Sequence record: NC_011040.1 | From: Escherichia phage BA14 | Length of the DNA: 39,816 nucleotides | Direction: 5' to 3' (one strand) | In this document: piece by piece, positions 1 to 39,816 of the stretch | How the letters are laid out: the number at the start of each line of letters is the position of its first letter | Numbering within the stretch: position 1 is the stretch's first letter | Program-made: the position numbers and the translations under genes | The notes under the pieces: generated by a model | Databases searched by the model: none | Told to the model about the DNA's origin: nothing | The model's input: only the letters and a program-made list of their open reading frames with translations

Positions 1-194
1 TCTCATAGTTCATACAAAGTGTTTACCCCCTATGGCCTCCTTCAGTTCCCCAAAGAGTGCCACCCCTTATGGTAACTTATGGTTTACTTAATGTCAATCA
101 TTATGTGAGACATTGGGTGAATCATTGGGATGACCACTAGATATAGTGTGTGGGAGACCTTATGACCACTATATGTAGTCCTCTCTGTGTCCCT
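1..194. repeat. Left direct terminal repeat (exact copy of 39623-39816)
   Basis: Bases 1-194 are identical to 39623-39816 when read from the sequence; T7-family genomes carry terminal direct repeats of this size. Confidence 0.95.
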
Positions 195-205
195 ATCTGT
201 AATTA

Positions 206-300
206 CCTTATGTTTCCTCTTAGGGTATAACTGAGAGTATCACCTTATGTCTATCCTTATGGCTGCCTATCCTTATGTTAACCTTCAGTCGGTGCCTTCA
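206..300. repeat. Array of CCTTATG/CTCTTAG/CCTTCAG heptamer repeats just inside the left terminal repeat
   Basis: CCTTATG at 206, 243, 255, 271; related CTCTTAG at 217 and CCTTCAG at 283 and 294; same heptamer also inside the terminal repeat (65, 158). Confidence 0.6.
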
Positions 301-352
301 GTCTATAGACCTAGCGTTACCACTATTAGACCAGCCTTAAAGACCATACAGC

Positions 353-375
353 TTATACGACTCACTATTGAGAAT
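353..375 (+). promoter_or_regulatory. Phage RNAP promoter, T7 phiOL-like (cttatACGACTCACTATTgagaa)
   Basis: Matches T7-type promoter core -13 to -1; downstream initiating region is GAGAA rather than GGGAGA, so probably weak. Confidence 0.55.
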
Positions 376-459
376 GTTGTTTATAGTCTTAATTACTATT
401 CCCTCCTTATAGGGATAACTTAAAGACTACTTAAAGACGACTTTTTGTTACTTTAAGTA

Positions 460-488
460 TTGACTCTGAGAAACAGCTATGAGACTAT
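460..488 (+). promoter_or_regulatory. Candidate host sigma70 early promoter (TTGACT-N17-GACTAT), A1-like
   Basis: Perfect -35-like TTGACT with 17-nt spacer to a -10-like hexamer; position corresponds to the T7 A1 region. Confidence 0.4.
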
Positions 489-594
489 AGCAACCGTTGA
501 GAGACACAACGCTACCAACCACTAGACAAGACCACGAGTTATCTAGTGAGGCTGAAGGGTCTCAAGTAGTCATCAACCAGACACACGAAAGTGG

Positions 595-623
595 TTGACT
601 CAACGAAAGCAATAACGTAGTAT
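595..623 (+). promoter_or_regulatory. Candidate host sigma70 early promoter (TTGACT-N17-TAGTAT)
   Basis: -35 TTGACT at 595-600, 17-nt spacer, -10 TAGTAT at 618-623. Confidence 0.45.
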
Positions 624-684
624 AGCAGTCGTCAACAACTGGTCGCCCTCTGAAACAACATGAGGTGTCACGGTGAGAAAGTAG

Positions 685-714
685 TTGACAAGCAGTAACG
701 ATAAGATGTAAGAT
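685..714 (+). promoter_or_regulatory. Candidate host sigma70 early promoter (TTGACA-N18-TAAGAT), A2-like
   Basis: Consensus -35 TTGACA at 685-690 and TAAGAT at 709-714; same hexamers as I recall for T7 A2. Confidence 0.5.
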
Positions 715-833
715 GTACGACATGCAGTAAGGGTGTAGGGATAGGAACCGAGAAACCTGCCCGTGACCCGCCAACGGATAAGGCACTAGCCGTGAGTCGA
801 ATTCGGTCACTCATCGCATAAAAGAATAACAGG

Positions 834-862
834 TTGACAGTCTCCTTTAAAAACTGTAAGCT
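834..862 (+). promoter_or_regulatory. Candidate host sigma70 early promoter (TTGACA-N17-TAAGCT), A3-like
   Basis: -35 TTGACA at 834-839, 17-nt spacer, -10-like TAAGCT at 857-862. Confidence 0.4.
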
Positions 863-988
863 GTACCGGAAACATACATAACGTTCTTGTGAGGTCACAC
901 ACTGAAAGTGACTCGGTGCTAACAAACCTGCACTTAAAGCTCTTTAACAATTTGGAATAGCACTCTTGAGATGGCGGCACTAGCGATT

Positions 989-1022
989 AACTCAAGGTGA
1001 CTCGAAAGAGAAGCCTTTATGA
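989..1022 (+). promoter_or_regulatory. Possible RNase III-type hairpin upstream of gene 0.3 (R0.3 position)
   Basis: aACTCAAGGTgactcgaaagagAAGCCTTt shares the AACTCAAGGT...GCCTT motif of the clearer hairpins at 6301, 6821 and 13571, but pairing is imperfect. Confidence 0.3.
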
Positions 1023-1049
1023 TAATCACTGCAACTGAGGAACCATCCC

Positions 1050-1508
1050 ATGATTCATACTAAAGAACAAGCTAACGTTTTCTATGTACTGGTAAGCGCA
1101 TTCCGTTCTAACCTCGACGATGAGGTCAACATGAGTCGCCACCGCCACATGGTTAACAACCTGCGCAACGCACCGGGTCTTTATGGTAGCGTTGAGTCTA
1201 CCGATTTAACTGGCTGTTACCGCGAAGCCATCTCAAGTGCACCGACTGAAGAGAAAACAATCCGTGTACGTTGTAAAGACAAGGCACAGGTTCTCAATGT
1301 CGCACGTCTGGCTTGTAACGAGTGGGAACAAGATTGCGTACTGGTCTATAAGTCACAGACTCACACGGCTGGCTTAGTGTACGCTAAAGGCATCGACGGG
1401 TACAAAGCTGAACGTCTGCACGGTAGCTTCCAGCGCATCCCTAAAGGTGCACCAATTCAAGGCTGCTTCACGGTTGACGAGTTCGGCAAATACTGGCAGG
1501 TAGCATAA
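1050..1508 (+). CDS. 0.3: S-adenosylmethionine-cleaving anti-restriction protein (T3 gene 0.3-type SAMase/SAM lyase)
   Basis: 152-aa ORF with RBS GAGG; sequence closely matches my recollection of T3 gp0.3 and is unrelated to T7 Ocr; first gene after the early promoters. Confidence 0.8.
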   Translation: MIHTKEQANVFYVLVSAFRSNLDDEVNMSRHRHMVNNLRNAPGLYGSVESTDLTGCYREAISSAPTEEKTIRVRCKDKAQVLNVARLACNEWEQDCVLVYKSQTHTAGLVYAKGIDGYKAERLHGSFQRIPKGAPIQGCFTVDEFGKYWQVA

Positions 1509-1509
1509 C

Positions 1510-1707
1510 ATGGTCGCACTCTTTGTAATCACAATGTACGCTCTGATTGGGGCGTACTTCCTAAGAGACTTCCGCAAGGGTCTCAAGGTACACAAGGCTA
1601 ACTTCTCGCACTTGAAGTATGGCTTTCTACCACGATTCACAGTCCGTGAACGCAACGGGCGCTTTAAGGCTAACAAGGTTGGTATCTTCTATGTTGCAAC
1701 ACATTAA
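1510..1707 (+). CDS. Small early membrane protein, hypothetical (gene 0.4-0.6 interval)
   Basis: 65-aa ORF beginning 2 nt after the gene 0.3 stop; N-terminal hydrophobic helix (VALFVITMYALIGAYFL) then a basic tail; weak RBS. Confidence 0.45.
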   Translation: MVALFVITMYALIGAYFLRDFRKGLKVHKANFSHLKYGFLPRFTVRERNGRFKANKVGIFYVATH

Positions 1708-1811
1708 ACGCAATATCGGCTTCTACATGGTCTTCGTTGTATGGCCTACGCTCTGTATTATCTTCATGAAATAACACTCTCACAATCTTCTCTCTTAAAG
1801 GACACAATCTA

Positions 1812-2912
1812 ATGAACTACACCGACATTCAGGCACGTCTGGCAATCATCAAGTCCCTCCCGATTAGCGAACTGGACAAGCGCCAGACTCTTCTGGTTGC
1901 ACTGGCTGCTGACATCGTGAACGGTGAGACAAGCGATGGCAACGACACTGAAGGCTCAAATGGCTTGGAGTATCAGGACTGGTGGAACACCTTGGGCGCT
2001 CTCATGCGTGATGCAGGTTTCCGCATGTTGGGTAATGGTCACTTCAGTGCGGCCTACTCGCACGAAATGTTACCGGGCCGAGTCATCAAGGTTGGCTTTA
2101 AGAAAGAGGATTCAGGCGCAGCATACACTGCATTCTGTAGGATGCACCAAGGCCGAGCGGGTATCCCTAACGTCTATCACGTAGCACGTCATGCAGGTTG
2201 CTATACGGTTGTTCTTGACAAGCTGGTAGCATGTGACCGCGATAATTATGACCATGAGGTATACGCTGACCTCGCACGTTACTTTGTGGAGTCGGATTGC
2301 CATGACGCAAGCGACTTTGCACCGGGTGACTACGAGTTCATTGAGACCTGCCAGCTTATCCGCAAGTTCTTCAAAGGGATTGCATCGTTTGACATGCACA
2401 GCGGGAACATTATGTTCTCTGAAGATGGCACACCATACATCACTGACCCGGTTAGCTTCTCACATGACCGTGAACGTGAGGACGGCTTCCCTCTGGACCC
2501 GGATGCACTGATTGCCGAGGTCGAGGCAATAGCTAACGAGCGCATGATTGAACGTTGTCGCAACCGCAAGGCCAAGCGTGACCCTAACGGAACCTTTCAG
2601 GTTAACCACAAGGCCGCAATGAAACGCCGCAAGCGCAACCGTAAGCTGCGTGCCAAACGTGGTGCCGAGGTTGCACAGCACTTTGTACAGCGTAGACATG
2701 AACAAAAGCAGGAACTAAGGGACGCTATGAGGGCGCAAGATTGGATGGGTGCGCACAACTGGCACAACATGTGGTTACACAACAACAATGCAGACGTAAT
2801 CATGATTGACAAGGTGAAAGCCTTTGAGTGGAAACAGGCAGAACGCATGGCTCTTATGCAATGCCGCTCACTTCCAATCGACAAGTTACTTGACGCACAA
2901 CTGCAAGGCTGA
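1812..2912 (+). CDS. 0.7: Serine/threonine protein kinase, host shutoff (gp0.7)
   Basis: 366 aa; conserved blocks GNGHFSAAYSH, RVIKVGFKKEDSGAAYTAFCRM, HSGNIMFS and YITDPVSFS match T7 gp0.7 as I recall it. Confidence 0.9.
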   Translation: MNYTDIQARLAIIKSLPISELDKRQTLLVALAADIVNGETSDGNDTEGSNGLEYQDWWNTLGALMRDAGFRMLGNGHFSAAYSHEMLPGRVIKVGFKKEDSGAAYTAFCRMHQGRAGIPNVYHVARHAGCYTVVLDKLVACDRDNYDHEVYADLARYFVESDCHDASDFAPGDYEFIETCQLIRKFFKGIASFDMHSGNIMFSEDGTPYITDPVSFSHDREREDGFPLDPDALIAEVEAIANERMIERCRNRKAKRDPNGTFQVNHKAAMKRRKRNRKLRAKRGAEVAQHFVQRRHEQKQELRDAMRAQDWMGAHNWHNMWLHNNNADVIMIDKVKAFEWKQAERMALMQCRSLPIDKLLDAQLQG

Positions 2913-2926
2913 TAAGGTGTATCTTC

Positions 2927-2951
2927 AAGGTCGGCACTGACTGCTGGCCTT
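2927..2951 (+). promoter_or_regulatory. RNase III-type hairpin upstream of gene 1 (R1 position)
   Basis: AAGGTCGGCA-ctgac-TGCTGGCCTT forms a 10-bp stem with G-U pairs; 35 nt upstream of the RNAP start. Confidence 0.5.
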
Positions 2952-2985
2952 TATAGATAAACTTTCTTAACAACGTGAGGCAACA

Positions 2986-5637
2986 ATGACTAACGTAATC
3001 AACGCACCAAAGAATGACTTCTCTGACATCGCTAATGCAATCCAGCCGTACAACATTCTGGCTGACCATTACGGTGCACAGCTTGCAGCTACGCAGCTTG
3101 AGTTGGAGCATGAAGCTCACACTGAGGGCGAGAAGCGTTTCCTTAAGGCGATGGAACGTCAAATCAAAGCGGGTGAGTTCGGTGATAACGCAGTGGCTAA
3201 ACCGCTCCTGTCATCCCTCGCACCAAAGTTCATCGAAGCGTGGAACACTTGGTTCACTGAAGTTGAAGCGAAGCGTGGCAAGCGTCCAGTGGCCTACAAT
3301 CTGGTACAGAAGGTTGCACCCGAAGCGGCTGCTTTCATCACACTTAAGGTCACACTCGCTTGCTTGACGAAAGAAGAGTTCACCAACCTGCAATCAGTCG
3401 CTACTAAGATTGGTCGTAGCATTGAAGATGAACTGCGTTTCGGTCGCATCCGTGACGAAGAAGCGAAGCACTTTAAGAACCACGTACAGGAGGCACTGAA
3501 CAAGCGCGTTGGTATCGTCTACAAGAAAGCATTCATGCAAGCCGTAGAAGGCAAGATGTTAGACGCTGGTCAACTGCAAACCAAGTGGACTACATGGACA
3601 CCTGAAGAATCAATTCACGTTGGTGTGCGCATGTTGGAACTGCTCATCGGGTCTACTGGTCTCGTTGAGTTACACCGACCGTTTGCTGGTAACGTTGAGA
3701 AGGATGGCGAGTACATTCAACTGACCGAACAATACGTTGACCTGTTATCTAAGCGTGCTGGTGCACTGGCTGCAATTGCTCCGATGTACCAACCATGTGT
3801 AGTTCCTCCGAAGCCTTGGACGAGTCCGGTCGGTGGTGGCTATTGGGCTGCTGGTCGCAAGCCTCTCTCTCTGGTTCGCACTGGTAGCAAGAAGGGACTT
3901 GAGCGTTACAACGATGTGTATATGCCTGAAGTTTACAAGGCGGTGAACATCGCACAGAATACTCCTTGGAAGATTAACAAGAAGGTTCTGGCAGTGGTCA
4001 ACGAGATTGTGAACTGGAAGCATTGCCCGGTTGACGATGTACCTGCTCTCGAACGTGGTGAACTGCCTATCAAACCTGAAGACATCGACACGAACGAAGC
4101 GGCTCTGAAAGCGTGGAAGAAAGCGGCCTCCGCAATCTATCGCAAAGAGAAAGCACGAGTTTCTCGCCGCATGAGCATGGAGTTCATGTTAGGTCAGGCC
4201 AATAAGTTCGCACAGTTCAAAGCTATCTGGTTCCCGATGAATATGGACTGGCGCGGTCGAGTGTATGCGGTCCCAATGTTTAACCCGCAAGGCAACGACA
4301 TGACCAAAGGCTTGCTGACGCTCGCTAAAGGTAAACCAATCGGTGTCGATGGGTACTACTGGCTGAAGATTCACGGTGCTAACACTGCTGGTGTGGACAA
4401 GGTGGACTTCGCTGAACGTATCAAGTTCATTGATGATAACCATGAGAACATCATGAGCGTTGCGGCTGACCCTATCGCTAACACTTGGTGGGCTGAACAA
4501 GATTCTCCGTTCTGCTTCCTCGCATTCTGCTTTGAGTATGCAGGAGTCCAGCACCACGGGATGAAATACAACTGCTCTCTTCCGCTGGCGTTTGATGGTA
4601 GCTGCTCCGGTATTCAGCACTTCTCCGCAATGCTTCGTGATGAAATTGGTGGTCGCGCTGTTAACTTACTGCCGAGCAAGGAAGTCCAAGACATCTACCG
4701 CATCGTAGCGGAACGTGTCAACGAGATTCTGAAGCAAGATGTAATCAATGGCACCGACAACGAAGTCGAAATCGTGACCAATAAGGACACTGGCGAAATC
4801 ACTGAGAAGCTCAAGCTGGGAACTAAGGAACTGGCTGGTCAATGGTTAGCATACGGTGTTACTCGTAAGGTGACTAAGCGTTCCGTTATGACCTTGGCGT
4901 ATGGTTCCAAAGAGTACGGCTTCCGTGACCAAGTGCTAGAGGATACCATTCAGCCAGCTATCGACGATGGCAAGGGCTTGATGTTCACTCAACCGAACCA
5001 AGCGGCTGGCTACATGGCTAAACTGATTTGGAACGCAGTAACGGTGACAGTGGTCGCAGCGGTTGAAGCAATGAACTGGCTGAAGTCTGCGGCTAAACTT
5101 CTGGCTGCTGAAGTAAAGGACAAGAAGACCAAAGAGGTTCTCCGTAAGCGCTGTGCGGTACATTGGGTTACTCCTGATGGCTTCCCGGTCTGGCAGGAAT
5201 ACAAGAAGCCAGTACAGACCCGCTTGAACCTGATGTTCTTAGGCCAGATTCGTCTACAGCCTACCGTGAACACCAACAAGGATAGCGGAATTGACGCACG
5301 TAAGCAGGAGTCAGGCATTGCACCTAACTTTGTCCACTCAATGGATGGTAGCCACCTCCGCATGACCGTGGTGCGCTCCTATGAGGTCTACGGTGTGGAA
5401 TCGTTCGCACTGATTCACGACTCCTTTGGTACTATCCCTGCTGATGCTGGCAACCTGTTCAAAGCAGTGCGTGAAACGATGGTCAACACTTACGAAGAGA
5501 ACGATGTACTTGCAGACTTCTATGAGCAATTTGCTGACCAGTTGCACGAATCACAGCTTGACAAGATGCCTGAGATGCCAGCTAAAGGTTCTCTGGACCT
5601 GCAAGAAATCCTGAAGTCAGACTTTGCGTTTGCCTAA
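2986..5637 (+). CDS. 1: Single-subunit DNA-directed RNA polymerase (gp1)
   Basis: 883 aa, near-collinear with T7 RNAP as I recall it (e.g. AIWFPMNMDWRGRVYAV, FDGSCSGIQHFSAML, specificity-loop region QPTVNTNKDSGIDARKQESG, C-terminal FAFA). Confidence 0.98.
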   Translation: MTNVINAPKNDFSDIANAIQPYNILADHYGAQLAATQLELEHEAHTEGEKRFLKAMERQIKAGEFGDNAVAKPLLSSLAPKFIEAWNTWFTEVEAKRGKRPVAYNLVQKVAPEAAAFITLKVTLACLTKEEFTNLQSVATKIGRSIEDELRFGRIRDEEAKHFKNHVQEALNKRVGIVYKKAFMQAVEGKMLDAGQLQTKWTTWTPEESIHVGVRMLELLIGSTGLVELHRPFAGNVEKDGEYIQLTEQYVDLLSKRAGALAAIAPMYQPCVVPPKPWTSPVGGGYWAAGRKPLSLVRTGSKKGLERYNDVYMPEVYKAVNIAQNTPWKINKKVLAVVNEIVNWKHCPVDDVPALERGELPIKPEDIDTNEAALKAWKKAASAIYRKEKARVSRRMSMEFMLGQANKFAQFKAIWFPMNMDWRGRVYAVPMFNPQGNDMTKGLLTLAKGKPIGVDGYYWLKIHGANTAGVDKVDFAERIKFIDDNHENIMSVAADPIANTWWAEQDSPFCFLAFCFEYAGVQHHGMKYNCSLPLAFDGSCSGIQHFSAMLRDEIGGRAVNLLPSKEVQDIYRIVAERVNEILKQDVINGTDNEVEIVTNKDTGEITEKLKLGTKELAGQWLAYGVTRKVTKRSVMTLAYGSKEYGFRDQVLEDTIQPAIDDGKGLMFTQPNQAAGYMAKLIWNAVTVTVVAAVEAMNWLKSAAKLLAAEVKDKKTKEVLRKRCAVHWVTPDGFPVWQEYKKPVQTRLNLMFLGQIRLQPTVNTNKDSGIDARKQESGIAPNFVHSMDGSHLRMTVVRSYEVYGVESFALIHDSFGTIPADAGNLFKAVRETMVNTYEENDVLADFYEQFADQLHESQLDKMPEMPAKGSLDLQEILKSDFAFA

Positions 5638-5644
5638 CGGAATC

Positions 5645-5667
5645 TAATACGACTCACTATTGGGAGA
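5645..5667 (+). promoter_or_regulatory. Phage RNAP promoter TAATACGACTCACTATTGGGAGA
   Basis: Full 23-bp match to T7-family consensus except T at -1; transcript begins with a GGGAGACCC...GGGTTTCCC 5' stem-loop. Confidence 0.85.
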
Positions 5668-5727
5668 CCCTTGGGGTTTCCCTACTTTAAGATAACTTTA
5701 AGTTTAACTTTAAGAGGAAACATAATC

Positions 5728-6285
5728 ATGTTTACTTTCATCACTTCAGTAGGCGCTCTCGTATCAACCATTCTTGCAGCAACATACTATAATCGTTCAA
5801 AGGTATTTCTCACTAAGCTAATCAAAGAAGAGAAGAACTCTCATGCACTCAAAGAGAGACTTGAAGATGGATGGCGAGAGAAGCAGGAACTAGCTGGTCG
5901 AATCCGTACCTTAGAGTTCGAACAACAATATGACATGTCGAACCAACGAGAACTCATTGAGCGTCTACGTGCTGAGGCAGTGGAGTACCGCAAGGAACTT
6001 AAAGAAGCCAAGAAGATTATCCGTGAGTATACACACAGTGACATCACGTCTATCAAGTTTACTGCTCACATCCCGGATGCTGGATGGAAGCGCACTGAGT
6101 TCAAGCTGGGTCTTGGCTCGTGTGGTAAGCAAGTCACATGTCTACATTGGGTTGAACAAGCCGACCGCTATCTGCTGACACAGACGTGCACTGACGGTGA
6201 GCGCAAAGAGTTCACCTACTATAAGAAAGATGTAGCGGGTCGCATTGAGATTGCACGTAAGGTTGCAGACAATACGACTCACTAA
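5728..6285 (+). CDS. Hypothetical membrane-anchored coiled-coil protein (gene 1.05 position)
   Basis: 185 aa from ATG 5728 preceded by AGAGGAAAC RBS and a TTAACTTTA epsilon-like motif; N-terminal TM helix, charged heptad-rich middle, Cys-containing C-terminus; sits between gene 1 and gene 1.1. Confidence 0.7.
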   Translation: MFTFITSVGALVSTILAATYYNRSKVFLTKLIKEEKNSHALKERLEDGWREKQELAGRIRTLEFEQQYDMSNQRELIERLRAEAVEYRKELKEAKKIIREYTHSDITSIKFTAHIPDAGWKRTEFKLGLGSCGKQVTCLHWVEQADRYLLTQTCTDGERKEFTYYKKDVAGRIEIARKVADNTTH

Positions 6286-6292
6286 TGGGAAA
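6270..6292 (+). promoter_or_regulatory. Phage RNAP promoter cAATACGACTCACTAATGGGAAA (phi1.1-like)
   Basis: T7-family promoter core; the stop codon of the upstream ORF (6283-6285) lies inside it. Confidence 0.8.
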
Positions 6293-6300
6293 CACTGAAA

Positions 6301-6343
6301 GTTAAACTCAAGGTCATCACTTCTGGTGGCCTTCATGATTAAC
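6301..6343 (+). promoter_or_regulatory. RNase III-type processing hairpin (R1.1 position)
   Basis: Lower stem GTTAA/TTAAC, internal loop, upper stem AAGGTCAT/GTGGCCTT; same element recurs at 6821 and 13571. Confidence 0.6.
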
Positions 6344-6376
6344 TGTCATTAACTATACACACAAGGAAACAACATT

Positions 6377-6526
6377 ATGCGTACCAACTTCGAACCAACT
6401 ACCAAGCGCAACAACGTAATCAATGAACACGGTGCTGAATGGCAGGAACGTAAAGACCGCATGAAGAAACGCCACAAGACACAACGTGGCAACGCTGAGA
6501 AACGTAACTGGAAGGAGGCACTCTAA
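6377..6526 (+). CDS. 1.1: Small basic protein gp1.1
   Basis: 49-aa ORF (below the ORF-track cutoff) with RBS AAGGAAAC; highly basic, as for T7 gp1.1; stop overlaps the gene 1.2 start (TAATG). Confidence 0.6.
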   Translation: MRTNFEPTTKRNNVINEHGAEWQERKDRMKKRHKTQRGNAEKRNWKEAL

Positions 6527-6798
6527 TGGGTCGCTTATACAGTGGTAACTTAATAGCATACAAAGACGCTATCGAACGACTCAAAGAAGACCACGATGTG
6601 AGTGTGGTCGTTGAGACTTTCCGCTATGAGAACTATGCGAGGATGCGCTGGGTATCAGGTGAGACTCTTCGAGTGGTCTTGCGGAATGGATTAGTGTTAA
6701 CCTCCAAGTGTTTCGAACAGGACGATGAAGACGTTCGCTGCAATGCACAGACTGAATGGCTTCGTAAGGTACACAGTGACCTGAAGCACTGGAAGTAA
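6526..6798 (+). CDS. 1.2: gp1.2, inhibitor of host dGTP triphosphohydrolase
   Basis: 90 aa; N-terminus MGRLYSGNL and C-terminus DLKHWK match T7 gp1.2 as I recall it. Confidence 0.8.
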   Translation: MGRLYSGNLIAYKDAIERLKEDHDVSVVVETFRYENYARMRWVSGETLRVVLRNGLVLTSKCFEQDDEDVRCNAQTEWLRKVHSDLKHWK

Positions 6799-6818
6799 TA
6801 CGACTCACTAATGCGAGA
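6796..6818 (+). promoter_or_regulatory. Phage RNAP promoter TAATACGACTCACTAATGCGAGA (phi1.3-like)
   Basis: T7-family promoter core overlapping the gene 1.2 stop; initiating region GCGAGA is atypical. Confidence 0.7.
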
Positions 6819-6820
6819 GA

Positions 6821-6862
6821 GCTAAACTCAAGGTCATCTATACGGTGGCCTTTGTGATTAAC
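6821..6862 (+). promoter_or_regulatory. RNase III-type processing hairpin (R1.3 position)
   Basis: GCTAAACTCAAGGTCATctatacGGTGGCCTTTGTGATTAAC, second copy of the 6301 element. Confidence 0.6.
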
Positions 6863-6899
6863 TTTTGTTTACTTAATAACCAACAATAGGAGTTCCATC

Positions 6900-7976
6900 A
6901 TGGAAATCACATTCAAGACTAACCCTTTTAAAGCTGTATCCTACGTTGAGTCTGCCATTAAGAAAGCACTCGACAAAGCTGGCTACCTGATTGCTGACAC
7001 TAAGCATGATGGTGTACGTGGTAACATCGTGGTTGACAATACGGCTGACTGCCTGTGGCTATCCCGTGTCTCCAAGACCATCCCCGCGCTTGAGCACCTT
7101 AATGGGTTCGACCAACGCTGGGCTAATGTTCTCAAAGATGACCGCTGGATTTTCCCTGATGGCTTCATGCTTGATGGTGAACTGATGGTCAAAGGCGTAG
7201 ACTTCAACACAGGGTCTGGCCTACTGCGTACCAAGTGGCTCAAGAAGACAAACTGTGGATTTGATATTGGTGGAGTAGAGCCTCTCAAGGGGAGTAAAGT
7301 AGACTTCTGCTTAGACCCTAAGAAACTTAAGGTTGTCCTGTATGCTGCTATGCCGTATCACGATATGGTAGAAGGCAAAGAGTATGGCGTTATGTCCCTC
7401 CTGATGCAAGAGCATGTGCGTTACCTCATTCCGGTTCTTAGTGAACACTTCCCGGAAATCACTTGGGAACTATCTGAAGCCAAGGAAGTCTACGACATGG
7501 TAGAACTTCAGGAACTCTACGAGAAAGCTCGTGCTGAAGGTCATGAAGGTCTGGTTGTCAAAGACCCGCTGGAAGTCTACAAGCGTGGTAAGAAGTCTGG
7601 CTGGTGGAAGATGAAACCTGAGAATGAAGCTGATGGTGTTATCGTTGGCCTCAATTGGGGTACTCCGGGTCTCGCTAATGAAGGCAAAGTGATTGGCTTC
7701 GAGGTTCTCCTTGAGTCAGGTCGCGTAGTTAACGCCAACAACATTAGCCAAGAGTTGATGGACGAGTTCACCGAGAAGGTAAAGGAGAAGACACTAAGTG
7801 ACTGTGGGTTCTTCAGTCCATACGGAATCGGAGACAATGATGCCTGTACGCGTAACCCTTATGAGGGCTGGCAGTGTCAGGTAGCCTACATGGAGGAAAC
7901 ACCAGACGGTTCTCTGCGTCACCCATCGTTCGTTATGTTCCGTGGTGTCGAGTCAGACCCAACGGTCAAGATGTAA
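6900..7976 (+). CDS. 1.3: ATP-dependent DNA ligase (gp1.3)
   Basis: 358 aa; adenylation motif TKHDGVRG near the N-terminus; length and position as T7 ligase. Confidence 0.95.
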   Translation: MEITFKTNPFKAVSYVESAIKKALDKAGYLIADTKHDGVRGNIVVDNTADCLWLSRVSKTIPALEHLNGFDQRWANVLKDDRWIFPDGFMLDGELMVKGVDFNTGSGLLRTKWLKKTNCGFDIGGVEPLKGSKVDFCLDPKKLKVVLYAAMPYHDMVEGKEYGVMSLLMQEHVRYLIPVLSEHFPEITWELSEAKEVYDMVELQELYEKARAEGHEGLVVKDPLEVYKRGKKSGWWKMKPENEADGVIVGLNWGTPGLANEGKVIGFEVLLESGRVVNANNISQELMDEFTEKVKEKTLSDCGFFSPYGIGDNDACTRNPYEGWQCQVAYMEETPDGSLRHPSFVMFRGVESDPTVKM

Positions 7977-7986
7977 ATCAACATAT

Positions 7987-8020
7987 GGTCAGACTTTCGG
8001 GTCTGGCCTTTTCGTGTTTC
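7987..8020 (+). terminator. Intrinsic terminator after ligase (TE position)
   Basis: GGTCAGAC-tttcgg-GTCTGGCC 8-bp stem followed by TTTTCGTGTTTC. Confidence 0.6.
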
Positions 8021-8041
8021 TATTAGACTCACTATGGAGGA
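8019..8041 (+). promoter_or_regulatory. Phage RNAP promoter, divergent (tcTATTAGACTCACTATGGAGGA)
   Basis: Core GACTCACTAT retained, upstream half degenerate, initiating GGAGG as in T7 phi1.5/phi1.6 as I recall them. Confidence 0.5.
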
Positions 8042-8049
8042 ACAACCTC

Positions 8050-8130
8050 ATGCTATTTCTAATTATTGCTAGCGTTGCTGCCACGTTTGCCTTCGTTATC
8101 ATTGACGACAACTGCTGGCCTGATTGCTAA
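8050..8130 (+). CDS. Hypothetical 26-aa hydrophobic peptide
   Basis: ATG 9 nt after a GGAGG RBS; MLFLIIASVAATFAFVIIDDNCWPDC; lies between two phage promoters. Confidence 0.4.
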   Translation: MLFLIIASVAATFAFVIIDDNCWPDC

Positions 8131-8150
8131 TACGACTCACCTATGGAGGA
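8128..8150 (+). promoter_or_regulatory. Phage RNAP promoter-like sequence with altered -4 to -1 (TAATACGACTCACctatGGAGGA)
   Basis: Perfect -17 to -5 match, but four substitutions in the -4 to -1 melting region. Confidence 0.4.
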
Positions 8151-8157
8151 AACACTT

Positions 8158-8421
8158 ATGTTACGACTACACTTCAACAAATCAAATGGCATCTTCTCTG
8201 CCCGTGGCGCTGACCGTTCAACCGTTCTGGCCTCTGAGAAACACGCAGTCATTCCTAAAGTGCTTGGCTCGACCATTGAGTTGGCACCTCGTGTTCACGC
8301 TGTGATTACGACTGGCTTATATAAAGAAGCGACCACTGGCTCCCGGCCTTTCATTCCGGTTCTCGTCACCCGTTTCCCTAAAGTCCGTCTGGTGATTGCA
8401 CGTATCAAGGAGGTGTTCTAA
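8158..8421 (+). CDS. Hypothetical protein (gene 1.6 position)
   Basis: 87 aa from ATG 8158 with RBS GGAGGAAAC; the longer ORF-track start at 8143 lies inside the promoter and lacks an RBS. Confidence 0.6.
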   Translation: MLRLHFNKSNGIFSARGADRSTVLASEKHAVIPKVLGSTIELAPRVHAVITTGLYKEATTGSRPFIPVLVTRFPKVRLVIARIKEVF

Positions 8422-8792
8422 TGTCTGGTTGCATCGCATGTTTAGAGAAAGATGACCGCTACCCGCATACCTGCAAAACAAAGCACACCAGTGAGTGTAC
8501 AATCTGGAATGGTGCTGGTGTATGTAGTTGCACTAAGTCAGACAAACCACAAGATATAGAGGGTGTTCGGACTCCGAGCCACTATATGTTGTTTGATGAC
8601 ATTGAGGCTATTGAAGTGATTGCCCGGTCGATGACCCGCGAACAGTTCAAAGGGTACTGCTTAGGGAACATCCTTAAGTACCGCCTCCGTGCTGGTAAGA
8701 AATCCGAACTGGCATTCTTAGAGAAGGACATGGCGAAAGCTGGGTTCTACGGTGAACTGTACGAGAAACATAAAGGTAAGTGCTATGCTTAA
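8421..8792 (+). CDS. gene 1.7-position protein with N-terminal Cys cluster and a phage-typical C-terminal module
   Basis: 123 aa, RBS AAGGAGG; six Cys in the first 40 residues; the C-terminal pattern TPSHY...IEVI...LGNILKYRLRAGKK resembles a widespread small phage domain (DUF3310-like, from memory). Confidence 0.65.
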   Translation: MSGCIACLEKDDRYPHTCKTKHTSECTIWNGAGVCSCTKSDKPQDIEGVRTPSHYMLFDDIEAIEVIARSMTREQFKGYCLGNILKYRLRAGKKSELAFLEKDMAKAGFYGELYEKHKGKCYA

Positions 8793-8883
8793 ACCTAGCG
8801 AATGGTGTGAGCGTATGTTTGAAAAGACAGGCAACACCGACTACCTTGAATTATATAATCACTGGAAGGAGAGAGGACAATGA
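8785..8883 (+). CDS. Small protein (gene 1.8 position)
   Basis: 32-aa ORF bridging the 1.7 stop and the gene 2 start with overlapping start/stop codons. Confidence 0.45.
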
Positions 8884-9071
8884 GCACTCTGAATAAAGGG
8901 TCACTGGTAAACGGTGACAAGAAGTTCTTCGCTACGGTAGAAGGCCAAGGCCAATCGTTCGAAGTACCTGTGTTCGCTACGTCTCTTGAAGAGGCCAATG
9001 AGTTAGCTGAGTGGCAATACGTCCCTGCTGGCTTCGCTGTAACACGCATCCGTCCAGACCGTAAGGTTTAA
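8880..9071 (+). CDS. 2: gp2, inhibitor of host RNA polymerase
   Basis: 63 aa; [19 protein letters not shown] matches T7 gp2 as I recall it. Confidence 0.85.
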
Positions 9072-9091
9072 TAGGACTCACTAATGGGAGA
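9069..9091 (+). promoter_or_regulatory. Phage RNAP promoter TAATAGGACTCACTAATGGGAGA (phi2.5-like)
   Basis: T7-family core overlapping the gene 2 stop; 5' leader GGGAGAcactaacgTTTCCC can fold. Confidence 0.75.
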
Positions 9092-9139
9092 CACTAACGT
9101 TTCCCACTTTTAACTTTCAGAAACTAAAGGAGAATCATT

Positions 9140-9838
9140 ATGGCATTCGCAAAACGTAAAGTATTCACTTCCGCTCGTGGTGTTGCTGAACCTTACTGCT
9201 ATCTGGCAAAGCCGGACTTCGGTAGTGGTGACTTCAAGAACGAACGTGGTGTCTACAAAGTATCACTGACTGTATCCAACGACGACCCTCGCTGTCAGAA
9301 AATGATTGACGAGATTGTCGAAGCCCACGAAACGGATTACGCTGCACGTCTGGAAGAGTACGAAGCGAACCCGCCGAAGGTAGTTAAGGGCAAGAAACCA
9401 CTGAAGCCATACGTTGGCGACATGCCGTTCATGGATAACGAAGACGGAACCACAACGTTCAACTTCAAGTGCTACGGCTCGTTCACTGACAAGAAGACTG
9501 GTGAGAACAAACCAATCGACTTGGCTATCGTGGACTCCAAAGGTAAGCGCATTCGTGGTGAGCGTCCAGCTATCTCTGGTGGCTCTGAACTGAAGATTAA
9601 ATACACTCTGTTCCCTTACGGTTGGTCTGCTGTGGCAGGTGCTTCCGTTAAGCTGCAACTGGATTCCGTGATGCTGATTAAGCTGGTCGAGTTCGGTGGT
9701 GGTGATGACGATTGGGGTGATGAAATCGAAGAAGACGGCTACGAAGCTGATGAAGCACAGACCCGCAAGCCTCAAAACGACTCTGGCTGGAATGAAGAAC
9801 CAGAAGAGGACGACGACGACGATAGTGGTGATTTTTAA
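9140..9838 (+). CDS. 2.5: Single-stranded DNA-binding protein (gp2.5)
   Basis: 232 aa; conserved PRCQKMIDEIV and GASVKLQLDSVML blocks and an acidic C-terminal tail ending DF, as in T7 gp2.5. Confidence 0.95.
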   Translation: MAFAKRKVFTSARGVAEPYCYLAKPDFGSGDFKNERGVYKVSLTVSNDDPRCQKMIDEIVEAHETDYAARLEEYEANPPKVVKGKKPLKPYVGDMPFMDNEDGTTTFNFKCYGSFTDKKTGENKPIDLAIVDSKGKRIRGERPAISGGSELKIKYTLFPYGWSAVAGASVKLQLDSVMLIKLVEFGGGDDDWGDEIEEDGYEADEAQTRKPQNDSGWNEEPEEDDDDDSGDF

Positions 9839-10284
9839 TGGCTAAGGGTTATGCAGGTCGAGGCACTCGTGTGGGTGCCTTTCGCTCTGGCTTGGAGGAC
9901 AAGGTAAGCAAACAGCTTGAGTCAAAGAACATTAAGTTCGACTACGAGCGTTGGCGTGTACCATATGTTGTTCCTGCAAGCAACCATACCTATTGCCCGG
10001 ACTTCCTGTTACCTAATGGCATCTTTGTGGAAACCAAAGGTCTGTGGGACAGTGACGACCGTAAGAAGCACTTGCTGATTCGTGAACAGTATCCTGAACT
10101 TGATGTGCGCATCGTGTTCTCTTCTAGCCGCTCCAAGCTGTACAAAGGGTCTCCGACCAGTTATGGCGAGTGGTGTGAGAAGCATGGCATTCTGTTCGCT
10201 GACAAATTAATTCCAGTTGATTGGCTTAGAGAGCCTTCTAAGTATGAGCCATTCCCAAAATTTACAGAGGTGAAGAAGGAATGA
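9838..10284 (+). CDS. 3: Endonuclease I, Holliday junction resolvase (gp3)
   Basis: 148 aa; VGAFRSGLEDKVSKQLES and PDFLLPNGIFVETKG nearly identical to T7 gp3 as I recall it. Confidence 0.95.
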   Translation: MAKGYAGRGTRVGAFRSGLEDKVSKQLESKNIKFDYERWRVPYVVPASNHTYCPDFLLPNGIFVETKGLWDSDDRKKHLLIREQYPELDVRIVFSSSRSKLYKGSPTSYGEWCEKHGILFADKLIPVDWLREPSKYEPFPKFTEVKKE

Positions 10285-10736
10285 GTAAGGTACAATTCAA
10301 ACCACGCGCCGTGTCAGAAGCAATCTTTGTCCACTGTAGCGCAACTAAGGCGACCATGAATGTTGGTCTGCGTGAAATCCGTCAGTGGCATAAAGAACAG
10401 GTCTGGCTTGATGTGGGCTACCACTTCATTATTAGCCGTGATGGTAGAATCGAAGAAGGCCGTCCGGTCGGTGTCGTTGGGTCTCATGTGAAAGACTGGA
10501 ACAGTAAGTCAGTTGGTGTGTGCCTCGTTGGTGGTATCGACGATAAGGGCAGACACGAAGCTAACTTTACGCCAGCACAGATGCACTCTCTTAAAGAGAA
10601 ACTGGCAGACCTGCTGGACATGTATCCAGATGCAGAAGTAAAAGCGCACCACGATGTGGCTCCTAAAGCGTGTCCAAGTTTTAACTTGAGTCGCTGGCTG
10701 AAGACTGGTGAATTAGTAACAAGTGATTGGGGATAA
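10281..10736 (+). CDS. 3.5: N-acetylmuramoyl-L-alanine amidase / T7 lysozyme (gp3.5)
   Basis: 151 aa; AIFVHCSAT, REIRQWHKEQ.WLDVGYHFII, AHHDVAPKACPSF match T7 gp3.5. Confidence 0.95.
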   Translation: MSKVQFKPRAVSEAIFVHCSATKATMNVGLREIRQWHKEQVWLDVGYHFIISRDGRIEEGRPVGVVGSHVKDWNSKSVGVCLVGGIDDKGRHEANFTPAQMHSLKEKLADLLDMYPDAEVKAHHDVAPKACPSFNLSRWLKTGELVTSDWG

Positions 10737-10740
10737 GATT

Positions 10741-10830
10741 ATGATGATTATTCATGAGATGGGCATGTACGATATGATTTACCGCTGTGTATTCGTTCTG
10801 GCATTGACCTATATCTTAACTCGTAAGTAA
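10741..10830 (+). CDS. Hypothetical 29-aa hydrophobic peptide
   Basis: ORF MMIIHEMGMYDMIYRCVFVLALTYILTRK starting 5 nt after the amidase stop; weak RBS. Confidence 0.35.
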   Translation: MMIIHEMGMYDMIYRCVFVLALTYILTRK

Positions 10831-10850
10831 TAGAACTCACTATGGGAGAG
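10828..10850 (+). promoter_or_regulatory. Phage RNAP promoter TAATAGAACTCACTATGGGAGAG
   Basis: T7-family core with G at -1; transcript starts with a GGGAGA...TCTCCC stem-loop. Confidence 0.65.
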
Positions 10851-10900
10851 CCGAAAGGTTTCTCCCTTTGTTCGCTAAAATTGTATAAGGAGTAACCACT

Positions 10901-12710
<1,810 letters not shown>

Positions 12711-12790
12711 GGCCAACGATTGGTTGTTGACAACTCAATGTAATTGCCCTTGGGACGCGCCCTGTGTGTGTCCTGAGAGACAGCCTGAAT

Positions 12791-12813
12791 AAATAGAACT
12801 CACTAATGGGACA
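12791..12813 (+). promoter_or_regulatory. Phage RNAP promoter aAATAGAACTCACTAATGGGACA (phi4.3-like)
   Basis: Core ACTCACTAATGGGA; 40 nt upstream of gene 4.3. Confidence 0.65.
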
Positions 12814-12856
12814 GACATTCTGTTCCCACTTATCAATCCACTTAAGGAGAAGCACA

Positions 12857-13069
12857 ATGTTTAAATTCATCAACACTCTCGGTAAACTGGTAGTTAAAAT
12901 GTACTTCCGTGAAGCTAAACGTCTGAACGACAAGGCACGTAAGGATGCAGAACAGGCTCAACGCTTGGCGAAACAGGCACGTCTGCTGTCTGAAGATGCA
13001 AGTGCTGGCGTTACGTCTGCTGCTAAGATTGCAGCGAAAGCAACCGACCTGAACAAGTTCTTCCTGTGA
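12857..13069 (+). CDS. 4.3: gp4.3-like small protein
   Basis: 70 aa from ATG 12857 with RBS AAGGAGA; MFKFINTLGKLVV...EAKRLND resembles T7 gp4.3 as I recall it. Confidence 0.75.
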   Translation: MFKFINTLGKLVVKMYFREAKRLNDKARKDAEQAQRLAKQARLLSEDASAGVTSAAKIAAKATDLNKFFL

Positions 13070-13248
13070 TGGTTACGATAACCCTTGTGCTCACTCTGAT
13101 AACTGTGAGCGGACAAACAATAAGTCAAGTCCCTATCACGGCACCGAAGGCTGAGGCATACGAGATATGCGAACAGCAAGGTCGCTCATGGTCTAAGGAC
13201 TTGATGAAGAACGGCAGGGTTTTCACTGCCAACTACAACTGCATCTAA
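13069..13248 (+). CDS. Hypothetical small protein with hydrophobic N-terminus
   Basis: 59 aa; ATG overlaps the 4.3 stop (TGATG); N-terminal VTITLVLTLITVSG. Confidence 0.45.
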   Translation: MVTITLVLTLITVSGQTISQVPITAPKAEAYEICEQQGRSWSKDLMKNGRVFTANYNCI

Positions 13249-13263
13249 TAGGAGTAACATAAC

Positions 13264-13566
13264 ATGGCTATTAAATTCCCCGGCAATACCATCCGTCTGT
13301 CCGATACCGTTGACCAGTATGCTCGTCGAGTGCACATCAACGTCCGTAATGGCAAGGTCACTCTGGTCTACCGTTGGAAAGACCATAAGTCCACCAAGGC
13401 GCACACACAGCGTGTAACTCTGGATGATACACAGGCAGGTCGTCTGCTGGCTTCCGTTGCTGTAGCCGCTACTGTGGCTGTAGGTGAAGACAAGGTTCGT
13501 GGTGTCCTGCTCGGTAAGACCGTCGAAGCTGAGGGCAACATGCTGGCTGAGAAGTCTGAAATCTAA
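13264..13566 (+). CDS. Hypothetical protein (gene 4.5 position)
   Basis: 100-aa ORF with upstream AGGAG; position between 4.3 and the R4.7/phi4.7 elements. Confidence 0.55.
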   Translation: MAIKFPGNTIRLSDTVDQYARRVHINVRNGKVTLVYRWKDHKSTKAHTQRVTLDDTQAGRLLASVAVAATVAVGEDKVRGVLLGKTVEAEGNMLAEKSEI

Positions 13567-13570
13567 AAGA

Positions 13571-13611
13571 GTTAAACTAAAGGTCATCTCCGGGTGGCCT
13601 TCGTGATTAAC
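13571..13611 (+). promoter_or_regulatory. RNase III-type processing hairpin (R4.7 position)
   Basis: GTTAAACTAAAGGTCATctccgGGTGGCCTTCGTGATTAAC, third copy of the 6301/6821 element, immediately upstream of a phage promoter. Confidence 0.6.
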
Positions 13612-13624
13612 TTTTGTATGAAAA

Positions 13625-13647
13625 CTATTCAACTCACTAATGGGAGA
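13625..13647 (+). promoter_or_regulatory. Phage RNAP promoter (ctattcAACTCACTAATGGGAGA)
   Basis: Core ACTCACTAATGGGAGA with degenerate upstream half; 9 nt upstream of the next ATG. Confidence 0.6.
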
Positions 13648-13655
13648 ACAACACT

Positions 13656-14072
13656 ATGCGTAATCGTAATGTAATCGAAGCTGAAATCTCTAAGCTGCAA
13701 ACTGAACTGGCTGATGTCAAAGAGTATGAATGTGCTCGTGACTCTGCGGTACACATCCTGAAGAACTTAGGGTGGACTCGCTCCCGTGGTCAATGGGTGA
13801 AACCTAAAGCCACTGGCGGTAGCGTTGGCTGTCAGACCTTTGATGCAAACAAGATGACTCACCTTAAGGCTGGGGACTTCTGCACCTTCACCAGCAACGC
13901 AGACATCTGGTATGTCCGTAAGGTCGAAGGGACAGACATTTGGTGCTCCCGTGTGACACGCATTGATGCAATGGGTACAGTCGCTGGGATTCAGTATCAC
14001 AAGATGAACCACAAGAACCTGCGAGTGATTGACCCGAAGAACTTCATGGGCTATCGCCGTTCAACATTTTAA
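13656..14072 (+). CDS. Hypothetical protein (gene 4.7 position)
   Basis: 138-aa ORF directly after the promoter; size and position as T7 gp4.7. Confidence 0.65.
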   Translation: MRNRNVIEAEISKLQTELADVKEYECARDSAVHILKNLGWTRSRGQWVKPKATGGSVGCQTFDANKMTHLKAGDFCTFTSNADIWYVRKVEGTDIWCSRVTRIDAMGTVAGIQYHKMNHKNLRVIDPKNFMGYRRSTF

Positions 14073-14101
14073 TAAATAAACACACAGAAGGAGATACTAC
14101 C

Positions 14102-14536
14102 GTGCATAAGTCTACTAAGATTCAGACGGTTGAATCCTTACTGTCTCGCACGGTTAGTGTTGAGGGCTGCTTGGAGTGGACAGGTTCCACAAGAGGTGGT
14201 TATGGTAGGGTGACAACTCAAGGAAAAGGATGGACAGTCATACGTTTAATTTGGACTCTTCAACACGGAGAGATACCAGAAGGTAACGTTGTACGCCACA
14301 CCTGCGACAACCCTAAGTGCTGCAACCCTGAACACCTTGTTGTAGGTACTCAAGGCGACAACATGCAGGATAGGTTTAACAGAGGGCGCTACTCGCTATT
14401 TCCACTGCCAAGTATGGTGGAAGCTCTTATCTCGCGTGGAATATCCCAAGCAAGTATTGCTGGATTCTTCTGCGTTAACCAAGGCCACATCTCTCGCATC
14501 CATCGTGGGGAGTATCGAGGTGCAAAGTGCTGTTAA
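14102..14536 (+). CDS. HNH homing endonuclease
   Basis: 144 aa from GTG 14102 (RBS GAAGGAGA 7 nt upstream); HNH signature RHTCDNPKCCNPEHLVVGTQGDNMQD. Confidence 0.85.
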   Translation: MHKSTKIQTVESLLSRTVSVEGCLEWTGSTRGGYGRVTTQGKGWTVIRLIWTLQHGEIPEGNVVRHTCDNPKCCNPEHLVVGTQGDNMQDRFNRGRYSLFPLPSMVEALISRGISQASIAGFFCVNQGHISRIHRGEYRGAKCC

Positions 14537-16641
14537 GTGATATTGAAACAAATGGTCTATTACACAATGTCTCGCAGTTTCACTGTGCGGTGACTTACGA
14601 CTACACAACTGACCAGTACATCCGTTATCGACCTGATGACTTTGGGGCGTACATTGATGCACTCGAAGCCGAGGTTGCTCGTGGTGGTCTCATTGTGTTC
14701 CATAATGGTCACAAGTATGACATCCCGGTAATCGAGTTGCTCGCCAAGAAACTGTTAGGCCGTGACGTTAAGTTCCCGAAAGAGAACGTACTGGATACCC
14801 TCGTGATGTCCCGCTTGATTTACTCTAACATCAAAGACACCGATGCTGGTCTGCTTCGTGCTGGCAAGCTGCCGGGTAAACGCTTTGGTTCCCACGCTCT
14901 GGAGGCTTGGGGCTATCGCTTAGGCGAAATGAAGGGTGAGTACAAGGACGACTTCAAGGCTTCACTGGCTGAGTCTGGTGAAGAATACGTTGATGGGATG
15001 GAGTGGTTGCTGTTCAACGAAGACATGATGGAATATAACGTTCAAGACGTTGTAGTAACCAAGGCTCTCTTCGAGAAACTTTGTAGCAACACATTCTATT
15101 TCCCTAACGAGACACCTGCTGGAAGCACAGAAGCAGAACGTTTCTGGAATGGTAGCCTTGAGGCTGTCAAACTGGAACACGATGCTGCATGGTTGTTAGC
15201 CAAGATGGAACGTAACGGTTTCCCTATTGACATCAAGTCCTTAGAGAATCTCTACGCTGAACTGGCTGGTCGCCGTGGTGAACTGCTGGTCGAACTGACC
15301 AACACTTTCGGTACGTGGTATCAGGCCAAGGGTGGCGTAGAAGCATTCCGTCACCCACGAACTGGTAAGCCTCTCACTAAGTATCCTCGTGTGAAGTATC
15401 CGAAACAGGGTGGCATCTTCAAGAAGCCGAAGAACAAGAAGCAACGTGAAGGTCTGGAACCCTGTGAACTGGACACTCGTGATTACGTAGAGGGCGCACC
15501 TTACACGCCTGTAGAGCACGTTGTGTTTAACCCTGCTAGTCGTGACCACATCACTCGTGTGCTTACCAAAGCTGGCTGGGTGCCCGTTGAGTTCACTCCT
15601 AGTGGTGCACCAAAGGTAGACGATGAAGTCTTAGAGCACGTTAAGGTAGACGACCCTGATGCACAGCGTTGCATTGAGTTGATTAAAGAATACCTTATGA
15701 TTCAGAAACGTATCGGTCAGGTTGCTGAAGGTGATAACGGCTGGCTCCGAATGATTGGAGAAGATGGTCGTATTCACGGTAGCGTTAACCCGAACGGTGC
15801 GGTAACTGGACGTGCAACTCATAGCTTCCCTAACGTGGCACAGGTGCCTTCTATCCGTGCTGCTTATGGTGAACCTTGCCGTGCTGCTTTCGGTGCCGAG
15901 CACAACATGAAAGACGGTAAGCCAGACCCTTGGATTCAAGTTGGTGTGGATGCGTCCGGCCTTGAGCTACGTTGCTTGGGTCACTTCATGTATCGTTATG
16001 ATGAAGGCGAGTACGTTGAGACAATCCTAACGGGTGACATCCATACGAAGAACCAGATGGCTGCGGGTCTACCGACTCGTGACAACGCCAAGACGTTTAT
16101 CTATGGATTCCTCTATGGTGCTGGTGCTGCGAAGATTGGACAGATTGTTGGTGGTACTGCCGAAGATGGTAAGCGACTCATCAAGAACTTCCTTGAGCAA
16201 ACTCCGGCTATCGCTGCGTTACGTGAAGCAATCACAGGGACACTCGTCAAGGACTCCAAGTGGGTTGGCGGCGAACAGAAAGTAACTTGGAAGCGCCGTT
16301 GGGTTCGTGGCTTGGATGGTCGTAAAGTCCACGTCCGTAGTCCTCACGCTGCGTTGAACACCTTGTTGCAGTCTGCTGGTGCACTTATTTGTAAACTGTG
16401 GATTGTCGAGACTGAACGTCTGTTACTGGAAGCTGGCCTGAAGCATGGCTGGGATGGTGACTTTGCATACATGGCTTGGGTACACGATGAAATTCAGGTC
16501 GCTGCAAGGACTCAAGAGATTGCCGATAAGATTGTCGAGTTGGCACAGCAAGCAATGCGTAATGTGGGAGACCACTTTAATTTTAGATGTCAGTTAGATA
16601 CCGAAGGTAAGACTGGCGCAAACTGGAAAGATTGTCACTAA
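14527..16641 (+). CDS. 5: DNA polymerase with 3'-5' exonuclease (gp5)
   Basis: 704 aa; N-terminal exo motif LLSDIETNG, thioredoxin-binding region, and polymerase motifs (YGFLYGAG, VHDEIQV) collinear with T7 gp5; apparent GTG start overlapping the HNH stop. Confidence 0.97.
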   Translation: MLLSDIETNGLLHNVSQFHCAVTYDYTTDQYIRYRPDDFGAYIDALEAEVARGGLIVFHNGHKYDIPVIELLAKKLLGRDVKFPKENVLDTLVMSRLIYSNIKDTDAGLLRAGKLPGKRFGSHALEAWGYRLGEMKGEYKDDFKASLAESGEEYVDGMEWLLFNEDMMEYNVQDVVVTKALFEKLCSNTFYFPNETPAGSTEAERFWNGSLEAVKLEHDAAWLLAKMERNGFPIDIKSLENLYAELAGRRGELLVELTNTFGTWYQAKGGVEAFRHPRTGKPLTKYPRVKYPKQGGIFKKPKNKKQREGLEPCELDTRDYVEGAPYTPVEHVVFNPASRDHITRVLTKAGWVPVEFTPSGAPKVDDEVLEHVKVDDPDAQRCIELIKEYLMIQKRIGQVAEGDNGWLRMIGEDGRIHGSVNPNGAVTGRATHSFPNVAQVPSIRAAYGEPCRAAFGAEHNMKDGKPDPWIQVGVDASGLELRCLGHFMYRYDEGEYVETILTGDIHTKNQMAAGLPTRDNAKTFIYGFLYGAGAAKIGQIVGGTAEDGKRLIKNFLEQTPAIAALREAITGTLVKDSKWVGGEQKVTWKRRWVRGLDGRKVHVRSPHAALNTLLQSAGALICKLWIVETERLLLEAGLKHGWDGDFAYMAWVHDEIQVAARTQEIADKIVELAQQAMRNVGDHFNFRCQLDTEGKTGANWKDCH

Positions 16642-16656
16642 TACAGGAGAAATATC

Positions 16657-16950
16657 ATGGCTATTACTAAACGTTTTAAAGTATCATTCGAAATGACCGT
16701 TAAGGTTGACTCTGAGACCGAAGTTATGATTCAGGAACGTATCTTAGACTTAGCTCGTAGCGTTCGTGATGGTGAGGAAGTTAGCGCACAGGACAAAGAG
16801 TTACTCGTACAGGCTCTTACTCATGGTGCCGATGGTGTTGTTGCCTTTGCTGTTAAGCAGGGCATTCGTAATGAAATCCGTGAGATGGGCATCGAGCACC
16901 ACGGTGAGGGCATCAAGTTCGCACCAGCAACTATCCGCGAGGTGAAGTAA
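16657..16950 (+). CDS. gp5.5-like protein
   Basis: 97 aa, RBS CAGGAGA; position and size of T7 gp5.5; N-terminus MAITKRFKV. Confidence 0.65.
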   Translation: MAITKRFKVSFEMTVKVDSETEVMIQERILDLARSVRDGEEVSAQDKELLVQALTHGADGVVAFAVKQGIRNEIREMGIEHHGEGIKFAPATIREVK

Positions 16951-17159
16951 TGGGTGATTATCTACGTGTACTGGCGGCTATCAAAAGCTGCCCTAAGACC
17001 TTTCAGTCGAACTATGTGCGCAACAATGCGTCACTGGTGGCTGAGGCTGCAAGCCGTGGTCATATCTCTTGCCTATCAACTGATGGGCGTAATGCTGGCG
17101 CTTGGGAAGTAACAGGTGCTGGTGTCCGCTTCTTGACTAAGATGGGAGGTTGTGTATGA
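16950..17159 (+). CDS. 5.7: gp5.7
   Basis: 69 aa; AIKSCPKTFQSNYVRNNASLVAEAASRGHISC near-identical to T7 gp5.7 as I recall it. Confidence 0.85.
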   Translation: MGDYLRVLAAIKSCPKTFQSNYVRNNASLVAEAASRGHISCLSTDGRNAGAWEVTGAGVRFLTKMGGCV

Positions 17160-18070
17160 GCGCCATTACACTGAAGGAGTTCTATGAGTTACGCCAAGGC
17201 AAATCAGACAATGGTGTCTTGGTCATGGATGGTGACTGGCTGGTATTCCAAGCGATGGCAGCAAGTGAAGTAGAGACCGATTGGGGTGATGATGTGTGGA
17301 CATTAGAGTGCGACCACGGGAAAGCGTGGAACATTCTGGTTGACTCTATCAAGTCCTATGCGAGCCGTAAGAAGGCTTGGCGTGATGCACCTATCGTACT
17401 GGCCTTCACTGACGCTGTGAACTGGCGTAAGGAACTGGTGGACCCAACCTATAAGGAGAACCGTAAGGCATCCCGTAAGCCTGTAGGCTACCGTGCGTTC
17501 GTCGAGCGTGTTCAAGCCTGTGAGGACTGGACGTCTATCCTTGAGCCTCGCTTAGAGGGTGATGATGTAATGGGAATCATCGGGTCTGGTGCTAAACACT
17601 TTGGCTTCAAGAAGGCTGTGTTGGTCTCCTGTGATAAGGACTTTAAGACCATCCCTGATTGTGACTTCTTGTGGTGTACCACTGGTAACATCTTGACTCA
17701 AGACCAGACTACTGCTGACTACTGGCACATCTATCAGACCATCAAAGGTGACTTGACAGATGGCTACGGTGGCATTCCGGGCTGGGGCGAGACTACCGCT
17801 GAGTGGCTGGAGAACCCATACGCCTTTGAACAGGTTGAGAAAACTTTCAAGTCTGGTGCCCGTAAGGGACAGACAGTTCTCGAATGGAAGAAGGTGGACA
17901 TGGGAGACCGAACCTTGTGGGAAGCGATTGTGACCCTTGGTGCCAAAGCTGGGATGACCGAAGAGGAAATCATTAAGCAAGGCCAGATGGCTCGCATCCT
18001 TCGTTTCGAAGAGTACAACTTTATCGACAAGGAGATTTACCTATGGTCGCCGGAACAGTTGCGTTCGTAA
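17156..18070 (+). CDS. 6: 5'-3' exonuclease (gp6)
   Basis: 304 aa from ATG 17156 (RBS GGGAGGT); blocks VMDGDWLVFQAM, CDKDFKTIPDCDFLWCTTGNILTQ and QMARILRFEEYNFIDKEIYLW match T7 gp6. Confidence 0.95.
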   Translation: MSAITLKEFYELRQGKSDNGVLVMDGDWLVFQAMAASEVETDWGDDVWTLECDHGKAWNILVDSIKSYASRKKAWRDAPIVLAFTDAVNWRKELVDPTYKENRKASRKPVGYRAFVERVQACEDWTSILEPRLEGDDVMGIIGSGAKHFGFKKAVLVSCDKDFKTIPDCDFLWCTTGNILTQDQTTADYWHIYQTIKGDLTDGYGGIPGWGETTAEWLENPYAFEQVEKTFKSGARKGQTVLEWKKVDMGDRTLWEAIVTLGAKAGMTEEEIIKQGQMARILRFEEYNFIDKEIYLWSPEQLRS

Positions 18071-18129
18071 TGTTCGCAATCGTAGCCTTCGCTATGGTGT
18101 GGGCTGCATTTATAGCTAAGAGTGTGTAA
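18070..18129 (+). CDS. Possible 19-aa hydrophobic peptide (gene 6.3 position)
   Basis: ATG overlaps the gene 6 stop (TAATG); MFAIVAFAMVWAAFIAKSV; very short, weak support. Confidence 0.25.
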   Translation: MFAIVAFAMVWAAFIAKSV

Positions 18130-18157
18130 CTCTAGGCATTCTTCTCGACAGTGAAAT

Positions 18158-18180
18158 TAATACGACTCACTATTGAGAGG
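18158..18180 (+). promoter_or_regulatory. Phage RNAP promoter TAATACGACTCACTATTGAGAGG (phi6.5-like)
   Basis: Full T7-family match through -1; initiating GAGAGG. Confidence 0.8.
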
Positions 18181-18232
18181 GGTGCCTATATGATACCTAC
18201 TTTAAGTTCTAACTTTAAGGAGAACATTAATT

Positions 18233-18478
18233 ATGTTAACCCCTATCAAGAAGTATATGGAGAACCCACAAGATATTCCTAATGTTCCTCGGAGTGTTAT
18301 GGAGTATCTACAGGTTCAATACAATGCTGGATATGCTATTCAGTCAGGTCTAATCAACCGATTGAAACAGGCTGGATGGTCTGAAAGCTACATTGCCGGG
18401 TTCCTTGCTGGTCTCAACTATGCGTCCCAAACTCTGGATGACATGGAGGCAATCCGTAAGGAACAGGCTGAGTCCTAG
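18233..18478 (+). CDS. gp6.5-like protein
   Basis: 81-aa ORF with RBS TAAGGAGA after the 18158 promoter. Confidence 0.7.
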   Translation: MLTPIKKYMENPQDIPNVPRSVMEYLQVQYNAGYAIQSGLINRLKQAGWSESYIAGFLAGLNYASQTLDDMEAIRKEQAES

Positions 18479-18493
18479 TGTTATGGAGGTCTT

Positions 18494-18766
18494 ATGTGCT
18501 TTTCACCAAAGATTAAGACACCTAAAGTAAAGACTGAATCCATCCGAGCTATCGACCCTGCTCCACTGACTGAGGAACCGAAAGGTATTCTCTTTGGTGG
18601 CGAAGAGGACAACGATAGCGGAACCTCTTCTGAGGTGCCAACGGGCGGCAAGAAGTCCCTGAAGGTGAAACTGGATGACTCCGTTGAGAAATCCAAGAAG
18701 GCAGACTCCGCTGCTGCCAAGAAGTCCAAGTCTGGTATCCGTACCAGTGTCTTTAAGAAGAAATAA
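18494..18766 (+). CDS. 6.7: gp6.7 virion protein
   Basis: 90 aa; N-terminus MCFSPKIKTPK and lysine-rich C-terminus resemble T7 gp6.7. Confidence 0.8.
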   Translation: MCFSPKIKTPKVKTESIRAIDPAPLTEEPKGILFGGEEDNDSGTSSEVPTGGKKSLKVKLDDSVEKSKKADSAAAKKSKSGIRTSVFKKK

Positions 18767-18780
18767 TTAGGAGGTTTATC

Positions 18781-19128
18781 ATGGGTTGGGGTAAAAAGAT
18801 TCGTAAGGCAGTCAAGAAGACTGTCAAGAAAGTAACTAAGCCTATCGAGAAGGTAGTCAAGGAAACTGGCAAGGTAGTCGAGAAGGTCGGTAAGGAAGCT
18901 GGTAAAGTCGTTGGTGGCGTTGCTGGTGCACTTGCTGGTGGTAAGCCTGATGTACAGGTAGTTGAACAAGCTGCTCCTGTAGCTGCACAGATTATCGAGC
19001 CACCGAGTAAAGACGATGTGGACACCGATGATGATGCACAGACTGAATCTGGCAAGAAGAAAGCCCGTGCTGGTGGTAAGAAATCCCTGAGTGTCGCTCG
19101 TAGTTCTGGCGGTGGTCTTAATATCTAA
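18781..19128 (+). CDS. 7.3: gp7.3 tail/adsorption protein
   Basis: 115 aa; C-terminus AQTESGKKKARAGGKKSLSVARSSGGGLNI matches T7 gp7.3 as I recall it. Confidence 0.85.
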   Translation: MGWGKKIRKAVKKTVKKVTKPIEKVVKETGKVVEKVGKEAGKVVGGVAGALAGGKPDVQVVEQAAPVAAQIIEPPSKDDVDTDDDAQTESGKKKARAGGKKSLSVARSSGGGLNI

Positions 19129-19142
19129 CAAGGAGGCGCTAA

Positions 19143-20750
19143 ATGGCAAGCTCACAGAAACGTGAAGGCTTCGCTGAGAATGGTGCCAAGGCGGTGTATG
19201 ACGCATTGAAGAACGACCGGAACTCCTATGAGACCCGTGCGGAAAACTGTGCGAAGTACACCATCCCCTCGTTGTTCCCGAAGGACTCCGATAACGCCTC
19301 TACTGACTACACGACTCCGTGGCAAGCAGTGGGCGCTCGTGGTCTGAACAACTTGGCCTCTAAGCTCATGCTTGCTCTGTTCCCTATGCAGACTTGGATG
19401 AAGCTGACCATCTCTGAGTTCGAAGCGAAACAATTGGTAGCACAACCCGCTGAACTGGCGAAGGTCGAAGAAGGTCTCTCTATGGTCGAGCGAATCTTGA
19501 TGAACTACATCGAGTCAAACTCATACCGTGTGACACTCTTTGAGACCCTCAAGCAGTTGGTCGTAGCTGGTAACGCTCTGCTGTACATTCCTGAACCTGA
19601 AGGTACTTACAATCCCATGAAGTTATACCGTCTGTCTTCTTATGTTGTCCAACGAGACGCATTCGGCACGGTACTACAGATTGTGACCTTGGATAAGACT
19701 GCCTATGCAGCACTTCCAGAAGACGTAAGGAACTCTATGGACTCCGGTCAGGAACATAAGGGTGACGAGATGATTGATGTGTACACTCACATTTATCTCG
19801 ATGAGGAATCTGGAGAGTACCTGAAGTACGAAGAGATTGATGGCGTTGAAGTCGAAGGCACAGATGCTTCTTATCCGGTGGACGCTTGTCCGTATATCCC
19901 GGTTCGCATGGTGCGCATTGATGGAGAGTCATATGGTCGTTCGTACTGTGAGGAATACTTAGGTGACTTACGTTCACTTGAGAACCTTCAGGAAGCAATC
20001 GTCAAGATGTCCATGATTAGTGCAAAGGTTATCGGCTTGGTTAACCCTGCTGGTATCACACAGGTTCGTCGCTTAACGAAAGCACAAACAGGTGACTTTG
20101 TGTCTGGTCGTCCAGAAGACATCTCGTTCCTTCAGTTGGAAAAGGCTGCTGACTTCTCTGTAGCGAAAGCTGTAAGTGAACAGATTGAAGGCCGACTGTC
20201 CTATGCCTTTATGTTGAACTCTGCGGTACAGCGTACTGGTGAGCGTGTGACAGCCGAAGAGATTCGTTATGTTGCATCTGAACTGGAAGATACCCTTGGT
20301 GGTGTCTATTCAATTCTCTCACAGGAACTTCAGTTACCTATGGTTCGTGTCCTACTGAAACAACTTCAAGCAACCAATCAGATTCCTGAGTTACCGAAAG
20401 AGGCCGTTGAGCCTACTATCAGTACCGGGATGGAAGCATTGGGTCGTGGTCAAGACCTCGATAAGCTGGAACGATGTATTGCTGCATGGTCTGCTCTTGC
20501 TCCTATGCAGAATGACCCGGACATCAACATTGCGACCATTAAGTTGCGCATTGCGAACGCTATCGGCATCGACACTTCTGGTATCCTTAAGACACCTGAA
20601 GAGAAGCAACAGGAAATGGCTGAGTCCGCTCAAGGCACTGCTCTGGAGAACGCTGCTGCGTCTGCTGGTGCTGGTGCTGGTGCACTGGCTACTGCAAGTC
20701 CTGAGAACATGGAAGCTGCTGCTGCACAGGCTGGTATGGTTCCTAATTAA
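19143..20750 (+). CDS. 8: Portal (head-tail connector) protein gp8
   Basis: 535 aa; long collinear identity with T7 gp8 (e.g. YTIPSLFPKDSDNASTDY.TPWQAVGARGLNNLASKLMLALFPMQTWM). Confidence 0.97.
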   Translation: MASSQKREGFAENGAKAVYDALKNDRNSYETRAENCAKYTIPSLFPKDSDNASTDYTTPWQAVGARGLNNLASKLMLALFPMQTWMKLTISEFEAKQLVAQPAELAKVEEGLSMVERILMNYIESNSYRVTLFETLKQLVVAGNALLYIPEPEGTYNPMKLYRLSSYVVQRDAFGTVLQIVTLDKTAYAALPEDVRNSMDSGQEHKGDEMIDVYTHIYLDEESGEYLKYEEIDGVEVEGTDASYPVDACPYIPVRMVRIDGESYGRSYCEEYLGDLRSLENLQEAIVKMSMISAKVIGLVNPAGITQVRRLTKAQTGDFVSGRPEDISFLQLEKAADFSVAKAVSEQIEGRLSYAFMLNSAVQRTGERVTAEEIRYVASELEDTLGGVYSILSQELQLPMVRVLLKQLQATNQIPELPKEAVEPTISTGMEALGRGQDLDKLERCIAAWSALAPMQNDPDINIATIKLRIANAIGIDTSGILKTPEEKQQEMAESAQGTALENAAASAGAGAGALATASPENMEAAAAQAGMVPN

Positions 20751-20770
20751 TACGACTCACTAATGGGAGA
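20748..20770 (+). promoter_or_regulatory. Phage RNAP promoter TAATACGACTCACTAATGGGAGA (phi9-like)
   Basis: 23-bp T7-family promoter overlapping the portal stop codon. Confidence 0.85.
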
Positions 20771-20824
20771 GACACTACGTCCTCCCTTTGAGTTCTAAAC
20801 TTTTATTATCAAAGGAGATACAAT

Positions 20825-21736
20825 ATGTCCGGTGAATCTAATGCTGATGTTTACGCATCTTTCGGTGTGAACTCTGCGGTTGTCGGTGGGTCTACTCCTA
20901 CTGACCACGAACAGGCTATGCTTGAACTCGATGTTGCTGCCCGTGATGGTGATGATGCAATCGAGTTAGTTGGCAATGATGACCCTTATGGTAATCCAGA
21001 CCCGTTTGGTGAAGAAGACGAGAATCGTACTGAGATTCGTATCTCCACTGATGGTGAACCTGAAGAGACCGAAGAGGGTGAGATTGATTACTCCGAAGGC
21101 GACGAAGAAGGTTCCGAAGAGTTTGAACCTGTGGGTGACGTTCCAGACGAACTGAATGAAGCCTCAAGTCAACTCGAAGAGCATGAAGCTGGCTTCGAAG
21201 AGATGGTCAATCAGGCTGCTGAACGTGGTCTGTCCGAAGAAACTATCGTCCGTATCCAACAGGAATATGGTGAAGATGGTCTGTCCGAAGAGTCCTATGA
21301 AGAACTGGCTAAGGCTGGCTACTCTAAGTCCTTCGTTGACTCCTACATTCGTGGACAGGAAGCACTGGTCGAACAGTACGTTCAGTCTGTTATGGAGTAT
21401 GCTGGTGGTGAAGCACAGTTCCAAGCAATCTACAATCACCTCGAAGTGTCCAACCCGGATGCTGCCGAGTCTCTGGTTAGTGCTCTGGAAAATCGTGACC
21501 TTGCGACCGTTAAGGCTATCGTGAATCTCGCTGGTGCAAGCCGTGCGAAGACTTTCGGTAAACCTGCTGCCCGTAGCATTTCTAAACGTGCCGTACCTGC
21601 TGCACCTGTACGAGCCAAACAGTCTGGCTTTGAGTCACAGGCTGAGATGATTGCTGCAATGTCTGACCCTCGCTACCGTTCGGACTCTAAGTTCCGTGCT
21701 GAAGTTGAGCGTAAGATGATGTACAGTAACTTCTAA
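20825..21736 (+). CDS. 9: Capsid assembly (scaffolding) protein gp9
   Basis: 303 aa, very acidic, RBS AAGGAGA; position between portal and capsid genes. Confidence 0.9.
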   Translation: MSGESNADVYASFGVNSAVVGGSTPTDHEQAMLELDVAARDGDDAIELVGNDDPYGNPDPFGEEDENRTEIRISTDGEPEETEEGEIDYSEGDEEGSEEFEPVGDVPDELNEASSQLEEHEAGFEEMVNQAAERGLSEETIVRIQQEYGEDGLSEESYEELAKAGYSKSFVDSYIRGQEALVEQYVQSVMEYAGGEAQFQAIYNHLEVSNPDAAESLVSALENRDLATVKAIVNLAGASRAKTFGKPAARSISKRAVPAAPVRAKQSGFESQAEMIAAMSDPRYRSDSKFRAEVERKMMYSNF

Positions 21737-21739
21737 AAT

Positions 21740-21762
21740 TAATACGACTCACTATTGGGAGA
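21740..21762 (+). promoter_or_regulatory. Phage RNAP promoter TAATACGACTCACTATTGGGAGA (phi10-like)
   Basis: Perfect family consensus 4 nt after the gene 9 stop; drives the capsid gene. Confidence 0.9.
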
Positions 21763-21930
21763 GAGATGGAATCCCACGATTGGAGGTCACACAGACCATT
21801 AAGTTGCTGTGGCATCTGGCTTCCGGGCTTGTCGTGGGAATGCTCCCTTTGAGTGATACACAATGAGAACCAACTCGTTTCAAGTAGTACCTCACACATT
21901 AAACTTTAAATCAACAGAAGGAGATTCAAC

Positions 21931-22974
21931 ATGGCTAACATTAATGGTGGACAACAGATGGGTAAAGACCAAGGTAAAGGCATGAGCGCTGGTGATAAAC
22001 TGGCTCTGTTCCTGAAGGTCTTCGGTGGTGAAGTTCTGACTGCATTTACCCGTACCTCCGTAACTATGAACAAACACCTTGTGCGTTCTATTCAGTCCGG
22101 TAAGTCTGCGCAGTTCCCTGTGCTGGGTCGTACCAAAGCTGCTTACCTGCAACCGGGTGAGAACCTTGATGACAAACGTAAAGACATGAAGCACACTGAG
22201 AAGACCATTAACATTGATGGTTTGCTGACTGCTGACGTTCTGATTTACGACATCGAAGACGCTATGAACCACTATGACGTGCGTTCTGAGTACACCGCAC
22301 AGTTGGGTGAATCTCTGGCAATGGCTGCTGATGGCGCGGTTCTGGCTGAAATGGCTAAACTGTGTAACCTGCCGTCTGCGTCCGATGAGAACATCGCAGG
22401 TCTCGGTAAGGCTCATGTACTGGAAGTTGGCGAACAGTCCGCTCTGAAAGGCGACCAAGTTAAGCTGGGTCAGGCGATTATCGCACAGTTGACTCTGGCT
22501 CGTGCCAAGCTGACCAGCAACTACGTTCCTTCAAGTGACCGTGTGTTCTACACCACTCCTGATAACTACTCTGCGATTCTGGCTGCTCTGATGCCTAACG
22601 CTGCAAACTATCAGGCACTGATTGACCCGTCTACTGGTTCTATCCGCAACGTCATGGGCTTTGAAGTAATCGAAGTTCCTCACCTGACTGCTGGTGGTGC
22701 TGGCGAAGACCGTACAGAAGAGGGTGTAAATCCGACTGGTCAGAAACATGCGTTCCCTGAGACTTCCTCTGGTGACACCCGTGTTGCTCTGGACAACGTT
22801 GTCGGTCTGTTCAATCACCGCTCTGCCGTTGGTACTGTTAAGCTGAAAGACATGGCACTGGAACGTGCTCGTCGAGCTAACTTCCAAGCAGACCAGATTA
22901 TCGCTAAGTACGCTATGGGTCACGGTGGTCTGCGCCCTGAAGCATGTGGCGCGCTGGTTTTAAAAAAGTCTTAA
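21931..22974 (+). CDS. 10A: Major capsid protein 10A
   Basis: 347 aa, RBS GAAGGAGA; collinear with T7 gp10A (KLALFLKVFGGEVLTAF, FQADQIIAKYAMGHGGLRPEA). Confidence 0.97.
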   Translation: MANINGGQQMGKDQGKGMSAGDKLALFLKVFGGEVLTAFTRTSVTMNKHLVRSIQSGKSAQFPVLGRTKAAYLQPGENLDDKRKDMKHTEKTINIDGLLTADVLIYDIEDAMNHYDVRSEYTAQLGESLAMAADGAVLAEMAKLCNLPSASDENIAGLGKAHVLEVGEQSALKGDQVKLGQAIIAQLTLARAKLTSNYVPSSDRVFYTTPDNYSAILAALMPNAANYQALIDPSTGSIRNVMGFEVIEVPHLTAGGAGEDRTEEGVNPTGQKHAFPETSSGDTRVALDNVVGLFNHRSAVGTVKLKDMALERARRANFQADQIIAKYAMGHGGLRPEACGALVLKKS

Positions 22975-23108
22975 CTTCTCACAAACTCGTAGGGGACGCT
23001 GAGTCCCTTACTGAAGTTGAGCAAGAGCTAACGCCACAACAGAAAGCTGCCCGTACCCGTGCGGCAAACAAGGCTCGAAAGGAAGCTGAGTTAGCTGCTA
23101 CTGAATGA
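21931..23108 (+). CDS. 10B: Minor capsid protein 10B, via programmed -1 frameshift at A AAA AAG (22962-22968)
   Basis: The -1 frame from the slip site stays open 46 codons and encodes ...TPQQKAARTRAANKARKEAELAATE, matching the T7 10B C-terminal extension as I recall it. Confidence 0.7.
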
Positions 23109-23119
23109 TAACTATATGA

Positions 23120-23160
23120 AACCCCTTGGGTGCCTTCGCGGGTGCTTGAGGGGTTTTTTC
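23120..23160 (+). terminator. Intrinsic terminator after the capsid gene (Tphi position)
   Basis: AACCCCTTGGG...CTTGAGGGGTTTTTTC, GC-rich hairpin plus U-run, near-identical in form to T7 Tphi. Confidence 0.8.
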
Positions 23161-23182
23161 GCTACAACAGGAGGAAACCATT

Positions 23183-23773
23183 ATGCGCTCCTATGAAACA
23201 ACCCTAGAGACAGGCGAAGAGTTGGCTGCGGTCAATGACATCTTGGCCTCTATCGGTGAACCGCCAGTCTCCACTTTGGAAGGTGATGCTAACGCCGATG
23301 TCGCTAACGCACGTCGAGTTCTCAATAAGATTAACCGTCAGATTCAGTCGAAGGGCTGGACGTTCAACATTGAGGAAGGCCAACAGTTGCTGCCTGATGT
23401 GTTCAACGGATTGATTCCCTATATGTCTGACTACCTGTCCGTACTGTCTGAAGGAGGCGCGACCGCTTACGTTAACCGTGGTGGTTACGTCTATGACCGG
23501 ACTACAGGAACCGATGTGTTCCAGAACCCTATCACTGTGACCATCATTAAACTGAGAGAGTTCTACGAGATGCCTGAATGCTTCCGCTTCTGGATTGTCA
23601 CTAAAGCTGCCCGTCAGTTTAACAACAGGTTCTTCGGTGCACCTGAGATTGACGCTGTGTTGGCTGAAGAGGAACAGGAAGCGAAGATGCAGTGTGCCGA
23701 GTACGAACTGGACTTCGGTAACTTCAACATGCTTGATGGTGATGCCTTCACTGGTGGTCTGCTGTCTCGTTAA
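23183..23773 (+). CDS. 11: Tail tubular protein A (gp11)
   Basis: 196 aa; [24 protein letters not shown] and [16 protein letters not shown] match T7 gp11. Confidence 0.95.
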
Positions 23774-23798
23774 TGATAACAATTTAAGGAGGTCTCTA

Positions 23799-26186
23799 AT
23801 GGCTCTTATTTCACAATCCGTCAAGAACCTGAAGGGCGGTATCAGTCAACAGCCGAACATCTTAAGGTTCCCCGAACAGGGTTCCGAACAGATTAACGGT
23901 TGGTCTTCGGAGACTGAGGGTCTTCAGAAGCGTCCACCTTTTGTCTTCACTAAGACCATTGGAGACCAGAATGCCCTTGGTGCCAAACCTCTCGTTCACC
24001 TCATCAACCGTGATAGTGTCGAACAGTATTACGTAGTGTTTACCGGACAGGGTGTTCGTGTGTTCGACCTCAATGGTAAAGAGTATGCTGTGAAGGGTGA
24101 CTTGTCCTACGTGAAGGTAGGGAACCCACGAGATGACTTAAGGATGGTCACTGTGGCTGACTATACGTTTATCGTAAACCGTAACATGGTGGTACGCGCT
24201 GACACTGCCCCTCTGTATAACCTAAAGGAGAATGGGGACTGTTTGATTAACGTCCGTGGGGGTCAGTATGGGCGTACATTGGCATTCACTATCAACGGTG
24301 TACGTATCGCATACAAGATTCACAACGGTGTCGGTGATGGTGCTGAACAGGCTGTACAGGAGACAGACGCACAGTGGCTCGTTAAGAAACTAGCTGGTCT
24401 TGCTCGTGCTCACGGTTCCTTTAAGGACTGGAAGTTCGACGAAGGGCCGGGGTTCATCCATGTGATTGCTCCGGGTAACAGCCAGATTAACTCACTGTCC
24501 ACTGAAGATGGCTACGCCAACCAGTTGATGAACGCAGTGATGCACACCAGCCAGTCATTCAGTAAGTTGCCCCTTGAGGCTCCTAATGGATACACAGTGA
24601 AGATTGTAGGTGACACCTCTAAGACTTCCGACCAGTTCTACGTTCAGTACGACAACGTGAAGAAGGTGTGGAAAGAGGTGGCTGGTTGGGGCGTACAGAA
24701 GGGACTCAATGGTGGCACGATGCCTCATGCTCTTGTGCGTCAGTCTGATGGTTCATTCCAGATGCAAGCCCTTCCGTGGTCACAGCGTACCTGTGGCGAC
24801 ATGGACACTAACCCTACTCCGTCTATTGTTGACCAGACGATTAACGATGTGTTCTTCTTTCGTAACCGCTTAGGGTTCCTCGCTGGTGAGAACATTGTGA
24901 TGTCCCGTACATCCAAGTATTTCTCATTGTTCCCTGCGTCCGTGGCTAACCTGTCCGACGATGACCCTATTGACGTGGCTGTGTCCCATAACCGAATCTC
25001 TATCCTGAAGTACGCTGTACCGTTCTCCGAAGAGTTGCTCCTATGGTCAGACCAAGCACAGTTCGTGTTGTCTGCTCAAGGTATCCTCTCACCGAAGTCA
25101 GTAGAGTTGAACCTCACGACCGAGTTCGATGTGTCAGACCGAGCGAGACCTTTTGGCGTTGGGCGTGGTGTGTACTTTGCGTCACCTCGTGCTTCCTATA
25201 CGTCACTTAACCGTTACTATGCGGTACAGGACGTTAGCTCTGTGAAGTCCGCTGAGGATATGAGTGCTCACGTTCCTAGTTACATTCCGAACGGTGTGTT
25301 CTCTATTCGTGGCTCCGGTACTGAGAACTTTATCTCTGTGCTCTCTGCGAATGCTCCTAGCAAAATCTTCCTCTATAAGTTCCTCTACTTGAATGAAGAG
25401 ATTGCCCAACAGTCGTGGTCACATTGGGAACTTGGAAGCAACGTTACCGTACTGGCCTGTGACTCTATCGGTTCCACCATGTACCTTGTGTTGCGCAACC
25501 AGTCACACACTTGGATGTGCCGTGCTCACTTTACGAAGAACAGCATTGACTTCACTGATGAACCATATCGCCTGTACATTGACAACAAGGTGAAGCATGT
25601 GATTCCTAAAGGTGCGTACAATGATGACACTTACACTACCACTGTGAAGCCTGTAGACATCTATGGGATGAAATATTGGACTGGTAAGTTCTACATTGTG
25701 GCCGCTGATGGTCTGGTCTCGTGGTTCGACCCTCCGCGTGGTGGTTGGCCTAATGGTGTCCCTGTGCTGTCAATGAGTGGGAACCGTGAGGGTGAGACAA
25801 TCTACGTTGGCTTGGCTATAAACTTCCGTTATGTGTTCTCTAAGTTCCTCATCAAGAAGACTGCTGATGATGGCTCGACAGCTACCGAGGACATTGGGCG
25901 CTTGCAGTTACGCCGAGCGTGGGTGAACTATGAGGACTCTGGTGCATTCACTGTAGAAGTGGAGAACACCTCTCGACTGTTCAGCTATGACATGGCGGGT
26001 GCTCGCTTGGGTTCCAATGCGTTACGCTCTGGTGGGCTTAATGTTGGTACTGGTCAGTTCCGCTTCCCGGTCGCTGGCAACGCACAGTTGAATGAAGTAC
26101 GTATTATCTCTGACCATACTACGCCACTGAACGTTATTGGTTGTGGCTGGGAGGGTAACTACCTGCGTCGTTCTTCTGGTATCTAA
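23799..26186 (+). CDS. 12: Tail tubular protein B (gp12)
   Basis: 795 aa from ATG 23799 (RBS TAAGGAGG); N-terminus MALISQSVKNLKGGISQQP as in T7 gp12; the ORF-track start at 23595 lies inside gene 11. Confidence 0.95.
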   Translation: MALISQSVKNLKGGISQQPNILRFPEQGSEQINGWSSETEGLQKRPPFVFTKTIGDQNALGAKPLVHLINRDSVEQYYVVFTGQGVRVFDLNGKEYAVKGDLSYVKVGNPRDDLRMVTVADYTFIVNRNMVVRADTAPLYNLKENGDCLINVRGGQYGRTLAFTINGVRIAYKIHNGVGDGAEQAVQETDAQWLVKKLAGLARAHGSFKDWKFDEGPGFIHVIAPGNSQINSLSTEDGYANQLMNAVMHTSQSFSKLPLEAPNGYTVKIVGDTSKTSDQFYVQYDNVKKVWKEVAGWGVQKGLNGGTMPHALVRQSDGSFQMQALPWSQRTCGDMDTNPTPSIVDQTINDVFFFRNRLGFLAGENIVMSRTSKYFSLFPASVANLSDDDPIDVAVSHNRISILKYAVPFSEELLLWSDQAQFVLSAQGILSPKSVELNLTTEFDVSDRARPFGVGRGVYFASPRASYTSLNRYYAVQDVSSVKSAEDMSAHVPSYIPNGVFSIRGSGTENFISVLSANAPSKIFLYKFLYLNEEIAQQSWSHWELGSNVTVLACDSIGSTMYLVLRNQSHTWMCRAHFTKNSIDFTDEPYRLYIDNKVKHVIPKGAYNDDTYTTTVKPVDIYGMKYWTGKFYIVAADGLVSWFDPPRGGWPNGVPVLSMSGNREGETIYVGLAINFRYVFSKFLIKKTADDGSTATEDIGRLQLRRAWVNYEDSGAFTVEVENTSRLFSYDMAGARLGSNALRSGGLNVGTGQFRFPVAGNAQLNEVRIISDHTTPLNVIGCGWEGNYLRRSSGI

Positions 26187-26216
26187 CCGTAAACACCCCC
26201 CGACTCATTTAGTGAA

Positions 26217-26239
26217 CAATACGACTCACTATTGGGAAG
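26217..26239 (+). promoter_or_regulatory. Phage RNAP promoter cAATACGACTCACTATTGGGAAG (phi13-like)
   Basis: T7-family promoter between gene 12 and gene 13. Confidence 0.8.
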
Positions 26240-26267
26240 GGGTTTTATACTATAGGAGAGAAACTCT

Positions 26268-26681
26268 ATGTTAATAATCAGACCTACCAAAGAATCAGAC
26301 TTCGAGAGATTCACACCGTCACCTGAAGACATCGCTGAGGCAAAAGCCTATGGCATTGAACCTTCATTTCCACCAGCCTCTGAGTGTGTCACTATGTCTC
26401 TTCATGGGATGCCTGTGGCTATTGGTGGTAACTGTGGAGACCAAGTGTGGTTCGTAACGTCTGCCCGTGTGTGGAAACTGAGCATTAAGACACGAAGAGA
26501 GTTCCGCAAGCTCATTCTAGAGTACCGCGATACGATGCTAAAACAGTATCCAATAATCTGGAACTATGTCTGGATAGGCAATAAGTCCCACATTAGGTTC
26601 TTGAAGTCTATCGGTGCGGTATTCCACAATGAGTTTACTGGTGACAGTAATCAATTCCAACTATTCACAATAGGAGGTTAA
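26268..26681 (+). CDS. 13: Internal virion protein A (gp13)
   Basis: 137 aa; GDQVWFVTSARV and IGAVFH.EFTGD blocks; position as T7 gp13. Confidence 0.85.
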   Translation: MLIIRPTKESDFERFTPSPEDIAEAKAYGIEPSFPPASECVTMSLHGMPVAIGGNCGDQVWFVTSARVWKLSIKTRREFRKLILEYRDTMLKQYPIIWNYVWIGNKSHIRFLKSIGAVFHNEFTGDSNQFQLFTIGG

Positions 26682-26683
26682 CT

Positions 26684-27289
26684 ATGTGCTGGATGGCTGC
26701 AATCCCTATCGCTATGCAAGGCGCTTCCATGATTATGGGAGGCATGCAGGGTGAACAGGCAAAGGCCGCACAGATTGACCAAGGTCGTCGTCAAAGTATG
26801 CAGATGCTGAAGGAGATGAACTACAACGAAGCTAACCTTAAGTTAGAATCCCGTGACCTCATTGACTCCACCGTGCAAGAGATGACCCAATCGAATATGA
26901 ACCGTGTGAGAAACATGGGGACTATCCGCGCGGCAATCGGTGAAGGGATGCTTGAAGGTAACTCTATGGAACGTGTAACCCGCGTTACCGAGGGTGACTT
27001 CCTTCGAGAGTCTCAAGGTCTCACTGAGAACTACCAACGTGACTATAGTGTCATCTTAGGGAAGCGTTTAGCTAACCATGAGAACACCGTGAGTCAAATT
27101 AATGAAATCAACAAGTCTGAACCTAAGCTGAAAGGCAAGCTGGAACAAATCATTGACCCATTGGGTTTAGGTTTAACCAAGCTGGTCGATGTGGCTACTG
27201 CTGGTAGTCCGTTAACCAATAAGTTAGGCAAGAAGGTGGCCTCTAAGGTTAAGGCTTCAGATGCTAAATCTACCGGACAAGGTAAATAA
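26684..27289 (+). CDS. 14: Internal virion protein B (gp14)
   Basis: 201 aa; N-terminus MCW.AAIPIA and IRAAIGEGMLEGNSMERV.RVTEG match T7 gp14. Confidence 0.9.
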   Translation: MCWMAAIPIAMQGASMIMGGMQGEQAKAAQIDQGRRQSMQMLKEMNYNEANLKLESRDLIDSTVQEMTQSNMNRVRNMGTIRAAIGEGMLEGNSMERVTRVTEGDFLRESQGLTENYQRDYSVILGKRLANHENTVSQINEINKSEPKLKGKLEQIIDPLGLGLTKLVDVATAGSPLTNKLGKKVASKVKASDAKSTGQGK

Positions 27290-27303
27290 AGGAGGTACAG
27301 TTT

Positions 27304-29583
27304 ATGAGTAAGTTAGCTCAAGCATTGGGTGGCATGAACGCTCCGTCTACTAGTCGTCTGCGTGGCACTGGTCGTGTGGAAGTGAAGGCTTCAACCGTCT
27401 ATGAAGACCCTAAGTATGCCAAGAAGTCCGCTCTGATTGGCACTGTAGGTAAACTTGCTGAGATGGGTGCGGATGCCTACATGAAGTATGACCAGCACCA
27501 GAAGGACAAGGCAGACGAACGCTCTAACGAGATTATTCGTAAGCTGACTCCTGAGCAACGTCGAGAGGCCATTAAGAATGGGACACTGTTATATCAGGAT
27601 GACCCTTACGCGATGGAAGCCCTCAAGACTAAGACTGGTCGTAACGCTGCGTATCTTGTAGATGACGAAGTGGCACAGAAGGTGAAGAACGGTGAGTTCC
27701 GTACTCGTCAAGAGTTGGAAGAGTTCCGTCACAGCCGACTGCAAGAAGCCGCTAAGAACTATGCGGAACAGTTCGGTATCGACGAGACTGATGAGCACTA
27801 TCAGAAAGGTTTCAACTCCGACATCACTGAACGTAACATCGCCCTCTATGGTGCCCACGATAACTTCCTGAGTGACCAAGCTAAGAAGGGTGCTGTCATC
27901 AACAGTCGCGTAGAGTTGAACTCCGTGTTGAACGACCCGGAAACCCTGCGCTCTCCACATGCTGGTGAGTTCTTTGAGAACTACTTCAGTGCTGGATTGA
28001 CGACTGGTAGTATTCCTAGTGATGACCAAGCGTTCACAATGATTAGCCAAGGTCTGTCTGACGTGGTTAACCGTGAAGGTGGCGGTCAGTTCCTGCAACA
28101 GATTGAGAACCGTAAGGTGAAACTCCACGGAAAAGAGACAACCTTCAAGGAACTGATGGGTGCCGAACAGTGGAACAATCTGATGGTTAAGGCTCAACAT
28201 AATGAGTTCCAGTTGAATGCTAAGAAGACCGAGGCGTTCCAACTTAATGTGAACTCTGCGTTGAACCAAGAGAACGTGAACACTGGCTGGGAACAGTTGC
28301 AATCCATCAAGGCTGAACTGGACACACTGCAACCGGGCGAAGAGATGACACCTGAACGTCAGGCGTTAATCAATGCACAGACGCAGATGCAGGACAGGAT
28401 GAAGCGGGAGACCGCTGAGTTAGCCAAGCAGATGGACAAGCAACAGAAGTCGATGAACAAGATGAACGTCATTGACGCACAGTTCCAGAAGCGGCTCAAT
28501 GGTCAGTATGTGTCTACTGCGTATGGCGATATGCCTACCAACGAGAACACTGGTGAGTTCACCCATAGTGACATGGTTAACTATGCGAACAAGAAGTTAG
28601 CCGACATTGACGCTATGGACATCCCTGCTGAACAGAAGGACCGAATGAAGCTGGACTACCTCAAGGCTGACTCTGAGAAGGGTGCTTTCCGTACTGCGGT
28701 TGGTGAACTTATTGGGGACGCTGAGAAGGAGTGGACGTCCGCTGTGATTAACGGGAAGATGCCCGAAGATGGTGGAGTGGCACTTAATGCTCTTCGTCGT
28801 GTTCGTAATGCTGACCCTGAGTTGTTCGCTGCGCTGTATCCTGATAAGGCCGAGATGTTCCTCACTATGGACATGATGGACAACCAAGGGATTGACCCGC
28901 AAATCCTGCTGGATGCAGATAAGGCTCGACAGTCTCTTACCAAAGAGATGCAGTACGAGGATGACAAGGCTTGGGCTTCGCTGAAGAACAACTCCGAGTC
29001 TCCCGAACTGTCCCGTATGCCAGCAACCTTGGACGCTGGTGCTCGTAAGATTTATGACTCTGTGAAGTACCGTACTGGCAATGCTGACATGGCGATGCAA
29101 CAGGTCGATAAGTATCTCAAAGAGAACACAACGACTCTCACTGGTGATGGTGTTGACGGTGATACCATTGGTGTCTTAACGAGAAACGCTCTGCGTGTTA
29201 CTGATGACCCGGACTCTTGGAAACAAGGTAAGGACATTATTGACACAGCCGCTAAGAAACTCGCTGAGACTAACCCTTGGGTTACTAACAAGCAACTCAC
29301 TGTGTTTGAGCGTGGTGACTCTATCTATCTGATGGACACGACCGGACAGGTAAACATTCGGTATGACAAGCAGTTGCTCTCTAAGATGTACCAAGAGAAC
29401 CAAGCGAAGCTGGACGAGGAAGCCCGTAACAAGGCACTCAAAGATGCCAACAAGCGAACCCTGCATACACGAGCTATGAACCGCAAGCGTGAACGTGAAG
29501 CTAAGAAGCCTAAACGCTCTGGCAGCATGTACGATAGCGTAAGTGGTAAAGGTATTCTGGATACGCTGACTGGTAAAGACTAA
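27304..29583 (+). CDS. 15: Internal virion protein C (gp15)
   Basis: 759-aa ORF with RBS AAGGAGG; size and position of T7 gp15. Confidence 0.9.
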   Translation: MSKLAQALGGMNAPSTSRLRGTGRVEVKASTVYEDPKYAKKSALIGTVGKLAEMGADAYMKYDQHQKDKADERSNEIIRKLTPEQRREAIKNGTLLYQDDPYAMEALKTKTGRNAAYLVDDEVAQKVKNGEFRTRQELEEFRHSRLQEAAKNYAEQFGIDETDEHYQKGFNSDITERNIALYGAHDNFLSDQAKKGAVINSRVELNSVLNDPETLRSPHAGEFFENYFSAGLTTGSIPSDDQAFTMISQGLSDVVNREGGGQFLQQIENRKVKLHGKETTFKELMGAEQWNNLMVKAQHNEFQLNAKKTEAFQLNVNSALNQENVNTGWEQLQSIKAELDTLQPGEEMTPERQALINAQTQMQDRMKRETAELAKQMDKQQKSMNKMNVIDAQFQKRLNGQYVSTAYGDMPTNENTGEFTHSDMVNYANKKLADIDAMDIPAEQKDRMKLDYLKADSEKGAFRTAVGELIGDAEKEWTSAVINGKMPEDGGVALNALRRVRNADPELFAALYPDKAEMFLTMDMMDNQGIDPQILLDADKARQSLTKEMQYEDDKAWASLKNNSESPELSRMPATLDAGARKIYDSVKYRTGNADMAMQQVDKYLKENTTTLTGDGVDGDTIGVLTRNALRVTDDPDSWKQGKDIIDTAAKKLAETNPWVTNKQLTVFERGDSIYLMDTTGQVNIRYDKQLLSKMYQENQAKLDEEARNKALKDANKRTLHTRAMNRKREREAKKPKRSGSMYDSVSGKGILDTLTGKD

Positions 29584-29606
29584 CAGACCACGATAGGAGG
29601 TTCCAA

Positions 29607-32600
29607 GTGGATAAGTATAACCCGAACGAACCGCATGAATATGATGCGTTATTTCAACAAGCTGCTGACACACATGGAGTCTCCTATGGCCTTCTTCGGA
29701 AGGTCGGTTGGGTAGAGTCCCGCTTTAAACCTACGGCTCAATCACCAACAGGGCCGAGAGGTGTCATGCAGTTCACTAAGGCAACTGGTCAGGCTTATGG
29801 TCTCCAGAACGATGAGGACTTCACTGACCCGGCTAAGTCCATTGATGCAGGTGCTCGTTACCTTGCAGACCTCGTTAAGAAGTACGATGGCGATGAACTT
29901 AAAGCCGCCCTAGCGTACAACCAAGGTGAAGGGCGTAATGGTAAGCCACAACTGGAAGCCTACGATTCTGGTAACTTTGCCAGCATTGGGGATGAAGGTC
30001 GTAACTACCTGCGTTCACTTCTGGATGTTGCTAAGTCACCTAAGAGTGGGGACATTGAGTCATTCGGTGGTATCACCCCAAAGGCTAAAGGGATTCCGTT
30101 TGATGCTGCGATGAGTGGTATCGGGAAGAAAGGAAAGGTAACAACTGAACTCCCTGAGTCTCACGAAATGTCCTTTCAAGGTAAAGAACAGGCCGCTCCC
30201 AATCAGCCATTCGGAAAAGATTATTGGGAAGCCAAAGGTACAACTCTTGACGAAGCAAACGAGCGTTCAACCTTCTTCGGATTTGGTAATGCTGCCGAAG
30301 CAGAACTCTCTAACTCAACATTGGGTGTTGCCTTCCGTGCTGGTAAGCGTGACAATGGTTTCGATGTTCTTACTGACGTACTTCAACCGACACGGTTTAA
30401 TAGCCACATTTGGACGCCTGAAGAACTCAATAAGATTCGTACTGAAGTGAAGAACCCTGCGTACATGAACGTTGTGCTTGGTGGTTCCGCTGAGAACCTT
30501 GACGAGCTAATCAAGATGGCTAACGAGAACTTCGAGGCTGACGCTAAGGCTGCTGAGGCTGGCCTCGGTGCCAAGCTGTCTGCTGGTCTTATTGGCGCTG
30601 GTGTTGACCCATTGACCTATGTTCCAATCGCTGGGGCTACCGCCAAGGGATTCAAGCTGGTGAACAAAGCGTTGGTTGTTGGTGCTCAAGCAGGTATGCT
30701 CAACGTTGCCTCTGAAGGTCTCCGCACATCGGTTGCTGGTGGTGATGCTCACTATGCTGAAGCTGCCCTTGCTGGGATGTTACTGGCAGGTGGACTGACT
30801 GCTGTGGCAGATGGTGTTGCCGCTGGTCTCCGTAAGTCTGGTGCTGAACAGATTGAGAACCCCTTTGCTGCTGCACAGATGCGTTTTGAGGCTCGTGAGA
30901 CTGCCCGTAACACTGGTGGTTATGACGCAAGCCGTATGCCTCCTAGTGAAGACCGAGTGTTCTCACAGCACAACGGCGTTGAGTATGCACCACTGGAAAC
31001 TGAACCGGGTGCTGTAGTGCTGAAGGATGGTTCCATTATCAGTGACACCAACCTAGCGAACCCCATGACAGCCAAAGAGTTTGCCGAGGTAGACCCTGAA
31101 CGTGCTGCTTGGGGCTTGCCTATGCGTGGCCTGAGTGAAATCGGTTTGAGAACTCTACGTTCTGAACATGCAGAAATCCGTGGACTAGCTAAGGACTTAG
31201 TGCGCTCACCTACAGGTATGGAGTCTGGCTCACATGGTAAGTTTGGGGCTACCGCCTCCGACATCAAAGAGCGCCTACACAGTAACAACCAGCGAACCTA
31301 CAATGACCTCTATGGTGCAATGAAGGAAGCTATGGCTGACCCTGAGTGGTCTGTGGGTATGTTCAAGCAGGGTGCCCAAGGTGCTCGTCAGGAAATCTAT
31401 CGTCGTGTTGCAATCGCTATTGAGCGTCCAGAACTTCAGGCTAACTTGACCAAGGCAGAACGTAAGGTGATGGACATCATGAAGGAACACTTTGACCTCA
31501 AGCGTGAGATGATGGAGAACCCGTCAATGTTCGGTAACAAGGCCAACTCTATCTTCCCTAACAGTCGTCACAAAGGGACTTACGTTCCTCATGTGTACTC
31601 ACGGGAAGCCAAGCAGTTGTACTCACAGGCTCTCGGTGGCTCTGATGGTTTACAGGAAGCAATCGCTGCAAGCTGGATGACCTCTTACCGTTCACGTCCA
31701 GAAGTTAAGGCTCGTGTAGATGAGCACTTAGCGGAAACCTTGGGTATCGACGTTAAGGCTGTTACCGAAGAGATGGTCATGAAACATGCCAGCGACAAGG
31801 CATATGGTATTGCGAAGACTGACCAGTTCAACTCTTCCAGTGTCATTGATGACAACATTGAGGGTCTTGTGGGCATTGAGAACAACTCATTCCTTGAAGC
31901 CCGTAACCTGTTCGATTCTGACATGCCTGTAACGCTTCCTAACGGACAACAGTTCTCTGTGAATGACTTGCGTGACTTCGACATGAAACACGTTATGCCA
32001 GCCTATGACCGCCGTGTTGATGGTGATATTGCTATCATGGGTGGTACAGGGAAGACTACGGCTGAACTGAAGGACGCTATCATGGCTCTCGATAAGAAGT
32101 CAGAAGGGAAAGGTACGATGAAAGGTGAAGTAGAGGCACTGAAAGATACCGTTAAGATTCTCACTGGTCGTGCTCGTCGCAATCATGATACTGTAGGTGA
32201 CACTATGTTTCGTGCTCTGTCCGATATGTCATTCTTTACGAAGAACGCGTACATGGGCTTGCAGAACCTAACTGAAATCTCCGGTCTCTTAGCGAAGGGT
32301 AACACTCGTGCGATGCTGCATGGTATCCCCGCTCTGCGTGACTTAGCGTTCCGCAACAAGCCAGTGTCCGGTAAGGAACTCAAGGAACTCCACTCAATGG
32401 TGTTTGGCAAAGAGTTCGACGACCTGATTCGTCCTGCGCGTCAAGACATTATTCAGCGACTTCGTGAGTCAACCGATACTCCAGATTTGGCTGCTAAGGT
32501 TGTGGGGACTATCAAGCACACGACTCAAGAGTTAGCGGCTCGCTCCCCGTTCACCAAGTTCCTAAATGGTACATCAAACTACATTCTCGACATGGCTCGA

Positions 32601-33554
32601 CAGGGTGTGATGGGTGATGTGGTCACTCATGCTATCACTGGCAAGGGTGCCAACAAGTGGATTAAGAAGGACATGCTGAAGTCTGCGAGTATCTCAAAGG
32701 AACAGTGGGAAGGCATTCAGAACCTCATCCGTGAGAACGTCACTCAAGGTGCTGACGGTAAGTACACCTTCAAGGACAAGCGCAAGCTGGCTAATGACCC
32801 TCGTGCTATGGACTTGTGGCGCTTAGCTGATAAGGTTGCCGATGAGACAATGCTGAGACCTCACAAGGTTTCACTTCAGGATTCCCATGCGTTTGGTGCC
32901 GCTGCCAAGCTGGTGCTTCAGTTCAAGTCCTTTGTCATCAAGTCGATGAACGCTAAGTTTATCCGCTCTGGTCACGAAGCTATGAAGAACCATCGTGCTA
33001 TGGACATGGCGCTGACCTATGCTATCTCTGGTGGCATTGCTGGCTCCTACTATGTTGCACAGGCTCACTTGAAAGCTGCTGGTCTTCCTAAAGAGCAACA
33101 GAAGGATTACTTGAAGAAAGCTCTCGACCCGAAGATGATTGCCTACGCTGCGGCCTCCCGAAGTTCACACTTAGGGTCTCCGTTGAGTATCGCTAACTTC
33201 GCTATGGGTGCTGCTGGTTACGACCAAGGTCTTATGGTTCGCTCTACGATTCTACCGAAAGGTGATGACAAGCGCGACCGCAATAAGGCAGTGACTTCAC
33301 GTGACATGGGTGATTCCATTATGGGCGCTATTGGTGAACAGGTTCCTGCTCTTGGCTTCGCTGGTGCAACTCTTGCTGCTGGTCGAAATGCTTATGGTGT
33401 CCTTACGGCTCCTAACAAACCGACCGAGCGTGAGATGATGACTGGCTTAATGAATGCTCACCGAGAGATGATTCCTAACGACCCAATCTCTCAACAGATG
33501 CTCATTAAGTTCTATGAGGCCAACGGTGTTCACATTAAGGCTGACAAGAAGTAA
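29607..33554 (+). CDS. 16: Internal virion protein D with N-terminal lytic transglycosylase domain (gp16)
   Basis: 1315 aa from GTG 29607 (RBS AGGAGG); N-terminal SLT-like block GLLRKVGWVESRF.PTAQSPTGPRGVMQFT and long collinearity with T7 gp16. Confidence 0.95.
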   Translation: MDKYNPNEPHEYDALFQQAADTHGVSYGLLRKVGWVESRFKPTAQSPTGPRGVMQFTKATGQAYGLQNDEDFTDPAKSIDAGARYLADLVKKYDGDELKAALAYNQGEGRNGKPQLEAYDSGNFASIGDEGRNYLRSLLDVAKSPKSGDIESFGGITPKAKGIPFDAAMSGIGKKGKVTTELPESHEMSFQGKEQAAPNQPFGKDYWEAKGTTLDEANERSTFFGFGNAAEAELSNSTLGVAFRAGKRDNGFDVLTDVLQPTRFNSHIWTPEELNKIRTEVKNPAYMNVVLGGSAENLDELIKMANENFEADAKAAEAGLGAKLSAGLIGAGVDPLTYVPIAGATAKGFKLVNKALVVGAQAGMLNVASEGLRTSVAGGDAHYAEAALAGMLLAGGLTAVADGVAAGLRKSGAEQIENPFAAAQMRFEARETARNTGGYDASRMPPSEDRVFSQHNGVEYAPLETEPGAVVLKDGSIISDTNLANPMTAKEFAEVDPERAAWGLPMRGLSEIGLRTLRSEHAEIRGLAKDLVRSPTGMESGSHGKFGATASDIKERLHSNNQRTYNDLYGAMKEAMADPEWSVGMFKQGAQGARQEIYRRVAIAIERPELQANLTKAERKVMDIMKEHFDLKREMMENPSMFGNKANSIFPNSRHKGTYVPHVYSREAKQLYSQALGGSDGLQEAIAASWMTSYRSRPEVKARVDEHLAETLGIDVKAVTEEMVMKHASDKAYGIAKTDQFNSSSVIDDNIEGLVGIENNSFLEARNLFDSDMPVTLPNGQQFSVNDLRDFDMKHVMPAYDRRVDGDIAIMGGTGKTTAELKDAIMALDKKSEGKGTMKGEVEALKDTVKILTGRARRNHDTVGDTMFRALSDMSFFTKNAYMGLQNLTEISGLLAKGNTRAMLHGIPALRDLAFRNKPVSGKELKELHSMVFGKEFDDLIRPARQDIIQRLRESTDTPDLAAKVVGTIKHTTQELAARSPFTKFLNGTSNYILDMARQGVMGDVVTHAITGKGANKWIKKDMLKSASISKEQWEGIQNLIRENVTQGADGKYTFKDKRKLANDPRAMDLWRLADKVADETMLRPHKVSLQDSHAFGAAAKLVLQFKSFVIKSMNAKFIRSGHEAMKNHRAMDMALTYAISGGIAGSYYVAQAHLKAAGLPKEQQKDYLKKALDPKMIAYAAASRSSHLGSPLSIANFAMGAAGYDQGLMVRSTILPKGDDKRDRNKAVTSRDMGDSIMGAIGEQVPALGFAGATLAAGRNAYGVLTAPNKPTEREMMTGLMNAHREMIPNDPISQQMLIKFYEANGVHIKADKK

Positions 33555-33555
33555 A

Positions 33556-33578
33556 CAATACGACTCACTATTGGGAAG
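33556..33578 (+). promoter_or_regulatory. Phage RNAP promoter cAATACGACTCACTATTGGGAAG (phi17-like)
   Basis: T7-family promoter 2 nt after the gp16 stop; leader forms a GGGAAG...CTTCCC stem-loop. Confidence 0.8.
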
Positions 33579-33626
33579 GCTCTCACAGCTTCCCTCCTAT
33601 TATACCTAACCGAAAGGAGGCTACAG

Positions 33627-35594
33627 ATGGCTAATAAAATTTCCACTGTACGTACTTACCCGCTGAACGGTGCCGTGAACTTCACGATTACCTTTGAGTA
33701 TTTAGCACGTAAGTTCGTCCAAGTGACACTCATCGGGAAAGACCGTAAAGAGTTGGTTCTCAATCAGGACTATCGCTTTACCACTAAGACCCAAATCACA
33801 ACCTCCCGTACATGGACTGCCGCTGATGGTTATCAGATGATTGAGATTCGTCGATTCACATCTGCAACCGACCGTCTGGTTGACTTTGCTGATGGCTCAA
33901 TCCTTCGTGCGTATGACCTTAACATCTCACAGATTCAGACGCTGCACGTAGCTGAAGAGGCACGAGACCTAACTGCGGATACCATTGGTGTCAACAATGA
34001 TGGTCACTTGGATGCCCGTGGTCGTAAGATTGTGAACCTAGCGTTCGCCACCAGTGACTATGATGCTGTCCCACTGAAGCAAGTAAAAGAGCGCGAGTCG
34101 TCTGCTTGGAACGCTGTTAACAAGGCCAATGAACATGCTAACCGCTCTAACACTGAGGCTAACCGCTCGCGAGATGAAGCTGACCGTGCAAAACGTGAAG
34201 CTGACCGCTCAACCCAACAGGCAGGTGTCTCTACGGCACAGGCAGTTGAGTCCAAGAAGCAAGCTGACCGTTCCAACTCTGAGGCTAACCGAGCTAAAGG
34301 TTATGCTGATAGTATGACCGCAAGTGTCGCTGAGGCCAAGAAGCAAGCTGACCGTTCCAACTCTGAGGCCAATCGTGCCCGTGATGAGGCCAATCGTGCT
34401 GCCGGAGAAGTGACTAAGGCTGCTGCTGAGGTTGCCAAAGCTGCTGCACACGTTGCTACCGCTAAAGGTCATGCTGACCGCGCCAACACTGAGGCTAACC
34501 GTTCCAAAGGTGAGGCTGACCGTGCTAAGGCCGAGGCCGATAAGTTGGGCAACATGAATGGCCTAGCTGAGACAGTTGAGAAGGTTGATGCTCCAGATGT
34601 CTACTTCAAGCGTAATGTGATTGCTGGCCACCGTCTGGAGACTAAGGGTGGTTCCCATCTACACCCTAACGAGTTGAAATTGGTGAACACTAAGTCTCCT
34701 GACCAGCACTTTATCGTACAAGCATGGGGCACTGGTGACCCAAACAATAGGGCACAGGTGTTTGAACTTAGGGATAACTTAGGTCCATATGCGTTTTACA
34801 TTCAGCGAATGAAGAAGACTGACCAAACGTGGCAAATGAGTGTGAATGGCACTGTTAGCTGTGTATCCGTTGAGGCTGGTAAGGGGTTCATCTCTAAGGA
34901 CAGTACAGGCTCTATTCAAATGAAAACGTGGGGTGGCAGTTGGAACCAGTGGACATCAAATGCTGTTCCAGACATTCAGCATGACATCGAAGCCCAACAT
35001 GATGCGGCTTATCTGCTGGAGAGGGCAACCATTTGGGGCAAAGAGCACCTGTATGCTAAGTGCTTATACAACAATGGCGGTGGCGCTAACTTCTTTATCA
35101 GACATTATCTCCGTGGGACTTACTTCGACTTCAGGAGTGATGGTACTCTTAGTGGCTCGACTGGTTGGTATATCCCGCCAGATGGCAACCTGTACATCAA
35201 GAAATATGGACTGTATATTGATACGTGGGTTAACAATCGCTTGGGCGAACACGCCTACAATAAGGGCGAAGTCAACAACTTGGTCAATGGTCGTCTTACC
35301 GCTGGTCAAGGTGATGGTCGATATGTCCGCAAGAACGCTGGGTGGGCTGAGGTCTGGAAAGGCTCTGCTGGTGGTGGTGTCTCCGTAGGTCTCTCACAGG
35401 ATGTCCGATGGAGAACTATCTGGATTCAAACTCAAGGACGCTGGAACCCGGTTCAGATTGGCGATAACGGGCCATACTACATCTCTTCTATGGGTGGGTG
35501 GCTACAGTTTACAATCTCCAACAACGGGAGAACTTTCCGAAATGATGCTGACCGTAGTTCTGTACCTACGAGAATCTTAGTTCAAAACCAATAA
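33627..35594 (+). CDS. 17: Tail fiber protein (gp17)
   Basis: 655 aa; N-terminal ~150 aa and C-terminal ~90 aa match T7 gp17; central coiled-coil region is repeat-expanded. Confidence 0.95.
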   Translation: MANKISTVRTYPLNGAVNFTITFEYLARKFVQVTLIGKDRKELVLNQDYRFTTKTQITTSRTWTAADGYQMIEIRRFTSATDRLVDFADGSILRAYDLNISQIQTLHVAEEARDLTADTIGVNNDGHLDARGRKIVNLAFATSDYDAVPLKQVKERESSAWNAVNKANEHANRSNTEANRSRDEADRAKREADRSTQQAGVSTAQAVESKKQADRSNSEANRAKGYADSMTASVAEAKKQADRSNSEANRARDEANRAAGEVTKAAAEVAKAAAHVATAKGHADRANTEANRSKGEADRAKAEADKLGNMNGLAETVEKVDAPDVYFKRNVIAGHRLETKGGSHLHPNELKLVNTKSPDQHFIVQAWGTGDPNNRAQVFELRDNLGPYAFYIQRMKKTDQTWQMSVNGTVSCVSVEAGKGFISKDSTGSIQMKTWGGSWNQWTSNAVPDIQHDIEAQHDAAYLLERATIWGKEHLYAKCLYNNGGGANFFIRHYLRGTYFDFRSDGTLSGSTGWYIPPDGNLYIKKYGLYIDTWVNNRLGEHAYNKGEVNNLVNGRLTAGQGDGRYVRKNAGWAEVWKGSAGGGVSVGLSQDVRWRTIWIQTQGRWNPVQIGDNGPYYISSMGGWLQFTISNNGRTFRNDADRSSVPTRILVQNQ

Positions 35595-35642
35595 GGACAA
35601 CACACAATGACCACGGATGGTCTCAACAATAAGGAGGACACA

Positions 35643-35849
35643 ATGTTGTCTTTAGATTTTAACAACGAGGTAGTGAAGGCTGCTCCGATTGTAGGGACAG
35701 GTGTAGCCGATGGTGCTGCCCGTCTATTCTTCGGACTGTCCCTTAACGAGTGGTTCTATGTAGCCGCAATTGCCTACACAGTGGCTCAAATTGGTGCCAA
35801 GGTAGTCGATGTGATTATCAAATGGAAGAAGGAGGGTAAAGATGTCTAA
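35643..35849 (+). CDS. 17.5: Holin (gp17.5)
   Basis: 68 aa from ATG 35643 (RBS AAGGAGG); MLSLDFNNE..AAPIVGTGVAD...LNEWFYVAAIAYTV near-identical to T7 gp17.5. Confidence 0.9.
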   Translation: MLSLDFNNEVVKAAPIVGTGVADGAARLFFGLSLNEWFYVAAIAYTVAQIGAKVVDVIIKWKKEGKDV

Positions 35850-36111
35850 CGATAAATCTTTGATTCAATTCCTTGAGATGCTGGACACTGAGATGGCTCA
35901 ACGTATGCTTGCTGACTTGCAGAATGATGAACGCCGAACACCTCAACTGTACAACGCAATAGGGAAACTGTTAGAGCGCCACAAGTTCCAAGTCTCCAAG
36001 TTACAGCCAGACCGTAACATCCTTGGTGGACTTGCTGATGGCCTAGAAGAGTACCAGAACTTGGTAGGCTCCGATGGTCTGACTGAAGACGAGAAGTACA
36101 CGCTGAACTGA
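35842..36111 (+). CDS. 18: Terminase small subunit (gp18)
   Basis: 89-aa ORF overlapping the holin end, RBS GGAGGG; size and position of T7 gp18. Confidence 0.8.
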   Translation: MSNDKSLIQFLEMLDTEMAQRMLADLQNDERRTPQLYNAIGKLLERHKFQVSKLQPDRNILGGLADGLEEYQNLVGSDGLTEDEKYTLN

Positions 36112-36122
36112 TGGTAATACTC

Positions 36123-36146
36123 AAGGCCACTACATCTAGTGGTCTT
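36123..36146 (+). promoter_or_regulatory. RNase III-type hairpin (R18.5 position)
   Basis: AAGGCCACTA-catc-TAGTGGTCTT, 10-bp stem, between gene 18 and gene 18.5. Confidence 0.5.
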
Positions 36147-36209
36147 TATGAATTATCAACACAACTCACGGTGACGCTACGTGAAATCTGAGAAATGGGG
36201 AGGGTAGTT

Positions 36210-36653
36210 ATGCTCAAGAATTTAAAGAGCTACGCCATCGCTGTGGCCTTTGCCTTGGGGATGACCCTTGCGTACAACCACGGCTATGACAAGGCTAACA
36301 CTAAATGGGAACAGGAGGTGCACAATGAGTACGTTAAGAAAGTTGAGGCGACTGCGGATAAACAGGCTGCTCTCAATGAAGTCTCACGACAATACCAAGA
36401 AGACCTTGCGGCGCTGGAAGGCAGCACTGATAGGGTCATTAATGATTTGCGTAACGATGGTAAGCGGCTGCGTGTCAAACTATCAGCCACCTCACGAGAA
36501 CTCCAAGCTAACGGTGGATGCCTCGTTGATGGTCGAGCCGAACTTGACGAAGAGTTTAGTAAGCGTCTTATCGGAGTAACTCAAAGAGGGGATGCGTGGA
36601 TTAAAGCGCTCCAAAATACAATAACTGAAATGCAATCTAAGAAGGAGAAATAA
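36210..36653 (+). CDS. 18.5: Inner-membrane spanin Rz (gp18.5)
   Basis: 147 aa from ATG 36210 (RBS GGGGAGGG); N-terminal TM helix and KWEQEVHNEYVKKVEA, YQEDLAALEGSTDR match T7 gp18.5. Confidence 0.9.
   Translation: MLKNLKSYAIAVAFALGMTLAYNHGYDKANTKWEQEVHNEYVKKVEATADKQAALNEVSRQYQEDLAALEGSTDRVINDLRNDGKRLRVKLSATSRELQANGGCLVDGRAELDEEFSKRLIGVTQRGDAWIKALQNTITEMQSKKEK
36325..36579 (+). CDS. 18.7: Outer-membrane lipoprotein spanin Rz1 (gp18.7), embedded in +1 frame of 18.5
   Basis: 84 aa from ATG 36325 (RBS AGGAGGTG); signal/lipobox LMICVTMVSGC and C-terminal DASLMVEPNLT as in T7 gp18.7. Confidence 0.85.
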   Translation: MSTLRKLRRLRINRLLSMKSHDNTKKTLRRWKAALIGSLMICVTMVSGCVSNYQPPHENSKLTVDASLMVEPNLTKSLVSVLSE

Positions 36654-36654
36654 T

Positions 36655-37212
36655 ATGGCTACTACAAACTCAAGAACCCGCACACTCTGGACCATCAATG
36701 GTCGCTCACCAGACAGTCGTGATGTGTATGACCACAACAATATTGGCCTTCGTGTTGGGCGTATCGACATCCCAGCTTCGGAGATGGTTAAGGTTGAGGG
36801 CTACTCTAAGGTTGAATACATTATCCAACTGAGTGATGGCACCACTGAGCAACATGCTACGTTCGAGACCCTTATGTCCACTTGGGGTGGCTCCGTCGAG
36901 TCTAAACCGGGTAGCGGGTTCATGACGGTGTTCCTGAATGAGCAAAGCACTGAGCGACTCGGTATGGTTCGAATCGACGTATACAAAGAGTGGACTGGTG
37001 CTGACCCTGAACCTGAAGGTGGTAGGGCTTCCTTAGTTAGTGCAACGCTTTCTGCGTCTGATAGTGCATTTGGTACACAGTTCGTGGATAGCGAAGGGAA
37101 GAGTGCTTCCGTTATGTTCCAACCTAGTGACATCGACGGGGCTGTATCTAAGACCGACACTATCAAGGCTCTTGAGAAGCGCATCGCTGACTTAGAGAAA
37201 GCTGCCAAGTAA
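36655..37212 (+). CDS. Hypothetical late protein, unplaced between spanins and large terminase
   Basis: 185-aa ORF with strong RBS GAAGGAGA; starts 2 nt after the Rz stop; no TM segment; C-terminal amphipathic stretch TIKALEKRIADLEKAAK. Confidence 0.7.
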   Translation: MATTNSRTRTLWTINGRSPDSRDVYDHNNIGLRVGRIDIPASEMVKVEGYSKVEYIIQLSDGTTEQHATFETLMSTWGGSVESKPGSGFMTVFLNEQSTERLGMVRIDVYKEWTGADPEPEGGRASLVSATLSASDSAFGTQFVDSEGKSASVMFQPSDIDGAVSKTDTIKALEKRIADLEKAAK

Positions 37213-37227
37213 CAATAGGAGGCCACA

Positions 37228-38985
37228 ATGTCTACTCAAGCAAACAAGAATGCGCTCATCGTGGCGCAACTTAAGGGTGACTTCGTGGCCTTCCTGTTCG
37301 TCTTATGGAAGGCTCTGAACTTACCTAAACCAACCAAGTGTCAGATTGATATGGCACGTACACTCGCTAACGGCGACCACAAGAAGTTTATCCTTCAGGC
37401 GTTCCGTGGTATCGGCAAGTCCTTTATCACCTGTGCGTTCGTTGTGTGGGTCTTATGGCGTGACCCTCAACTTAAGGTGCTCATTGTGTCTGCCTCTAAG
37501 GAACGTGCGGACGCTAACTCCATCTTCATTAAGAACATCATTGACCTGCTGCCATTCCTCGCTGAGTTGAAACCTCGACCGGGACAGCGTGACTCTGTGA
37601 TTAGCTTCGACGTTGGCTTGGCGAAACCCGACCACTCACCTTCTGTGAAGTCTGTGGGTATCACTGGTCAGTTGACTGGTAGTCGTGCTGACATCATTAT
37701 CGCAGATGACGTTGAGGTTCCCGGCAACAGTTCTACAAGCTCTGCTCGTGAGAAGCTGTGGACACTGGTAACTGAGTTTGCTGCGTTACTTAAGCCGTTA
37801 CCTACCTCTCGCGTTATCTACCTTGGGACACCTCAAACCGAGATGACTCTCTATAAGGAACTTGAGGATAACAAAGGGTACAGCACAGTAATCTGGCCAG
37901 CACAGTATCCACGCAATGACGCTGAGGCTCTCTACTATGGCGACCGACTGGCTCCTATGCTTAAGCAAGAGTATGATGAAGGCTACGAGATTCTTCGTGG
38001 ACAACCTACTGACCCTATTCGATTCGATATGGATGACCTCCGTGAACGTGAACTCGAATATGGCAAAGCTGGCTACACTCTTCAGTTCATGCTCAACCCT
38101 AACCTGTCCGATGCTGAGAAGTACCCGCTGAGGCTCCGTGATGCCATTGTGTGCGCAGTGGACACTGAACGTGCCCCATTGTCCTACCAGTGGTTGCCGA
38201 ACCGTCAGAACCGCAATGAGGAACTTCCTAACGTGGGTCTGAAGGGTGACGACATTCACAGCTTCCATGTGTGTTCCTCTAAGACCGCTGAGTACCAGCA
38301 AAAGATTCTCGTCATTGACCCCTCTGGTCGTGGTAAGGATGAAACGGGTTACGCAGTCCTCTACACCCTGAATGGCTACATCTACTTGATGGAAGTCGGT
38401 GGGTTCCGTGGTGGCTACGATGACCCTACCCTAGAGAAGCTCGCTAAGAAGGCCAAGCAGTGGAAGGTACAGACGGTCGTACACGAGAGTAACTTCGGTG
38501 ATGGTATGTTCGGTAAGGTATTCTCTCCGGTTCTCCTGAAGCACCACAAGTGTGCCTTAGAAGAGATTCGTGCTCGTGGCATGAAGGAGATGCGTATCTG
38601 CGACACTATCGAACCGTTGATGGGCGCACACCGCCTTATCATCCGTGACGAAGTAATCCGTGAGGACTACCAGACCGCTCGTGACCTTGATGGGAAACAT
38701 GATGTTCGCTATAGTGCGTTCTATCAGATGACCCGTATGACTCGTGAGAAGGGCGCTGTGGCACACGATGACCGACTTGATGCTATCGCATTGGGTATCG
38801 AGTTCCTTCGTGAAGGGATGCAGGTGGACTCTAAGGTGGGCGAGGAAGCTATGACACTTGAGTTCCTTGAACACCACATGGAGAAACCTATCATCGGTGG
38901 TGACATGGCTCGTGAGTTAGTGTCTGGAGGTGTGGACATCTACTATGAGGACGATGGCGATGGAGAGTGCTTCATTGAGTGGTAA
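37228..38985 (+). CDS. 19: Terminase large subunit (gp19)
   Basis: 585 aa, RBS TAGGAGG; Walker A-like FRGIGKS and extensive collinearity with T7 gp19. Confidence 0.97.
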
Positions 38986-39072
38986 TAGATAAGTATGCGG
39001 GAAAGGTGCATAGGTAAGCACTTAGTACCGCTACGTTATCATCAAGTAACTTACTGATATACATGAAGAAAT

Positions 39073-39095
39073 TAATACGACTCACTATTGGGAAG
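39073..39095 (+). promoter_or_regulatory. Phage RNAP promoter TAATACGACTCACTATTGGGAAG (phiOR-like)
   Basis: T7-family promoter downstream of gene 19, oriented toward the right end. Confidence 0.85.
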
Positions 39096-39180
39096 GGCAC
39101 CCTAAGACAACTTAAAGACACTTATAGACTGCATATTCAAAGTGCATACTTAGTGACTACTCTTAGAGACCCTTACAGTG

Positions 39181-39210
39181 AGGGATGATAGTAATTGTAA
39201 TTACATCCCT
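39181..39210 (+). other. Stable stem-loop in the leader of gene 19.5
   Basis: AGGGAT-gata-GTAATTgtAATTAC-ATCCCT: outer 6-bp and inner 6-bp stems. Confidence 0.4.
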
Positions 39211-39251
39211 ACTAACAGTGTAACCATCAAGTATAACAAGGAGGACGCTCT

Positions 39252-39407
39252 ATGCGCTTACTATCCGTGCTCAAGACACTGGCAACGCATCGAGTGACCT
39301 ACAAATTTCTCGTTGTACTTGCTGCTTCCATTGGTCTCGCATCTAGTGCTGAACACATCGGTGAACTGGAGACTCTGCTTTGTTCTCTACTCACTTGTGT
39401 TTCTTAG
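39252..39407 (+). CDS. 19.5: gp19.5 small protein
   Basis: 51-aa ORF with RBS AAGGAGG; HRVTYKFLVVL resembles T7 gp19.5 as I recall it. Confidence 0.7.
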   Translation: MRLLSVLKTLATHRVTYKFLVVLAASIGLASSAEHIGELETLLCSLLTCVS

Positions 39408-39575
39408 GCTACTCATTGGCGCTTAGTGCGCTCTTAGTGATTATGGTCGATATACATCTTCCCTATAATCACTGTAAGAAGTCAACTCTAAGAGTATCCC
39501 TTATGTACCCTCTATGGTCTACAGGGTCTCTTAGGGTCTCACCTTATGATAGAGCCTCTGTGGTTAACCTTATGA
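39405..39575. repeat. Array of CTCTTAG/CCTTATG heptamer repeats just inside the right terminal repeat
   Basis: CTCTTAG/CTCTAAG and CCTTATG copies at roughly 39430, 39487, 39499, 39528, 39542 and 39568, mirroring the left-end array. Confidence 0.6.
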
Positions 39576-39622
39576 GACTTGATGTACCCTTTAAGAATCC
39601 TACAGAAAAATCTGAGTGGGTA

Positions 39623-39816
39623 TCTCATAGTTCATACAAAGTGTTTACCCCCTATGGCCTCCTTCAGTTCCCCAAAGAGTGCCACCCCTTATGGTAACTT
39701 ATGGTTTACTTAATGTCAATCATTATGTGAGACATTGGGTGAATCATTGGGATGACCACTAGATATAGTGTGTGGGAGACCTTATGACCACTATATGTAG
39801 TCCTCTCTGTGTCCCT
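39623..39816. repeat. Right direct terminal repeat (exact copy of 1-194)
   Basis: Identical to bases 1-194. Confidence 0.95.

Follow-up and report, generated by a model that had tools for sequence, protein, structure and literature searches.

A gene 1.7 orthologue of Escherichia phage BA14 with a DUF3310 core and two putative zinc-binding knuckles

The gene 1.7 locus of phage BA14

The window analyzed here is the whole 39,816-nucleotide sequence of Escherichia phage BA14 (NC_011040.1). The locus under study comprises the following features, all of them on the + strand:

8127–8149, + strand: sequence TAATACGACTCACCTATGGAGGA, resembling a T7-type phage promoter and preceding genes 1.6 and 1.7
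8143–8421, + strand: orthologue of gene 1.6 ("BC10 family protein"), whose stop codon overlaps the start of gene 1.7 (translationally coupled)
8407–8415, + strand: ribosome-binding site AAGGAGGTG, read in the sequence 5 nt before the ATG
8421–8792, + strand, stop codon included: orthologue of gene 1.7, taken from the list of open reading frames, encoding a 123-aa protein of the DUF3310 nucleotide-kinase family
8430–8474, + strand: knuckle A (CIACLEKDDRYPHTC), residues 4–18, C4-x2-C7-x8-H16-x-C18
8484–8531, + strand: knuckle B (HTSECTIWNGAGVCSC), residues 22–37, H22-x3-C26-x8-C35-x-C37
8532–8564, + strand: low-complexity linker TKSDKPQDIEG, residues 38–48, pLDDT below 50
8565–8789, + strand: DUF3310 core, residues 49–123, one short strand and three helices, conserved and putatively catalytic
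8785–8883, + strand: orthologue of gene 1.8, placed by mapping the BSP161 annotation onto the window

The stretch 8421–8792 holds a single long open reading frame, that of the gene 1.7 orthologue on the + strand, and its translation begins with MSGCIACLEKDDRYPHTCKTKHTSECTIWNGAGVCSCTK, as quoted in the preliminary description. A coding role for two small overlapping frames (8452–8559, +; 8317–8502, −) was rejected because the substitutions fit the 1.7 frame only. The ribosome-binding site is a strong one and is unchanged in FE44, Carena, JSS1, S523, Berlin and T7. The stop codon of gene 1.6 and the ATG at 8421 share a T7-like TAATG overlap, and the end of gene 1.7 overlaps the start of gene 1.8 by 8 nt, likewise as in T7. 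The promoter-like sequence occupies the place of the T7 promoter phi1.6 and of a phage promoter of FE44, and it probably acts as a promoter. The order of the genes is ligase 1.3, 1.6, the ORF, 1.8, gp2 and gp2.5; the ORF was found between 1.6 and 1.8/2, 3′ of the ligase and the TE terminator, in the class II transcription unit. This order confirms that the ORF occupies the gene 1.7 position, as had been proposed for it.

The N-terminal cysteine knuckles

The 123-aa protein contains cysteines at positions 4, 7, 18, 26, 35 and 37, plus 80 and 121, and histidines at positions 16, 22, 54 and 117. The preliminary description had pointed to six cysteines in the first 40 residues and suggested a small metal-binding module; the six cysteines are there, and with two histidines they are consistent with such a pattern, which makes metal binding plausible. 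Cysteine represents 0.96% of the residues in a rough proteome derived from the window (40 ORFs, 11,556 aa), and the binomial probability of finding at least six cysteines in a 33-residue segment is 7e-7, a value that would be slightly higher for the actual cluster, which spans 34 residues (the maximum in the 33-residue scan was five). Over about 10^4 segments, we estimate the chance of such a cluster at roughly 0.01. Apart from the known zinc ribbon of the gp4 primase, the window contains no further cysteine cluster.

Each knuckle has two closely spaced ligand pairs (C4, C7, H16 and C18 in A; H22, C26, C35 and C37 in B), and, judged by this pattern, residues 1–37 consist of two mini-modules in tandem, both of one knuckle type with three cysteines and one histidine. 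They resemble the classical short zinc modules, which are stand-alone units of about 15 residues with two ligand pairs formed by three cysteines and one histidine or by four cysteines. The spacing is C-x2-C-x4-H-x4-C in the retroviral CCHC knuckle and C-x2-C-x15-C-x2-C in the T7 gp4 primase-type zinc ribbon. In contrast, the x2/x8/x1 or x3/x8/x1 spacing of knuckles A and B and their terminal HxC or CxC match no curated zinc family.

Comparison of five close orthologues over codons 3–48 revealed 17 variable columns with synonymous changes only, versus 5 with amino acid changes. The codons for the cysteines and histidines of the N-terminal region vary only synonymously, I28V is the single amino acid change within the knuckles, and the linker (residues 38–48) holds most of the amino acid changes seen among close orthologues. 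Residues 3–48 are therefore translated and under purifying selection among close relatives.

Beyond these relatives, the strict knuckle A pattern was present in 84 of 122 close homologues, which carry from zero cysteine modules (proteins of 84–98 aa) up to three, and 40 of 150 distant representatives have an N-extension devoid of cysteine. In knuckle B, the H, C, WNG, C and C positions are unchanged across nine diverged copies; a survey of its carriers within the phage collection added the gp1.7 proteins of K11, SH2, phD2B, P6371 and BUCT788, and MAFFT misplaces sequences with a single B onto cassette A. A generalized knuckle, [CH]x2-3 C x7-12 [CH]xC, occurred in 106 of 270 N-extensions versus 2.2 ± 1.4 in residue shuffles, a control that ignores relatedness among the sequences. 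The only ligand sets in this spacing class were CxxC...HxC and Hx(2-3)C...CxC, so that every knuckle has three cysteines and one histidine. The four ligands are kept even where the spacers have been almost wholly replaced (compare HTSECTIWNGAGVCSC, HKDHCRSVLSFGACDC, HEAHCISRVGAYPCNC and HSFLCDYERSAGKKPCTC), the DDRYP loop of A is joined to B-type ligands in bridging forms (for example HDESCGMQEDDRYPCDC), and histidine and cysteine trade positions in a compensating fashion across the homologues. This pattern suggests that each knuckle may chelate one structural Zn2+.

A different explanation, to which we give some weight while considering it unlikely, is that the Cys/His pattern binds no metal and that the N-terminus is a disordered, fast-evolving leader or linker whose cysteines are incidental or redox-active. 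AlphaFold gave no confident fold for residues 1–48 (pLDDT 47–61 with the full MSA; AF2 does not model metals), nor for the first 55 aa when these were run with their own MSA (pLDDT 50). Pfam searches with the isolated N-terminal regions of the ORF protein and of T7 gp1.7 returned no match at E ≤ 10, NCBIfam and PADLOC gave no matches, and the single PDB sequence match to the N-terminal region (E = 0.32) is attributable to chance; sequence and profile searches of the PDB with the protein matched no solved structure. Thus, neither the curated zinc-finger families nor the solved structures offered a counterpart for either knuckle. A search of the literature covered here for zinc in gp1.7 yielded nothing relevant. 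The absence of the cysteine module from some orthologues also favors a disordered leader. Nevertheless, such a leader would not account for four ligand positions that survive near-complete replacement of the spacers with compensating swaps, or for purifying selection that allowed one amino acid change in the knuckles against many synonymous ones, and the cytoplasmic location of the protein argues against disulfides. The catalysis of T7 gp1.7 has been reported to be independent of metal (PMC7693777), but catalysis without free Mg2+ is silent on a structural Zn site.

The DUF3310 core and the relation to T7 gp1.7

The C-terminal segment, in which a widespread small phage domain had been suspected, turned out to be DUF3310, a family with 2137 representative clusters at 50% identity. 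Pfam PF11753 matched residues 49–110 (E = 5.1e-22; 78.1 bits versus a gathering cut-off of 24), PHROG 2585, "nucleotide kinase", also matched (E = 2.9e-60), and the AF2 model of residues 51–123 reached pLDDT values of 77–98 in blocks of ten. In an alignment of 150 sequences, the family-invariant residues (Y55, I64, G78, Y87, K94 and K106) are all present, as are those conserved in at least 98% (P52, H54, E62, C80, G82, N83, K86, R90, G92, Y110 and C121) and R88, which was also counted as near-invariant. We read the C-terminal 75 residues as a DUF3310 helical core bearing every family-invariant residue. Membership of the P-loop NMP kinases (Adk, Tmk, Gmk, T4 gp1) was rejected, as the protein lacks the Walker A motif GxxxxGK[ST] and the alpha/beta P-loop fold.

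BLASTP aligned residues 2–123 with residues 19–196 of T7 gp1.7 (E = 1e-54, 94 identities), with 56 gap columns restricted to the variable N-terminal half. Residues 3–18 (GCIACLEKDDRYPHTC) are identical at 16 of 16 positions to G20–C35 of T7 gp1.7, and residues 46–123 share 87% identity with its residues 119–196, the same core that ends the T7 protein. T7 gp1.7 (196 aa), which lies at the same genome position with the same overlapping 1.6 and 1.8 junctions, is 73 aa longer; it has its own 18-aa leader (MGLLDGEAWEKENPPVQA) and a middle segment of about 60 aa (C-x3-C-x4-C-x2-C plus a ITLGEIRAMDPRK linker). Both are missing from the ORF protein, where they are replaced by knuckle B, which was not found in T7 gp1.7. 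The DNA alignment with T7-like relatives revealed clean, in-frame, cassette-sized indels in otherwise collinear DNA; the shorter length is thus explained by such indels in the N-terminal half and not by loss of the conserved core.

The close relatives differ in the same region. The protein of Salmonella phage BSP161 is 100% identical in amino acids, and that of Escherichia phage Carena, annotated as "nucleotide kinase", has the same 123-aa architecture and is about 98% identical. Taken together, the gp1.7 proteins of Erwinia phage FE44, Salmonella phage JSS1 and Carena (Berlinvirus) are 94–100% identical and carry knuckles A and B. FE44 and JSS1 have an additional 17-aa MGLLDG leader, encoded by a 51-nt indel straight after the ATG, whereas Yersinia phage Berlin lacks knuckle B through the clean absence of a 63-nt cassette.

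T7 gp1.7 is known as a dGMP/dTMP nucleotide kinase (Tran et al. 2008, 2010, 2012); the 2010 and 2012 work reportedly describes forms of 22.2 kDa and 17.8 kDa, both active, and a C-terminal half that is enough for ddT sensitivity. The protein is also reported to be a high-order oligomer, about a 12-mer. To our knowledge, gp1.7, an unusual metal-independent kinase, has neither mapped catalytic residues nor a solved structure. Core conservation and the reported sufficiency of the T7 C-terminal half lead us to regard the catalytic region as probably retained in the BA14 protein. By analogy with T7 gp1.7 biochemistry, the core would move phosphate from GTP, dGTP or dTTP onto dGMP and dTMP and would thereby supply phage DNA synthesis with material from degraded host DNA. 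The dGMP/dTMP kinase activity, which does not require a divalent cation, has been described for T7 gp1.7 only (PMC7693777, PMC11897194).

We consider it likely that the ORF is the Berlinvirus orthologue of gene 1.7, a compact DUF3310 kinase with two accessory, putatively Zn-binding knuckles; the absence of T7's middle module (C-x3-C-x4-C-x2-C and its linker), which might contribute to oligomerization or kinetics, counts against this view. Since knuckles are swapped, duplicated or absent beside cores that are nearly unchanged, they do not seem to define the enzymatic activity, and most likely they would be small folded decorations for protein–protein contact or oligomer stabilization. The preliminary description had instead contrasted the shorter, Cys-rich protein with T7 gp1.7 and envisaged a different activity, in which a metal module would add a new function to a generic phage domain. 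The difference in length, the missing middle segment and a knuckle B foreign to T7 are compatible with that proposal, and so is the existence of further DUF3310 proteins (SaV, for example) without demonstrated kinase activity (PMC8306868). We nevertheless judge it improbable: T7 gp1.7 has an identical knuckle A, the core keeps all invariant residues, synteny and gene overlaps are as in T7, and orthologues whose cores are nearly the same differ freely in their N-terminal modules. The reported sufficiency of the T7 C-terminal half also speaks against it. Given that T7 gp1.7 contains both GCIACLEKDDRYPHTC and the DUF3310 core and aligns almost end to end, the contrast does not hold; a different activity is not supported, and nothing in the sequence points to one other than that of T7 gp1.7.

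Even less probable is that the cysteines hold an iron–sulfur cluster or a rubredoxin-like iron with a redox-sensing role for the kinase; eight Cys/His ligands inside 34 residues could suggest it, but the cassettes are self-contained (three cysteines and one histidine), each is found singly in many homologues, and there is no CxxCxxC or other Fe–S signature and no Pfam match. Finally, we give hardly any credence to a true start at Met56 that would leave the Cys-rich part untranslated: it agrees with the shortened 68-aa CDS in the GenBank records of BSP161 and S523, and an internal start is present in T7 gene 1.7 too, but it would cut off the conserved DUF3310 residues V49, P52, H54 and Y55, has no good ribosome-binding site in front, is already contradicted by the overwhelmingly synonymous substitutions of codons 3–48 in the 1.7 frame, and disagrees with the long form annotated in FE44, JSS1 and Carena. 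An in-frame alternative start upstream of 8421 was not found. The BSP161 and S523 GenBank CDS (68 aa) should be lengthened to 123 aa.

Exchange of knuckle cassettes and its possible meaning

Judging from these comparisons, T7-like phages shuffle these N-terminal cassettes among themselves, and the exchange may reach beyond gp1.7. In Klebsiella phage VLCpiA2a, knuckle B is fused to PF18909. The dATP/dGTP pyrophosphohydrolase-like proteins with this domain (Klebsiella and Proteus Molineuxvirinae, e.g., VLCpiA2a) have the same knuckle B, here HESGCTIWNGAGVCNC, and a similar N-terminal leader, MSLVDG, with hypervariable knuckles ahead of an invariant enzyme domain, as in gp1.7, although their catalytic domain is unrelated to DUF3310. 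In five Molineuxvirinae phages, this enzyme domain shows 100% amino acid identity while the knuckles are unalignable, a combination that would fit an interface of phage–host conflict.

DUF3310 proteins are connected with such conflict in other systems. SaV of a Lactococcus phage and other PF11753 proteins have the DUF3310 core in common with the ORF protein, being distant relatives only, and their N-terminal extensions are unrelated to its own; these early or middle phage proteins recurrently trigger abortive-infection or immune systems of the host. SaV triggers AbiV (PMC8306868), and T7 gp1.7 triggers EfAvs5 (PMC11897194).

We tentatively propose, as a doubtful extension, that leader and knuckle form a mobile, hypervariable metal-knuckle module carried by two or more unrelated dNTP-pool enzymes of Autographiviridae, where it would serve as a conflict interface. 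The enzymes concerned would be the DUF3310 kinase and the PF18909 dATP/dGTP pyrophosphohydrolase; cassette exchange would diversify the module, keeping the four metal ligands alone, and the catalytic domains would stay under extreme purifying selection. In such a module, the knuckles might attach to a host target that varies, or they might mask the DUF3310 core, or act as its decoys, against the sensors that recognize it (EfAvs5 for gp1.7, AbiV for SaV).

The main value of this analysis lies in a correction: the ORF corresponds to an ordinary gp1.7 nucleotide-kinase orthologue, with no new activity. The gene itself belongs to a known family, and what is modestly interesting is the accessory module at its N-terminus, which is fast-swapping and unstudied. 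A constant enzyme core is preceded by small knuckles of three cysteines and one histidine that appear to be shuffled before it and before an unrelated dNTP pyrophosphohydrolase. Because gp1.7/DUF3310 proteins have lately been found to trigger bacterial immune sensors, this shuffling could matter more than the correction.

Genomic setting and identity of the gene 1.7 product

The stretch belongs to a T7-like Berlinvirus phage, and the ORF at 8421-8792 encodes a protein matched at 100% identity by part of Salmonella phage BSP161. The genes and signals follow the order ligase, TE-like terminator, two T7-type promoter-like sequences, 1.6, 1.7, 1.8, gp2 and gp2.5; the stop codon of gene 1.6 overlaps the ATG of gene 1.7 (TAATG), and genes 1.7 and 1.8 share 8 nt at their stop-start junction. 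Because this order and both overlapping junctions are as in T7, the preliminary description was correct in placing the ORF at the gene 1.7 position.

Features of the gene 1.7 region
7987-8018, TE-like intrinsic terminator, 3' of the ligase gene
8019-8041, T7-type promoter-like sequence TATTAGACTCACTATGGAGGA, at the position of T7 phi1.5
8127-8149, T7-type promoter-like sequence TAATACGACTCACCTATGGAGGA, at the position of T7 phi1.6
8407-8415, ribosome-binding site AAGGAGGTG
8421-8792, + strand, gene 1.7 orthologue of 123 aa, start MSGCIACLEKDDRYPHTCKTKHTSECTIWNGAGVCSCTK

Between both promoter-like sites, at the position of T7 gene 1.5, we also observed a strongly hydrophobic 26-aa ORF (8050-8130, + strand, MLFLIIASVAATFAFVIIDDNCWPDC), which is hypothetical in the BSP161 annotation.

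The protein matched Pfam DUF3310 (PF11753) at residues 49-110 (E=5e-22) and the PHROGs family phrog_2585, 'nucleotide kinase' (E=2.9e-60); DUF3310 is thus the widespread phage domain that had been recognized in its C-terminal segment. BLASTP aligned residues 2-123 with residues 19-196 of T7 gp1.7 (196 aa; E=1e-54): GCIACLEKDDRYPHTC is identical to T7 G20-C35 at 16 of 16 positions, T7 residues 119-196 share 87% identity with ORF residues 46-123, and all 56 gap columns fall between these motif and core blocks. At the DNA level, gene 1.7 of the window, Berlin, FE44 and T7 is collinear except for clean in-frame cassette differences. FE44 and T7 carry a 51-nt leader (MGLLDG...QAT) that the window gene lacks, whereas Berlin lacks a 63-nt cassette present in the window and FE44, which encodes the second of two N-terminal Cys/His motifs (knuckle A, residues 4-18, and knuckle B, residues 22-37); in T7, this site holds a middle module of much greater length. 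Given the BLASTP collinearity and the in-frame nature of these differences, the alignment with T7 gp1.7 is in substance full-length, and the suggested different activity finds no support. This makes the protein a compact orthologue of gp1.7, from a known, already annotated gene family. We consider it likely that it is a gp1.7 dGMP/dTMP kinase orthologue with its activity in the DUF3310 core, and that the two knuckles are accessory, probably zinc-binding elements that leave the identity of the enzyme unchanged.

Translation and annotation of the N-terminal region

The six N-terminal cysteines noticed initially were borne out (residues 4, 7, 18, 26, 35 and 37) and are accompanied by His16 and His22. 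With a Cys share of 0.96% in a crude proteome of the window, the binomial probability of at least six Cys per 33 aa is 7e-7, the value matching the actual 34-aa span being slightly larger, and the chance of such a cluster across ~10^4 sequence windows was estimated at ~0.01. Elsewhere in the window, Cys residues cluster only in the expected zinc ribbon of the gp4 primase (residues 17-49 of the primase-helicase, 10998-12710).

Codons 3-48 were compared in five close orthologues (window, FE44, Carena, JSS1 and S523). Variable columns were synonymous-only in 17 cases vs 5 amino-acid-changing, I28V was the single amino-acid change within the knuckles, and the N-terminal Cys and His codons switched synonymously (TGC/TGT, CAT/CAC). 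This pattern shows that translation covers the 55 upstream codons and that the N-terminal region is constrained. It follows that the 68-aa GenBank/RefSeq CDS starting at Met56 in BSP161 and Escherichia phage vB_EcoP_S523 is a mis-annotation. It leaves out residues 1-55 (window 8421-8585; L002 2501-2665; L006 647-811), and with them the two knuckles as well as V49, P52, H54 and Y55, which are invariant in DUF3310. The long form is labelled 'nucleotide kinase' in the FE44, JSS1 and Carena annotations.

Anatomy and distribution of the knuckles

Knuckle A reads C4-x2-C7-x8-H16-x-C18 and knuckle B H22-x3-C26-x8-C35-x-C37. The general pattern [C/H]-x2-3-C-x7-12-[C/H]-x-C occurs in the N-terminal extensions of 106 of 270 homologues, compared with 2.2 +/- 1.4 after residue shuffling, relatedness being ignored. 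Just two ligand combinations appear in this spacing class, CxxC...HxC (90 copies) and Hx(2-3)C...CxC (~27 copies), and therefore each knuckle has three Cys and one His. In the B class, H, C, C and C are retained while the spacers are almost wholly exchanged (HTSECTIWNGAGVCSC, HKDHCRSVLSFGACDC, HEAHCISRVGAYPCNC, HSVSCDWITSNTKLPCSC, HSFLCDYERSAGKKPCTC). Since bridging forms (HDESCGMQEDDRYPCDC, HLTTCDINRFDDDRYPCTC) join B-type ligands with the DDRYP loop of A, both knuckles appear to be variants of one module.

Retention of ligands amid spacer turnover is what a structural metal site would be expected to show, and in a cytoplasmic protein the most plausible metal is zinc; taken alone, zinc binding by the knuckles seems to us reasonably probable. 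The small metal-binding module initially proposed is thus plausible from its ligand pattern, but the N-terminal region matched no Pfam or PDB family. For residues 1-48, the AlphaFold pLDDT was 47-61 when the full alignment was used, and 50 in a run on an alignment made for the N-terminus.

Some of the architectures among 122 close homologues
A alone, 25
A + T7-type middle module, 28
leader + A + T7-type middle module, 16
middle module alone, 9
C-type alone, 7
no Cys module, 3
A + B, as in the window protein, 2 (3 counting a C+B form)

Other cassettes of the family are the C-x3-C-x4-C-x2-C module of T7, C-x-C-x11-H-x3-C, a four-Cys C-x2-C-x5-7-C-x-C type, classical zinc ribbons (CxxC...CxxC) and non-Cys SH3/KOW-like 'FKVGDKV' modules, the latter repeated in the wider DUF3310 family, whose extensions (P0121-P0268) are highly diverse and include Cys knuckles and long unrelated domains. 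Knuckle B is found at >=94% identity in about six Berlinvirus-like phages, and at ~50% identity, with different partner modules, in gp1.7 of K11, KP32, SH2, phiYe-F10, 2050H2 and phD2B. Three metagenomic homologues (P0002, P0004 and P0118) have an extra upstream knuckle, '...KPQDKEGVL' and then another in-frame start, 'MGLLDG' or 'MSTYDF'. Their N-terminal cassettes look tandemly duplicated or fused by read-through, which is direct evidence for cassette duplication.

Knuckle B is also carried by a second enzyme. In Klebsiella phage VLCpiA2a, an MSLVDGPS leader and HESGCTIWNGAGVCNC precede a PF18909 dATP/dGTP diphosphohydrolase N-terminal domain (E=5.7e-30), an architecture common to about 19 Molineuxvirinae phages. 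Five of them (Klebsiella and Proteus phage loci L012 347-769, L013 301-708, L014 301-696, L015 301-699 and L016 301-747) have a 100% amino-acid identical PF18909 domain, with synonymous DNA differences only, and knuckles exchanged outright with only the ligands H, C, C, C retained (HESGCTIWNGAGVCNC, HASGCTIWNGAGVCNC, HNPDCATQRGAPYCDC, HYLHCDLFKGGVNCSC, HSPHCSTQRGASYCDC). In Lelliottia phage phD2B, this genome position is instead taken by knuckle B followed by DUF3310. Because knuckle B and similar leaders (MSLVDG in PF18909 proteins, MGLLDG in gp1.7) occur on both enzymes, leader plus knuckle appears to behave as a mobile, hypervariable accessory common to two unrelated dNTP-pool enzymes.

The DUF3310 core and possible roles of the knuckles

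From the work of Tran et al. in 2010 and 2012, T7 gp1.7 is said to occur as 22.2 kDa and 17.8 kDa forms, both active, and to be roughly a 12-mer, and dideoxythymidine sensitivity reportedly needs just its C-terminal half. Some natural homologues agree with a self-sufficient core: P0108 starts at the internal Met of T7, and P0078, P0114 and P0115 (84-98 aa) have no Cys modules.

When 1.84 billion representative proteins were searched, 2137 clusters scored E<=1e-3. Among the 150 best hits, the domain is C-terminal in almost all (a few have tails of 13 to ~100 aa), and the N-terminal extension ranges from 4 to 269 aa, with at least four Cys in 42 and none in 40. In the 150-sequence alignment, Y55, I64, G78, Y87, K94 and K106 are invariant and P52, H54, E62, C80, G82, N83, K86, R90, G92, Y110 and C121 at least 98% conserved; the window protein has every one of these residues. 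This conservation fits the published description of the gp1.7 kinase, which is unlike all other nucleotide kinases and needs no divalent cations to phosphorylate dTMP and dGMP (PMC7693777; PMC11897194).

Among the residues conserved to at least 98%, H54 (8580-8582), C80 (8658-8660; in the motif GYC[LF]GNxLKYRxRxGxK) and C121 (8781-8783; near the C-terminus) are candidates for a part in catalysis, perhaps through a phospho-enzyme intermediate; alternatively, they may serve a metal site in the core or an interface. The gp1.7 kinase is reportedly metal-independent (PMC7693777; PMC11897194). Judging from how the helices pair in the AF2 model, C80 and C121 are probably not neighbours within a monomer.

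For the knuckles, we favour a protein-contact or oligomer-stabilising role. T7 gp1.7 activates EfAvs5 (PMC11897194), the DUF3310 protein SaV determines AbiV sensitivity (PMC8306868), and gp1.7 is mutated in retron-Ec48 escapers (bioRxiv 2020.06.21.156273), so that DUF3310 proteins (gp1.7, SaV) come up repeatedly as immune triggers. Because the hypervariable knuckles sit on such triggers, they might form a conflict interface, which we regard as unlikely. The main value added here is the correction of the annotation and the description of shuffled knuckles of three Cys and one His.

Follow-up and report, generated by a model that had tools for sequence, protein, structure and literature searches.

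A probable free-standing HNH homing endonuclease gene at the start codon of the DNA polymerase gene in a T7-group phage

We analysed a window of 39,816 nt from Escherichia phage BA14 (NC_011040.1), a Berlinvirus-like phage of the T7 group, in which an intact HNH endonuclease gene lies between gene 4.7 and gene 5, the latter encoding the DNA polymerase (Table 1). The ORF matched the Pfam family HNH_3 (PF13392) with 49.9 bits (E 2.4e-13), above the gathering cut-off of 24.8 bits, and also Pfam zf-His_Me_endon (E 2e-6) and PHROG endonuclease families (best E 7e-32). Alignment of 39 sequences revealed that C23, H66, C68, C73, H78 and D90 are invariant and N87 near-invariant, all of which the window protein has; H66, the Cys–His residues and N87 presumably fulfil catalytic or metal-binding roles in the ββα-metal motif. 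The protein is predicted to adopt the ββα-metal fold; its AlphaFold2 model reached a pLDDT of 89.8, and the predicted fold is nearest to that of I-HmuI. Homologues have their start codon at the same position, either ATG or GTG, and all begin with MHK, and a GGAG core precedes the start in 11/11 copies (GGAGATA in the five closest). The dN/dS ratio among intact copies is 0.07–0.19, and comparison with the copy in the related locus L008, which is ~95–96% identical, gave a pN of 0.019 and a pS of 0.139; the cassette encodes an intact nuclease under purifying selection. A tblastn search for paralogues elsewhere in the window returned the gene itself only.

The nearest in-frame stop upstream of the polymerase ORF is at 14476, and no ATG, GTG or TTG start was found between this stop and the GTG at 14527; the polymerase start must also come before Asp5 and Glu7. 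This GTG, which a GAGG Shine–Dalgarno (SD) sequence precedes by 6 nt, is the only possible polymerase start, and the sole SD sequence and start codon available to the polymerase sit within the last 17 nt of the HNH gene. The two ORFs share 10 nt. At its N-terminus the polymerase reads MLLSDIE, compared with MIVSDIE in T7 (checked on NC_001604). For Klebsiella phage IME205, the RefSeq annotation also begins the polymerase at this GTG, and the same GTG start recurs in 11 independently assembled related loci, so it is not a sequencing error. The initial annotation had described a 144-aa HNH-type ORF just before gene 5, well-spaced SD sequences ahead of both GTG starts, an overlap of the HNH stop with the polymerase start and a retained exonuclease-motif N-terminus, all of which held up on closer analysis; an in-frame ATG for gene 5, which it had named as potential counter-evidence, does not occur upstream.

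Table 1 Features of the 4.7–5 region (positions in the window)
Feature	Position	Strand	Details
Gene 4.7 homologue, left flank	13656–14072	+	Stop TAA 14070–14072; aligned to the PYPS50 and BP12A 4.7 genes
Decayed native polymerase SD	14073–14076	+	TAAA in the window, GGAG in every empty allele
Retained native spacer TAAACACA	14077–14084	+	Directly before the polymerase ATG in empty alleles
Insert of 442 bp relative to HNH-less Berlinviruses	14085–14526	+	From BLAST span and junction alignment
SD of the HNH gene, AGGAG	14089–14093	+	8-nt spacer to GTG 14102
Intact HNH endonuclease gene	14102–14536	+	GTG start, 144 aa, stop TAA 14534–14536
His-Me-finger (HNH_3) nuclease domain	14159–14392	+	Residues ~20–97
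C-terminal three-helix helix-turn-helix, predicted DNA-binding domain	14408–14512	+	Residues ~103–137
Embedded polymerase translation-initiation region GAGTATCGAGGTGCAAAGTG	14510–14529	+	SD GAGG 14517–14520, 6-nt spacer, GTG 14527–14529
DNA polymerase gene 5	14527–16641	+	GTG start, 704 aa; Pfam DNA_pol_A E 2e-43
Recoded donor-type polymerase tract	14527–14577	+	21 synonymous differences from empty alleles, 0 amino-acid changes

Six Berlinvirus relatives (BP12A, PYPS50, 285P, FE44, Kvp1 and SWJM-03) lack the HNH gene and are identical at the site, each reading TAAGGAGTAAACACA followed immediately by the polymerase ATG, with GGAG as the SD sequence; the insert is thus placed precisely at the polymerase start codon. 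The BLAST span across the locus is 1301 nt in the window and 859 nt in the relatives, and genes 4.7 and 5 on both sides of the insert are intact. Homologous 4.7 ORFs in the related loci L008, L009 and L012 match Pfam Phage_T7_4_7, and L008 reads TGAG where the native polymerase SD stood. The HNH gene was present in 0/93 BLAST-matched Berlinvirus records. Aligning the junction with HNH-less relatives, the check that the initial annotation had proposed, thus gave a clean 442-bp boundary, and the absence of relatives with a matching empty site, which would have counted against its reading, is not the case. Its suggestion that the native ATG context was replaced without harm to the enzyme was likewise sustained: empty relatives use ATG, and the window polymerase shares 99.7% amino-acid identity with that of PYPS50.

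Comparison of the window and PYPS50 polymerase genes revealed 21 differences, all synonymous, in nt 1–51 and 54 in the other 2061 nt, with no more than 8 in any other 54-nt segment. The ORF overlap forces about 10 nt of the polymerase recoding. The first 51 nt are of the L009 type (5 differences from L009), and nt 52–300 are of the PYPS50 type (6 differences from PYPS50 versus 42 from L009). The switch from donor (L009) to recipient (PYPS50) type after nt 51 marks a gene-conversion breakpoint, and the 442-bp cassette brought 51 nt of donor-type polymerase sequence with it. On the left flank, the gene 4.7 allele of L008 differs from that of the window at 17–36 positions per 60 nt despite the nearly identical cassette, which shows that cassette and gene 4.7 allele are not linked. 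The 51-nt tract may have hitch-hiked in from the donor rather than serving in immunity. We rejected the invariance of the empty site (0/51) as evidence of a target: it is not unusual, since empty alleles diverge by just 1–2% over nt 1–300 of the polymerase gene.

The right junction is strongly conserved: GAGTATCGAGGTGC ends the window copy and 12/12 other full-length, remnant or scar copies in which the 3′ end was read. The polymerase start is GTG in 11 of 12 related copies and ATG in the frameshifted L009, and every empty or otherwise-occupied locus has a polymerase ATG. The most conserved 21-nt stretch of the HNH gene is the polymerase initiation region at its 3′ end, and synonymous sites elsewhere in the gene are near saturation (pS 0.6–0.85).

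HNH homologues with 63–95% nucleotide identity occupy the same slot in Klebsiella Przondovirus phages and metagenomic T7-like contigs. The junction is carried by 35 Klebsiella phage records, the gene being present in ~35 of ~386 Klebsiella Przondoviruses and absent from most, and seven metagenomic loci have the family in this slot; in IMG/VR, a peptide scan returned the IME205 genome only, and of the five hits of a junction-pattern scan two were true loci, the other three lying by chance in unrelated genes. The family is already present, and partly annotated, in Klebsiella phages and new to Berlinvirus. Several relatives carry damaged copies: a 1-nt deletion in each of L009 and L012 puts the gene out of frame, the copies of p9676, SH-Kp 152410 and RCIP0064 have an internal deletion, and in vB_KpnP_23 the HNH gene is gone and a CGAGGTGCAAA-GTG scar is kept. 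These alleles make a cycle of invasion, decay and loss visible among the relatives. Amino-acid identities of HNH and polymerase between lineages are 67/74, 85/83 and 81/89%, so HNH divergence broadly tracks that of the polymerase, a pattern that prolonged co-residence, with loss now and then, explains no less well than frequent homing does; L011 alone (80% HNH, 65% polymerase) looks clearly horizontal. In Berlinvirus RN5i1 and Klebsiella phage HZJ31, exactly this slot is filled by an Endo VII-type gene, unrelated in sequence to the window's gene, which overlaps the polymerase start in both.

Bacillus phages SPO1 and SP82 carry HNH homing endonucleases, I-HmuI and I-HmuII (structure 1U3E), in their DNA polymerase genes, and in such related phages a single polymerase site is contested by different endonucleases. 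Like the window protein, I-HmuI has a His-Me-finger nuclease followed by a C-terminal helix-turn-helix, and like the window gene it is tied to a phage DNA polymerase gene; the occupation of one site by HNH_3 and Endo VII-type genes resembles the I-HmuI/I-HmuII case. However, I-HmuI and I-HmuII are encoded by group I introns that interrupt the polymerase coding sequence, whereas the window gene is free-standing and upstream of the start, and the window polymerase ORF (704 aa) is uninterrupted and matched no intron model. In phmmer, similarity of the window protein to the solved I-HmuI structure (1U3E) was undetectable, and the likeness to the I-HmuI family, for which nicking is known, is one of fold and architecture only.

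Further parallels are the free-standing homing endonuclease genes (HEGs) of T-even phages (seg and mob genes such as SegF, SegG and MobE), which are intergenic, lie beside conserved essential genes, are patchy among relatives, are inherited with co-conversion of flanking sequence and have ORFs that overlap their neighbours, suggesting translational coupling (PMC2988022). The window gene shares the intergenic position by an essential gene, co-conversion, patchy presence and ORF overlap but belongs to another nuclease subfamily and another phage group; moreover, in the overlaps described for T4 the HEG start runs into the upstream gene, whereas in the window it is the 3′ end that reaches into the essential gene downstream and provides that gene with its SD and start codon. 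The Klebsiella Przondovirus HNH genes (IME205 HOR12_gp22, YP_009785879) are of the same family (66–69% amino-acid and 63% nucleotide identity) and have the same right junction with a GTG polymerase start. There, however, the HNH gene replaces gene 4.7 and directly follows the conserved 4.5–4.7 intergenic region, whereas in the window it follows an intact 4.7, and the recoded polymerase tract is shorter (~24 nt versus 51 nt). We found no studies of these Klebsiella genes, which are known as annotations only. In Hafnia phage Ca (Kayfunavirus, T7 group), a HEG lies between the lysis gene and terL (PMC8861465); as in the window, a ~400-bp HNH cassette has a GTG start and overlaps the start of the downstream essential gene, and cassette-bearing and cassette-free genomes co-exist (PMC8861465). 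That cassette occupies a terminase slot, unlike the one in the window, its downstream gene keeps ATG (PMC8861465), and the likeness drawn here is one of layout. The alternative occupant in RN5i1 and HZJ31, which is not the window's gene, belongs with the Endo VII-motif homing endonucleases of the F-CphI type (PMC6083498). Our literature search for this HEG family or slot found no dedicated papers, only general treatments and the analogous terL case.

Guided by the patchy presence, the conversion breakpoint, the unlinked left flank and the decayed copies, we consider it probable (roughly three chances in four) that the cassette is an HNH_3, I-HmuI-like free-standing HEG lodged precisely where the coding sequence of the essential DNA polymerase begins, in agreement with the initial annotation, and that it targets the polymerase locus. 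Phage RNA polymerase would transcribe the HNH gene along with genes 4.7 and 5, and its own SD and GTG would give little translation of the protein. In a mixed infection, it would bind the conserved empty allele of a related phage through its helix-turn-helix and nick or cut at a target lying between about −15 and +51 relative to the polymerase start, and recombinational repair from the HNH-bearing genome would copy in the cassette and the adjacent tract. The insertion itself and the recoded tract would protect the resident allele. The polymerase would be translated from the HEG-borne SD and GTG, either by a direct start or by re-initiation after the HNH stop 7 nt downstream, which would make clean loss of the element hard and leave remnants and scars.

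An extension of this homing interpretation, which we put forward only tentatively and at somewhat less than even odds, is an addiction-like persistence, in which a free-standing HEG has become hard to lose by capturing the translation initiation of an essential gene, in at least two T7-group genera, and in which the GTG and the recoded codons confer immunity. The native polymerase ATG would have been replaced and the orphaned native SD would have decayed since; even dead copies or full deletions would have to keep the 17-nt piece, as in the vB_KpnP_23 scar, and the GTG and recoded first codons would guard against the HNH enzyme and possibly against the competing Endo VII-type enzyme too. I-HmuI-type enzymes are nickases able to cut both alleles, so 'immunity' may not apply.

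The same data bear on whether the nuclease is kept for homing alone. It could instead benefit the phage, possible benefits being the cutting of co-infecting competitors' genomes (interference competition or marker exclusion), degradation of host DNA, or tuning of polymerase dosage through the GTG and translational coupling. Strong purifying selection on the HNH gene (dN/dS 0.07–0.19), its broad co-divergence with the polymerase across genera and the presence of two unrelated nuclease families in the same slot would all fit such a role, as would the retention of GTG in 11/12 related copies even though AAG to AAA, synonymous in the HNH frame, would give ATG. However, the gene is found in 0/93 matched Berlinvirus records and ~35/~386 Klebsiella Przondoviruses, and phages whose genomes are otherwise complete carry it with a frameshift or an internal deletion or have lost it altogether, so it is dispensable; we regard a benefit to the phage as unlikely to be what maintains it, and such a benefit would overlap with homing rather than exclude it. 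Less probable again is that the window copy is an inactive relic, preserved solely for the sake of the polymerase ribosome-binding site and start codon in its 3′ end. Relatives with remnants, and a scar in which only the 3′ end is kept, lend this some plausibility, the 3′ third of the window gene hardly differs at the DNA level from the frameshifted L009 copy, and the weak GTG start suggests low expression. The window ORF is nevertheless full length, retains C23, H66, C68, C73, H78, D90 and N87, differs from the L008 copy mainly at synonymous sites (pN 0.019 versus pS 0.139) and has a high-confidence predicted fold.

Programmed −1 ribosomal frameshifting at GCA-AAG, yielding an HNH–polymerase fusion instead of or besides GTG initiation, seems very improbable. 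The polymerase frame is indeed −1 relative to the HNH frame, with an A-AAG motif at 14524–14527 and GAGG just upstream, but the slip motif lacks conservation (GCT-AAG, GCC-AAG or GCA-CAG in relatives), there is neither a canonical X-XXY-YYZ heptamer nor significant downstream structure, the L011 overlap consists of GTGA only, and the vB_KpnP_23 scar uses the same SD and GTG without an upstream ORF. Several other candidates were rejected. No group I intron or other known RNA element was matched in Rfam at E ≤ 1 in 13500–14800; an insertion sequence or transposon was dismissed for want of terminal inverted repeats or a target-site duplication, only short chance repeats being present; and a terminase-associated HNH factor of the HK97 gp74 type does not fit a gene between 4.7 and 5 in the DNA-metabolism region, terL being at 37228–38985. 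Searches for RNA hairpins that would mask either start, of the kind that regulates T4 HEGs, gave non-significant fold z-scores of −0.6 to +1.2, and counts of sigma-70 promoters and intrinsic terminators in the cassette were no higher than in shuffled sequence.

Free-standing HEGs beside essential phage genes are well known, and the present example is unusually clean. The locus offers a full natural series in genetically tractable T7-type phages (empty, intact, frameshifted, internally deleted and scar alleles), in which the 442-bp insert is mapped exactly and accompanied by a conversion tract of 51 nt. It could therefore address how HEGs pick targets at gene starts and protect their own genome, and whether an element is lost more slowly once it has captured the ribosome-binding site and start codon of a host gene. 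In practice, annotation pipelines should accept a GTG start for gene 5 in HNH-bearing Studiervirinae, and phage engineers who delete the 'non-essential' HNH gene should keep its last ~17 nt, as polymerase translation would otherwise be lost.

The window, 39,816 bp long, comprises the whole genome of a T7-group phage. Its first 25 kb share 90–94% identity with members of Berlinvirus, for example PYPS50, 285P and FE44, and no record in the phage collection covered the HNH–polymerase junction region at 80% or more. The initial annotation had placed a 144-aa HNH ORF directly upstream of the DNA polymerase gene (gene 5), and this was confirmed by matches to Pfam HNH_3 (E 2.4e-13), zf-His_Me_endon and PHROG endonuclease families. 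The GTG starts that it had proposed for both genes, each with a spaced Shine–Dalgarno (SD) sequence, also held: AGGAG lies upstream of GTG 14102 with an 8-nt spacer, GAGG lies 6 nt before GTG 14527, and the latter, rather than an in-frame ATG, is the first possible polymerase start after an upstream in-frame stop at 14476. HNH homologues start at the same codon position, with ATG or GTG. The HNH stop codon (TAA, 14534–14536) falls within the polymerase gene, giving an overlap of 10 nt, and the polymerase begins with MLLSDIE where T7 has AGGAGaaatcaatATG and MIVSDIE, in agreement with the earlier N-terminal comparison.

Coordinates of the ORFs of the window and of nuclease genes at related loci (L-numbers)
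Feature	Coordinates	Strand	Remarks
HNH ORF	14102-14536	+	GTG start, 144 aa
Polymerase ORF	14527-16641	+	GTG start, 704 aa
92-aa ORF	8143-8421		Pfam PF06726 'Bladder cancer-related protein BC10', E 5e-19, 68.8 bits, cut-off 27
185-aa ORF	36655-37212		between Rz-like gene (36195-36653) and terL (37228-38985)
Endo VII-type gene, Salmonella phage RN5i1 (Berlinvirus)	L002:1987-2424		phrog_2633
Endo VII-type gene, Klebsiella phage HZJ31	L021:1602-2054		phrog_2633
Kvp1 2.8-like HNH	L017:2056-2499		between genes 4 and 4.7
Kvp1 5.3	L017:5084-5464		after polymerase
FE44 7.7-like gene	L016:5610-5851		after 5.7
PcCB251 HNH-motif protein gene	L019:5108-5443		after polymerase
L010 HNH_3 gene	L010:5797-6164		after 5.7

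HNH-less relatives with a matching site were found in six Berlinviruses (BP12A, PYPS50, 285P, FE44, Kvp1 and SWJM-03), which share one empty junction, TAA-GGAG-TAAACACA-ATG-TTACTATCCGAC... The window reads TAA-TAAA-TAAACACA-(CAGAAGGAGATACTACC-GTG...HNH...GAGGTGCAAA)-GTG, with the insert in parentheses; the alignment of the gene 4.7–5 junction that the initial annotation had proposed therefore maps the insert to 14085–14526, and its 442 bp equal the difference in BLAST span between the window (1301) and its relatives (859). The right end of the insert falls exactly at the polymerase start codon, and the native SD is orphaned and decayed, to TAAA in the window and to TGAG in L008, a metagenomic copy with 96% identity. 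No transposon ends, target duplication or intron were found for the insert.

The right junction does not vary: all 12 related copies (full-length, remnant or scar) with the 3′ end read carry GAGTATCGAGGTGC unchanged. The polymerase starts with GTG in 11 of these and with ATG in the frameshifted metagenomic copy L009, and with ATG at every empty or otherwise occupied locus. Conservation within the HNH gene peaks in this 3′ stretch (18 of 21 columns invariant versus 44% overall), and synonymous sites elsewhere in the gene are near saturation (pS 0.6–0.85); the end of the gene is thus under nucleotide-level constraint, as would be expected if it served as the polymerase translation-initiation region. 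Within the cassette, neither RNA structures nor promoter signals of note were found. The 3′ piece survives in all decayed forms: a 1-nt deletion shifts the frame in L009 and in the contig locus L012, a 66-aa in-frame remnant persists in p9676, SH-Kp 152410 and RCIP0064, and in vB_KpnP_23 the whole HNH gene has been lost by a deletion between TATTGAGG and TATCGAGG, the polymerase still starting from CGAGGTGCAAA-GTG.

Across a 39-sequence alignment C23, H66, C68, C73, H78 and D90 are invariant and N87 nearly so, and the window protein has them all. Its AlphaFold2 model (pLDDT 89.8) predicts a beta-rich N-terminal nuclease domain followed by three C-terminal helices; a PDB sequence search with the protein returned no match. 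Among intact copies dN/dS is 0.07–0.19, which indicates purifying selection on the protein.

The closest database homologues (66–70% aa identity) lie immediately upstream of the polymerase gene in Klebsiella Przondovirus phages, a junction carried by 35 records, and nearer ones (80–96%) occupy the identical slot in metagenomic T7-like contigs. The left junction is variable: in the window, L008, L009, L011 and L012 the HNH gene comes after gene 4.7, in L006, L007, L010 and L013 it comes after gene 4.5 with gene 4.7 absent, and in the Klebsiella phages it stands in place of gene 4.7. A nearly invariant intergenic block of about 60 nt, ACTCAAGGTCATTACTATATGTAGTGGCCTTTATGATTATCA.ACACAACATAT (L003:1436-1500 and the aligned regions of L020–L023, L006 and L012), precedes whichever gene follows 4.5, be it gene 4.7, the HNH gene or an Endo VII-type gene. 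The block includes a hairpin-like AAGGTCA...TGGCCTT and may correspond to the R4.7 RNase III site of T7. Gene 4.7 and the HNH gene also have similar starts, ATG-CGT-AAA and ATG/GTG-CAT-AAA respectively. Upstream of gene 4.7, positions 13629–13650 (CAACTCACTAATGGGAGA) resemble the Kvp1-annotated promoter phi4.7 (ACTCACTAAGGGAGA) with one extra base; the 21-nt Kvp1 consensus, with three mismatches allowed, matches the window only at 10829–10849.

The window polymerase gene differs from that of PYPS50 at 75 of 2115 nt. Twenty-one of these differences, all synonymous, lie in nt 1–51; the following 60 nt are free of them, and any other 54-nt stretch has at most 8. Nucleotides 1–51 are close to HNH-bearing L009 (5 differences), and nt 52–300 are of PYPS50 type (6 differences versus 42 from L009). 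L008 shows the same pattern, and the gene 4.7 allele beside its cassette departs from the window's by 17–36 differences per 60 nt over the last 300 nt. What moves is thus the cassette together with about 50 nt from the 5′ end of the polymerase gene, and the first long identical stretch is where the exchange resolves. The ORF overlap forces about 10 nt of recoding (TTA-AGT, for example, embeds the TAA stop), and the equivalent tract in the Klebsiella phages is about 24 nt. Against L008:1096-1530 and L009:3001-3444 the window HNH gene is itself a mosaic. Over the first ~250 nt it matches L008 without a difference; its last ~110 nt, together with polymerase nt 1–51, are nearly identical to the L009 copy, with many differences from L008. 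In HNH-less Berlinviruses (L001, L014–L019) the polymerase genes diverge by 0–2% over their first 300 nt versus 3–9% at nt 300–1800, possibly because of a sweep or frequent recombination at the 5′ end.

Exactly the same slot is taken in two genera by an HNH-unrelated Endo VII-type gene (phrog_2633, E 1e-41 to 1e-44) that overlaps the polymerase start in RN5i1 and HZJ31. RN5i1 has codons 10–17 of the recoded polymerase tract (GGTCTATTACATAATGTCTCGCAA) in common with the HNH-bearing alleles, which suggests that one occupant replaced the other or that both share a target. Related phages carry several further putative homing endonuclease genes around the polymerase gene; the window has none of those listed for Kvp1, FE44, PcCB251 and L010. 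Hafnia phage Ca has a homing endonuclease gene in the slot of the window's 185-aa ORF (PMC8861465). That ORF has no Pfam match, and its sole PHROG match is phrog_20446 (function unknown). The 92-aa ORF also matches phrog_1777 (function unknown), PF06726 being an odd family for a protein from the early region of a T7-group phage.

The original proposal of a free-standing homing endonuclease gene (HEG) that probably targets the polymerase start region is supported by the precise insertion, the intact nuclease under selection, the embedded SD and GTG, the breakpoint of gene conversion, the unlinked flanks and the decayed copies. The HNH protein would cleave the empty allele, repair would copy the cassette and the recoded tract would confer immunity, with HNH and polymerase possibly translationally coupled. 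The HNH genes have diverged roughly in step with the polymerase genes, which makes a long shared residence with losses as plausible as frequent homing; L011 (HNH 80%, polymerase 65%) is the one copy that looks clearly horizontal. HEGs cluster at essential genes, DNA polymerase included (PMC10448857; PMC2988022), one in a T7-group phage is known to overlap the start of terL (PMC8861465), and the Klebsiella homologue already carries the annotation HNH endonuclease. Our literature search found no paper on this HNH family or on the polymerase-start slot, and the window is the first Berlinvirus-type genome with this gene in the collections searched. The one noteworthy twist is that the initiation signals of an essential gene are captured by a HEG.

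Follow-up and report, generated by a model that had tools for sequence, protein, structure and literature searches.

The genome of Escherichia phage BA14 is that of a complete Berlinvirus whose slot between genes 5.7 and 6 stands empty, and comparison with its relatives makes it probable that this state arose by a tolerated and recurrent loss of an ancestral gene 5.9, a loss that may have been advantageous. The window that we analyzed is the whole stretch of 39,816 nt (sequence record NC_011040.1), a complete T7-like genome bounded by perfect direct terminal repeats of 194 bp. Over 89–95% of their length, its first 25 kb show 90–94% identity to PYPS50, PZJ0206, 285P, FE44 and Kvp1, all of which are classed as Berlinvirus, and both nucleotide similarity and gene order place BA14 in this genus. 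The gene order is collinear with that of 285P and PYPS50. The regions of BA14 that are missing in 285P or PYPS50 comprise an HNH homing endonuclease (14102–14536), a 60-aa open reading frame (13066–13248), tail-fibre variation and non-coding DNA.

At the junction of interest, positions 17140–17160 of BA14 read AGATGGGAGG TTGTGTATGAG (the same stretch unbroken: AGATGGGAGGTTGTGTATGAG). The start codon of gene 6 (17156–17158) overlaps the stop codon of gene 5.7 (17157–17159) in the tetranucleotide ATGA (4 nt, 17156–17159), without any intergenic nucleotide, and both flanking open reading frames are intact and of full length (Table 1). T7 is arranged in the order 5.7 (17150–17359), 5.9 (17359–17517) and 6 (17504–18406), its gene 5.9 coding for 52 aa. 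An initial annotation, made from the letters of BA14, had identified the flanking genes as 5.7 and the exonuclease gene 6, had read their overlap as leaving no room for gene 5.9 and had placed that gene between 5.7 and 6 in T7; the sequence, the family and T7 matches of the two proteins and the T7 coordinates bear out all of this.

Table 1. Features around the junction of genes 5.7 and 6 in BA14 (positions in the window)
Feature	Position	Strand	Basis
Gene 5.5 (97 aa, Gp5.5-like H-NS inhibitor)	16657..16950	+	phrog_1452, E 2.6e-33; annotated in all relatives
Gene 5.7 (69 aa), stop codon TGA at 17157-17159	16950..17159	+	phrog_1334, E 6.4e-39; 83% identity to T7 gp5.7 along the full length of 69 residues
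GGAGG Shine-Dalgarno sequence, 6 nt 5' of the gene 6 ATG	17145..17149	+	Sequence reading
TATGAG, lone surviving copy of the short direct repeat seen on either side of the cassette in relatives; putative deletion/fusion junction, holding the ATGA overlap	17155..17160	+	Alignments with PYPS50 and repeats in relatives
Gene 6 (304 aa, 5'-3' exonuclease)	17156..18070	+	phrog_107, E 3.4e-77; 64% identity to T7 gp6 in an alignment that starts at residue 1

The protein whose gene is missing in BA14, gp5.9 of T7, has been resolved in structures with RecBCD (PDB 8B1R) and with MukEF (PDB 9GMD). Its family is defined by Pfam PF25708 (phrog_9014/4790/6234), against which scores of 27.8 bits (T7 gp5.9) and 53–69 bits (Berlinvirus 5.9 proteins) were obtained; the gathering threshold is passed by every Berlinvirus 5.9 protein tested. 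The latter share the N-terminal ~29 residues and the Pfam family with T7 gp5.9, but they are longer and differ in their C-terminal half, which carries a GVDNW.GY motif. To our knowledge, the Berlinvirus-type gp5.9 has not been tested directly on RecBCD.

A six-frame search for a gp5.9-like protein, which the initial annotation had proposed as a check, returned nothing but noise. Using tblastn with the gp5.9 proteins of T7 and PZJ0206, we found no homolog in BA14 (best E 0.46), whereas the two queries detected each other in control loci at ~1e-7. A family HMM built from 11 members and run unfiltered against all 1063 six-frame segments of BA14 of at least 20 aa reached a best E of 0.95, as compared to 2.6e-22, 5e-21, 4e-19 and 3e-3 obtained on the same scale for four family members outside the training set. 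Likewise, phmmer with ten gp5.9 proteins and three proteins of a different type from the same slot ('alt', see below) gave a best E of 0.38, and by this method BA14 has no homolog of the 'alt' protein encoded by LPST144 and BP12A. Hence, no member of PF25708 is encoded anywhere in the six-frame translation of BA14, and the homolog elsewhere in the genome that would have spoken against the reading of the initial annotation is absent.

No chance model applies to the absence of a gene, and what has to be asked is whether the gene is truly missing. A query of 341 nt with the junction at its centre matched without interruption in ten named isolates (285P, CarlSpitteler (Bas68), Carena, vB_Eco_D226, nasanit, vB_EcoP_S523, BSP161, vB_SEqdws-315, P483 and VB_Ship_A7), and vB_STy-RN5i1 is likewise contiguous at this point, giving at least 11 isolates with an empty slot in all. 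Each of them is annotated with the same 4-nt overlap of 5.7 and 6 at the identical position and with no 5.9 gene, and BA14 and the 11 isolates have an identical junction structure in which the ATGA overlap is preceded by GGAGGTTGYN. A degenerate pattern of the junction finds five of the empty-slot isolates in IMG/VR. Since eleven independently sequenced relatives, which come from several laboratories and countries, possess the identical contiguous junction, the absence is genuine. The chance that it is a sequencing or assembly artefact is negligible, as the genome is also complete with perfect terminal repeats and neither flanking gene is damaged.

The absence of 5.9 is a common polymorphism of Berlinvirus, real but ordinary. 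285P (GQ468526) and the other Berlinviruses without 5.9 share both genus and gene order with BA14. In the junction region these phages are 90–94% identical to BA14, but their junction-flank haplotypes differ from that of BA14, and no empty-slot isolate is its nearest neighbour at the junction. Scans of IMG/VR with the left-flank haplotype of BA14 and with a generic empty junction returned seven contigs, six of which match isolates already covered while the seventh (L026) bears a divergent 5.9; none of them is closer to BA14. Every isolate in which we found the slot empty had E. coli, Shigella or Salmonella as its propagation host. No empty slot is seen in any Yersinia-phage record within the top 60 matches, which is a hint only given that the Y. 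pestis phages are near-clonal. Public databases have contained genomes with the empty arrangement for years (that of 285P among them), and the dispensability of the gene was already known. In the literature, we did not find an explicit treatment of Berlinviruses lacking 5.9; the papers handle gp5.9 only in T7 and T3.

The 5.7/6 junction of Berlinviruses is a hypervariable, multi-state accessory-gene slot. It harbors a gp5.9 of 59–61 aa in PYPS50, P694, ErnstBeyeler/Bas67, JSS1, PhiV-1, Berlin, Kvp1 and PZJ0206, and a divergent 73-aa PF25708 protein in an IMG/VR contig (L026). LPST144 and BP12A carry the unrelated acidic 'alt' protein of 95–97 aa (phrog_18166, pI 4.2–4.7, no PDB relative), P151 possesses 5.9 and the acidic protein together, and the slot of FE44 is occupied by an HNH homing endonuclease. 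One left-flank haplotype (…GACTAAGATGGGAGG…) is common to BA14, FE44, BP12A and L026 and contains four different slot contents. The first 60 nt of gene 6 are recoded in FE44, with 20 mismatches to BA14.

The closest relatives bearing 5.9 are Yersinia phage PYPS50 and Enterobacter phage PZJ0206, which are 93–97% identical to BA14 across most of the genome and have the same 5.5, 5.7 and 6 genes. Both encode a gp5.9 of 59–60 aa (PF25708, 67–69 bits) on 176–179 nt between two TATGAG repeats, whereas BA14 retains a single TATGAG and nothing else of the cassette. BLAST alignment of BA14 with PYPS50 yields one match of 96.1% identity over 2.6 kb up to 17160 and another of 97.3% over 4.6 kb from 17155 on. 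The two alignments overlap by exactly TATGAG (17155–17160), and the extra DNA in PYPS50 amounts to 176 nt, which is gene 5.9; PZJ0206 shows the same pattern with 179 extra nt. In-register exact repeats of 5–7 nt, (T)ATGAG(Y), are found at both borders of the cassette in 11 of the 13 relatives with a cassette that we examined, because in these phages every slot gene, like gene 6, starts with (T)ATGAG(Y) about 6–7 nt past a GGAGG. Excision of one repeat together with the intervening DNA from a relative recreates the BA14 sequence exactly, with no other scar. As judged from the junctions of the 13 cassette-bearing relatives, the GGAGG that precedes gene 6 in BA14 drives gene 5.9 in the relatives that bear it. 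The same excision puts this Shine-Dalgarno sequence of the cassette before gene 6, so that the loss is seamless for the adjoining genes.

Deletion mutants of T7 classically arise between short direct repeats. The event that we propose for BA14 resembles them in the precise loss of DNA between repeats of a few nucleotides with one copy left behind, but unlike these mutants it is reconstructed solely from the comparison of relatives. A 6-nt repeat on a start codon is to be expected at any translationally coupled gene pair and is by itself no proof of slippage.

A PF25708 gene occupies exactly the position between 5.7 and 6 in T7, in T3, in the phiYeO3-12-like phage AP5 (PMC4283147) and in most Berlinviruses. 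Since the family stands at the same place in T7, T3 and AP5, loss is to be preferred over repeated gain. Gene 5.9 would be ancestral at this slot in T7, T3, the phiYeO3-12 group and most Berlinviruses and would have been removed precisely in BA14 with one (T)ATGAG left. Recombination or replication slippage between the microrepeats may have fused the stop of 5.7 to the start of gene 6, and gene 6 would have inherited the ribosome-binding site of the cassette, leaving the expression of the neighbouring genes undisturbed. The reverse direction, with an originally empty slot into which 5.9 and the other cassettes were inserted later, appears very improbable to us. The slot does accept foreign genes (HNH in FE44; 'alt' in LPST144, BP12A and P151) and the gp5.9 proteins are split into divergent subtypes, which speaks for insertion, but the subtypes have a common N-terminal motif, the gene sits at the exact position in three genera, and in the flank trees the empty Berlinviruses occupy scattered tips rather than the base.

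The flanks of the junction tend to favor repeated loss within the genus. To the left, BA14 is nearest to the cassette-bearing FE44, from which it departs at 1 of 206 nt and at 3 of 500 nt (99.4%), and the last 60 nt before the junction are matched without a mismatch by BP12A, which also bears a cassette. To the right, the nearest phages are PYPS50 and LPST144 (6 mismatches in 232 nt each), again both with a cassette, whereas every empty-slot phage has 11 or more mismatches to BA14 in the 206 nt to the left and 13 or more in the 232 nt to the right. In neighbour-joining trees of both flanks the empty-slot isolates are scattered. Furthermore, there are three haplotypes of the empty junction, each of which has its own 5.9-bearing counterpart, alike on both sides: TTGTG/GCGCCATT corresponds to PYPS50, TTGCG/GCGCAATT to ErnstBeyeler and JSS1, and TTGCG/GTGCAATT to PhiV-1. 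Because cassette-bearing phages are the nearest at the junction, the empty-slot phages are scattered and the haplotypes are paired in this way, we favor recurrent loss.

The region is also strongly mosaic, with a left flank close to FE44 and a right flank close to PYPS50, and an empty allele could have come by recombination. BA14 may have gained it ready-made through its conserved flanks, by homologous recombination with another Berlinvirus lacking 5.9 during co-infection, and we regard this route as possible, albeit distinctly less likely than a deletion. It would account for the identical junction position in all of the at least 11 empty isolates, and it is in keeping with the three deeply divergent allele groups of gene 5.5, the mutual discordance of the flank trees and the differing affinities of the two BA14 flanks. 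On both sides, however, the sequences beside the junction have their nearest counterparts among cassette-bearing phages, ahead of every empty-slot phage sampled. The pairing of three empty haplotypes with three different 5.9-bearing ones likewise fits better with repeated independent deletions, within the limits of the sampling.

The initial annotation had offered two explanations for the missing gene, namely that another, unplaced gene supplies its function or that the phage does not need it. Its account of the absence and of the overlapping genes holds, and the second explanation is supported, but the proposed supply by an unplaced gene found no support. An anti-RecBCD function retained through a non-homologous gene elsewhere in BA14 is conceivable insofar as small genes of unknown function are present (orf60, 13066–13248; orf185, 36655–37212; 1.6, 4.3, 4.7 and 6.5) and the known RecBCD inhibitors lambda Gam, gp5.9 and Abc2 are mutually non-homologous (PMC9836394), so that a new type would evade sequence searches. 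We nevertheless consider it improbable. None of the 28 small BA14 proteins is a small (50–75 aa), strongly acidic protein resembling a DNA mimic: the most acidic is the small terminase subunit gp18 (pI 4.61), followed by the holin, gp6.5 and orf185 (~4.9), as compared to a pI of 4.05–4.4 for gp5.9. We rejected orf60 and orf185 as substitutes because they occur equally with and without 5.9, at 91–100% identity in 285P, S523, BSP161 and CarlSpitteler, which lack it, and in PZJ0206 and PhiV-1, which bear it; further 5.9-bearing carriers are ErnstBeyeler and JSS1 (orf60) and ETEP21B (orf185). The comparisons of BA14 revealed no gene specific to phages without 5.9. The sole gene missing from both whole-genome comparators is the open reading frame at 14102–14536, which as an HNH homing endonuclease was dismissed as a candidate. 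A further open reading frame (247–423) was discarded as it has no family match and sits in the non-coding left end.

Chi sites (GCTGGTGG) are overrepresented in BA14, with 8 occurrences vs 1.7 expected and none of 100 shuffles reaching 8. They are, however, no commoner than in a relative bearing 5.9: 285P, without the gene, has 7 and PYPS50, with it, has 12. Of the seven sites on the plus strand of BA14, six are in-frame Ala-Gly-Gly codons (GCT GGT GG), the genes concerned being 7.3, 9, 10, 16 and 17. We thus rejected the excess as a compensation for the loss of 5.9 and ascribe it to a codon and composition effect common to the genus.

Gp5.9 acts as a dimeric DNA mimic and occludes the site at which RecBCD binds DNA ends (PMC9836394). 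That BA14 does not need it is supported by what is known of its dispensability: gp5.9 is given as non-essential for T7 and T3 in a statement of PMC7617805 that cites Lin 1992, the RefSeq record of T3 marks 5.9 as 'not essential', and at least 11 isolates are viable without 5.9. The protein triggers abortive infection by retron Ec48, its expression is lethal to Ec48+ cells and T7 escapers carry the 5.9 substitution L23P (10.1101/2020.06.21.156273). It is also toxic in P2 OLD+ cells, and the systems listed as being activated by RecBCD inhibitors are Ec48, Se72, AbpAB, DRT3 and OLD (10.64898/2026.07.10.737580). [quoted passage not shown] Toxicity and the triggering of guard systems on the one hand and the block of Druantia III/Zorya II on the other make gene 5.9 a conditional asset, a setting in which a presence/absence polymorphism is expected.

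Following the loss that we propose, BA14 would replicate without a DNA-mimic inhibitor of RecBCD (and MukBEF) and without a detectable substitute. The loss may have been neutral, or it may have been favored where hosts kill upon inhibition of RecBCD (retron Ec48, Se72, P2 OLD and others) or on account of the toxicity of gp5.9 itself. Laboratory escapers (T7 5.9 L23P on Ec48; lambda gam mutants on Ec48, Se72 and P2 OLD) are, like BA14, viable without a functional RecBCD inhibitor and so evade abortive infection systems that guard RecBCD. They are point or knockout mutants obtained under defined selection, whereas BA14 is a natural isolate in which the whole gene is missing. Tentatively, the 5.7/6 junction might be viewed as a counter-defence slot of fast turnover, whose emptiness in BA14 and at least 11 other phages would represent an adaptive escape from RecBCD guards (Ec48/Se72, OLD, AbpAB, DRT3), that is, the natural equivalent of the 5.9 and gam escapers, brought about by repeated deletion at the ATGAG microrepeat. 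We hold this reading to be possible rather than probable.

By itself, the finding is minor, as a dispensable accessory gene is missing in BA14 just as in many published relatives. The analysis adds a precise anatomy of the loss and identifies the 5.7/6 junction as a multi-state accessory slot. For annotators and for the screening of therapeutic phages, it is a caution that the anti-defence gene set of T7 is not present in every T7-like phage. The natural polymorphism at a seamlessly excisable slot also provides matched phage pairs, for instance Bas67 with 5.9 and Bas68 without it. Beyond this, its value is a modest one, as an example of a trade-off in the arms race between phages and their hosts, in which an inhibitor of a nuclease turns into a liability when the hosts monitor that nuclease.

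In FE44, the junction of genes 5.7 and 6, which is empty in the window, harbors an HNH homing endonuclease gene where gene 5.9 would stand. The encoded protein shares 52% identity over 84 residues with an HNH endonuclease of the window, whose gene is flanked by gene 4.7 and the DNA polymerase gene and which is absent from both 285P, a relative without gene 5.9, and PYPS50, a relative that bears it. The initial 60 nt of FE44 gene 6 (L033 1448-1510) have undergone heavy recoding and differ from the window at 20 positions, and the 500 nt to the left of the slot are 99.4% identical to it. This pattern suggests that the FE44 endonuclease targets the 5.7-6 junction or the 5′ end of gene 6.

A different occupant of the same slot is an acidic protein of 95-97 aa (pI 4.2-4.7) unrelated to gp5.9, which it either replaces or accompanies in LPST144, BP12A and P151. 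Searches of this protein against Pfam and PDB gave no matches, its only hit being a weak one to phrog_2294, and no homolog was found in the window. We regard it as a further candidate among small anti-defence proteins.

The gp5.9 family itself is also variable. An IMG/VR contig (L026) encodes a divergent 73-aa member (pI 4.4), whose N-terminal half is different and whose adjoining gp5.7 is 100% identical to the gp5.7 protein of the window. Berlinvirus gp5.9 (L001 1259-1441, L014 1167-1346) has only the N-terminal ~29 residues in common with the T7 protein (L003 960-1118), which is the structurally characterised one; T3 gp5.9 (52 aa) is of the T7 type. In its C-terminal half, Berlinvirus gp5.9 has a conserved (L)xAxGVDNWxGY motif, found as well in the otherwise different small metagenomic proteins P0007-P0009. 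RecBCD inhibition appears to have been ascribed to the 59-61 aa Berlinvirus proteins from annotation only.

Coordinates of features in the window and in comparison loci (L numbers)
Feature	Sequence	Position	Strand	Details
Chi	window	7600, 18934, 19069, 21401, 22690, 30735, 35367	+	GCTGGTGG
Chi	window	26370	-	GCTGGTGG
Terminal repeats	window	1-194, 39623-39816		direct, 194 bp, perfect
Gene 0.3	window	1050-1508	+	S-adenosylmethionine lyase; PF23780, E 8e-44
HNH homing endonuclease	window	14102-14536	+	144 aa; PF13392; phrog_1872
68-nt repeat unit	window	34125-34528	+	5 imperfect copies inside tail-fibre gene 17
Conserved protein	window	36655-37212	+	185 aa; no assigned function; phrog_20446; pI 4.9
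HNH homing endonuclease	L033 (FE44, NC_022744)	1060-1446		128 aa; 5.7-6 slot
Acidic protein	L021 (LPST144)	1167-1454		phrog_18166; 5.7-6 slot
Acidic protein	L022 (BP12A)	1167-1460		phrog_18166; 5.7-6 slot
Acidic protein	L023 (P151)	1346-1639		phrog_18166; 5.7-6 slot
Divergent gp5.9	L026 (IMGVR_UViG_2974609713_000001)	2832-3053		73 aa; PF25708, 35 bits

The perfect terminal repeats identify the window as a complete linear genome in T7 orientation. Within gene 17, the repeat units, which match the reference copy at 62-79% identity, lie in a region rich in Ala-Asn/Asp-Arg-Ser/Ala codons, immediately upstream of a segment (34582-35162) without a match in 285P or PYPS50. The gene of the 185-aa protein is located between the Rz spanin and large terminase genes, where PYPS50 and Yersinia pestis phages have a longer, only partly related protein.

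As in T3, gene 0.3 of the window encodes a lyase, whereas that of T7 encodes the DNA mimic Ocr; therefore, both known DNA-mimic proteins of T7 are missing from this phage. Eight copies of the E. coli Chi octamer occur in the window, where shuffled sequences predict 1.7. The coding strand holds seven of the eight, six of these being in-frame Ala-Gly-Gly codons, and counts in relatives are similar or higher (PYPS50, 12; 285P, 7). The abundance of Chi is a codon effect across the whole genus, unrelated to the loss of gene 5.9.

Follow-up and report, generated by a model that had tools for sequence, protein, structure and literature searches.

The 6.5-6.7-7.3-8 gene block of Escherichia phage BA14 follows the known T3 and Berlinvirus layout without genes 7 and 7.7

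Main finding

In Escherichia phage BA14 (NC_011040.1), genes 6.7, 7.3 and 8 follow one another directly, and this layout without genes 7 and 7.7 is real and already known, being the annotated norm for T3 and most sequenced Berlinviruses. Positions 18494-20750 of the window, by which the whole analysed stretch of 39,816 nt is meant, very probably represent an ordinary T3/Berlinvirus-type late block of the order 6.5-6.7-7.3-8, the missing T7 genes 7 and 7.7 being accessory. Since the layout is the norm in these phages, it reveals nothing new on virion composition; its practical value is that of a correction: given the accessory nature of genes 7 and 7.7, the gene map of T7 is no suitable default for phages of the T7 family. 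The analysis also yielded two by-products of possible interest, namely a site-specific HNH endonuclease lineage inserted ahead of the DNA polymerase gene and flanked by recoded sequence, and an acetyltransferase-like fold predicted for T7 gp7.

The window is a complete Berlinvirus genome that is colinear with T7, 42 of the 56 T7 proteins being matched by tblastn. Positions 17000-21000 show 91-97% nucleotide identity to 285P, PYPS50/PYps49T, FE44 and Kvp1 of the same genus, and it is on an identity of 93-97% to Berlinvirus records, the closest relatives, over 4 kb that the similarity of the genome to the genus Berlinvirus is judged.

Organization of the late block

The block and the promoters at its borders comprise the following features.

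18159-18178, plus strand: phage RNA-polymerase promoter, phi6.5 equivalent, exact match to the consensus of the annotated promoter of FE44
18233-18478, plus strand: gene 6.5, 81 aa (PF10911 T7-like gene 6.5, E 1.1e-42; 51% identity to T7 gp6.5)
18494-18766, plus strand: gene 6.7, 90 aa (PF17570, E 1.9e-26; phrog_1391)
18767-18780, plus strand: spacer of 14 nt, TTAGGAGGTTTATC, the empty gene 7 slot with a ribosome-binding site
18781-19128, plus strand: gene 7.3, 115 aa (PF11653, E 9.1e-27; phrog_1320)
19129-19142, plus strand: spacer of 14 nt, CAAGGAGGCGCTAA, the empty gene 7.7 (HNH) slot with a ribosome-binding site
19143-20750, plus strand: gene 8, portal (head-to-tail connector), 535 aa (PF12236, E 1.5e-105; phrog_449, E 7.7e-220)
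20749-20768, plus strand: phage promoter, phi9 equivalent, at the end of gene 8, 2 mismatches to the consensus

Both the list of open reading frames and the raw sequence reproduce exactly the coordinates given in the original prediction, with gene 6.7 ending at 18766, gene 7.3 at 18781-19128 and the portal gene starting at 19143. The homologs of gp6.7, gp7.3 and the portal lie on one strand in the expected order, their matches to PF17570, PF11653 and PF12236 being well above the gathering cut-offs, and gp8 is 80% identical to T7 gp8. The sole content of each spacer flanking gene 7.3 is a Shine-Dalgarno motif (GGAGG), and because the spacers comprise only 14 nt, no gene fits in 18767-18780 or 19129-19142. 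The T7 record likewise agrees with the arrangement that had been described for it, 6.7-7-7.3-7.7-8, in which gene 7 (133 aa, GNAT fold predicted) and gene 7.7 (130 aa, a 393-nt HNH gene) occupy the two junctions that are empty in BA14. That both genes are missing from the stretch that runs from 6.7 through 7.3 to the portal gene is accordingly borne out, and as this is a presence/absence statement on annotated genes, chance is not at issue.

It could be argued that genes 7 and 7.7 are present in the real phage and were collapsed out of the sequence during sequencing or assembly. No point in support of such an artefact was found, and there is practically no chance that it applies: stop codon, ribosome-binding site and start codon are all in place at both junctions, relatives that were sequenced independently have the very same bases there, and at 39,816 bp the genome falls within the 39.3-40.8 kb typical of Berlinvirus records.

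Exact consensus sites for the phage promoter number 11 in the BA14 genome, against 0.02 expected by chance. Around the block, phage promoters occur at 18159 and 20749 only, with none in between, and both FE44 and T3 have an annotated promoter at the position of the second. From these promoter positions, 6.5-6.7-7.3-8 appears to be one transcription unit driven by the phi6.5 promoter, while the 14-nt GGAGG spacers suggest that 6.7, 7.3 and 8 are probably translationally linked. Scans for sigma-70 promoters and terminators around the locus gave counts that are not above those of shuffled sequence, and for this reason host-type regulation of the block is not claimed.

The sole long opposite-strand open reading frame at the locus (18481-19206, 241 aa) was considered as a hidden gene and rejected as an artefact of sense-strand codon composition. 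Shuffling the codons of genes 6.7 and 7.3 retained an antisense stretch of at least 241 aa in 929 of 2000 trials, the equivalent stop-free stretch is limited to 130 aa in 285P and to 208 aa in PYPS50, and the only Pfam match is below the cut-off; moreover, every gene in the T7-like phage family is on one strand, unlike this frame.

Comparison with T7, T3 and other Berlinviruses

The original prediction took T7 as its reference and proposed a synteny comparison with T7 and T3. This comparison indicates that T7 is the exception and not BA14, given that T3 shares the order 6.7-7.3-8. The same order without an intervening gene is found in 285P, FE44, PYPS50 and a 40-kb metagenome phage contig (L013). 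T7 (Teseptimavirus) itself has homologous genes 6.5, 6.7, 7.3 and 8 in the same order as BA14. In T3 (Teetrevirus), genes 6.5-6.7-7.3-8 are arranged as in BA14, genes 7 and 7.7 are absent, and phage promoters lie upstream of 6.5 and at the end of gene 8; BA14 also carries T3-type accessory genes, namely a SAM lyase gene (1050-1508) and gene 1.05 (5671-6285). The two phages are nevertheless distant at the protein level, with only 49-54% amino-acid identity for gp6.5, gp6.7 and gp7.3 and 82% for gp8, and the annotated T3 genes 6.3 and 5.9 have no detectable homolog in BA14.

Much closer are the Berlinviruses 285P, PYPS50/PYps49T, FE44 and Kvp1, which possess the same short spacers as BA14 and whose gp6.7 and gp8 are 98-99% and 99% identical to those of BA14, respectively; in 285P, PYPS50 and FE44, genes 6.5, 6.7, 7.3 and 8 are annotated with nothing between them. 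Small differences exist. The gp7.3 protein has 115 aa in BA14 versus 122 aa in 285P and PYPS50, a difference caused by short indels in its Ala/Pro-rich middle, and 118 aa in PYps49T; gp6.7 has 90 aa versus 91 aa in the Berlinvirus relatives, again through short indels; and PYPS50 carries gene 5.9, which BA14 does not.

Distribution and nature of gene 7

No homolog of gp7 was found anywhere in the BA14 genome, where tblastn with the T7 protein gave a best E of 0.44 and nothing at E <=1e-3, and a profile built from the T7, A7, P694 and AP10 sequences, searched with filters off against all six frames, gave a best E of 0.76 and detected no gene 7 remnant. No BA14 protein belongs to phrog_2746, the 'host range' family of T7 gp7, and neither a GNAT protein nor any other relocated gp7 analog is present among the BA14 open reading frames that lack a T7 counterpart, i.e. 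the T3-type SAM lyase, gene 1.05, gene 1.1 and small unassigned frames. A gp7 homolog at another locus had been named beforehand as evidence that would count against the absence of the gene; the genome-wide search for one returned nothing.

Of 50,697 phage records, 1144 contain a gp6.7 homolog and 206 a gp7 homolog. These numbers, swollen by the many laboratory variants of T7 and by duplicates between RefSeq and GenBank, are proportions of records rather than of independent lineages; the gp7 homologs come mostly from T7 itself, 177 of the 206 being at least 90% identical to that of T7. In the Berlinviruses A7 and P694 and the Apdecimavirus AP10, a gene 7 of 128 aa (about 46% identical to T7 gp7) sits between 6.7 and 7.3. 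A7 and P694 belong to the same genus as BA14 and have the same block, and their alignment to BA14 is colinear through the 6.7 stop codon and TAGGAGG, after which a 387-nt gene 7 is present in A7 and P694 only, so that the indel is clean and gene-sized. Protein identity between BA14 and these two phages is 93-100% for gp6.5 and 98-99% for gp8, whereas it falls to 82-84% for gp6.7 and 67-69% for gp7.3, the C-terminal part of gp6.7 and the N-terminal part of gp7.3 being those that diverge.

A host-range phenotype is ascribed to gp7 by database labels, PHROG and RefSeq both listing it as 'host range and adsorption protein'. This label, together with the clean indel at the exact junction where A7 and P694 carry the gene, would fit a recent deletion in BA14 or its immediate lineage that affected host range. 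Such an event is unlikely, given that the gene-7-less junction is found in 285P, FE44, PYPS50, PYps49T, Kvp1 and others, from varied hosts and countries, as well as in T3 and contig L013, and its occurrence in so many independent relatives means that the absence is not specific to BA14. In addition, the 3' flank of 6.7 and the 5' flank of 7.3 differ between genomes with and without gene 7, and no remnant of the gene is detectable. The divergence of these flanks points to exchange of a whole module over simple deletion, and gene 7 is a patchily distributed accessory gene within a mosaic segment that begins in the 3' part of 6.7 and ends in the 5' part of 7.3.

With respect to the nature of the protein, T7 gp7 (133 aa) has no match in Pfam, A7 gp7 gives a sub-threshold GNAT hint only (E 0.11), and the gp7 profile has no significant match among PDB sequences. 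As these sequence-level searches failed, fold comparison is the sole informative annotation route, and it predicts with moderate confidence that T7 gp7 adopts a GNAT acetyltransferase fold. It may be speculated that gp7 is a GNAT enzyme whose substrates are gp6.7 and gp7.3, both very rich in lysine, or some other component of adsorption, and that phages without gene 7 possess a co-adapted 6.7(3')-7.3(5') module. A co-adapted module with no need of modification would explain why gp6.7 and gp7.3 diverge beside conserved gp6.5 and gp8, and the predicted fold of moderate confidence, the adjacency of the genes and the mosaic pattern are consistent with it. The proposal is nonetheless highly doubtful, and simple recombination linkage accounts for the mosaic pattern equally well.

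Virion proteins of the block

The products of the two small genes are recognizable virion components. The gp6.7 protein is a small internal virion/core protein that is ejected upon infection, and its N-terminal MCFSPKIKTPK is conserved with residues 2-15 of the T7 protein, which the available part of a 2024 cryo-EM report describes as resolved in the T7 virion.(PMC11784390) The gp7.3 protein is a lysine-rich tail-channel/assembly protein, the C-terminal ...AQTESGKKKARAGGKKSLSVARSSGGGLNI of which, including a KK pair, is conserved with T7 residues 84-98, this being the segment resolved in the T7 virion. According to the same part of the report, gp6.7 is resolved at 12 copies and gp7.3 at 6 copies in the T7 virion, and gp7 goes unmentioned in that part (PMC11784390).

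It had also been concluded from the gene order that the BA14 virion lacks gp7. This claim is without basis, as it presumes that gp7 is a virion protein, when gp7 is non-essential, is predicted to have a GNAT fold and, as far as the available part of the cryo-EM report extends, is not among the resolved T7 virion proteins. The non-essentiality of T7 gene 7 has been reported (bioRxiv 10.64898/2026.06.25.734514), and it is the only mutant phenotype for this gene in the literature searched, outside which the classical original descriptions lie.

An HNH endonuclease upstream of the DNA polymerase gene

Two further features, located far from the late block, bear on gene 7.7.

14102-14536, plus strand: free-standing HNH endonuclease of the gp7.7/gp2.8 family, 144 aa (PF13392 HNH_3, E 2.4e-13; PF05551, E 2.1e-06)
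14527-14586, plus strand: recoded 5' end of gene 5 (DNA polymerase) beside the HNH insertion, from comparison with PYps49T

The HNH gene lies between genes 4.7 and 5 and overlaps the start of gene 5 by 10 nt, and both its domain and its similarities place it in the gp7.7/gp2.8 HNH family (PF13392 HNH_3). Homologs of gp7 or gp7.7 elsewhere in the genome had been put forward as evidence against the original prediction, which stands in this respect for gp7 and fails for gp7.7, of which this protein is a homolog. It could be proposed that gene 7.7 was relocated and not lost, the HNH gene being its true ortholog at a new site: gp7.7 is its best T7 match (40% identity over 121 aa, E 2.7e-21, tblastn), the HNH_3 domain is common to both, and the C-terminal region can be aligned. 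Relocation is very improbable, however, as the similarity to T7 gp2.8 is nearly equal (37%, E 6e-20, tblastn), the relatives at 67-96% identity all immediately precede a DNA polymerase gene, in each of several phage groups, and true gp7.7 orthologs, at least 95% identical, occur only in T7 and the phages closest to it. Among the 50,697 phage records, gp7.7 occurs at this level in 108, after which identity drops to 51% and then to paralogs at many loci. Position does not favour orthology either, the spacer between 7.3 and 8 being 14 nt and the HNH gene lying between 4.7 and 5. Since its product resembles gp2.8 about as closely as it does gp7.7, the HNH gene is a paralog of gp7.7 and not an ortholog that moved.

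The relatives at 67-96% identity belong to Berlinvirus-like, other T7-like and Klebsiella Przondovirus genomes and always lie immediately upstream of the polymerase gene; the best identity in an isolate phage of the collection is <=70%, those at 86-96% coming from metagenome contigs only. The Przondovirus gene (e.g. IME205) is of equal length and 67-70% identical at the amino-acid level, is located just upstream of the polymerase gene and overlaps its start, with a GTG start codon as in BA14, although genus and host are different and the flanking polymerase sequence is divergent. On these comparisons, the BA14 gene is assigned to a separate, site-specific lineage within the gp7.7/gp2.8 family.

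Its presence is sporadic, in line with what a mobile, free-standing endonuclease gene would show. It constitutes an insertion of about 442 nt when compared with PYps49T, where the site is a spacer of 12 nt, and none of 93 related phage records covers it; 285P, PYPS50/PYps49T, FE44 and Kvp1 all lack an HNH gene upstream of gene 5, and FE44 carries a 7.7-like HNH gene between 5.7 and 6. Next to the insertion, gene 5 differs from that of PYps49T at 21 positions in its first 60 nt and at 0 in the next 60 nt, and all 21 differences are synonymous, since the encoded peptide is identical. The GTG start of gene 5 and TTAAGTGAYATTGAAAC are common to all genomes with this HNH lineage.

In T7, genes 2.8, 3.8 and 7.7 have been treated as homing endonucleases, and their triple deletion is viable (bioRxiv 10.1101/2025.09.07.674715). 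Homing activity is likewise predicted for the BA14 enzyme, the pointers being the fixed site upstream of polymerase genes in several genera and the synonymous changes clustered in the neighbouring 60 nt of gene 5. Gene 7.7 represents a single copy of a mobile family of HNH homing endonucleases, members of which sit at different intergenic sites in different T7-like phages; BA14 has both T7 slots empty and one member of the same family at another site, directly upstream of the DNA polymerase gene. At that same site, RN5i1 carries an unrelated EndoVII-type nuclease.

Gene order upstream of the portal gene

The gene order put forward in the original prediction, with gene 6.7 followed directly by gene 7.3 and the portal gene, agrees exactly with the ORFs listed for the window and with its raw sequence, and the family assignments of the genes in this block are unambiguous by domain matching:

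18159-18178, phage-type promoter (FE44-derived consensus)
18233-18478, gene 6.5 (PF10911)
18494-18766, gene 6.7, 90 aa (PF17570, E 1.9e-26)
18781-19128, gene 7.3, 115 aa (PF11653, E 9.1e-27)
19143-20750, portal gene 8, 535 aa (PF12236, E 1.5e-105)
20749-20768, phage-type promoter (FE44-derived consensus)

The 6.7/7.3 and 7.3/8 intergenic spacers, TTAGGAGGTTTATC and CAAGGAGGCGCTAA, measure 14 nt each and hold a single GGAGG ribosome-binding site apiece, being otherwise empty. Scanning the window with a consensus taken from the annotated promoter of phage FE44 yielded 11 phage-type promoter sites, where chance alone would give 0.02. None of them lies between the two listed here, so that the 6.5-6.7-7.3-8 block appears to form one transcription unit. 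Matches to promoters and terminators of host type did not exceed their frequency in shuffled sequence.

This layout is not unusual: T3 and most phages of the genus Berlinvirus (Autographiviridae, Studiervirinae) are already annotated with it. Over 4 kb around the locus, the window is 93-97% identical to Berlinvirus members, including Yersinia phages PYps49T and PYPS50, Erwinia phage FE44 and Escherichia phages P483, S523 and 285P; the same 6.5-6.7-7.3-8 order with no intervening genes is found in T3, 285P, PYPS50, PYps49T and FE44, and a metagenome phage contig (L013) shares this layout. Within the genus, the C-terminal 30 residues of gp7.3 are far less variable than its lysine-rich N-terminal half, and its length (115 aa in the window versus 122 aa in 285P, PYPS50 and FE44 and 118 aa in PYps49T) differs through small insertions and deletions in its Gly-rich and Ala/Pro-rich central part, such as a missing APAPAA.

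Two further ORFs were considered in this region. A strongly hydrophobic 28-aa ORF (18043-18129) overlaps the last part of gene 6, where T7 and T3 have gene 6.3, and may be a positional analog of that gene, with no detectable similarity to the T7 gp6.3 sequence. An antisense 241-aa ORF (18481-19206, minus strand) spanning 6.7 and 7.3 was rejected as an artefact of sense-strand composition, a by-product of lysine-, glutamate- and glycine-rich codons; it was reproduced in 46% of codon shuffles and its length is not kept in close relatives.

Absence and distribution of gene 7

The proposed absence of gene 7 is borne out for the whole genome, since T7 gp7 gave a best tblastn E value of 0.44 against the window, a profile built from the T7, A7, P694 and AP10 proteins and run with filters off on every stop-to-stop segment in six frames reached only E 0.76, and no GNAT or related domain was found in the unassigned ORFs. 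In a collection of 50,697 phage records, counted as records and not as independent lineages, gp6.7 homologs occur in 1144 and gp7 homologs in 206; 177 of the latter share at least 90% identity with T7 gp7, many laboratory T7 derivatives among them. Gene 7 is, on sequence comparison, polymorphic within Berlinvirus: in A7 and P694, as in AP10 (Apdecimavirus), a 128-aa version with ~46% identity to that of T7 sits exactly between 6.7 and 7.3. The DNA of the window, 285P and PYPS50 aligns colinearly with that of A7 and P694 as far as the stop codon of 6.7 and TAGGAGG; from there the latter two continue with gene 7 and the former three with the 7.3 start codon. At the protein level, the window and A7/P694 are 93-100% identical in gp6.5 and 98-99% in gp8 but only 82-84% in gp6.7 and 67-69% in gp7.3; gene 7 thus lies within a mosaic segment, apparently exchanged as a module.

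Gp7 and the virion

The further proposal, that the virion lacks gp7, presupposes a structural gp7, and the structural consequence that it implies is not supported. The available text of a 2024 cryo-EM account of the T7 virion (PMC11784390) places gp6.7 on the portal/core, in twelve copies, and gp7.3, in six, at the adaptor-nozzle junction, and does not mention gp7. T7 gene 7 is non-essential and tolerates large substitution libraries (2026 preprint, bioRxiv 10.64898/2026.06.25.734514). An AlphaFold2 model of T7 gp7 (L001, the T7 record, 2131-2532, annotated only as 'host range'), computed from a four-sequence alignment with moderate confidence (pLDDT 78.7, pTM 0.71), matched 107 PDB chains at E <=0.001, the top 50 all being GNAT N-acetyltransferases with query-normalised TM-scores of 0.55-0.67. 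A GNAT acetyltransferase fold is therefore predicted, as a fold-level resemblance only: sequence methods gave a sub-threshold hint, and no canonical acetyl-CoA motif stands out. This predicted fold suggests for gp7 an accessory, enzyme-like role, not that of a virion component; no report of the fold was found in the literature searched. As for the two real virion proteins, gp6.7 residues 2-15 and the C-terminal segment of gp7.3 contact portal, nozzle and DNA in T7, according to the same available text (PMC11784390); those gp6.7 residues and the C-terminal 15 residues of gp7.3, including a KK pair, are conserved in the window, so that both proteins look intact.

A gp7.7-family HNH gene beside the DNA polymerase gene

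Gene 7.7 is indeed absent from its T7 slot; what the original prediction overlooked is a family member elsewhere in the genome, whereas a gp7 homolog was found nowhere:

14102-14536, free-standing HNH endonuclease gene, between gene 4.7 and gene 5 (DNA polymerase)

T7 gp7.7 matches this ORF with 40% identity over 121 residues (tblastn, E 2.7e-21), both share the HNH_3 domain (PF13392, E 2.4e-13 in the window) and the C-terminal region is also alignable. A relocated 7.7 was rejected because T7 gp2.8 matches almost as well (37% identity), which makes the ORF, by sequence, a paralog within one HNH family. T7 2.8, 3.8 and 7.7 are regarded as homing endonucleases, and a T7 lacking all three is viable (bioRxiv 10.1101/2025.09.07.674715). 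In the phage collection, gp7.7 at >=95% identity occurs in 108 records, the next best being 51% (phage 13a, same slot); the remaining matches are 37-50% paralogs, some in unrelated phages, beside polymerase, ligase, endonuclease I, gp16 or 7.3 genes.

The HNH gene forms a ~442-nt insertion where PYps49T has 12 nt at the 4.7/5 junction, and a comparison with 93 related phage records found the insert covered in none. Its closest relatives always lie directly upstream of the DNA polymerase gene, overlapping its start. They include Klebsiella Przondovirus phages (67-70% identity), the 40-kb contig L013 (86%) and a short Berlinvirus-like metagenome contig, L015 (96%); among isolate phages no relative exceeds 70% amino-acid identity.

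Within the first 60 nt of gene 5, 21 positions differ from PYps49T, the closest HNH-free relative, all of them synonymously, leaving the encoded peptide identical; the next 60 nt show no difference, and the following 120 nt hold only 5. A GTG polymerase start with TTAAGTGAYATTGAAAC is common to all genomes carrying this HNH lineage, in place of ATGTTACTATCCGACATCGAAAC in HNH-free genomes. Such a synonymous cluster would be expected if the endonuclease target lay at the 4.7/5 junction and carriers held a resistant, co-converted flank, and 14085-14586 resembles a homing-endonuclease cassette flanked by a target-immunity or co-conversion tract. Nucleotides 31-60 of the recoded tract recur in the Berlinvirus RN5i1, a Salmonella phage with an unrelated nuclease, annotated as endonuclease VII, at the same junction (L012, 787-1224), which suggests that this junction repeatedly receives mobile nucleases.

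Accessory gene repertoire

The window is a complete genome, colinear with T7 in tblastn searches with all 56 T7 proteins, of which 0.3-0.6, 1.1, 1.4, 1.5, 3.8, 4.1, 5.3, 5.9, 6.3 and 7 were unmatched. Together with two T3-type ORFs without T7 counterpart, this places its accessory gene repertoire, judged by homology, nearer to T3 than to T7:

1050-1508, T3-type S-adenosylmethionine (SAM) lyase (PF23780, E 7.8e-44)
5671-6285, T3 gene 1.05 homolog (PF25755)

The early region has these two genes and not T7 ocr (0.3). Gene 5.9, the RecBCD inhibitor, is missing at 17150-17160, where gene 5.7 runs straight into gene 6, as 285P also lacks it; PYPS50, PYps49T and P694, unlike the window, have 5.9 at this junction, and FE44 carries a 7.7-like HNH gene where the window has nothing. 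The 5.7/6 junction is another variable accessory slot. Between genes 18.5 and 19, a 185-aa ORF (36655-37212) has neither a T7 counterpart nor a Pfam match, and PYps49T has an annotated hypothetical gene in the equivalent position.

Follow-up and report, generated by a model that had tools for sequence, protein, structure and literature searches.

An optional, pseudoknotted RNA module at the 5' end of the capsid mRNA leader in T7-group phages

Why does the major capsid (gene 10) mRNA of this phage begin with 174 nt of leader, and is this leader a structured RNA in its own right? The window analyzed here, that is, the whole stretch of 39,816 nucleotides from Escherichia phage BA14 (NC_011040.1), comes from a Berlinvirus-type phage of the T7 group, and the region matches Salmonella phage BSP161 best at the DNA level (98.6%). 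It contains 13 matches to T7-type promoters, all on the + strand, as are the features described below. The phi10-type promoter of the phage RNA polymerase (TAATACGACTCACTATTGGGAGA, -17 to +6, 21740-21762) is supported by its consensus match and by the annotation of relatives: TAATACGACTCACTATT at 21740-21756 has one mismatch with the T7 consensus, the +1 corresponds to G21757, and the homologous site is annotated as promoter phi10 or phi10A in the records of Yepe2, Kvp1, and FE44. Measured from this +1 to the capsid ATG (the ORF start at 21931-21933), the leader covers 21757-21930, in agreement with the initial annotation, which had placed a phi10-like start site 174 nt upstream of the ATG. 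The same annotation described the leader as several times longer than the others of this genome; it is indeed longer, the ratio being roughly 2-5x with respect to the ~13-90 nt found behind the remaining phage promoters of the window.

A comparison of the gene 9-gene 10 spacer with those of BSP161, S523, PZJ0206, PP74, D226, FE44, Kvp1, and Yepe2 locates the extra length in a 78-nt block (21765-21842, module A from here on), which is nested inside the 5'-terminal GGGAG/CUCCC stem. The long form of the leader is common to BSP161, S523, PZJ0206, PP74, and D226. In Erwinia phage FE44, Kvp1, and Yepe2 the promoter is unchanged and the rest of the leader is identical, but 9 nt stand in place of 21765-21842 (GGGAGAGA-CAACACGTT-CTCCC, where CAACACGTT is what FE44 has at the position of the block), and the proteins of FE44 are 96-100% identical over most of the genome (gp9 100%, gp10 98%), yet it lacks the block. 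Relatives with the same promoter, a short leader, and identical expression had been named beforehand as evidence against a role of the leader, and half of that description fits FE44, Yepe2, and Kvp1, whose capsid leaders measure 106-110 nt. The great length is not intrinsic to the capsid leader; it reflects an optional block that is missing in very close relatives. The covariance model R1 detects module A as a single copy in the window (104 bits), and no further copies with this model in T7, K11, or the T3 late region.

The pairings proposed for this leader were evaluated on 19 distinct homologues from Berlinvirus, Przondovirus, Teseptimavirus, and Eapunavirus aligned in register. Both strands of the outermost stem lie where they had been placed, GGGAG at 21757-21761 and CTCCC at 21843-21847, and TCCCACGA (21772-21779) is perfectly complementary to TCGTGGGA (21832-21839), as had been claimed for an 8-bp stem. 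Structure prediction and covariation, the checks suggested for these two pairings, indicate that both are conserved and under selection. The single-stem picture is nonetheless incomplete: the stem is real, and two further helices, a covarying pseudoknot, and a second hairpin downstream (21862-21879) had been missed. The resulting fold begins with P0, formed by GGGAG from the +1 and CUCCC, which coincides in alignments with the position of the T7, FE44, and T3 5' stem-loops. Inside it, P1 pairs UCCCACGA (21772-21779, the stem first noticed) with UCGUGGGA (21832-21839), P2 pairs the nearly invariant GGAGGUC (21782-21788) with GGCUUCC (21818-21824), and P3 pairs CACAG (21790-21794) with CUGUG (21807-21811). 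Finally, GAUG (21765-21768) in the 5' strand pairs with CAUC (21813-21816), which belongs to a 6-nt bulge (21812-21817), generating the pseudoknot.

Among the 19 homologues, 96.4% of the cells of this structure pair, compared with 35-53% once the 3' partners have been displaced by 1-3 columns; both-side compensatory changes are found in 16 of the 29 pairs, and the covariation score of 0.52 (0.03-0.18 in the displaced controls) was reached by none of 500 shuffles. The helices differ in how they vary. One pair of P0 alternates between A:U and G:C (7 and 12 sequences, respectively); all eight pairs of P1 covary, with eight different P1 sequences including the metagenomic variant L135; three of the five P3 pairs are compensatory; and P2 keeps a G:U and a U:G pair fixed in 19/19, its central pair being A:U, C:G, or U:G. 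Invariant nucleotides are also found at the junctions (GAA, UGG, GGCU, CG, and UG), and together with P2 they account for ~25 invariant nucleotides across genera. RNAalifold independently yields P0-P3 plus two U:G pairs and places two bulges in the 3' strand, GCAUCU (6 nt) and GGCUU (5 nt), and the unconstrained minimum free energy structure of the whole leader to +35 is the same fold, P0 included. The folding energy of the leader to +15 is uninformative by itself (z = -0.3), and the 94-nt element alone gives z = -2.1, its energy being equaled or bettered by 8 of 200 shuffles.

The four pairs of the pseudoknot form in all 19 homologues, and two of them are compensatory (GAUG:CAUC to GACU:AGUC in Pila, L045, and L109), this covariation coming from a single lineage. 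When the copy of Pila is compared with that of the window, the four pseudoknot changes constitute most of the few differences, and a relaxed scan revealed no variants besides GAUG:CAUC and GACU:AGUC. P1-P3 form ~22 stacked base pairs with a continuous 5' strand and a 3' strand interrupted by the two 5-6-nt bulges, one of which is engaged in the pseudoknot. Formation of the latter would require P1 (8-9 bp) and P2 (7-8 bp) to lie alongside each other, with the RNA turning back at the lower bulge, an arrangement that fits their fixed and nearly equal lengths. That selection acts on the + strand RNA is indicated by G:U pairs that do not vary, by an orientation that is always the same behind promoters, and by the absence of a conserved reading frame. 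On the evidence of these alignments, the 5' domain of the leader is a structured RNA under selection, and module A is most appropriately classed as a newly recognized and well-supported structured RNA, a variant of the 5'-terminal leader stem-loop of the T7 group.

Homologues of module A extend beyond the close relatives. Distant BLAST searches and pattern scans revealed it in the phi10 leader of many Klebsiella phages of the KP32 type (Przondovirus), as well as in the phi10 leaders of Serratia phage Pila (Teseptimavirus) and Klebsiella phage 5OI88. In Enterobacter phage phiEap-1 (Eapunavirus), module A occupies the phi9 leader, before the scaffold gene, and the phi10 leader carries a short hairpin only. 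In all normal contexts the module begins 6-8 nt past the +1 of a late promoter, with the arrangement GGGAGA(GA)GAUGGAA. The apparent module A without a promoter in Yersinia phage vB_Yep_15 was given no weight, the locus being anomalous and lacking most of gene 10. A scan of metagenomes added copies of the Klebsiella and Berlinvirus types only, plus the new variant L135, and three matches of the first strict pattern were discarded as chance occurrences in coding DNA. With respect to bacteria, none of 5,426 E. coli genomes contains a match, which gives no sign of an E. coli origin, and the 7 pattern matches among 100,044 species genomes were all rejected by model R1. Judged by this distribution, module A is optional and exchangeable among phages. 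We found no description of it in the literature.

The position of the module within the 5' stem was further examined in a survey of about 80 capsid loci and leaders from IMG/VR. A 5' stem formed from the first transcribed bases (GGGAGA...UCUCCC or an equivalent) is present in every T7- or T3-type leader surveyed that starts with GGGAG, and by inspection most of the more distant leaders have an equivalent +1 stem. Its inside is hypervariable, with unrelated inserts in the leaders L029, L030, L035, L042, L051, L092, and L102; the whole 5' stem-loop measures 21 nt in T7, 22 nt in FE44, 42 nt in K11, and 66 nt in T3, the 91 nt of the window being the longest. The phi9 leader of KN4-1 carries in the same place a different, tRNA-like insert, which L029 has in its phi10 leader. 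It comprises a 9-bp acceptor-like stem starting at the +1, one hairpin, and a perfect T-arm (GAAGG-UUCGAGU-CCUUC), directly continuous with the 3' acceptor strand; its matches to tRNA-Sec (21 bits, E = 0.02) and mascRNA are below threshold, its folding energy gives z = -3.3, and compensatory changes occur in the hairpin and the T stem. This insert was found in 276 phage records; in KN4-1 and L045 it occupies phi9, and the window-type module phi10. Late promoters thus seem to have, within their +1 stem, a slot for exchangeable structured RNAs of late mRNA 5' ends. The identical promoter and the conserved downstream leader would be natural crossover points, and the module may be exchanged by recombination between them.

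Several known identities were tested. Searches of Rfam 15 with the region and four homologues, covering riboswitches, ribozymes, leaders, and tRNA-like RNAs, gave no credible match up to E = 10; ARAGORN detected no tRNA or tmRNA, and the element of the window has no tRNA-like feature. Similarity or complementarity to 16S, 23S, and 5S rRNA scored within the range of shuffles. No reading frame is conserved on either strand, since stops and 1-nt indels differ among homologues, and a coding sequence was rejected. For RNase III, a covariance model (R2) was built from seven T7 sites and two sites of the window, leaving out T7 R6.5; its consensus comprises a lower stem, an internal loop, and an AAGGUC...GGCCUU upper stem. 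With filters off and E up to 10, R2 recovers six sites of the window (978-1042, 2911-2977, 6296-6359, 6814-6878, 13564-13624, and 36109-36170), a weak match at 18122-18200, and T7 R6.5 in spite of its being outside the training set, and it matches nothing in 21740-21935. Other pairings were considered (lower bulge with the conserved CAAG tail, UUGG with the loop of the downstream hairpin, and GGAAUCC with GGCUUCC) and by inspection are not conserved across homologues. Inspection also led to the rejection of a class II pause signal of T7 RNA polymerase (ATCTGTT), T7 primase sites, CsrA GGA sites, a loop E motif, and CRISPR-repeat mimicry.

What could such a module do? A role at the RNA level in stability or processing is the best reading, in line with two of the functions initially suggested. 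Specifically, we tentatively propose, with slightly less than even confidence, that module A acts in cis at the 5' end, where it would shield the capsid mRNA and probably also mark a site of processing in transcripts that read through from upstream; an influence on stability, cleavage of any kind, and the enzyme responsible are what we infer from the comparisons described above. The stem starts at the +1 and closes with the downstream CUCCC, leaving no free 5' tail, and P0 is positionally homologous to the short hairpin of relatives, both in the alignment with FE44, Kvp1, and Yepe2 and in the survey of ~80 leaders. The GGGAG from the +1 pairs with the CUCCC located 86 nt downstream with the module nested inside, and the pseudoknot fastens GAUG, a 5' segment that would otherwise be single-stranded, to CAUC in the upper bulge. 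The most abundant late mRNA would then have its first ~90 nt locked in a closed fold without a free 5' tail, which could reduce the 5'-end-dependent attack by RppH and RNase E, while its A/U-rich initiation region would stay open. When transcription from upstream promoters reads through, the module would probably also punctuate the transcript or signal its processing between genes 9 and 10, as the promoter-proximal RNase III hairpins do in T7. For T7, PMC6146998, citing Mertens et al. 1996, indicates that the gene 10 5' stem-loop raises mRNA abundance and expression, and T7 transcripts are processed by RNase III (PMC6938266).

However, protection of the 5' end alone is insufficient, because a plain 22-nt hairpin fills the same position in near-identical phages; it leaves the elaborate fold, the pseudoknot, and the ~25 nucleotides invariant across genera unexplained. 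Because the constrained core is not accounted for by the favored role, a protein or ligand partner, an RNase III site, and a trans-acting or decoy RNA all keep some weight. If module A were a specific recognition RNA, it would bind a phage core protein, a host protein, or a small ligand and would tune the translation or decay of the capsid or scaffold mRNA. The near-invariant P2 with its fixed G:U, G:C, and U:G pairs and the invariant junctions suit such a function; so do the fixed helix lengths together with the pseudoknot, which exceed what a generic stabilizer needs, and the copy of phiEap-1 located before gene 9 instead of gene 10, as a portable operator might be. We consider it unlikely, given that a comparison of the window ORFs among Pila, KN4-1, and phiEap-1, on the one hand, and T7, K11, and FE44, on the other, revealed no gene common to the former and missing from the latter, and therefore no phage gene that co-occurs with the module. 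Moreover, no terminator or other expression platform accompanies the module, no riboswitch or ribosomal-protein-leader family of Rfam matches it, and its similarity or complementarity to rRNA is no better than that of shuffles. It also lies more than 80 nt from the ribosome-binding site in most phages, leaving the predicted accessibility of this site unchanged: values for the Shine-Dalgarno and the AUG are 0.61 and 0.72, compared with 0.51 and 0.54 in the short leader of FE44. Since accessibility is predicted to be no lower than in FE44, the models do not support direct translational repression through pairing of the ribosome-binding site, and in them module A is independent of this site and does not mask it. 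More broadly, module A could represent an undescribed class of phage RNA (~85 nt, three helices, a long-range pseudoknot, and an unvarying core of P2 and the junctions) acting through a specific partner or chemistry, a reading that we regard as possible although doubtful. As such, it might sense a protein or a ligand, serve as a decoy against a defense system or a host factor, or be a new RNA that processes itself, and it would be one of several interchangeable leader cassettes, the tRNA-like module among them, traded at late promoters.

An RNase III site ("R10"), in which a long irregular hairpin would be cut to part the gene 9 mRNA from the gene 10 mRNA, is quite unlikely. The helix of ~22 bp in P1-P3 plus P0, the RNase III hairpins that T7-like phages have directly at late promoters (PMC6938266), and the absence of a canonical site from the late region of the window (18-36 kb) would agree with it; against it, the canonical model gives no match here even under the permissive settings described above, two 5-6-nt bulges break the helix and one of them is engaged in the pseudoknot, the invariant unpaired nucleotides would be left unexplained, and the T3 record annotates R6.5 and R13 and nothing at phi10. 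Two bulges of this size and a fold-back pseudoknot are atypical of RNase III substrates; canonical T7-type sites offer about two helical turns (20 bp or more) of mostly uninterrupted duplex. We find improbable an accessory trans-acting RNA, either a decoy or anti-defense RNA or a released stable small RNA, made in high copy from the strongest late promoter as a swapped cassette. It would accommodate a module that is optional among near-identical genomes, a hypervariable slot with unrelated structured inserts in different phages, and a compact conserved fold found in phages only (5,426 E. coli and 100,044 species genomes scanned), but no conserved single-stranded seed is present, the P3 loop and the lower bulge being variable, and the module shows no resemblance to CRISPR repeats or to any Rfam family and no clear association with host genus. 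Finally, the block could lack a function as RNA, being a neutral or selfish DNA insertion, a small ORF, or a hairpin acting at the DNA level, as its dispensability in close relatives, the small ORFs that automatic annotation puts over it in PZJ0206, Pila, and 5OI88, and its terminal inverted repeats (P1) might suggest. This is very improbable and largely excluded by covariation, because many compensatory changes keep the pairing while the sequence of P1 is free to vary, so that the P1 arms are not protein-binding repeats. At the DNA level, each invariant G:U pair would correspond to a C·A mismatch in the opposite strand. As for a small ORF, neither strand preserves a frame among the homologues, which differ in their stops and in indels of 1 nt, and the ORF from the ATG at 21863 is broken in T3-type leaders and in L087 and L042.

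The leader can be placed beside known systems. The 5' stem-loop of T7 gene 10 (GGGAGACCACAACGGUUUCCC) resembles the element described here in that its stem starts at the +1, with GGGAG paired to a downstream (U)CUCCC, and precedes an A/U-rich spacer and a strong Shine-Dalgarno, the positions corresponding in alignments. In contrast, the T7 stem has a loop of 5 nt, whereas here the stem encloses 81 nt (21762-21842), 78 of which are the pseudoknotted three-helix block. The stabilizing effect reported in PMC6146998 (citing Mertens 1996) was demonstrated for the T7 version only. A pseudoknotted domain is also found in phage T4, where the far 5' end of the gene 32 leader contains a small H-type knot that nucleates gp32 binding, followed by an unstructured A/U-rich leader; it offers a parallel for the recognition RNA considered above. 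Both elements are far-5' pseudoknotted domains of a highly expressed mRNA, located tens of nucleotides from the ribosome-binding site and followed by an A/U-rich spacer, but unlike the T4 knot, the one described here bridges the 5' strand and an internal bulge across two helices. Regarding processing, the T7 RNase III sites R3.8, R6.5, and R13 coincide with promoter-proximal GGGAGA hairpins. These sites and the canonical ones (R0.3, R1.1, and others) share with module A an irregular hairpin at a phage promoter within a polycistronic late or middle transcript and, as in them, the hairpin could provide the upstream mRNA with a 3' hairpin and set the 5' end of the downstream one. Unlike them, module A does not fit the consensus model and has two large one-sided bulges and a pseudoknot. 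A counterpart in position is the tRNA-like module (phi9 in KN4-1, phi10 in L029), which occupies the same slot of the +1 stem, is likewise swapped among genera and from phi9 to phi10 or the reverse, and has no annotation either, although its mascRNA-like fold, with an acceptor-like stem and a T-arm, is unrelated.

Leaders of the T7 group are among the best studied and most used expression elements, and here one of them contains a conserved pseudoknotted domain present in no database. Should the module stabilize or process the most abundant late mRNA, T7-based expression would gain a portable 5' UTR part of natural origin; should it bind a partner, this model phage family would prove to have a further, hitherto unknown layer of control or of interaction with the host. 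The pattern of a cassette slot may outweigh the single copy described here, as it offers a concrete and testable system for the evolution of phage RNA regulation by cassette exchange.

Downstream of the module, the leader contains further elements. The initial annotation had pointed to an epsilon-like motif just before the ribosome-binding site, and the A/U-rich AACUUUAA is found at 21902-21909 by motif search and 16S complementarity. Its DNA form, AACTTTAA, occurs four times in the window compared with 1.2 expected, always in leaders behind phage promoters. The resemblance to epsilon is partial: epsilon of T7 gene 10 (UUAACUUUA) has 9 nt complementary to nt 458-466 of 16S rRNA, whereas the AACUUUA of the window shares 7 contiguous nucleotides, complementary to UAAAGUU, an extra A breaking the 9-mer. 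The motif also lies 7 nt farther from the Shine-Dalgarno (GAAGGAG, 21917-21923) than in T7 and is disrupted by indels in FE44, Kvp1, and Yepe2; in the window it is present where it had been reported. Upstream of it, the second hairpin (HP2) pairs AAUGAG (21862-21867) with CUCGUU (21874-21879) around the loop AACCAA. It is paired in 11 of 11 leaders from Berlinvirus, T3, K11, and others, with compensatory changes in three of its six pairs, and is common to these and to KP32-type phages; T7 lacks it. A 40-codon upstream ORF from the ATG at 21863 was rejected, since its start is TTG in T3-type leaders and in-frame stops occur in L087 and L042; as far as the aligned leaders indicate, what is conserved in this region is the hairpin and not a peptide. 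In the leader alignments, HP2 is followed on its 3' side by a conserved single-stranded tail, UCAAGUAGUA (21880-21889).

The hypervariable region of the capsid (gene 10) leaders of T7-group phages corresponds to the interior of the GGGAGA...UCCC stem that begins at +1, and this variable interior is observed in T3 (L023), in K11 (L014) and in the phage loci L029, L030, L035, L042, L051, L092 and L102. Across the group, the size of the 5' stem-loop ranges from 19 to 91 nt, with no relatedness among the inserts that it encloses, that of L092 being a near-perfect hairpin of ~25 bp. The insert of L051 has the words GGCAUC and GGCU in common with the window's element, the 78-nt folded RNA block of the BA14 capsid leader (21765-21842).

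Moreover, the late-leader slot of this element holds a tRNA-like module in Klebsiella phage KN4-1 (L150, 20600-20659) and in the loci L029 (~2353-2411), L043 (~1400-1460) and L047 (~1427-1487). This module comprises an acceptor-like stem of 9 bp starting from +1, a single hairpin and a T-arm with perfect pairing (GAAGG UUCGAGU CCUUC), with the D arm being absent. Its Rfam matches, tRNA-Sec (21 bits) and mascRNA, are both below threshold, and compensatory changes are observed in the hairpin and in the T stem. The module is present, without annotation, in 276 phage records, where its usual site is the phi9 leader, upstream of the scaffold gene; in L029 it lies at phi10. This suggests an RNase P/Z-style processing of late transcripts. 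Also, a second element containing a T-arm, GGUCAG...CCGGGUUCGAUUCCCGGACUGACC, is found in K11 (~10975-11040) and in KN4-1 (~11020-11085), and it may represent a further tRNA-like leader element. A promoter annotated just as "phi" lies upstream of it in K11 (10908-10930), and the small ORF that precedes gene 4 starts just downstream.

In the window, a search with a model built from T7 RNase III sites identifies canonical T7-type hairpins at 978-1042, 2911-2977, 6296-6359, 6814-6878, 13564-13624 and 36109-36170, along with a weak match at 18122-18200. By position, their T7 counterparts are R0.3, R1, R1.1, R1.3, R4.7 and R18.5, and possibly R6.5.

Further along the capsid leader, the conserved hairpin HP2 (AAUGAG / AACCAA / CUCGUU) and its tail UCAAGUAGUA occur once in the window, at 21862-21889. 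Both are common to Berlinvirus, T3, K11 and KP32-type phages, among others, and are absent from T7; three of the six HP2 pairs are compensatory. Moreover, AACTTTAA looks like a recurring leader motif, with four copies in the window (5694-5713, 18211-18218 and 21902-21909) against 1.2 expected by chance, all of them on the plus strand, within leaders and a short distance after a phage promoter.

In public records, small ORFs on one strand or the other are called across the structured element, namely the "hypothetical proteins" PZJ0206_16 (L003, 453-584), Pila_036 (L012, 393-524) and 5OI88_00040 (L120, 422-559). These calls are probably spurious, because no reading frame over the element is conserved among its homologues. 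Yersinia phage vB_Yep_15 (L153) seems to carry a window-type element without an upstream promoter. This phage lacks the major capsid gene at the position where it normally lies: genes 9 and 11 are only ~570 nt apart (1300-1870), with a 64-aa "minor capsid protein" annotated between them, a locus that may reflect a misassembly or a defective genome.

Finally, mosaic gene content is exemplified by a 204-aa ORF of the window (5671-6285), which resembles gp1.05-region proteins, with 44-50% identity to those of K11, KN4-1 and phiEap-1, and has no counterpart in T7, in Pila or in the otherwise near-identical Erwinia phage FE44.

Follow-up and report, generated by a model that had tools for sequence, protein, structure and literature searches.

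The 3′ end of Escherichia phage BA14's capsid gene raises the question of where on the messenger a ribosome changes frame when the slippery heptamer expected from its relatives is itself altered. In T7, gene 10 yields the major capsid protein 10A and, by a programmed −1 frameshift, a longer minor protein, 10B, at a level of ~10% (PMC1635266). The T7 heptamer, whose X_XX element is G_GU (PMC5009743), is G GUU UUC, as the initial annotation of the BA14 locus had stated and as both the T7 sequence and the review by Atkins (2016; PMC5009743) confirm. The 10A/10B product is therefore not new, since the frameshift is textbook material and is already annotated in the closest relatives of BA14; what we address here is the site. 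We analysed the whole 39,816-nucleotide sequence of the phage (NC_011040.1; the window), and all features described below lie on its plus strand. By nucleotide identity to its relatives, BA14 is a T7-like phage of the genus Berlinvirus (Studiervirinae), overall ~93–98% identical to FE44, Kvp1 and 285P, with top identities of 93–94% over 25 kb in the GenBank phage collection searched (to August 2025). Its capsid region is 97.7% identical to that of Erwinia phage FE44, 96.4% identical to that of Kluyvera phage Kvp1, and 94–96% identical to those of 285P, BSP161, PYPS50 and others, all of them Berlinvirus.

Gene 10A occupies 21931..22974 in the list of open reading frames and encodes a protein of 347 aa (37.05 kDa) that ends at the TAA at 22972-74. 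The open reading frame matches the Pfam profile Gp10A-like (PF21703, E=5.8e-108) and shares 94–98% nucleotide identity with the annotated 10A genes of FE44, Kvp1 and 285P. An exact look-up in public assemblies found no identical 10A protein. Its zero frame closes with CTG GTT TTA AAA AAG TCT TAA, the GTT standing five codons before the stop, and within this end lies a 13-nt slippery tract, G GUU UUA AAA AAG (22956..22968), in which three heptamers overlap in phase. The first, G GUU UUA (22956-62), is the T7-type heptamer with its last base altered, so that BA14 departs here from the G GUU UUC of the T7 group; the second, U UUA AAA (22959-65), overlaps the third, A AAA AAG (22962-68), which is in the X XXY YYZ phase of the zero frame. 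The initial annotation had claimed an in-frame canonical A AAA AAG at 22962-22968, overlapped by T TTA AAA at 22959-22965, and a re-reading of the sequence finds both there, with the −1 frame, its stop and a downstream hairpin also correctly placed. The slip motif is more than a chance occurrence. The overlapping heptamers are the sole in-frame X_XXY_YYZ motifs of gene 10A, and AAAAAAG is found once on both strands of the 39.8-kb sequence, where shuffles predict 6.07 copies (sd 2.46). The tract also holds the only run of six or more A residues in the genome, and gene 10A has 34 Leu codons, of which only the one at 22960, within the tract, is TTA.

Beyond the tract, the −1 frame continues through 22968..23108 for 46 codons (VLTSHKLVGDAESLTEVEQELTPQQKAARTRAANKARKEAELAATE) to a TGA at 23106-08, which is followed immediately by TAA as a double stop. 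Translation across the shift predicts a 10B of 392 aa and 41.9 kDa. The −1 reading frame is open in all 31 distinct DNA sequences drawn from 45 related loci, which share a conserved tail core, ELTP(A/Q)QKAARTRAANKA (also written ELTPxQKAARTRAANKA), and the pooled pN/pS ratio is 0.56 in the −1 frame as against 1.05 and 1.16 in the remaining frames. The resemblance of the BA14 tail to the T7 10B extension, proposed initially from the translation, is borne out as homology by BLASTP (73% identity over 26 aa, E=1e-11). Among the relatives, the annotations of Kvp1 and FE44 give 10B as a joined CDS, while the −1 frame is annotated separately in 285P, PhiV-1, PZJ0206 and Yepe2. The protein itself has been shown in T7 (PMC1635266) and in Kvp1; Kvp1 virions display a 43.6-kDa band above gp10 on SDS-PAGE, with mass-spectrometric peptides covering the −1 tail (PMC2579914). 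Given this homology, the conservation of both the −1 frame and an RNA structure described below, and the demonstration of the product in a 96%-identical relative, BA14 very likely makes 10B by a −1 frameshift within 22956-22968, and the proposal of a T7-like programmed shift at this locus is thus supported.

Which of the three heptamers is used would not be visible in the product. A tandem slip on any of G GUU UUA, U UUA AAA and A AAA AAG produces an identical junction, ...ALVLKK|VLTSHK..., so that the mass-spectrometric junction peptide, suggested at first as a means of mapping the shift, cannot assign the slip site. Only slippage in the P site alone, before UUA is decoded, would differ by sequence, as Phe344 would then replace Leu. 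The authors of the Kvp1 study assigned "programmed −1 frameshifting at TTTTCA", while stating that there was "no typical slippage site" and placing a putative pseudoknot 144 bp downstream; they set polyU/Phe slippage, as in Kvp1 and phiA1122, against the lysyl slippage of T3 and phiYeO3-12 (PMC2579914).

Comparison with related loci traces the BA14 tract to a single base. T7 reads G GTT TTC AAA GTG at this position. Kvp1, 285P, BSP161, S523, PZJ0206, PhiV-1 and Carena read G GTT TTC AAC AAG, and FE44, Yepe2, Yep-phi, PYPS50, CECAV_058, ErnstBeyeler, JSS1, SPLA4 and RN5i1 read G GTT TTC AAA AAG. D226, with G GTT TTC AAA AAG TCT TAA, differs at the slip site from the G GTT TTA AAA AAG TCT TAA of BA14 at one position only, having C for A at 22962. 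The C→A substitution at 22962 changes TTC (Phe) to TTA (Leu) and creates the A6 run, and among the Berlinvirus-type sequences compared only BA14 carries it. The suggestion that this lineage as a whole has a different slippery site does not hold: G GTT TTC is kept at the homologous position in 21 of 21 other distinct Berlinvirus-type sequences, and BA14 alone bears the derived base. The alignment indicates that its slip site is a one-step derivative of an ancestral G GUU UUC AAA AAG, a new single-base variant of a known cassette.

The substitution is a singleton in the set of 45 related loci that cover the site, and TTA AAA AAG is absent from every other locus among 80 IMG/VR capsid loci. A search of 5.8 billion proteins with the 54-aa −1 reading frame as query returned 19 clusters, with 25 called −1 frames, none with a GFKK or FKK variant; seven of the 25 begin upstream of the slip site and read FQ, six of the 25 are Berlinvirus-type frames that span it, and the frames from the protein collection that span the site read FQ(Q/K) throughout. 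The exact pattern GGTTTTAAAAAAGNNNTAA has at least 120 matches in IMG/VR, and among the matches listed none adjoins a T7-like capsid gene. The exact pattern GGNGCNNTNGTTTTAAAAAAG gave six IMG/VR matches, none adjoining such a gene, and at least 120 in metagenomes, where none of the matches listed lies beside one. The Teseptimavirus sequences examined all keep G GTT TTC except that of Salmonella phage Vi06, which reads G GTT TTA AAG and so acquires U UUA AAG; the three relatives nearest to Vi06 retain TTC. TTC→TTA was thus found only where the following codons complete a lysyl heptamer, in BA14 and Vi06, two cases in all. Such a singleton may have arisen recently as a neutral or mildly deleterious mutation, 10B being a minor species, or may reflect a sequencing error.

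The expected consequences of the substitution can be read from E. coli reporter frameshifting as measured by Sharma and colleagues in 2014, in which each heptamer was placed without a stimulator, with the IS911 stimulators or with the IS3 pseudoknot (PMC4066793). In that order, AAAAAAG shifted at 0.29, 4.3 and 39%, GGGUUUC at 0.03, 0.29 and 1.7%, GGGUUUA at 0.04, 0.13 and 0.47%, and UUUAAAA at 0.10, 0.09 and 1.07%; the tetramers UUUC and UUUA, with the IS3 pseudoknot, gave 1.78% and 0.21% (PMC4066793). An A-site UUA supports 4- to 9-fold less shifting than UUC, whereas A_AAA_AAG is one of the three most efficient motifs, and E. coli genes show a strong avoidance of it in frame (z=-10.1; PMC4066793). 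These rates indicate that C→A at 22962 weakens the ancestral site and makes a far more slippery one 6 nt downstream. We therefore propose that a majority of ribosomes would stop at the TAA at 22972-74 to give the 347-aa 10A, and that a minority would slip by −1 within 22956-22968 and read 46 more codons to give the 392-aa minor capsid protein 10B. The substitution would weaken the T7-type Phe slippage (UUC to UUA) and would at the same time complete A AAA AAG, a heptamer that would let the one tRNA-Lys of enterobacteria re-pair from AAG to AAA. A AAA AAG, our best single guess for the main slip site, would then bear most of the shift, with lesser shares from G GUU UUA and U UUA AAA, the protein being the same in each case. 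Lysyl slip sites have precedents in T7-like capsid genes in the C CCA AAG of T3 and in the U UUA AAG that arose independently in Vi06.

The RNA downstream of the tract folds into a conserved candidate stimulator. In its minimum free energy form (register A, 22970..23021, 52 nt; −21.8 kcal/mol, z=-3.2), a bipartite stem-loop is built from a 9-bp outer helix (22970-78/23013-21), a 10-nt internal loop, and a 9-bp inner helix (22989-97/23003-11) closed by the apical loop GCUGA. The GGGAC-gctga-GTCCC hairpin pointed out initially does exist at 22993-23007, 24 nt past A AAA AAG, but it is only the apical half of this larger conserved structure. Across 11 distinct Berlinvirus sequences, 198 of 198 cells of register A are paired and four pairs are changed on both sides, a result that none of 500 shuffles matches. 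All of these double changes come from one divergent sequence (L018), which folds into an identical architecture with a different inner-stem sequence; in two others (L012 and L017) pairing is kept by G-C/G.U exchanges that alter an amino acid, and variation is otherwise mostly confined to the apical loop. The covariation support comes mainly from L018, and both arms also encode conserved amino acids.

The lower helix can pair in a second way. In register B (22975..23025), an alternative lower stem (22975-81/23018-25 with 22985-88/23013-17) stacks on the shared inner helix, and it folds at −20.6 kcal/mol once the ribosome covers 22970-73. It is likewise conserved, with 98.2% of cells paired and five pairs changed on both sides, a level that 0 of 500 shuffles reach. 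The two registers stand differently to the heptamers. The ancestral heptamer is separated from the base of register A by 6–7 nt, U UUA AAA by 4 nt and A AAA AAG by 1 nt, whereas the base of register B stands 6 nt downstream of A AAA AAG; 3′ stimulators normally have spacers of 5–9 nt (PMC5009743). Since the lower helix can pair in two registers 5 nt apart, the stem-loop could serve either slip site. We take the conserved stem-loop to be the probable stimulator, its lower helix presenting a register 7 nt past the old heptamer or 6 nt past the new one, and because each modelled register fits one heptamer, the predicted structure favours neither over the other. A G→A change at 22981, specific to BA14, was considered as compensatory, as it converts a G.U pair to A-U in register B; the in-silico revertant folds equally well or better, and we set this candidate aside.

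Further downstream lies a Tphi-type terminator (23118..23159; folding and terminator scan), an 18-bp hairpin followed by a U-run, with counterparts annotated in FE44, Kvp1 and Yepe2. It contains CCCC at 23122-25, and a CCCC within the T7 terminator has been reported to affect gene 10 frameshifting (PMC5009743). It counts against the account proposed here that the known stimulatory requirement of T7 is this distant and unexplained element in the terminator (PMC5009743). The 3′ context of BA14 holds two putative stimulators, the stem-loop and the CCCC-bearing terminator. A pairing between the CCCC of the terminator and the inner-stem GGGG was also considered and set aside, as the T7 group does not conserve the GGGGG found close to the T7 site.

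The T7 group has a conserved helix of its own, ~7–9 nt after G GUU UUC, the 5′ arm of which includes the 10A stop codon; it is maintained through changes of G.U to G-C or A-U in either arm. Together, this helix and the Berlinvirus stem-loop suggest, from comparative sequence analysis, a local stimulator for gene 10. Neither the Kvp1 paper (PMC2579914) nor the 2016 review by Atkins (PMC5009743), which gives the distant CCCC only, mentions such an element, the comparison being with these two sources.

Set beside named frameshift systems, BA14 stands closest to Kvp1 and FE44, with which it shares a 347-aa 10A, a 392-aa 10B, the −1 tail, the stem-loop and the terminator at 96–98% nucleotide identity in the capsid region; it differs from them in the site, G GTT TTA AAA AAG as against G GTT TTC AAC AAG in Kvp1 and G GTT TTC AAA AAG in FE44. 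T7 has a homologous capsid gene, a homologous heptamer 4–5 codons before the stop, the tail core LTPxQxAARTRAANKARKEAELAA and a Tphi-like terminator with CCCC. Unlike T7, BA14 has the last base of that heptamer changed and has gained a lysyl heptamer, and the two differ in the N-terminal half of the tail and in the sequence of the local RNA structure. With T3 and phiYeO3-12, BA14 would have in common a lysyl AAG −1 shift close to where a T7-like capsid gene ends and nothing else of that type, as those phages use a C CCA AAG heptamer and carry an Ig-like tail of ~85 codons, whereas BA14 has neither that heptamer nor the long tail but a short T7-type one. Vi06 resembles BA14 in that an independent TTC→TTA makes a lysyl heptamer, again as a singleton in its clade, and its annotation includes a minor capsid protein; it differs in being a Teseptimavirus and in having U UUA AAG instead of A AAA AAG.

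The comparison with E. coli dnaX is of a different kind. The initial description of the site as dnaX-type holds for the heptamer, A AAA AAG, and for the same kind of tRNA-Lys that would read it, but not for the rest of the element. The dnaX-like Shine-Dalgarno sequence ~10 nt 5′ of the heptamer is absent, the sole anti-SD match being GGUGG at 22924-28, 34 nt upstream (−6.3 kcal/mol), and no Rfam family, the DnaX element included, matches at E<=10. The dnaX stimulator, a simple stem-loop 5–6 nt 3′ of the heptamer, differs in architecture and spacing from that of BA14, whose minimum free energy stem starts 1 nt 3′ and only register B at 6 nt. The shifted product, too, is the shorter one in dnaX and the longer one in BA14.

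The assignment of the shift to A AAA AAG has to be weighed against the ancestral position. The shift could take place mainly at G GUU UUA, at U UUA AAA or at both, A AAA AAG then being an incidental and minor contributor. The geometry of the more stable fold argues for this: register A, paired throughout the 11 sequences, begins 7 nt after G GUU UUA and 4 nt after U UUA AAA, of which the former is within the normal spacer range (PMC5009743), whereas it begins 1 nt after A AAA AAG and reaches the canonical 7 nt only with the old heptamer. Register B, on which the lysyl site would depend, is 1.2 kcal/mol weaker and would have to form during the advance of the ribosome. With a strong pseudoknot, moreover, U UUA AAA shifts at a rate (1.07%) near that of GGGUUUC (1.7%; PMC4066793). 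On the other side, the UUA codon in the A site carries the 4- to 9-fold penalty relative to UUC described above, A AAA AAG is 20–80 times more shift-prone under equal stimulators (PMC4066793), and the conserved, near-isoenergetic register B sits at 6 nt from it. We consider a shift chiefly at the ancestral position rather unlikely on this balance, though it is the most serious of the alternatives. A more radical reading, that the substitution is neutral or slightly deleterious and that 10B is strongly reduced or lost, takes its force from the same reporters, where A AAA AAG reaches only ~0.3% without a stimulator (0.29%; PMC4066793), and from the finding that GGTTTTC deprived of its native 3′ context gives <1% (PMC1635266); the new heptamer, with no stimulator at the right distance, would then provide only a background of this order. 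The tail has also decayed in relatives, being truncated in Yep-phi and carrying an indel in Yepe2, and the BA14 variant is a singleton. Yet BA14 retains an intact −1 reading frame with its conserved core and double stop, and an intact stem-loop, and the restriction of TTC→TTA to the two phages in which a lysyl heptamer results speaks against a simple loss, which we regard as improbable.

Two further explanations concern the tract as a template or as a record. The phage RNA polymerase might add one A on the T4A6 stretch, so that 10B would arise by standard translation; the inserted base would give GTT TTA AAA AAA GTC and hence the same ...VLKKVL... protein, and the tract is the sole A6 run of the genome. 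Productive transcriptional slippage in bacteria and phages, however, is described for longer runs, of about 9 or more, for example in Thermus dnaX. The Thermus dnaX case is also noted in a review (PMC5009743). Kvp1, whose TTC AAC AAG lacks an A-run, makes 10B all the same (PMC2579914), and a conserved downstream RNA structure is a signature of ribosomal frameshifting and not of slippage in transcription; this origin of 10B appears the least probable of those considered. Scarcely more probable is that the A at 22962 stems from an error in sequencing or assembly or represents a minority variant, the true site being G GTT TTC AAA AAG. The base is a singleton among the 45 loci, 21 other distinct Berlinvirus-type sequences included, and adjoins a homopolymer, but it is a substitution rather than a length error, nearby ordinary substitutions at 22969 and 22981 fit the divergence of relatives at ~94–98% identity, and Vi06 has a like change independently.

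Taken together, we favour, with slightly better than even confidence, the full account in which BA14 carries the 10A/10B −1 frameshift cassette with a slip site derived by C→A at 22962, A AAA AAG as the main site and the stem-loop as stimulator. More tentatively, and as a possibility we would rate below that account, the locus may be a snapshot of slip-site turnover: a single transversion would have carried the capsid frameshift from a Phe-type heptamer to a Lys-type heptamer 6 nt downstream with 10B unchanged, a dual-register stem-loop would serve either site, Vi06 would count as another case of independent origin, and the same stem-loop, with its T7 counterpart, would be the missing proximal stimulator of gene 10. 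For the annotation of BA14, 10B should be joined at the 22956-22968 tract. For those working on gene 10, the covarying Berlinvirus stem-loop 6–7 nt past G GUU UUC and its counterpart helix in the T7 group offer a specific element to consider, and capsid-display engineering on such phages should expect an altered 10A:10B ratio. For the family, a single base would suffice to replace a weak, stimulator-dependent Phe heptamer with a lysyl heptamer among the most slippery in E. coli while the 10B product is kept, with a parallel in Vi06, and these phages may thus provide a natural experiment on the drift of recoding sites between a "T7" and a "T3" mode.

Within gene 10A of the window, 27 of the 34 leucine codons are CTG and the sole TTA lies in the slip site, at 22960. 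The A6 run that follows it (22962–22967) is the only A-run of at least six nucleotides in the 39.8-kb window. Salmonella phage Vi06 (capsid locus L342, about 1635–1653) carries a comparable variant, G GTT TTA AAG, which places U UUA AAG at the slip site, while three relatives in the Vi06 clade, CHRF_10025, Sal_R1S and CHRF_10027, keep TTC. The TTC-to-TTA change in Vi06 is independent of that in the window, and it likewise yields a lysyl heptamer.

Downstream, at 22970–23025 in the window, lies the Berlinvirus stem-loop, whose lower stem can adopt two conserved pairing registers 5 nt apart, with 100% of cells paired in the first and 98% in the second. A window-specific G-to-A substitution at 22981 converts a G·U pair of the second register to A-U; when this substitution was reverted in silico, the sequence folded as well as or better than that of the window.

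Two Yersinia phages have an altered −1 tail. In Yepe2 (L003, 1358–1490), the TAA stop has become CAA, extending 10A by six codons and at the same time converting an outer-stem G·U to G-C; a 1-nt indel cuts the −1 tail short (...ANKGS*) and places the conserved end, KARKEAELAATK, in the zero frame. At the capsid 3′ end of Yep-phi (L011), the −1 ORF terminates 15 codons past the 10A stop (...LTEV*), and the 10B tail of this Y. pestis phage is therefore truncated.

A separate conserved helix is present in the Teseptimavirus group, starting about 7–9 nt 3′ of G GUU UUC and identified by alignment (T7 locus L005, 1200–1260; columns 14–22 with 65–74 of alignment A2), whose 5′ arm contains the 10A stop codon. 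Three pair types occur in the group at columns 20/67 (UG, CG and UA) and three at columns 21/66 (GU, AU and GC), with pairing kept in all. We regard this helix as a possible local stimulator of frameshifting, a role of which we found no mention in the part of the literature covered.

Tails of a different, long type (...YFKGIAVGETLVTVSF...), with 84–90 codons in the −1 frame, follow the T7-type G GTT TTC heptamer at four capsid 3′ ends (L016, L030, L033 and L081); among T7-like phages, tail type and slip-site type appear to assort independently. At five others (L049, L061, L064, L066 and L077), a long −1 tail of 85–87 codons is preceded by ACA AAG or GAA AAG; these have only an A_AAG tetramer without a full heptamer, where T3 has C CCA AAG.

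Follow-up and report, generated by a model that had tools for sequence, protein, structure and literature searches.

The tail fibre gene of Escherichia phage BA14 most probably encodes the heptad-repeat helical proximal rod of a T7-type fibre, and an exact 34-bp direct repeat within this rod would be the trace of a later, length-neutral copying of one rod unit over another. The window analysed is the whole stretch of 39,816 nucleotides of sequence record NC_011040.1, and all features described below lie on its + strand unless a minus sign is given.

Gene 17 (33627..35594) encodes a T7-type tail fibre of 655 aa. The first-pass annotation had already named it gp17, an identification borne out by the Pfam domain PF03906 (Phage_T7_tail) on aa 1-154 (E 2.3e-49, 167.5 bits for a cut-off of 25.2) and by the match of the ORF product to T7 gp17 in the PDB (E 3e-100). 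Gene order agrees: the upstream neighbour is a 1315-aa ORF that ends at 33554, small ORFs follow from 35607, and collinear annotated relatives carry the order gp16, fibre, holin (gp17.5) with the fibre at the position of gene 17 here. A phage RNA-polymerase promoter, recognized as a repeated element and annotated at the same position in relatives, lies immediately 5' of the gene (33554..33579); its 26-mer AACAATACGACTCACTATTGGGAAGG occurs a second time at 26215 and its core AATACGACTCACTATTGGGA at five further sites.

Both ends of the protein resemble T7 gp17 (NP_042005; PDB 7boz, 7ey9 and 8e4g for the N-terminus, 4a0t for pyramid and tip), with which BA14 has the PF03906 adaptor and a homologous tip in common. 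The N-terminal tail-attachment (adaptor) domain, aa 1-154 (33627..34088), matches the T7 gp17 structures 7boz, 8e4g and 8dsp in addition to PF03906. The C-terminal tip domain, aa 565-655 (35319..35591), matches residues 137-228 of PDB 4a0t, i.e., the T7 gp17 tip at about 465-553 (E 3.8e-24), and AF2 predicts a beta-sandwich for it with pLDDT 84-95. The earlier statement that the terminal domains remain T7-like thus holds for the adaptor and the tip but not for aa 322-564, where likeness to T7 was not detectable by sequence. This stretch makes up most of the distal region, aa 317-564 (34575..35318), which is beta-rich according to the AF2 strands, mosaic, and the seat of most of the length variation among fibres. 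Its identity is 34-57% to the fibres of BSP161, PZJ0206 and P483 and 76-90% to those of ETEP21B and PhiV-1. Over the first ~800 nt of the gene the closest relatives are, in turn, BSP161 and PZJ0206, and over the last ~170 nt BSP161 (93-100%); the BA14 gene is a different mosaic from those of ETEP21B, PhiV-1 and CarlSpitteler, of which the first two are closest to it in the middle.

Between adaptor and distal region extends the alpha-helical heptad rod, or proximal half-fibre, aa 150-316 (34074..34574), which is defined by the heptad table, the AF2 helices and a partial alignment to the T7 rod over residues 178-297. It comprises 22 uninterrupted heptads in a single register (aa 162-315). In the heptad table, core position 3 is occupied 16 times by Ala and 5 times by Val (together 21 of the 24 listed rows). 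Core position 6 carries Ala 13 times and Ser 8 times, and with Met and Leu included these residues account for 23 of the 24 rows. The AF2 monomer, a model of moderate confidence, contains helices at 150-243 and 251-316 (pLDDT 63-81), interrupted at 244-250 by a break at which the helix folds back; this break is probably an artefact of predicting a monomer. The rod, some 165 residues of continuous heptad repeat, is presumed by analogy to form a trimeric coiled coil: the trimer state is taken from T7 gp17 and from the multimer model of the ETEP21B fibre (PMC11267873), the prediction made here being of a monomer. ETEP21B possesses the closest full-length homologue, for which its authors' AlphaFold2-multimer model consists of adaptor, coiled coil, pyramid and tip (PMC11267873). 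The coiled-coil shaft of the first-pass annotation stands as a helical heptad rod (22 heptads, AF2 helices), and its trimeric coiled-coil nature is an extrapolation from T7.

The predominant heptad of the rod is a single amplified type, x-E/Q-A-D/N-R-S/A-x, and A[DN]R heptads number about 12 per rod compared with 0-6 in other rod classes. T7 gp17 likewise has a helical heptad rod that ends ...EADKL.N.NGLA..., but it is made of heptads of the F-R-N-E-A type and is 6 heptads shorter. At the DNA level the amplified heptad is visible as two 21-bp, i.e., one-heptad, tandem arrays found by TRF: one of 3.5 copies at 34137..34210 (ANRSNTE ANRSRDE ADRAKRE ADRS; period 21, 73% matches) and one of 3.1 copies at 34473..34537 (ADRANTE ANRSKGE ADRAKAE; period 21, 72% matches, no indels). 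There is also a degenerate family of five 68-nt copies, 62-79% identical and spaced by 21, 105, 84 and 126 nt. The degenerate copies reported earlier on both sides of the exact repeat are hence real, and since the repeats are spaced throughout by multiples of 21 nt, the DNA repeats can be regarded as the nucleotide trace of the heptad periodicity of the protein. Such a rod probably arose long ago when a single or double heptad (x-E-A-D/N-R-S/A-x) was amplified, a process that, in this rod type, would have ended 6 heptads above T7 and T3.

The rod terminates in a conserved segment (EADRAKAEADKLGNMNGLA, 34512..34568), delimited by the end of homology and by conserved residues, which is the junction at which the conserved proximal half gives way to the exchangeable distal one. 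Homology with many relatives ends at gene nt 934-959, and in Pseudomonas, Erwinia and Pectobacterium phages the match is limited to this rod-end stretch (82-92%). Within it, R299, A300, E303, A304, K306, L307 and N311 show little or no variation across 69 fibres.

The fibre had been estimated to be about 100 aa longer than T7 gp17, and the difference is indeed 102 aa (655 versus 553 aa). Only 42 of these residues belong to the shaft: between the DAVP and NGLA markers the rod measures 165 aa compared with 123 aa in T7 and T3, which is exactly 6 heptads more. The distal, receptor-binding half contributes 61 aa.

The exact repeat itself, CCAAGAAGCAAGCTGACCGTTCCAACTCTGAGGC, had been described as a perfect 32-bp repeat at 34254-34285 and 34338-34369. 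It is found there, and the match runs two bases further 5', giving 34 bp at 34252-34285 (copy 1, (S)KKQADRSNSEA) and 34336-34369 (copy 2, (A)KKQADRSNSEA), 84 bp apart from start to start. No other internal repeat of the window matches exactly over so long a stretch; the 194-bp terminal redundancy alone is longer, and the phage promoters (20-26 bp) come next. The fibres of ETEP21B (WYD65257.1), PhiV-1 and CarlSpitteler (Berlinvirus), which share length (655 aa) and architecture with that of BA14 and are collinear over the whole gene at 81-85% nucleotide identity, also share the repeat, identically in ETEP21B and with 2-3 mismatches in the two others.

Judged by the surrounding sequence, the exact repeat is the product of short-tract intragenic gene conversion (or a template switch) and not a newly added unit. 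The flanks of the 34 exact nucleotides are only 48-51% identical, the background for heptad-register pairs being 48% (sd 11%), and the four codons that follow each copy specify the same residues with different codons. Moreover, Yersinia phages Berlin and Yep-phi (569 aa), PYps50T (642 aa) and Pectobacterium phage PcCB251 (674 aa) have a rod of this type and of exactly equal length, with a divergent copy 2 that leaves them without the exact repeat and with distal halves that differ from that of BA14. Copy 1 is intact in Berlin (34/36 nt), PYps50T and PcCB251, while the copy 2 site encodes GHAESASK, GHADRSNN and EHADRSMR, respectively, and is only 58-72% identical to copy 1, with a longest exact run of 5-9 nt. 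Background identity in the flanks together with equal length in phages with a divergent copy 2 argues for conversion as opposed to duplication. Copy 1 would then be the donor and copy 2 the recipient: KKQADRSNSEA would have overwritten about 35 nt at the start of the unit lying four heptads downstream, leaving the length unchanged. This direction rests on three outgroup-like phages of a gene family that recombines freely. Both copies also share lineage-specific changes, AAC to GGC (N to G) in Ebrios and AAC to GAC (N to D) in IME390, although this concerted change concerns two lineages only and could reflect parallel selection.

Contrary to the earlier proposal that the repeats change shaft length, the rod is of equal length in all relatives of this type, which for close relatives is the outcome that the first-pass annotation had itself named as a refutation. 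It measures 165 aa in 15 of the 15 fetched fibres, whose total lengths range from 569 to 674 aa. In the phage-database blastn of the rod, query and subject spans are equal in 60 of the 60 listed matches, with no net length change; about 27 of these records are near-identical Yersinia pestis phages, so that the independent observations number well under 60. A scan of IMG/VR with a 27-nt core (6 contigs) revealed no altered repeat spacing, which was always 84 bp, or else a single copy with an unchanged rod length, and a JGI metagenome scan gave 0 matches. Across the family, rod classes that diverged deeply are of unequal length, mostly by whole heptads, in a survey by anchor alignment that mapped 130 of 139 homologues and in which long fibres are under-sampled, since the list comprised proteins of 576 aa or less. 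Within the rod type, the constancy of the rod in every phage suggests stabilising selection on shaft length: length is strictly kept despite a 34-bp repeat that could be deleted in frame.

This constancy is read from consensus genome sequences, in which rare variants within a lysate are invisible. It is thus conceivable, if rather doubtful, that the 34-bp repeat acts as an in-register switch which generates rare fibres shorter or longer by 4 heptads in every lysate, these being purged by selection for an exact shaft length. With 0.15 nm per residue, a 4-heptad change would come to about 4 nm. If this were true, an exact shaft length would be required, for example, for the fibres to reach the cell surface or to be stowed against the capsid. 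The low-diversity block described below would then be the recombinational sweep of a favoured rod segment through Berlinviruses and some Teseptimaviruses, and rod length would be an experimentally tractable, tightly selected trait.

It is improbable that the exact repeat is a recent tandem duplication in an array that varies in length between isolates by slippage or unequal recombination. A deletion or duplication between 34-bp direct repeats 84 bp apart would admittedly keep both frame and register while removing or adding exactly 4 heptads, and in T7 such deletions become steeply more frequent as the repeats lengthen. The deep rod classes do differ mostly by whole heptads. Deletion between direct repeats is reported to occur in T7 (Pierce, Kong and Masker 1991, cited in PMC4417187). 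However, beyond the 34-bp patch the two 84-nt units are no more alike than background, and phages that lack the exact repeat do not have a rod shortened by 28 aa; on these two grounds a recent 84-bp tandem duplication was rejected. Nor does the rod resemble a length-variable tandem-repeat locus: highly similar long units arranged head to tail are absent, just the 34-bp patch being identical within the 84-nt units and the 21-bp arrays being 72-73% matched, and polymorphism among close relatives is absent from the fetched, listed and IMG/VR sequences alike. Reiterated units in a fibrous surface protein are familiar from repeat-number-variable coiled-coil proteins and contingency loci, e.g., the streptococcal M proteins. 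The signs of exchange between units are similar in BA14, but the copy-number polymorphism among close relatives that marks such loci was not found here.

Besides conversion between units, the rod bears signs of exchange between phages. Both repeat copies lie in a segment of low diversity (34186..34466), delimited by diversity, identity and phylogeny, in which third-codon-position diversity is 0.11-0.26 as opposed to 0.32-0.57 in the flanks. In this block, a recombinant segment common to many Berlinviruses, identity is 97-100% with phages that are 71-91% identical in the flanks; Berlin and PYps50T lack the block. The window clusters with PYps50T over the N-terminal domain (53 sites to 5) and with S523 over gene nt 561-840 (8 to 30; Fisher p 1e-12). 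On this phylogenetic evidence, breakpoints of phage-to-phage recombination are located within the rod too, always in register, and the converted haplotype has probably spread among Berlinviruses in the ~280-nt block by in-register homologous recombination.

The unusually low synonymous diversity of this block could in principle mean that repeat and block are kept by a function at the nucleotide level, for instance regulation, RNA structure or an overlapping gene, with an 87-aa antisense ORF that coincides with the block (34209-34472) as one candidate. This is very improbable. The RNA fold of the block is weaker than that of shuffled controls (z = +2.4), an Rfam scan of repeat and block returned nothing above chance (a single match, to SNORD48, with E 0.79), and the segment contains neither promoter nor terminator patterns. 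The antisense ATG, a His codon CAT in the sense strand, is CAC in PhiV-1, PYps50T and PcCB251, and the annotated genes of relatives are all on one strand. Furthermore, the block is missing from Berlin and PYps50T, and the phylogenetic conflict is explained by recombination. The overlapping ORFs at 34129-34317 (+), 34058-34276 (-) and 34209-34472 (-) were taken as composition artefacts, because few rod codons have a stop as their complement, the antisense start is not conserved and annotation in relatives is confined to one strand. Finally, although the peptide KKQADRSNSEA is conserved at both places, convergence or chance use of the same preferred codons has a negligible likelihood, given a probability of about 6e-5 that all 11 codons of an identical peptide coincide under the codon usage of this phage, the next four codons being synonymous yet different, and the protein differing at copy 2 in the outgroup-like phages.

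Heptad-repeat rods in T7-type fibres are textbook knowledge, and the rod is for this reason of little importance in itself; that of BA14, a new Berlinvirus-like phage, is a feature of an already described kind. Of wider use are the constancy of rod length within a rod type, which makes shaft length look like a selected dimension, the changes mostly by whole heptads between rod classes, and the exchanges that the rod accommodates. Host range would change through swapping of the distal fibre half at the conserved rod-end junction, and the rod interior together with this junction, as sites of in-register recombination, is relevant to the engineering of chimeric fibres for host range.

By every defining feature tested, the BA14 tail fibre belongs to the gp17 family of T7. 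Gene 17 (33627-35594, + strand) encodes 655 aa, of which residues 1-154 match the Phage_T7_tail N-terminal domain (Pfam PF03906, E 2e-49), and the PDB match to T7 gp17 covers three stretches (residues 1-189, 219-338 and 565-655), the last being the counterpart of the 4a0t tip domain; the first-pass annotation had called the terminal domains T7-like, and rightly so. It had also put the fibre at about 100 aa longer than T7 gp17, close to the measured excess of 102 residues. Measured from the conserved DAVP motif that closes the N-terminal domain to the conserved NGLA motif where the rod finishes, the BA14 rod has 165 aa and those of T7 and T3 have 123 each, so that BA14 has exactly 42 aa, or six heptads, more. 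The part after the rod has 344 aa as against 283 in T7, which places 61 of those 102 residues distally and not in the shaft.

Residues 162-315 run through 22 heptads with no break in register. Position 3 is occupied by Ala in 16 heptads and by Val in 5, position 6 by Ala in 13 and by Ser in 8; this is the a/d pattern of a small-residue-core coiled coil. By analogy with T7 the rod would be a trimeric coiled coil. An AlphaFold2 monomer model of gp17 (input alignment of 69 sequences) predicts helix at residues 150-243 and 251-316 with pLDDT 63-81, the long helix being broken at residues 244-250 (34356-34376, pLDDT <50), exactly within the second copy of the DNA repeat discussed below (SNSEANR). 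This break is probably an artefact of the monomer, in which the chain folds back on itself; a real hinge is conceivable. The ETEP21B fibre, which has the same total length of 655 aa, was modelled by its authors with AlphaFold2-multimer as an adaptor, a flexible coiled coil, a pyramid region and a tip (PMC11267873). A heptad rod with repeats is a known kind of feature, and the architecture of the nearest homologue has already been published; as sequences, the BA14 phage and the mosaic of its fibre are new. Some 12 of the 22 heptads follow the pattern x-E/Q-A-D/N-R-S/A-x, whereas the other rod classes of the family contain 0-6 of them and use different motifs, the T7 rod being characterized by F-R-N-E-A. 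The rod was therefore built via lineage-specific amplification of one heptad unit. In this historical sense the shaft is indeed repeat-expanded, as had been proposed, but not in the sense of a currently length-variable locus.

At the DNA level the rod contains an exact direct repeat of 34 bp, CCAAGAAGCAAGCTGACCGTTCCAACTCTGAGGC, at 34252-34285 (unit 1) and 34336-34369 (unit 2), 84 bp apart, which had been noticed at both places as a 32-mer. No other exact repeat inside the 39.8-kb window is as long, and it is exceeded only by a 194-bp exact direct terminal repeat (1-194 and 39623-39816), which marks the window as a complete T7-like linear genome with terminal redundancy. Next in length come the phage RNA-polymerase promoters, repeated over 20-26 nt with the core AATACGACTCACTATTGGGA at 5645, 18153, 20745, 21736, 26215, 33554 (immediately 5' of gene 17) and 39069. 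The degenerate copies said to flank the exact repeat were recovered as a five-copy family of 68-nt units (62-79% identity) with spacings of 21, 105, 84 and 126 nt, together with two arrays of 21-bp period at 34137-34210 and 34473-34537. All repeat spacings are multiples of 21 nt, i.e., of one heptad.

The exact repeat is most simply read as an overwriting of unit 2 by about 35 nt copied from unit 1, an event that may have been a short gene conversion or template switch in an ancestor of the clade including BA14. The repeat is a patch with an abrupt border, after which both units go on to encode A N R A but with different codons at all four residues. Outside it the two 84-nt units are 48% identical upstream and 51% downstream, no different from the background, as pairs of segments taken in heptad register from the rod are 48% identical on average (sd 11%). 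In Berlin, PYps50T and PcCB251 the rod has the same length and copy 1 is conserved while unit 2 is divergent (GHAESASK, GHADRSNN and EHADRSMR, respectively; 58-72% identity to copy 1), and it is these three outgroup-like phages that suggest the direction of conversion. A recent 84-bp duplication is rejected on account of the background-level flanks, the sharp border and the equal rod length where unit 2 diverges. Protein conservation alone does not account for the exact identity, as the probability that all 11 codons coincide given a shared KKQADRSNSEA is ~6e-5 under BA14 codon usage. The patch that we attribute to conversion or template switching is inherited and not BA14-specific, since ETEP21B, BSP161, P483, S523 and FE44 carry it without mismatch over 34-37 nt, and PhiV-1, CarlSpitteler, PZJ0206, 285P and Yanou with 1-3 mismatches. 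Further possible signs of exchange between units come from Ebrios and IME390, in which both copies carry the same change (AAC to GGC and AAC to GAC, respectively), and from PYps50T, where unit 2 shares 86% identity with a third unit, GHADRSNTEANR.

Both copies fall within a ~280-nt stretch (34186-34466) of low diversity at third codon positions (0.11-0.26 among relatives, compared with 0.32-0.57 on both sides), and phages only 71-91% identical to the window in the flanking rod are 97-100% identical within it. Synonymous diversity in this stretch is far below that of the rest of gene 17, N-terminal domain included. Derived sites common to the window and PYps50T outnumber those with S523 by 53 to 5 in the N-terminal domain; in the block the ratio is reversed, 8 to 30 (Fisher p 1e-12, with similar conflicts in two other trios). 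The history of the block thus differs from that of its neighbours, and these site patterns place breakpoints of homologous recombination between phages inside the rod, always in register. The stretch appears to be a recombinant block common to Berlinviruses and three Teseptimaviruses. A function of the block at the nucleotide level is unsupported: Rfam gives no family above chance for the repeat or the low-diversity segment, the segment folds more weakly as RNA than its shuffles (z = +2.4), and promoter and terminator patterns are lacking from it. The rod is overlapped by three ORFs in alternative or antisense frames (62-87 aa), at 34058-34276 (-), 34129-34317 (+) and 34209-34472 (-), which look like by-products of biased codon content; the longest, which is antisense and coincides with the block, has a start codon that is not conserved among relatives.

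Fibre homology with many relatives ends at gene nt 934-959. The DNA of the rod-end stretch 34512-34590 (EADRAK.EADKLGNMN.LA) is 82-92% conserved even in phages of Pseudomonas, Erwinia and Pectobacterium that have no match to the query beyond it, a pattern that makes the rod end a probable junction at which distal halves of fibres are exchanged. Fibre junctions of this kind are already well known. The distal half (34575-35594) is itself mosaic: gene nt 991-1530 are 76-90% identical to ETEP21B and PhiV-1 and unrelated to BSP161 (42-53%), the final ~170 nt match BSP161 at 100% identity, and the combination occurs in no database fibre. The whole fibre gene is in no record of the phage collection, where the top full-length matches are ETEP21B, PhiV-1 and CarlSpitteler (81-85%); the Berlinvirus members nearest to the window (PYPS50, 285P, FE44, BSP161 and PZJ0206) are ~93% identical over the first 25 kb. 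Cedecea phage Yanou (positions 3033-3560 of the fetched sequence, L013) has the same rod type with a different distal part, and its fibre is followed by a gene annotated as tail fibre assembly protein, which the window lacks.

Across the wider family, 14 distinct rod lengths occur among 130 fibres with both anchors mapped, from a list covering proteins of up to 576 aa and with phylogenetically non-independent counts; the BA14 rod type is the longest class among them. Six of the 14 classes, with 98 of the 130 proteins between them, lie a multiple of 7 away from the BA14 rod length, and the remainder include rods with obvious non-helical inserts containing Pro and Gly. Within the BA14 rod type length is constant, contrary to the earlier expectation that slippage or recombination changes it. 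The rod has 165 aa in 15/15 fetched relatives (twelve Berlinviruses and the Teseptimaviruses IME390, Yanou and Ebrios), aligning column for column without gaps. Total fibre length varies from 569 to 674 aa in these phages, entirely in the distal part. In the phage collection 69 of the 70 records that match the rod span it in a single alignment, and query and subject spans are equal in all 60 rod matches listed (82-96% identity), which represent fewer independent lineages because ~27 are near-identical Yersinia pestis phages. Scanning IMG/VR with a 27-nt core of the repeat returned six contigs, five with two copies spaced 84 bp and one (38616 bp) with a single copy, the Berlin-like state, and unchanged rod length; a scan of JGI metagenomes gave no match. 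The polymorphism that defines a length-variable repeat locus was thus sought among the relatives and did not appear, and the gp17 rod is not such a locus.

In principle, the 34-bp repeat could serve to delete or duplicate four heptads in frame; for T7, loss of the DNA between direct repeats was reportedly described by Pierce, Kong and Masker in 1991 (cited in PMC4417187). That a four-heptad variant is fixed in none of the phages compared, by consensus genomes that are blind to rare variants, suggests that such variants would be selected against, and we infer that stabilising selection acts on the length of the rod.
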